Shown piece by piece: positions 1 through 64,000 of a DNA stretch of 64,000 bases. Each line of letters starts with the position of its first letter. The stretch's first letter is position 1. Location of the stretch: the NCBI GenBank assembly GCA_012295275.1, contig CM022670.1, positions 5,332,001 to 5,396,000 of the forward strand, given 5' to 3'. Under the pieces are notes generated by a model. It saw only the letters and a program-made list of their open reading frames with translations. It was not told the origin of the DNA and did no database searches. The stretch is from Chrysomallon squamiferum. Its lineage: Eukaryota; Animalia; Mollusca. The position numbers and the translations under genes were made by a program.

Positions 1-831
1 ACGTTTTCCGTATGAGTATACGATACAAAAATACGTTACTTTCTTCGTTTTATTTCTTCATTGTTTAATCTGTGATATAATTATCTTCTAACTGTATAAG
101 GTTTTGTTAAATTTGGAAAATATCAATATCTGTTGCTAAAATTAAGAAAATTTATTGAAAAACAGTTTGATTATTTGAAATCAGTTAAAACGGATAATGA
201 CACTTCGGATACGAGTACACGGGTTTATAAATATTTCTTTGTGACCTTGTTTTGTGACGAGAAAACTCAACAATATGAGAGAGTTGAAAATAAGTAAACC
301 TTTATTGGGCACTCATAACTTATTACAAATATTTCATATTTCAAAGCCTTTCTTCAGTGTTCAAAAACTGAATTATTGGGACATTTTTCATCTTGTATGT
401 TTAAGGTATCTTTAATATTAGTCTTTCTAACTGTCATTTGAAAACTATTAATGACAGTTAGTAGAATATGTTGTGCTGTCATTAAACATTTATTTATTTA
501 TTTCTGTTGTGTATGGATTCTTCAATATCCCGCTTATTTTGTTTCCGACGATTTCATATTAGTGTTATAATGACCAAAATCAGGAATCTTTATAATAGAC
601 TAATGTTTTAACTTCAGAAAGACGCCGAAACGTAGATACAAGTTTAGTACTTTTTGGCCTTAATTCTAAAAATGTATCTGTGCCCTACACAGGCACAGAA
701 AGACCATTATTAAAAATACTTAAACCTACGAAGTAACTCAGTAGTAATATTGTACTCAAGACTGAAACCATCACTTACACTGTCTAGGTGTCGTCTAGAT
801 GCCACTATCTGGAAAGGCAAAACCATAATAG

Positions 832-833
832 TG

Positions 834-903
<70 letters not shown>
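832..903. repeat. (TAA)n microsatellite
   Basis: Pure ATA/TAA run; counterpart near 16805-16872. Confidence 0.95.
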
Positions 904-904
<1 letters not shown>

Positions 905-1481
905 TGTTACAGCAAACCTTAATGGAACAAAATTTCAATACATTTCATTATAAAGGGCGAGGTTTAAGGGCGTGTTCATGACGTTGAACACCCTTTCACT
1001 GAGTAGCCGTTTTAATATTGTGATAAAGTAATCTTAGACATTCGTTTATTAATTAACCATTCATAATACTACGATAAAATTAAAATCGTTTATTAAAGAT
1101 ACTGTATATTGAACGAATCGATGAACCAATGTTTAATACAGTATCAAAACTGTATTTTGAACTAGAATATTTCCTGGGATGGTTTGCAGTGACTGTAAAG
1201 TACACGGACATAGTGGTAAGTTTACAAATGTCAGATAATTCAATATAGAATTTACACAGTGAGTGAGTAAAGTACAGATTACGTTATAACGAGTAGCGGC
1301 GTTATATCAGTACACGGTATACAGAAAATACGATATCAGAGGAAATAATGAATGAATGAATGTGTGTATCTGTATACATTAATTATGAACGGATTATTAG
1401 TAAAAGTAATAATAGCAGTAGTAATAATAACCGTAGTAGTGCTAATAGTAGCAGGAGTAGTTGTAATAGTAGTATTAGTAA

Positions 1482-1540
<59 letters not shown>

Positions 1541-2119
1541 TCAATAGTAGAATCGGTAGTATAGTAATAAATATAACAGTTCAATATATTACAATACAGT
1601 GCAGTACAATTCAATACAGTACAGTATTAATACAATATCACGTTTAAAATGTATATATAAGTCGAATCATATTTCCTTAATCTTTTAATAAAGTAGTATT
1701 ACTAGTAACAGTTATATATTTCCATTGAACCATCCAGTAGAACAGCTTTTTAAAATAAATATTTCTAGATCATATCTAAATTTACCACTAGGAAAGATAA
1801 TAATTTAAATAGCGTTATGAGTAGATAATTACATTGTTTCCCCACTAGGTAATTTAAATACGTAATTGATAGAAAATTAAAGGTAAACAGCTTTCAGTGT
1901 ATAATAATATAACACATCACAATATCTAATTTAAACAATAAAAAATAATCCTAAAATATTAAATAAACGAAGATTAAAATTAAAAGTTACACTTGACGAA
2001 GCTGTGTTTTAAACAAAATAGAAGAAATAATGATTTGAGTAGATAAAGTCATTGCAAGCTGTCTGGATATCACTATTAATAGCGAGCTACATTTAGTAAT
2101 TCACCGTCTGTCTTGAGCA

Positions 2120-2153
<34 letters not shown>

Positions 2154-3988
2154 CTGGTCATCGTGGGAAGAAATTTAGATTTGATTTAAACTGGCGTTGA
2201 TGTTTACACTTGTGCAAACCCACCAGGGACTGGTTCCGATTCGCCAGCACTGGAATACTGTGTGGTAGACACTAGTTCATTAACTCCGCTGTGAAGGGCG
2301 GTTCTGGGAACTGTATCAAGTGGAGGGGCGTATCATTGCCAAGCATGAATACGGTGATGTGACCGCAGTGACTAAAACTGGTGATGTTATGTTGTCGTAC
2401 ATTCTAAACAATAATGTGACAGTAAAGAATTTTGTCATCAGCGATTTCACATAGTTAAAATACATTTAAAAATGCATGACGATAGTAAAAGATTTTTCAG
2501 GATTTGTTTTCCTTTTTGAAAAAAACTTTTGGTCTCTGGTAACACTTATTGAAGGCAGTATTATTATTGTTAATGGGATTAGAACTGAAGAGAACGGTTT
2601 TGTTAATTGCCCGAACTGGCGTCGAGATATCGTCAGTAAGCAAGCAAAAAATAGCAGAGATTTTAAAGTTTTGTGTTTAAATTAAATAAACGAGTGTTTA
2701 GTTGCACTTCATTAAATAAACATTCCGCTATTATCATCAAATGTATTGTCACGTTTTCTATTACTGAAATCTGTTTCTCTTTGTAATCTGCCTGTTTATC
2801 GGTCTGTCTGTCTGTCTGTCTGTCTATCAGCTTATATATCTATCAATCTGTCTATTTGTGTCTCTGTATGTCTATCCCTCTGTCTCTGTCTCCTCTCTGT
2901 TCAGATATTTTCGACTTATTTTTATGTCTAAGTAACCATGTAGATTTTTAATTTCCTTCATCCTTCACGCCTTCAATAACAAACAAACAAACAAACAAAC
3001 AGATAAATAAATAAACAAAATAATAAAATAAATTTTAAATATAAAGTGAAACAAAATGCAAAGAAGGAATCCTCTCAAAACGTCATTTACAAAACAGTTT
3101 ATATGGTAAGTAAAAAATTAAGATTCATATATTCAAAAGTGATTCAAAACTATTTACCCACAAACGTTTGCTTTTAAGAAGATAAAAAGTCAAAGAACTT
3201 CTCTTTGAAAACACAAAATCTGTATTAGTTGTTTACCAAGAGACCAGCTTAGCGGAATGCTATTTACCAACCCACACACAGAAAAAAAAATTCAAACGTT
3301 TCACAAGCCGAGTAAAAACAAAATAAATGTAAAACGAAAATGTACTAAAACTGAGTATACATTTGTCTACGACGACAACAATATTTTTCATCTCCCAGAG
3401 CCAGCCGACGCCGTCGTGGCTAATGTTGCTAATTGAGTTTACGTGTTTGACGCTTGCATGTTCCCAAGCGCCAGCTACGTGGCGAATCTAACTTATATTT
3501 AAACGTATCTTCCAGATTCTCAACATACGTAAATTAATGCGTGTTCTTTTCACGTGGCTTTGGGGATTTAAGCTGTAACACATTTGGAAGTTTGGATAAT
3601 CTTGTGAGACTTGTTGCTGTATATTTACTTATACTTATTAGAATGTAAAAGGACGTAACGACTGCAGTGATCTGAAAGTAAATTTGTGTTCTTCGTAGAA
3701 ACAAAAAAATATATATGCTAATAGCTTTCAGTTGTATCTGTTTCACTAAGTCTACAGAAAAGAAGCTGTATAATGTGTGGTTCAGATTTAAATATGAAAT
3801 ACTACGTTCTGTCACATCAACTCTGCGATTAGATATTAAAGACGTTATTCAAAAGTTTAGAATTCTATTTATTTATATCTGATTATATCTTGTTGTCTGT
3901 TTTATGTTCCGTACAAGCTAAGTTTTAAACAACTATTCTTGTAACATAGTGATAATGTAACAGGCTAGATGTAATTATTTAATTCAGT

Positions 3989-4099
<111 letters not shown>

Positions 4100-4782
4100 C
4101 CCCCTCTGTCTGTCTGTTTGTCTGTGTTATATCTATAAGTTAATATATATGTATCTAATTTAATTTGCAGACTGTTCAAATATCTTTGTCTATATATCTT
4201 TTTTAAATGTTGTTTATAAAGTCACTAATGTATTAAGGATTATATTTCTGATACTATACACATATATATGAACATAAATATAATAAAACATTTAAATAAA
4301 TGTCTTTATAAAATAACGGAATATAAAATAACATTAAAGGTTAATAAGAATATAATTAAACACTTAAATTTAAATAAATAAATAAAATATTTATCGACAG
4401 TTGAACACATTATATATATATATATATAACCGTAAAAAAAAAGAAGAAGAAATATATATATATATACTCTTTTCAACCTTTCTGTGATTTCATTATTACG
4501 GATTGGCTAACTTTTTATATGCCAGTCCTGTGCTGGTTGGAACGGGGATAAATCCAAACGACACTCTATATGTAACAAATCGTTGTCTAAGCGAATTCTC
4601 AACTAGAGACCGCGCCTTCGTATTGAATATCTATTAATATAATGATCAATATCTGTGATACCAAATAATTTAAAAGAAACCCTGCAAAGTATTAAGATAT
4701 ATTTACGTGTAAAAATATTAACTTACGATTTAACTTTAATTAAAAAAAGCCTCAAACGTAGGTTATTAACATGAGAAATTAT

Positions 4783-4820
<38 letters not shown>

Positions 4821-7800
4821 GGTTTTGATTTCTGATATTGATAGGGCTTCTCTTTACGATTAATAACTATTAGTAAAGATATATATATATATATATATTT
4901 AAAAAAAAAATTAAATTAATCGCTTTATCAGTGAACCGTATAAGAAATTATAATTACTCGTTATTTGTAAGTAGTAAAATAATTTCCGTTTACGACGAAC
5001 ATTATTTCACTTTTCCCGAACCGCTTATAAAAATCCGGGAGTTTTTTCCCTTGATTACACACAGCCAGCGTGTACTTATCTAAATCTCTTCTTACTTTAC
5101 TTGATACCAAATCCAAATGTTTAGTCAGTATAGTAATTATCGTATTATCAGTATCATAACCAAGCCGAGTTTGTTGTTTTTCGTTTCATCGATCCTTGAC
5201 CGTGTTTTGATCAAGCTTACGGTACTCAAAGATGTTCTGGTTAAGCCTTTATTAGTATATGACTATTTTTTTTGTCTACGTTTCAGTAAGTTATGTACAC
5301 GTAAGTAAAGAAGAAGAAATAATTATAACCAAACCGTTAAGTATAATCTTTATTATGGGTATGATAATGATTTTATGGCAGGATGATACTTCATTATTTT
5401 TAAACTTATTTTAACATGTTCGCCATTATTTTTGCATTCCTTTTAATATATTTTGTCCATGTTTTTTTTGTCTTTTAGTTTGTTCATTGCAGCGTACCCT
5501 TGAACATACTTAGTATAGAAAGGATGCTTTATAAATATGGTATAATGACAATAATACATATGTTCGTATATGTGTCTGTTTATGTAGGTGTGTGTGTGTG
5601 TGTGTGTGTATTTATGTGTATGTATATGTATATATATGTATGTACGTATGCGTTTGTAGTTATATGTGTGTATATGCAGATTTATGTATGTATCTCTATG
5701 TGTGTATGTACGTGTTTGTGTATATGGAGGTGTATATGCGTGTGTATCTTTTTACAGGCGTATGCGTAGGTGTGTGCGTGTTTAATATTTGCTTTTTTAG
5801 TAGATTATTTAAAACATAACGCTTTTTTTGTTGTTGTTATTTTTTTTTTTTTTTATATAAAATAAACTTTAATAAATTAGTCATTTACTCACAGAATATG
5901 AACATAAATTGTATTTAATGAACAGCATAATGTAAAACTGAATAGCACAAGCTTTTAATGCAGCTGAAACTGACGTGAGTAAATGTACAGAAATAGCTTT
6001 ACGTTCTGTTACCAGATGCTCACCAGAAAACTGGGTAATTAGAACGTTCATTTTCACAAGATATTTTGTATTTACAAATAAATAAAATAGTAATTTTGGT
6101 GAATATGGTGATGATGGTGGTAGTAAAAGTTGTAGTAGTAGTGGTGGTGGAGGTGTTGGTGTTGGTGGTGGCAGTGGTGGTTGTAGTAGTGGTAGTATTA
6201 ATTACCGTAATAATAATAATGATGGTTATGATGATGATGATGAACATACTGGCGCTACTTTTACAAAAGCAGTAAGAAAAGCGACAACTTCAGTAACAGC
6301 AAATACAACAACAACAACAATAGTAATAATAATAATAACGACGACAACATTAATAATAATAACAAGAACAGTAATAATAATAATAATAATAGCAATAAAT
6401 GTTGACACGTGTCTGTGGTTTTTTCTATACAGAATTCATTGACAAATTATTTTTGATTTGTGAGTATTCCATAAATAAATGAAAGAAAAATGAATTTCAC
6501 ATCTTTTCCGTATGAACAGTTATTGTGTACTATATATGTTTTATTTTTGAAGTTTATGTTCAGTTGTCACTAATATTAAATGACTAAATGTTGACACTAA
6601 CAACAGTTAATACATAAAACCTGTTTAGCCGACCTTAAATGAAAAACATTTATAATTTCCCGGGATCTTGATCCAGAAAATTTCACAATAAAATTTCACC
6701 TTAATTATGATTCTCATTACTTAAGGTGGTAATATTGTAAACTGCAATAACATTGAAAAATAAATAAACAAGAAAAGACAGATTAATTTAATTCTTTTTA
6801 TTGTTCATTTGCTTGTCCTACTTCTATTCGTTTATTTCTTCTTTCTTTTTTGTTTCCTTTTTTTCTTTTTATTTCTCGCTCTTCTTCTGCGACACCATAA
6901 CAACGCCATCATGTAAAAACACTCAAAGAATTTGGAATTGCAAACGTATGATGCATACGTTAATAAAGTATTTGCATTCGGAGGAAGTACAAATTAGTGC
7001 CTGGTTAGTGGAAAACGGTAAAGGGGAGCCCTTATGCCGAGGACAAATTTGATTATAAATCCTCACTGTCCTTCTGGATTAGGCGGACCTTTTACCCTCC
7101 AATCACTCGGGCCAGTTTGAAATCTCCTCACAATTAATCTGATTTATCAGTGTTTGCACACTTCGGCGATAATGTATGAATCAAGACAGATCTTAGACTC
7201 TGATCGAATCAAATCTATTGCAGTTTTCGAGTACGTCATTACTTACAAGGTTAACTAGGAAAGTTTCGGGTAGCCAAGTTTGAACTGCTGTTATGGGATA
7301 AAGTATCGGCGCTGGAAATGCACTTAGCTGTTCCGAAAGACAAAGCTGATTTCTTTGAAATCGCTTGCGGTTGAAAGGTAGCCAGATTTTCTACGAATTC
7401 GTGGGAGTCTATCAAAAGGATTGATGTTTCTATAAACGTATCAGTTTTAATCTGATGTTTACAAACTCAGATCTAGATTTTCTATAATAATTTTGTTATG
7501 GATGTTAAAGAAAAGATTCGTATCTAAGAGATCGTTGTCTTTCAGAAACTGAAGATATTTACCACCTCAAAACCGACACATCTGCAGTAATGACATTATG
7601 GATGATTAATAATAGGGACATTTTTTTTTTTTTTTTAGAAATCTGTGTTTCCAGGAAACTGTACAAATTTAGTTTATCAAGAAAAGATAAAACCTGAAAT
7701 TTCGATAATGATATTATCACGGAGATTTCAGGAAAAGCGTATTTTTAATAAAATCACTGTTTTCAAGAAATTTGAAATTTATCAGCTCAATATTTTCGTT

Positions 7801-7854
7801 TTTATAGTGCTTGTATTATGTGATGTCTCTTTAAAAGATAAAATTTTACCTGCC

Positions 7855-7887
<33 letters not shown>

Positions 7888-8194
7888 TTTATTATGTACA
7901 TTAATTTTACAAAAACTCTTTCTATGGAATTATTTGTTCCAAGAAAATTTTAAACATTTATTAGTTTGGAACTGAAATTTCTTTGTTTTATTATAGAAAT
8001 TAATGAGAAATTGATGTTTCTATGAAACTGATACCTCAGAAGCTGATTTTTTTTCTAAGAAAATGTTATTTGCATGTGAGGAATCAGTAATAAAGGATAA
8101 TACAGATATAGATTTAATGATGCCAATTAAAACAAATTTATAAATATGGAGGCAAAAAAAAATATTGTCGACCGCCAGAGTCCGACTTGCTCTG

Positions 8195-8246
8195 TGCCGG
8201 AACCCGGGATTGAACCGGGGGCCTTTAGATCTTCAGTCTAACGCTC
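8195..8246 (-). pseudogene. trnF-GAA: tRNA-Phe(GAA) interrupted by a Tx1 insertion (tRNA positions 22-73 remain on this side)
   Basis: 52 nt identical to the 3' part of the intact copies, then a poly(T) at 8247 in place of TCCCAACTGAGC. The equivalent locus at 24109-24181 is intact. Confidence 0.93.
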
Positions 8247-8491
8247 TTTTTTTTTTTTTTTTTTTTTAGTTTATAAACTAATATTTATTAACTTGACATG
8301 CTTTAAAAAGTGATTTTTATGAAATAAGATATTATGAAACAATATTTAATTTACATGTTATCGAATGATGTAATTTAATTCGTTAGGAATTTAAATAATA
8401 AAATTAATAAATGAATTGACAAAAACTTACTGTATTGACATTGGATACTATAAACTAATATTAATTTTATGGTCGACATCACGTCTTGTTC

Positions 8492-8495
<4 letters not shown>

Positions 8496-8587
<92 letters not shown>
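8496..8587. repeat. (AG)n microsatellite inside transduced DNA
   Basis: Pure AG run. Confidence 0.95.
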
Positions 8588-8589
<2 letters not shown>

Positions 8590-8952
8590 AGATTTTTTTT
8601 TTTTTATCGTCATAGATCTTTCTTTCCGTTATGAAAGATAAGCATATCAGTTTGAAATAAATGATTAAGTCAATAAATAAATAAATTACTAGATTCTTTA
8701 ACTTTATTTTTGCGATAACTAATTGTATATAGCATGAAACAACAAAGAAAAAAAAATCTCCCAGAAAACAAAACCAATATCGTTTTATCGAATTTTAATC
8801 ATATTAAAATAAAAGTTTCTGTATTATCGATAAATCCATCTTGATGTGAGTGGGTGGTGTTTTTTCCGATTTTCTATTTGTCTCTCTCACTCAAAAAATA
8901 AATAATAATAATAATAAAAAACAATAGAAAAATAACAAGAAAGAAAGAATGA

Positions 8953-9001
8953 AGGTTTCGGCGAGGCTCGAACTCGCGACCTTCTGCGTGTTAAGCAGAC
9001 G
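8953..9001 (-). pseudogene. trnV-AAC: 3' fragment (positions 25-73) of tRNA-Val(AAC), transduced
   Basis: Minus strand CG-TCTGC-TTAACAC-GCAGA-AGGTC-GCGAG-TTCGAGC-CTCGC-CGAAACC-T: anticodon arm with AAC, T arm with B box, acceptor 3' strand. Preceded directly by poly(A). Confidence 0.88.
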
Positions 9002-9027
9002 TTTTTTTTTTTTTTTTTTTTTTTTTT

Positions 9028-9142
9028 AAATGTAAATGATGGTTTATTTATAGCTATTAAAATTAATTATAATTGTAAAAAATATAAACGAGGTTTCGGC
9101 GAGGCTCGAACTCACGACCTTCTGCGTGTTAAGCAGACGTGA
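9028..9142 (-). other. 3' transduction 1: tRNA-Val 3' part plus 63 bp flank, ending in AATAAA (9043-9048), 15 nt, then poly(A) (9002-9027)
   Basis: Lies between the element's own poly(A) (9143-9154) and a second poly(A). Confidence 0.82.
9091..9142 (-). pseudogene. trnV-AAC: 3' fragment (positions 22-73) of a second tRNA-Val(AAC) locus, transduced
   Basis: Minus strand TCACG-TCTGC-TTAACAC-GCAGA-AGGTC-GTGAG-TTCGAGC-CTCGC-CGAAACC-T. It has one SNP and a different 3' flank relative to 8953-9001. Confidence 0.88.
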
Positions 9143-9364
9143 TTTTTTTTTTTTATCTTTATTAGTATAATCACCAGTTGTACACAATTAAAATAACATT
9201 ACAGCTGTAAATAACAATAACAAAAACTATTTCCTCTCACACACTCAGTCACACTCATTCACACTCACATGCATGCATACTTATTTATTTGGAATATTCA
9301 TATATATTTACAGTATTTTATAGTATTAATTCTTTTATCCATTTCCATGATTTATCTATATTGA

Positions 9365-12300
9365 TTATTTGTAGCTTTCCAAAGGATATTTGAAAATAAG
9401 TATGTCGTCTTTTAGTTCTAGGAAAATATTGTTCTTAACATATTTGTTAATAAAAATTGAAAGTTTGTTTTGAATACGATATTGATTTAGAATGATTTTA
9501 AAGCACTGATACATATAATTTCTAAAAAAAAATGTATTATATTGATATTTGTTCCTTTCATTTGAGCTATTACACGCCTTTTGAACACTGTTATTCTATA
9601 AATTGAAAGAATAATATTAATAAATTCTATTGTACTATTTTCAATTTTGAGATAACATCCAAATATTAATAATCTTTTTAATTGTTCTAGAGAAAACCCT
9701 GTTTTCTTAAATATATAAATACATATTTCATGAAAGATTGATATTAATTCCTTCAATTCTTCACAATACAAAAATAAATGGCACAAATCTTCATCATCCT
9801 TCAAACACACTGGACATACACTAGATGAGATTTTGCCATATTTATATAATTTGTTATATGTATATATTATATGATGAACTATTCTAAAATCTAAGTCTAT
9901 AAATTCAGTAAATTTATCACTATAGTGTATCCATTTCCAAACTGGTCTCCAGAATATATTAAAACCAAGCTCATTCCATTTTTTTCTACACAAGTTGGTG
10001 CTTTTAAAGTTTTTTAAAATTAAAATAGAATAAATTATTTTAGCTGTAAATTTATTGACATTTATCATTTCATTATTCTGAAACAAAAATAAATCTTTAT
10101 TAGAAGTTAATTTTTTTTTAGCATTTCTGTTAATAGAACTTTTCCATTCATCTGGAAGTGATTTCTTAATAACATTGTAAGCTATATAAATTTGGTTTTG
10201 GATAATTCTGGAGATTTTTCATGAATAATTTCTACAATAGCTGTAAAAGGAAGAAAACCTGGTATTACTTCATAAGCAATATCAGCCACTTTGACTATTC
10301 CACTTTTTATAAAAGAACTAAATAATAATAATTTGTTTTTATATTTGATGAATGGATTTTGAAAAAGTGGCTGAGACAATATTTCATCTGTATCAAGTGG
10401 GAAATTACGTTCTCCATTATTAACATAGTCCCAAGCTGATAACATTTCAGCATAAAAGGGATTGATAACTTTTAAAGCTTCTTTACTGTATACTATTTTA
10501 AAAATGTCATAATTTAGATTCATATTCATATATTTTTCAAGAAATATTGACATTGTATATTTCCACACATTTTTAAAATTATTATCAAAATATTTCTTTA
10601 ACATTTTTATTCGAAAAGCCATTTTCTTTAATGAAATATCTTGAATATTTAGTCCACCCGACATTTTATTTCCAATTATTGTTGAATATTTTATTAAAGA
10701 TGTTTTCCTTCCCACATAAATTTACAAAATAATTTATGAATTTCATTTTCTACCCAATTTGGTACATTTATTGTGCTAATGATATACCACAGTCTAGATG
10801 TTAATAAAGTATTCCATACTTCAGCTTTTCCGTGCAAAGTAAGTTTCCTTTGACTCCATAAGTTAATTAGATTAGACATTTTAGCTAATTTATTTTTCCA
10901 GTTCAAAGTTTCACATAATAGTTTATTTGGTCCTAAATATATACCTAGAATTTTAACATAGTTTTTATTTATTGATATTGGAATGTTAAAGGATAAGTTT
11001 TCAATCATGGTTTTACCAAGATAAAGTACTTCTGACTTATCTACATTGACTTTTGCCCCTGTAGCACTACAATACATATTTATTGTATTAAAAACATTTT
11101 CTACTGACTGAGCATCACAGACAGTTACTGTAGTATCATCTGCATGCTGAAATAATAAAGAATTAAGTTCATTTGTTATCCTAATTCCATTCATGCTATG
11201 TCTTTTTTAATTAAATTATTTAAGGGTTCAGCTACAATAACATAAAGCATCATTGATATTGGACATCCTTGTCTAACCCCTCTTGTAATATTAAAAAAAG
11301 GTGTTAAATGTCCATTAATTTTTACACAACTTTTAATATTATTATATAGTATTTTAATCCACTTTATAAAATTATCACCAAAATTGAATTTTTTCAAAAC
11401 TTTTAAAATAAAACTATGTGATACTCTATCAAATGCTTTCTCTTGATCTATTTTAACTATATACCCTTCTGTATTATTTAACTCGACAATATCTATAATA
11501 TCTCTTACTGACATAATATTGTCAGCAATATCTCTTCCTTTTACACAACAGGTTTGTTCTGATGAAATAATAGTTGACATTACTTGTTTAAGACGATTTG
11601 CAAGAACTTTAGCAATAATTTTATAATCTACATTTAAAAGGCTGATAGGTCTGCTTTATCTCCTTTTTTCTTGTAAAATAAACTAATTACTCCTTTTTTC
11701 ATACTGCGTGACAACATTTCTTCTTTCTGAATTGACATAACTACTTTATGAAAGAAATTTTAAAATTTTCCCAGAATTTAACATAAAATTCTACTGTTAG
11801 ACCATCCAGACCAGGTGATTTATTTCTATTCATTTCTTTTAAAGCTTCAGTTAATTCTTCAATTGTAATGTCTTTCTCACAGTTTTCACTTTCAGATTCT
11901 TTTAGTTTATTTGATATTAAATTTATTATTTCTTCCTGTTTAATAATATCTACATTTTCTTGCGTAAATAATTTTGAATAAAAGTCATAAGCATATTGTA
12001 ATATATCTTCTGTTTTTCTTGTTAATCCATTTACTGTTTTTAGCTCTTTAATAGAATTTGATTCTTGTTTTGATTTTTCTAAACTGAGAAAAAAAAATGT
12101 GGTATTTCTATCCATATCTAGATTCCAATGAGCTTTAGATCTCAAAATAGCACCATTACATTTAGATCTCTCAATTAATTTTAATTTTTCTTCTAAAATT
12201 TGTATGTTACTCAAATCATGATGATTATTTACAGCTAGTTTAGCATATTCTCTTTTCAAAGCATTTTGTATATTATAATATTTTTCGTTATCTGATTTTC

Positions 12301-13240
12301 TCTTTTTTATTGCAAAATTTCTTGCACATGTTTTCATTTTATATTTTAAGTTGTCCCACCAAACACTAGGTTCAGTCTGTAACAAAGGACACTCAGAAGC
12401 ATTATTAATAACTTCAATAATAGCTTTACAAAAACTTTCATCTTTCAACAATTCATTATTAAAGATCCAAATACCTTGACCTCTCTCTACATGAGAAAAA
12501 TCTATTTTAAGTGATAAAAAATTGTGATCACTAACCGAGGTATAGGATATGTATACATTACTTATAAACTGCAATAAATTTCTAGAAATTAAGAATAAAT
12601 CAGTTCTTGACTGTTTTATAATTTTTTCAACTATTTGAGATCTAGTAAATTGCCTTTTATCTGGATTTCTGTGTCGCCAAATATCAACTAAATTATAATT
12701 AAAAATAACTGACTGTAATTCATTACTACTTTTTATATTAAAACTTTTATTATTAATGCCCAAATCTAAATTAGGATCTAAAATGTCATTAAAATCTCCT
12801 GCCATTATTGTATTTTTTAAATCCACAAATTTACATAATCCTTTAAAAAATAAAATTCTTTCTTCAATATTATTTGGTGCATATACATTTATAAAACTGT
12901 ATTCTTCTTCATCTATTTTCGTATTAATTTTTAAAATCCTGCCTTCAGTGTCGCAACTATTAAATGTAAACTTATAAGGACATTCTTTTGATACCAGTAT
13001 TGCTACACCCCTTCTTTTTTTATTTGGACAATTATTATAAAATATATTTCCTTCCCATAAATGTTTATATCTCTCAATGAAGTCATTATCCCAAAATGTT
13101 TCCTGTAGAAAAATAATATTTGCATGTTTACTTTTAAATGTTGCAAAAACTGAATTTAATTTCTCAATATCTCTCAGTCCGTTTACATTTATAGACAAGA
13201 TCATAGTTAGAAGAAGAAAAATTAGTGAACCATTACCCAT
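9365..13240 (-). pseudogene. Tx1 ORF2 (APE endonuclease, reverse transcriptase, CCHC), frameshifted into several pieces
   Basis: APE motifs SINVNGL, FLQET, NVYAPN, AGDFN, SDH. RT motifs KSPGLDGL, RPISLLNVDYK, DQEKAFDRVSH, GVRQGCPIS, QHADD, LGIY. C-terminal CPVC..EDLCHLFLYC. ORF pieces 11741-13240, 11191-11580, 10694-11194, 10182-10715, 9487-10086; terminal YPLESYK* at 9365. Confidence 0.93.
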
Positions 13241-13320
13241 TTTTAAAATATTCTATATCTTGTCTATATCCTCCCCCCCATACTCATTCATTACCCTGGC
13301 AACACTTTCTCTCACACTTT

Positions 13321-14413
13321 TCATGTGTGCTGCTTGTCTCTTTTTTGTTTTCTATTTTCTACCAAGCTCCACAGTTTTTCTTCTGATGGACGCTTGATCA
13401 ATCTCGTTCGACGCTTTGTTTTACTCTGCTTACTATTTTCTGCTTCGATGGTTCCAGCTTCCTTGTTAGTAATTTTCACTTTGGTGTTTTTATCAGGGGA
13501 TTTTCTTGGTTTTTCTCCATTTTCTGATTTTTGTTGTTCCTTGTTGATTTCCATTTCTGTTGTATTTATCCTCTGGATACTTTCTGCTTCAATTTCTTTT
13601 TTCTCCTTTGATTTTACATTATATTCCATACCATCACTGTCACTGTCGCTGTTTTTTGTTCATCGCTGTCATACTCTGACCAACACTCACATTCATCCTC
13701 TTTGTTTCCACACTTTTCACACAGAAATATGTTCGGGCAGTTTCTAGCAAAATGTCCTTTTTTTGTTTACAGTTATGACACCTTATATTTGGACAGTCTT
13801 TCAACAAATGATTATCCGCCATGCAGTTGTAACATACTTTTATTTGATTGTCATGTAAAACACGAAAATATTTTATTCCTTCATAAGTCCTAAATTTCAT
13901 TGAGTATGGTAAACTTTTTATTCCGGGTGGAAATTTCACTCTCACGTATCTTGTTCCATCTGCAATTTTTGTCCCTTTGTATAGCCTTCTATAAATTGGT
14001 GATAAAATTTCTATTTCCATTTGTTTCAATTTTTCTTCAATTTCTTCATCTTCAATGTAGGCAGGCAAGTGCAAAAAGGAAACTACTACAGTTTCAGATT
14101 TCAAAATTCTCGCCTTTATTTTTAGACCTTTCAATTCTGTTTCATCAATTTCCGTAATCATTCTCGCTTGTATAATATCTTCTAGTGTTATTTCATAAGA
14201 GTCGGATTCTTTCGGTACGCACGCTTTTATCACATCACCCACCTGGCCACTTACAAAATCTATCATGTCGCCTGCTGAAATTTTCTTGTTATCTTCTACA
14301 TTTACAATCACAGTGCATTCTTTTTTAAAAACATTTTTTCTCATTCCTTCTTTTTTTAAATTCATATCTTTCATCTTTTCTTCGTAATTTTCAGATTCTT
14401 CCGCCCAAGACAT
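13321..14413 (-). pseudogene. Tx1 ORF1 (gag-like, two CX2CX4HX4C zinc knuckles), one frameshift in an A run near 13760
   Basis: Starts MSWAEE; contains VVSFLHLPAYIEDEEI, GTKIADGTRYVRV and CYNCMADNHLLKDC. The second knuckle CHNCKQKGHFARNC is restored if the A7 run is read as A5. The lysine/glutamate-rich tail ends at 13321. Confidence 0.88.
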
Positions 14414-14441
14414 AATACTTAGTTTTACAACCAAACCTTTC

Positions 14442-14641
14442 NNNNNNNNNNNNNNNNNNNNNNNNNNNNNNNNNNNNNNNNNNNNNNNNNNNNNNNNNNN
14501 NNNNNNNNNNNNNNNNNNNNNNNNNNNNNNNNNNNNNNNNNNNNNNNNNNNNNNNNNNNNNNNNNNNNNNNNNNNNNNNNNNNNNNNNNNNNNNNNNNNN
14601 NNNNNNNNNNNNNNNNNNNNNNNNNNNNNNNNNNNNNNNNN
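14442..14641. other. Assembly gap (200 N)
   Basis: Run of exactly 200 n. Confidence 1.
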
Positions 14642-15288
14642 TCACTTTGTTTTACCTTCTTTTGCGGAAGCAATCAACGCTAGTTGCACTCGGAAGTGGT
14701 TGTCATTGAGAGAAAGTATCCACGTTTCTCGGAAGTCTTCGGAAGCAAACGGCATTCTGCTACTTTAAAGGGCTGAGTTGAACGAAGAGAGGTGCAGCTA
14801 ACAATAACCATTCTACAAAACAGATGAACGATTCTGCCTTCTTGGAAGTTTGTTATCAGTTTTAATTTTGCTTTTAGCGTTTTTCACACAAGGGCGAGAG
14901 AAGAAGAAAAAAATGAAATAAATATTTTCGTTTTGCAGTAAATCGTAGATTAAATGAAACTGCAGATACACAGTTGAAGTAAATCTTGTATTTTGAGTTG
15001 ATAAAGGAAACTGTGATAAAACTTTACATTTCCGTAGAACAGATCGAACCTCCGACGAGCCAGACCACTAACTAAGTGAAATTTAGAGACAGCAAACTTT
15101 AACTGCTTGTAACTTGTTTTCTGATTGGTCGGGAAGCCTCAAGGCGTAGATCGGATCGTCAGTTGTTAGCGAGAAAGCAGTGTTCGTAAAAAGTTTTAGA
15201 GGATTTTTCTCATAAAATGGATTTTCTCGCAAACTGGAATACAGAGAGGATTTGTAAAAATCTTCTTCGTACGGTGATGTTTTCAAAT

Positions 15289-52177
<36,889 letters not shown>

Positions 52178-54826
52178 TAGTGCACACAAACAAATATTAA
52201 AAATATTTTTCCCAGGACCGGATTTAAACATGATGAGGCTGCAAGCTTTAGGAAGGAAGCTACGGTGGCCCGATTTCACAAATATTAACTGCAAAACAAA
52301 ACGCTGCGTTACAAAATGAACTTGATCGCTACGACTACGAAAACATTAAACTGTAGCCTGTTAAGCTCGTGTCTAAATCCGACCCTTACTATTTCCATGT
52401 GATCTACGATATGTACTCACTGTTTGAATATGCATGACATTGCGAAGAAGACGGTACTGCGCTGTTCATTTTTTAATTTATTTTTCCCCTTGGAATAGGT
52501 GCTAAAAGAAACCTGATTTAATAGAGATTAGCTGTGCGTATTCTGTTGGGTTTTTTTTTTTTTTTTTTTTTTTTTATATTAAAGTTTAAAAGTATTGGTT
52601 TTCAATGAAAGATGGCCCGTTCCATAAATTTATTCAAAAGATGGAGAACGAGTTACAGGCTTTGCATTTCAAACGGAGCAAATATTTGCTGATCACTAAG
52701 TGCCAAACTGCTTCTTTCCTTGTAGACAAACAGAAAATAACGGGTGTAGTTCTATGTCCATATACATGTATTATATATATACTTATGTATGAAATAATAC
52801 CCTTTTATAATTACCGTACTATATAGGTACATTAACAGTGTTTGAATGGTTTATAGAGACTTAATAGATTTAGTGACATGTATGTATGCAATAATATTGT
52901 TTCCTAGTGATGTAATGTAGATTTGCAATATTTTAATGGTTTATATAGATTTACTGTTACAGTAACCATTTATAGCTCCATGTACAAATATCCCTAAAGC
53001 CAATATGTGTATATGTGAAGGTTGTTTTATCATTATTACAGTTTCTGAATGCAATAATTATTTCTGTACAGATGTGTTAAAATAGCAGGTTAAAATATTT
53101 GTAAATATAATTATAGGAAAGCTTTCTGTGAATATGTCGCAAATAGAATTTATAAACAAGCATGCAGTCTGTTTCAAAATACCCATAATTCTAAAAGATC
53201 GGCTTTGTGGAAAATTGCAAGTGAGTAGTTAACTGACCAGTAAAATACTACAGAATGTATTTCTTTGAAAAAACTTGATACGTTCTGTTTATTATTGAGT
53301 TGTAGAGGTAACTTGAAGATTAACGATTATCTGAATGTAATTGGTGAGTATTACTGTAAATTTAAAAAATATTTTTTCTAGATGAGAAGACATGCTAGTT
53401 TTTACAGAGATTTGTTTCTAGACAAAATTATTTACAATGATGATCAAGAGAAGAGATTTCTTGAAATCTAAACACAACTGCATTTGTTTATACCTAAATT
53501 ACTGTTTAACTCGAGCAGCTCTATCACAGAAAAGTTCAAATTATCACTCAACTAAAATTACATTAGTAGCGTCAACGTTTTGACGTAAAACGCGACACAG
53601 TGAAAGCTATTCCTGCAGTGACGTAACAATATGTTTACTGTCATCACGTATTGATGCTATGCGATTGTACATTAATGTTTATATTGTAATGTAGATATCA
53701 CTGCTACTGATTGGCCAGACGACATAACAACAAAAAGTAGTTGTTGGATATAATTACGTGCTTCACAACAGCTTGCTCTGATTAGCACGTTAATTTTTTT
53801 CAATTTTTTTTTCCATTTCCATATAATTTGTCTTACAATGTAATACACGTGTATATATAAACCATGACACTAACTACGAGAGATTACAGAAAACTAAATG
53901 TTTGTTTGAAATGTGTGTATATATATACTGTATATTACAATATATGAACGTAAATGTTAATCACTATATCAGATTATGATGAACTATATATTGTTGGATA
54001 TGAATGTATTTGTATGTACTAAAAATGTATATGTTATTGTTAGCAGTCACTGTTTTTATGCAGAAATTTTATGACACAAAGTGCCGTTGCCTTTCTAGGA
54101 TGTAACATAATTATGGTTGGCCATTAGGGTCATAATTTAGTATTATTTATAGACACGAAAATACAAATTCATACGAATTTTATATCACGCATTTCCAAAA
54201 AAATTTAAATGCGTAAAAAAAAAATATAATAAAAAAATTTAAAAAAAAAAAAAATAAAATAAGAAAATACCGAATAAAAATAGATAGAGTAATTGTACTG
54301 ATAAATATATATTAGTGGATAAAACTGTTTAGTTTATAAACGCATGTCCCAAACAAAACAAAACAAAAAAGTGACAGGACAATCAATAATAACCAGGTGC
54401 TAAATTGATTTATAAAGTTCGAGCTGTCAATACGTACGTTTAATTTATACGATACGAATGGTTTCATACTATATTATGACCCGAATGGTCATCCATAGCA
54501 GAAAAAAAAAAAAAAACGAGATGAAGATGGAGGTTTACTGTATATTTTAGTTCTGATAGAATGTAACAGAATTAGTATTGTTTATAGTACTAGTGTAACT
54601 AGATATGTTTGAAAATATTGTTAAAATTATGAATTTAATGATTTTAGTAAACGTATAAGCAGTTTATTTTGAGGAAAAGAAATTTTGTGTAAATGTATGA
54701 CTGGAATTAAAACAAATGAATTACAAATGTAAAATTATATTGTTTATCTACGACTGGTTATCGTATATCACTATTTTAAAGATATCGGTGTATTTATTAA
54801 CTGTACGTTGAATTTCTTTTATTAAT

Positions 54827-54900
54827 TTATTTATATCATTAGATATTTTTTTATTTATATCATTAGTTATTTTTTTATTTATATCATTAGTTATTTTTTT
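54827..54900. repeat. 24-bp tandem repeat x3 (ATTTATATCATTAGTTATTTTTTT)
   Basis: Three consecutive near-identical units. Confidence 0.8.
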
Positions 54901-55425
54901 GTTTATACACTTACCCAGAATTTTTTTTTTATACATTATTATTATTATTATTAAGTAAAATTTTATATTCAGTATATGTGTGTGAGTGTGTGTGTGATTT
55001 TTTTTATAAAGAACACTTTTAACATAATATTTTATTTATACAAATCATTTAACTTAGAATCGAATTTTGAATGTTGATTAAGTGAACGTAACTGATGACA
55101 ATATGTAATAAAATAATGATGTTTGACTGATGTTGAATGTGAAATAAATGGCGTTTATCATGTGTGAAATACAATATAAAAGATTATATGACAAGAATAT
55201 TACTTTGCAATAACATCTTGAAGCAATATGTCTATTTTGTGAAATAAAAAAAAGAGAATTATTAATATACTGTAATAATATTTGTAAACTTGTGTACCAC
55301 TGTTATGTTTCAAACGATGATAAAATATATGTTGGCATGTAAACTGTTTCTGTGTTGTTTATTAAAAAGAAGAAGAAGAAGTGCATTGTAGAAATTGTAG
55401 AATTTGTACTGTTAGTAGCAGTAAC

Positions 55426-55459
<34 letters not shown>

Positions 55460-58024
55460 CAGTAACAGTAGTAGTAGTAGTAGTAGCAGTAGCAGATGCA
55501 TATATTTTGATGATGATAGTAATAGGAGAGTAGTAGTTGTTACAATAATAGTAGTAGTAGAAATCGATGTTGTGGTGGTAGTAGTAGCAGATGTATTGGT
55601 AGTATTAGCATAAATAACAGCAGTAATAATAGCATAAGTAGTAGTAGTAGTAGTGGCAGCAGTAGTAATAGTAATAATAGTATCAGCAGTAATATAACAG
55701 AGGTAGTACTAATAGTAATAATAGTAGTTGTAGTAATAGTTGTAGCAGTAGTAGTAGTAGTAGCAGCAGCAGCAACAGTAGGAGCAGTAATGTAACACAT
55801 TCTTAATAATTAAAACGTAAGTGAATATTTTTGCTTTCATAATAATTGTACAAGAGGTAACTTTCTTGAGTATAAATCAGAATGTTTAAAATATGATGAT
55901 CTTAAGAAATGGAAGAGTAACAAAAACTAAAAAGGAAAGACAAAAAAAGAGAGAGAGAAGAGAAATAAAAATAAATATTATGGGATGAACCTATCACCCG
56001 TAATTGTAGAAAATGGAAAGAAAAGAAATCTTAAAGCAAACTTCTTCTCGTTATATCGATTTCTGCCTACCATCTCACAAGACAAGCTTAAATTACAATT
56101 GCGAGTTAAACTTAATTAATTAAATAAACTACTGTTCGACAGTCAGGGTACTGCACCTCTGTCCGAGATCTCAACGCGTCCGATCTTAAAACCGGTCTCC
56201 CTGGATCGACGCTGTACAATCTTCAAGCAGTATTGAATGGATTGATTTTTGAAGAAGATTTGATAAAAGCCTGCAGGAAATTTTATTACTGCACAAATTT
56301 ACTTTTTTTTTTCCCCTTTTTTTTTAAGAGCTGAATTCATCTAAGAGATTTTTTTCTTGCACTTTTTTTTTTTTCAGTTATTTTGCCGTACAGTGATCGA
56401 ATTACTATGATTTTTGTAAATAATATCTGAGTTGATTAGTAGATTTGTCAGTTGACAACGCTTACGTCAATGACGATATCAGTGTAATTGTTACTGGCAG
56501 GTGGAAATAATCACATAAAGAACCCACCGACGTGGAAAAGGCAAAATAATCCACCCTCTGGAATGAGTTACAAATTACCACTCACAAAGACTGAGTTTTA
56601 AACGGTTAAAGACTTGCAGCTATTCCGGTTTGAACATCTTAATAACCTGCGTGCGTGGAAAGAGTATTAACAGGTAACACGACAGTCGATCACAGCGCTG
56701 AGTATTTAAGTGTTGAAAACAAAATACTCCAGCACGGGCTTGGAGAAAAGCCACGTGAACGGTAAACCAACGACACAGAAAGTGTTTCAGTTACCATATT
56801 AAAGTGTCTTCAAATAACAATATACTCGTAAGTTAATTCGTAAGTTATCTGTCACTACATCTCTCTCTCTCTCCATCTCTTTTTACTCTTTCTCTTTCTG
56901 TCTCTCTCTCCTTCTTTCTCTTTCCATCTTTTTTCTCTCTCTCTGTCTTTCTCTCTTTCTTTGTCTCTGTTTGTCTCTATATCTCTCTCTCTTACGCCGC
57001 ATCCTTTCTCTTTCAAATCTAATTCTCCTCTCTCTTTTCTTTAAATACCACTTTATACGTGAAACACACACACACGAAAATCAGTGTCATACAAACTCCA
57101 GTAGATTAGCATATGACAAAGTCACTGCGAATTCACACAGTATGACATATAGATGTAGTCATTGAAACTGATATATTATAAAACAAACAATTAATTTTTG
57201 TTTATTTATTTGTTTATTTACTTACTTACTGACTTACTATACTTATTTATTTATTTACTTATTCATTCATTCATTCATTCATTCTATCTATTTTATTTTA
57301 TTTTATTTACTGTTGTTTCTATTTTTATTTTTATTTTTCGATTAGATATATATATATATAACCATCAGTAGACAATATTATAAAATAGATGTCCCAGGAC
57401 AAATGCAGATAATAACAGTACAACAACATATTACACTGAAAAATAATTTAGTAAAAAATCATGTCAACTTGATGCAAATGATAATATTTAAATGATCGTT
57501 GCCAAAGATTTAGAAACTTCCTGGAGGTAATTATTAATTTTTTCTTACTTAACACAGACAACAGAATTACTGGTCAAAATATATAAAATAAAACAAAGTG
57601 TTTGGTTTAAAGGTAAATTTTGAAACTTGATTAAAGCAAAAATATCACTTTAAAAAATTTGATGACTGACGAGAAAATGACTGTTGAAGAAGAGATGAAA
57701 GTTAAATAATAGTTGAGGCTCCAAACCTTTTCCTTAGAAATAAAACAAAACAAAAAGAAGTACATTCTAAAAAATAATAAAATGTTAAAAAACCATAACT
57801 TTTCCTTGATGTATTTAAAGCAAATGGTAGAATAAAATGTGCACGTGCACATAAAATTTTCTGCTGCCACTACAACTACTACTGTTAATGTTTAATTATC
57901 ATTATTATTATTATTATTATTACTACTACTACAAGTACTATTACTGATGCTCCTACTACTACTACTACTACTACTATTATTATTATTTTTTATTATTATT
58001 TTTTTTTATTATTTTATTTTATTT

Positions 58025-58062
<38 letters not shown>

Positions 58063-58675
58063 GATTTTATGGAGTGGATAAAAGTACTACTGCACAGTAA
58101 AACCACACTCATCTATATATATATATATATATATACAGACTTACATATACATACACATACAAAGATATATGTTTAAAAAATACTAACAAAATATAAAAAT
58201 ACCAACAGTTTAAATTAAAATTATTGAGTAAATTTTTTGGTATTTTTGCCCTAGGTTTTATTTCATCCTATTAAAGCGACATGATCGCATCAAGCAGATT
58301 ACACAAGCGGGATAAGTTCAATCTCGATGATTAATGGATTTCTGGGAGGTTTCTAACAGCAGACGACACGTTCAAAGATGGACGCCCAGTCACGTTTGGC
58401 TAACGTACGCCAAGCGGCAGATTTCCTTTTTCTGCTGTTTTGTGAAACGCCGATACTCACTTGCGCACCAGCAAACTTAGTCTTTGCGTCTAGGCTTTTC
58501 AGAAGTCACGCGCCCCGAATTGGATGTTTATCTAAATTACATAGCCAGTCGGGCCCGACATCTACGTTTAATGAAACTAAAAGCACAGAGAATAAAAGTT
58601 TCTGTTTGAAGTGCTGACTTTCGTCAACACATTTCTAATATACTGTCTCACATCTGCCCCTCAATCAGCCTTCAG

Positions 58676-58680
<5 letters not shown>

Positions 58681-58765
<85 letters not shown>

Positions 58766-58785
58766 CTATCTATCTATCTATATCT

Positions 58786-58836
<51 letters not shown>
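58681..58836. repeat. Compound (TC)n-(TATC)n-(TG)n microsatellite
   Basis: Seen directly. Confidence 0.92.
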
Positions 58837-58837
<1 letters not shown>

Positions 58838-59632
58838 CAAAAAGTAAAAAAAAAAATTCCTAATATAAAATAAATTAACTTTAAATAATTCATGAAGTAC
58901 TTTTGTACTGGCTTTTACGTTTCTTATAAACATGCTTTTGTTGGATTATTATTGTTGTTACTGTTTTTATTATTTTGGTTGATGTTGTTAAGTTATTGTC
59001 ATTGTTATTGCTGTTATTGTTTTTACTGCTGTTGTTATTGCTATTATGTGACTGATCAATTCGCTGTTCGATGACATGAACACTTCCAGCAAAAAAAAAA
59101 TAATCATCACAGGATCAGTCTTTGTAGACAATTTGTCTTTATCAGACATACGTGTACGAATTATCGACACTGTGTCTTACACACTTTTGAAAAAAAAAAA
59201 AAAAAATGACAAGATAATAATACTACTACTACTAATAATAATAACAAACCAATTATTCATGAAAATTTTAAAAAATGAATTTGTAAATACCAGCATTGGC
59301 TGGAACGGGAAATTGTTGACTTAGATAATTAAATCATTAACATTTCAGATCATTCAAAAATTAAAAAACACTGCTCGCATAATGTATTACACAGAAATTA
59401 ATTGTAATGAATTAATTTTTATTTAATCTCTGTCATAGCTTGTTACTAGCTTACGATTTCAATACAGTTTTTCAAAGAGCATTTGTCACCACATCTTTTT
59501 GTAATCCTCGCAGGCTGTTTTGCTTTTGTATCACTTTCTTAATCGATCTTTATTTGCCTATTACGTAAGTTACTGTAGTAACTACATGTAAAATTAGATT
59601 TAATGATTGAAATTAGCATCACTAAATTGTCG

Positions 59633-59705
59633 GCCGGAATAGCTCAGTTGGGAGAGCGTTAGACTGAAGATCTAAAGGCCCCCGGTTCAATCCCGGGTTC
59701 CGGCA
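59633..59705 (+). tRNA. trnF-GAA: tRNA-Phe(GAA)
   Basis: Identical 73-nt sequence, plus strand. Confidence 0.96.
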
Positions 59706-59962
59706 CAGAGCAAGTCGGACTCTGGCGGTCGACAATATTTTTGCTTTTGTATTTATGAATTTGTTTTAATTGGCATCAGTAAATCTATATCTATATGTGT
59801 GATTATTCTTTATTACTGATTCCACATGGGTAAATAACAATTTCTCATTAATTTCATAATACAGTTATTATATAAATTTCATTTCCGAGCTTATACATTT
59901 TTGACACCAGTAATTTAATAGAAAGAGTTTTCATAAAATTAATGTCCTTAATTTAATTTATG

Positions 59963-59994
<32 letters not shown>

Positions 59995-61179
59995 GAGTGT
60001 GGGTTGGAATTTGAGGAAATTTTTGAATTATTTTCTTTGATTATAGTCATCTGTGGTTTATATTGTACAAGCTGGATTTGTAAATATCTGCACATGTAAC
60101 ATTATTCTCATGCGTCACTTGGAAACAACAACCGCATTTTTCCGGGTCCATGTTGCTCTTAAGCGTTAAATTTGTGTTAATATTTTAAATCTAGAATTGG
60201 TTTCTTAAAACAAACTGCTGAACAGCTGAACTGTTTGTAGAAATTACGAATTTGTCAGTTACCAGTTATAACATTATGACTTCTTACACTAAATGTACAT
60301 AACAAACAAATAATCCATAGCTGAATAACTCAATGACGACAGGTACGCCGTATTCGCGATTCGAAATATACAGCACTGACTTCAGTGAATGAAAAAGTGA
60401 CTAAAATCTGCAAATATATATATATATAAAAGATATATATTAATCATTTTATACTTATAATTTAAATAATACCGTCAGTTTACTATACTGTTTATTTCTG
60501 TTTTAATTTACAAGACATATTGATCAACCGTTGTTAACAAATAAGATGGGGAAAAGTATCCACAGATATATAATCATTTGACTTTTCTTTATTTCGAGTC
60601 TGTTACGAAGCTTATGGTGTGAATAGTTTTAAAGATGAAGTGAAAAACATGTCCATCTATACATTAGCCTGGGCAGAATGTCTCAGTATATTGTTATCAG
60701 ATATTCTTTTTGTCAATTATTATCCTTGAAACATCATTCCTTGTGTATTATTATTTTTTTTTTTTTTTTTTTTTTTCAAATCCAGTGAATTCTTTTTATA
60801 TAAATTATAATAATTGTAGTAATGTACATTTAGAAGCAGTGACTAAAAGCAGAATATCAAATCGTCGTCCGGATAGACTGAAGATATATGTAATTTATAC
60901 ACGTACTACTCATTATTCCTCTTCACCACCAGTATTAGCCAATTTAGAAGAAAAACAACAAGATAATGAAAATAATACAAGTAATAATAAAAATTAAATT
61001 AAATTAAATTAAATATACTACTACTGCTACTACTATTACTACTACTACTACTACTAATAATAATAATAATAATAATAATAATGGCCAATTTAGAAGAAAA
61101 ACAACAAGATAATGAAACTAATACAAGTAATAATAAAAATTAAATAAAATTAAATATACTTCTACTACTACTGCTGCTG

Positions 61180-61251
<72 letters not shown>

Positions 61252-61582
61252 GCAATAATAATAATATCCTACATAAAAATGATTTCGAAAAGAGGAAACT
61301 GATATTACGAGTTTTCTGTCTTGTCGCATTAATCAGATTTGGAACACTAAATGTCAGGATATTTGTTACTGGAAATACGGATACCGGTAACGGGTCGTTT
61401 TGACCTTGATTTGACATGTCTAAGACGTCATAATCACCAGGAATTGTGGGTCTGTTTATACTGTCATGAACAAATCAGAAGGCACGTCATAGACAGGAGA
61501 GGTCCACATTTTCTTTAGAAAATTATTAAACGATTAAGTAGCAATCACAGTAAGTGACCGGAAATGACCTGTGAAATTGTCG

Positions 61583-61655
61583 GCCGGAATAGCTCAGTTG
61601 GGAGAGCGTTAGACTGAAGATCTAAAGGCCCCCGGTTCAATCCCGGGTTCCGGCA
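61583..61655 (+). tRNA. trnF-GAA: tRNA-Phe(GAA)
   Basis: Identical 73-nt sequence. Confidence 0.96.
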
Positions 61656-62174
61656 CAGAGCAAGTCGGACTCTGGCGGTCGACCAATTTTTTTTTTCTTA
61701 AACACAGATATTATATTATATATATTTTTTGACTTCTTCATTTTTGTTTTCTTTCTTTCTTGATGGTTTTCGGTTTTAAATAGAGACGTCGGATTTTGTA
61801 ATCTCGGAATATCTCTTTTTGATTTAATTTAATTTGAAACAGTAAAATCATTTGATGACGTCACATGGACATTACAAAGAGACTGTTCCGGCGCCATGTT
61901 GCTGTTAAATGTGTGCTTCTCTCTTAAACCCAGAATTGCGTTCCACGTACAGACTGCTGAACAGTACTAGCTATAACGTTATCATCTGGTATATCACAGT
62001 TTACACAATAATAACAAAATATTCCGTATTGAAAAACTCATTGATGACAAGTATTCGTGATTCGAAATATACAGCAAAAACTTTTGACAGAATGATAAAT
62101 TGTCATTTTGCTATATTGTTTATTTCTGTTGTTAATTACGAGACATACTCAGATACTGATCATTCGTTGTCAAA

Positions 62175-62268
<94 letters not shown>

Positions 62269-62932
62269 TCACTCATCAGTGCTGACTGCTATGTAATCAT
62301 TTGACTTTTCTTTATTTCGAGTCTGTTACGAAGCTTATGGTGTGAATAGTTTTAAAGGTGAAATCATGAAGTGAAAAACATGTCCATCTATACATCCGTC
62401 TGAGCAGAATGTCTCAGTATATTGTTATTAGATATTCTTTTTGTCAGTTGTTATCCTTGAAACATCATTCCTTGTGTATTATTATTATTATTTTCAAATC
62501 CAATGAATTATTTTTATATAAGTTATAATAATTATATTAATGTGCAGTTTAGTGGTTTTAACAGAAAACTGTTATATGAAGTTGGGATATGCATCATTTG
62601 TTGTGTGTTTAACGCACAATAAAATGATCATTATTAATTAAATTAAATTTAAAAGACAATATTAGAGTCTGAAATTCCGATTGTTGTAACACCAGTATTT
62701 CTAATAGACAAATTCGTATTTAATGGGATTGCATTATTACTATGATTATAGAATATATATTATGAATAAAATATGGTGTAAATTATATTTTGTAAATTGT
62801 ATTAAATATATATTCTGAATATAAAATTTACAATAAATAAATAAATAAATAATATGCTTACAAATAATAAATCTACATATCATTATCGCTTCCGTCAAAG
62901 CAAATATTAAATACAGATCTACGCAATTGTCG

Positions 62933-63005
62933 GCCGGAATAGCTCAGTTGGGAGAGCGTTAGATTGAAGATCTAAAGGCCCCCGGTTCAATCCCGGGTTC
63001 CGGCA
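62933..63005 (+). tRNA. trnF-GAA: tRNA-Phe(GAA), C32T variant
   Basis: TTAGA-TTGAAGA-TCTAA anticodon arm; otherwise identical. Confidence 0.93.
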
Positions 63006-63312
63006 CAGAGCAAGTCGGACTCTGGCGGTCGACAATATTTTTTTTGCCTCAATATTTATAAATTTGTTTTAATTGGCATCATTAAATCTATATCTATATT
63101 ATCCTTTATTACTGATTCCACACATGCAAATAACATTTTCTTAGAAAAAAAAAATCAGCTTCTGAGGTATCAGTTTCATAGAAACATCAATTTCTTATTA
63201 ATTTCCATAATAAAAGAAAGAAATTTCAGTTCCAAACTAATAAATGTTTAAAATTTTCTTGGAACCAATAATTCCATAGAAAGAGTTTTGTAAAATTAAT
63301 GTACATAATAAA

Positions 63313-63393
<81 letters not shown>

Positions 63394-63915
63394 GGTAGGT
63401 AAAATCATATCTTTTAAAGAGACATCACATAATACAAGCACTATAAAAACGGAAATATTGAGCTGATAAATTTCAAATTTCTTGAAAACAGTGATTTTAT
63501 TAAAAATACGCTTTTCCTGAAATCTCCGTGATAATATCATTATCGAAATTTCAGATTTTATCTTTTGTTGATAAACTAAATTTGTACAGTTTCCTAATTA
63601 TTATTTTGTTAATTATTCGTATTTACAAAATCTTAATTCAGATCCGACGTAATTACATCGTATTTTGTCATTCTCTATTTTTTATGAATTTTTAATTTAT
63701 TTTCACATTTATGTAAGATTATCGTCTGTTAATATTTGAAATGTTTGGAATATTTTTAGATTAATAAATTTCGTCTCTTTCAAAACAGTCAGAAAATTAG
63801 AAATGTTTATTTTATTTGGACCAAAAATAACATTATTATTAATATCATATGGGAAAAGAAATATTAACATTTTACTAACACTTTTAGTGACTGAACGTGA
63901 CAGTTGAAACTGTCG

Positions 63916-63988
63916 GCCGGAATAGCTCAGTTGGGAGAGCGTTAGACTGAAGATCTAAAGGCCCCCGGTTCAATCCCGGGTTCCGGCA
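63916..63988 (+). tRNA. trnF-GAA: tRNA-Phe(GAA)
   Basis: Identical 73-nt sequence; the trailer runs off the window end. Confidence 0.96.
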
Positions 63989-64000
63989 CAGAGCAAGTCG

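Follow-up and report, generated by a model that had tools for sequence, protein, structure and literature searches.

Probable 3' transductions in the tail of a LINE inserted within a tRNA-Phe gene

A LINE that lies within a tRNA-Phe gene of the window analysed here (the whole stretch of DNA, 64,000 nt, to which all coordinates refer) carries beyond its own A-tail two segments, each consisting of the 3' part of a tRNA-Val gene, flanking DNA and a further A-run. It is very probable that these segments were acquired in two 3' transductions by this LINE family. A strict serial order, from a first Val locus to a second and from there into tRNA-Phe, is the simplest reading of the sequence of this one tail and is favoured with appreciably less assurance. 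The original prediction had interpreted the tail as a record of LINE 3' transductions into tRNA genes; this is well supported for both Val-flank segments, where poly(A) signals, T-runs, public contigs and a bare copy of the element speak for it, while the serial order is retained only as the simplest reading. What is encountered is a known transduction mechanism in a new setting, that of a LINE targeting tRNA genes, in a single case.

Copies of target-specific LINEs are usually near-identical and lie in near-identical genes, leaving their ancestry unreadable. Tags of the kind described here, if read as such, name the earlier targets and give a lineage across two tRNA isotypes, and would thereby supply the missing ancestry. 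Furthermore, the occurrence of one family in two isotypes at positions 22-25 makes the choice of site, whether by sequence or through the Pol III machinery, testable from genome data.

Organization of the tail

Read 5' to 3' on the minus strand, the tail runs in the order LINE 3' end, A12, tRNA-Val 22-73, 63 nt, A26, tRNA-Val 25-73, 685 nt, A21 and tRNA-Phe 22-73. Each segment was re-read, and all the coordinates originally given for the tail were reproduced. The element terminates in AATAAA-GAT-A12 (9143-9163), with the AATAAA (9163-9158) placed 3 nt before A12 (9143-9154), and this signal together with the short A-tail is likely to form a weak terminator. The first tRNA-Val(AAC) 3' part (9142-9091; 52 nt, positions 22-73) contains the B box and a T at position 50, and is followed by the AT-rich flank 1 (9090-9028; 63 nt), which has a T6 run near its start and an AATAAA (9048-9043) 15 nt before A26 (9027-9002), the putative tail of the first transduced RNA. 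The second tRNA-Val(AAC) 3' part (9001-8953; 49 nt, positions 25-73), again with the B box, differs from the first at one letter, position 50, and leads into flank 2 (8952-8268; 685 nt, with a (TC)n tract), whose AATAAA (8289-8284) lies 16 nt before A21 (8267-8247). A21 forms the 3' junction of the insertion and would be the tail of the last transduced RNA, and beyond it lies the 3' part of the target tRNA-Phe(GAA) gene (8246-8195; positions 22-73).

The assignment of the two parts to tRNA-Val is based on their stems and AAC anticodon, read directly; in the search of the window the Val halves had no Rfam match, and Rfam gave a weak score for the Phe half alone. Three further Rfam matches, on AT-rich DNA, were regarded as chance. 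An internal A13 (8593-8605) was weighed as a possible additional junction but dismissed, since no AATAAA precedes it and no tRNA half comes after it. Position 73, the last of each Val half, is T in both (9091 and 8953); valine tRNAs usually have A there.

The layout of the tail is not due to chance, as the two Val halves are near-identical and each stands directly after an A-run. The window has 28 A-runs of at least 12 letters, and an AATAAA lies 10-30 nt upstream in both distal tails and in 1 of the 26 others, the background being such a signal at about 6% of all window positions. When the 63 nt before each distal tail were shuffled, AATAAA was found at frequencies of 0.064 and 0.088, jointly about 0.006. 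The feature by which L1-type 3' transductions are recognized, namely a stretch foreign to the element that separates its A-tail from another A-tail preceded by a poly(A) signal, is present.

On the transcribed strand, T-runs of at least four letters occur twice in flank 1 and 11 times in flank 2. The first T-run is found about 10-25 nt past the tRNA end, and T5-T9 runs about 10-40 nt past it, in both flanks. Pol III would terminate at such T-runs and Pol II reading through would not, and therefore read-through by Pol II is the likely source of the transcripts. In the mechanism we propose, the element's weak signal, an AATAAA 3 nt from a short A-tail, would fail to stop Pol II, which would also ignore the T-run terminators of Pol III; cleavage would follow 15-16 nt beyond the first AATAAA downstream that could serve, and target-primed reverse transcription would then copy the read-through RNA into another tRNA gene. 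The first round would have led from Val locus 1 to Val locus 2, and the second from Val locus 2 to Phe. Each junction follows an A of the target, which is what pairing of the A-tail with a T at the nick would lead one to expect.

The LINE and its coding regions

The L1-group (Tx1-like) LINE body occupies 9155-14441 on the minus strand, with its 5' end lost in an assembly gap. The ORF1 frame (13640-14641) contains a CCHC knuckle, CX2CX4HX4C, read directly, and had no Pfam match. ORF2, from about 13240 to 9416, has the arrangement EN-RT-zinc finger, with Pfam matches to Exo_endo_phos, RVT_1 and, weakly and below the curated cut-off, zf-RVT. Compared with the closest full-length relative (P0001; 69% identical to the element over the EN region), ORF2 is broken into seven pieces by six frameshifts, and, if these were inherited, the intermediate could have moved only with assistance in trans. 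Almost all family contigs, and a second copy in the window, lack the frameshift near 9524.

Searched against PDB, P0001 matched human L1 ORF2p with an E-value of 5e-88 and R2 at best with 2e-15, and this far closer relationship to L1 ORF2p establishes membership of the L1 group. A CCHC zinc knuckle in ORF1 marks the Tx1 clade, and membership of that clade is likely, judging from ORF1 and the target preference in the sequence. Of the designation as a Tx1 element in the original prediction, the L1 group is therefore upheld by the ORF2p match, and the Tx1 clade as likely only. In an EN-region tree of 86 sequences (63 from DNA and 23 chosen proteins, with no named Tx1 or L1 reference among them), the element stands beside unnamed and Mytilus proteins, and apart from a U2-flanked metagenome locus (L022). 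Its nearest named relatives are mussel proteins at 37-39% identity.

Empty site and second copy of the element

The element runs into a 200-N assembly gap (14442-14641), in which its own 5' end and the front half of the target gene are lost. Neither the 5' junction nor any target duplication is therefore present in the sequence, and only the 3' side of the insertion is delimited. Across the gap, 1-8247 of the window aligns to 15967-24161, with the alignment ending precisely at the A21 junction. There the duplicate has an intact tRNA-Phe gene (24109-24181, minus strand). The expectation of an empty site without the insert at about 24160 was thus confirmed by the intact gene, although the site probably does not represent a separate locus: with 96 substitutions in 8155 aligned bases (1.2%), the copy is probably the other haplotype, retained as an unpurged overlap, rather than an independent locus. 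A recent duplication may be an alternative origin of the copy. If it is the other haplotype, the long insertion would be polymorphic and heterozygous.

A second, bare copy of the element (35773-36336, minus strand) is about 470 bp long, 5'-truncated and 98.4% identical, and lies inside another tRNA-Phe gene, of which positions 1-24 remain on the left and 24-73 on the right, with a target duplication of 0-2 nt. It ends in A20 (compared with A12 on the long copy) and has no Val tail, which argues that the Val segments are not a 3' UTR of the LINE family. Since it occupies the same tRNA-Phe site, the family appears to hit this site repeatedly.

The second copy and the gap also bear on a different history, in which two separate transductions, one from Val locus 1 and one from a bare element in Val locus 2, were joined here and did not follow each other serially. 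The joining would have occurred by a template switch, with oligo-dT cDNA from the internal A-tail re-annealing to the tail of the second RNA, or by stacking at the A-tail/Val junction. Such a history predicts exactly the same 3' sequence, and the 5' side, which could reveal stacking, lies in the gap. As to precedents, tandem insertion at one target is described for Utopia-1_NVit (PMC4640811) and SINEU-3 (PMC3706591), and template jumps are named as a mechanism (PMC4494074). However, two read-through RNAs would have to meet, or the target would have to be re-cut with its 5' half displaced; the duplication of 0-2 nt at the second copy is too short to rebuild a site, and the window contains no stacked copies. 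We therefore consider this history rather unlikely, and serial transduction through two Val loci is the reading carried further here.

Choice of the target site

The four junctions start at tRNA positions 22 (Val), 25 (Val), 22 (Phe) and 24 (Phe), and each comes after an A of the target (A21, A23 or A24), which is seen in three cases and deduced from the conserved A21 in one. Within the window, both family copies (2 of 2) are found at positions 22-24 of tRNA-Phe. Common to all four junctions is their position, 2-5 nt past the A box. With only 21 of 52 letters in common between the 3' parts of Val and Phe, the sequence following the nick is unlikely to determine the site, which is probably chosen relative to the upstream A box. 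These four junctions suggest that the endonuclease may read the A box or may be placed by Pol III factors.

A wider generalization, which we regard as tentative and somewhat doubtful, is that this LINE lineage would recognize a position (the A box or the bound Pol III factors) and not the sequence at the nick, would insert directly 3' of the A box whatever the tRNA isotype, and would routinely carry with it the 3' half of the gene it last occupied. If this were true, the tails would form an ordered, genome-wide record of jumps between tRNA isotypes, and fragments with only a B box would be seeded into other tRNA clusters.

The window as a whole is a tRNA-Phe cluster with 13 intact and 2 broken genes. 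All the tRNA-Phe genes have a conserved 5' TGTCG leader and a near-invariant 3' trailer of 27-28 nt before a T-run; the trailer folds as a small hairpin (-5.9 kcal/mol), and the flanks diverge beyond it. An inverted paralogue pairs 34427-35823 with 61605-63045 (16 substitutions in 1395), and its tRNA-Phe gene at 61583-61656 is the empty counterpart on the 3' side of the truncated second copy. The tRNA-Phe gene at 62933-63006 has GATTGAA in place of GACTGAA, a substitution in the region of the anticodon loop.

Flanking sequences in public contigs

Read evidence was obtained from the short contigs of 4 of the 17 listed public runs, from three studies, compared with 8600-9700 (the proximal 1101 bases); the runs come from one organism, and about half of the sampled window words are present in them. 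In three of the four runs (X1, X2 and X5, from three studies), a contig connects a Val 3' end with flank-2-like DNA corresponding to the proximal half of flank 2, the Val side comprising 36, 21 and 35 letters, respectively; joints with a likeness below 95 or with such short sides may come from repeats. At the X1 joint, the intervening letters match 8916-8944 of the window at 26 of 29 places, by eye. Flank-1-like contigs likewise abut Val ends, with indel variants, and the flank-2 contigs comprise several variants, mostly 90-98% alike, as paralogues. At Val position 50, most of the depth carries the letter of the second copy, that of the first copy amounting to about 2%, 1%, 0.1% and 0% in the four runs. 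In X5, two loose contig ends follow the element's A-tail.

Contig depth, which gives no copy number, was about 2000-3100 for the main element contigs in X1 and about 25-240 for the flank-2 contigs across runs, a difference of one to two orders of magnitude. Being tied to a Val 3' end, and at a depth far below that of the element, the flank-2-like DNA is therefore not a 3' UTR, and not a SINE of high abundance either. The very high depth in low-complexity DNA at 8637-8710 was disregarded. The findings fit a view in which a family of tRNA-Val genes has related spacers, like the Phe genes of the window, and both flanks are DNA that naturally lies downstream of such genes. The Val-linked contigs, being paralogues with a short Val side and with the Val 5' half outside them, could also be other transduced copies. 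The exact source Val loci, a poly(A)-free continuation at either cleavage point and an intermediate copy were not seen among these short contigs (8600-9700). For the claim that the flanks lie downstream of tRNA-Val elsewhere, the contigs thus offer paralogous Val-linked flanks in three of the four runs, and not the exact sources.

These depths help in weighing a history of nested insertions, according to which polyadenylated tRNA-Val retrocopies or a Val-headed SINE entered the Phe gene first and the LINE came later into a Val head. Several features would agree with such a course of events: cutting of Val heads at 22-25 is evident for this LINE family, the T at position 73 of the Val units is not the usual letter of a valine tRNA, the gap conceals the 5' side, and the Val 5' half is absent from the visible sequence. 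Against it, Pol III would be halted by the T5-T9 runs about 10-40 nt past the tRNA end, the two "bodies" resemble each other in neither length nor sequence, the flank depth is low, unlike that of a SINE family, and three stacked events would be required. A high-copy Pol III unit with shared body and tail, as expected of a tRNA-derived SINE, was not found. Nested insertion is accordingly regarded as improbable, and the low depth, the Val-linked contigs and the unrelated bodies contradict the case that had been named as refuting transduction, in which the flanks are 3' UTRs or SINEs.

The possibility that reads of several element copies and tRNA loci were stitched together at A-runs during assembly also deserves mention. 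The contig breaks inside the element, the region appears in duplicate across the gap, and the six frameshifts could be base-calling errors, the one near 9524 being missing from nearly all family contigs. Moreover, no contig spans any tail junction among the short contigs of the four runs, in which the second Val half and A26 were skipped as repeats; the lack of cover over these two parts, arising from repeat skipping, is no evidence either way. An artefact of this kind would nevertheless have to place a correctly spaced AATAAA before each A-run and, after it, a tRNA half starting at the same structural site, and the flanks are low-copy DNA; we judge it highly improbable. Transduction, on the other hand, is well supported by the spacing of the poly(A) signals, the T-runs, the Val-adjacent flank-like DNA, its low depth and the bare copy without the tail.

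Comparison with known systems

A multigenerational cascade of 3' transductions by human L1, in which the first tag is kept and a second is added, is described in PMC13009371. As in the tail reported here, the tag of the first source is retained next to a second tag from the intermediate, each with its own poly(A). Human L1 is scarcely specific for sequence and carries arbitrary DNA as tags, whereas every tag here starts with the downstream half of a tRNA gene; and the intermediate was identified in the human cascade, whereas none was seen here among the contigs compared. Single L1 transductions with two poly(A) tails (PMC5668948) and ordinary L1 transductions (PMC5668948, PMC4866827, PMC13103737, PMC13141329) have also been documented, and the accessible part of bioRxiv 10.1101/2024.08.27.596794 offers nothing further for the reading of the tail.

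Amongst target-specific LINEs, R7Ag (18S rDNA), with a short tail, and R1Bm (28S rDNA) gave 3' transduction in assays (PMC7265360). They resemble the element here in having an AP endonuclease and a specific target, and in copying sequence past a short poly(A) tail; however, those events were single rounds in rDNA during retrotransposition assays, and the present one is natural, with apparently two rounds and two tRNA isotypes. Tx1-clade elements with small-RNA gene targets include Dewa (tRNA-Leu spacer), Keno (U2) and Mutsu (5S), and the clade also comprises Tx1L and Tx1-Mar (PMC3706591, PMC4494074). They share with the element here two ORFs, an AP endonuclease, a poly(A) tail and a multicopy small-RNA target, but Dewa lies in the spacer and the present element within the tRNA gene itself. 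Neither insertion into the D arm of two tRNA isotypes nor transduced target halves are reported in the accessible text of these two papers.

Insertion inside tRNA genes is described for the LINEs NeSL-1_TV (Pro), LIN15_SM (Arg) and LIN25_SM (Glu) (PMC4640811), and for Dada DNA transposons at positions 8-13 or the anticodon (PMC8869645). Like the element here, these use tRNA genes as safe multicopy landing sites. They differ in that NeSL-1_TV and the LIN elements are restriction-like-endonuclease LINEs and Dada are DNA transposons, with a single isotype or another position as target. The accessible portions of PMC4640811, PMC8869645 and PMC5035012 contain no case of transduction by an inserter into tRNA genes. 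The suggestion that such a structure had not been described agrees, for LINEs that target tRNA genes, with a search of the openly available main-text literature, which revealed no nested transduction by such a LINE; it does not apply to nested two-tag cascades in general, these being known from human L1 (PMC13009371). Lists of invertebrate Tx1 families in tRNA genes are reportedly given by Kojima and Fujiwara in 2004 and in Repbase Reports.

Distant relatives

Relatives were sought with an alignment of 16 close proteins in 9 of 64 parts of a metagenome collection, and the best 80 of the 526 loci obtained are 28-41% identical. No B box followed the listed A-runs (up to five per locus) in any of the 54 loci with sequence past ORF2, and ARAGORN detected no tRNA in the 60 scanned of the best 80 loci; hence tRNA targeting is not extended beyond this LINE family. 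No relatives were found in viral contigs, and the Val pattern had no match in viral or prokaryote contigs.

Other small-RNA genes were encountered at the ends of such loci. By Rfam, L001 (6046-6205) ends in U1 and L022 (5815-5977) in U2, a Keno-like site. The 3' ends of L002 and L016 are followed by what we take to be a U1-like 5' end, with no Rfam hit. It is possible that some of these distant relatives are U1-targeting LINEs that insert at two different positions.
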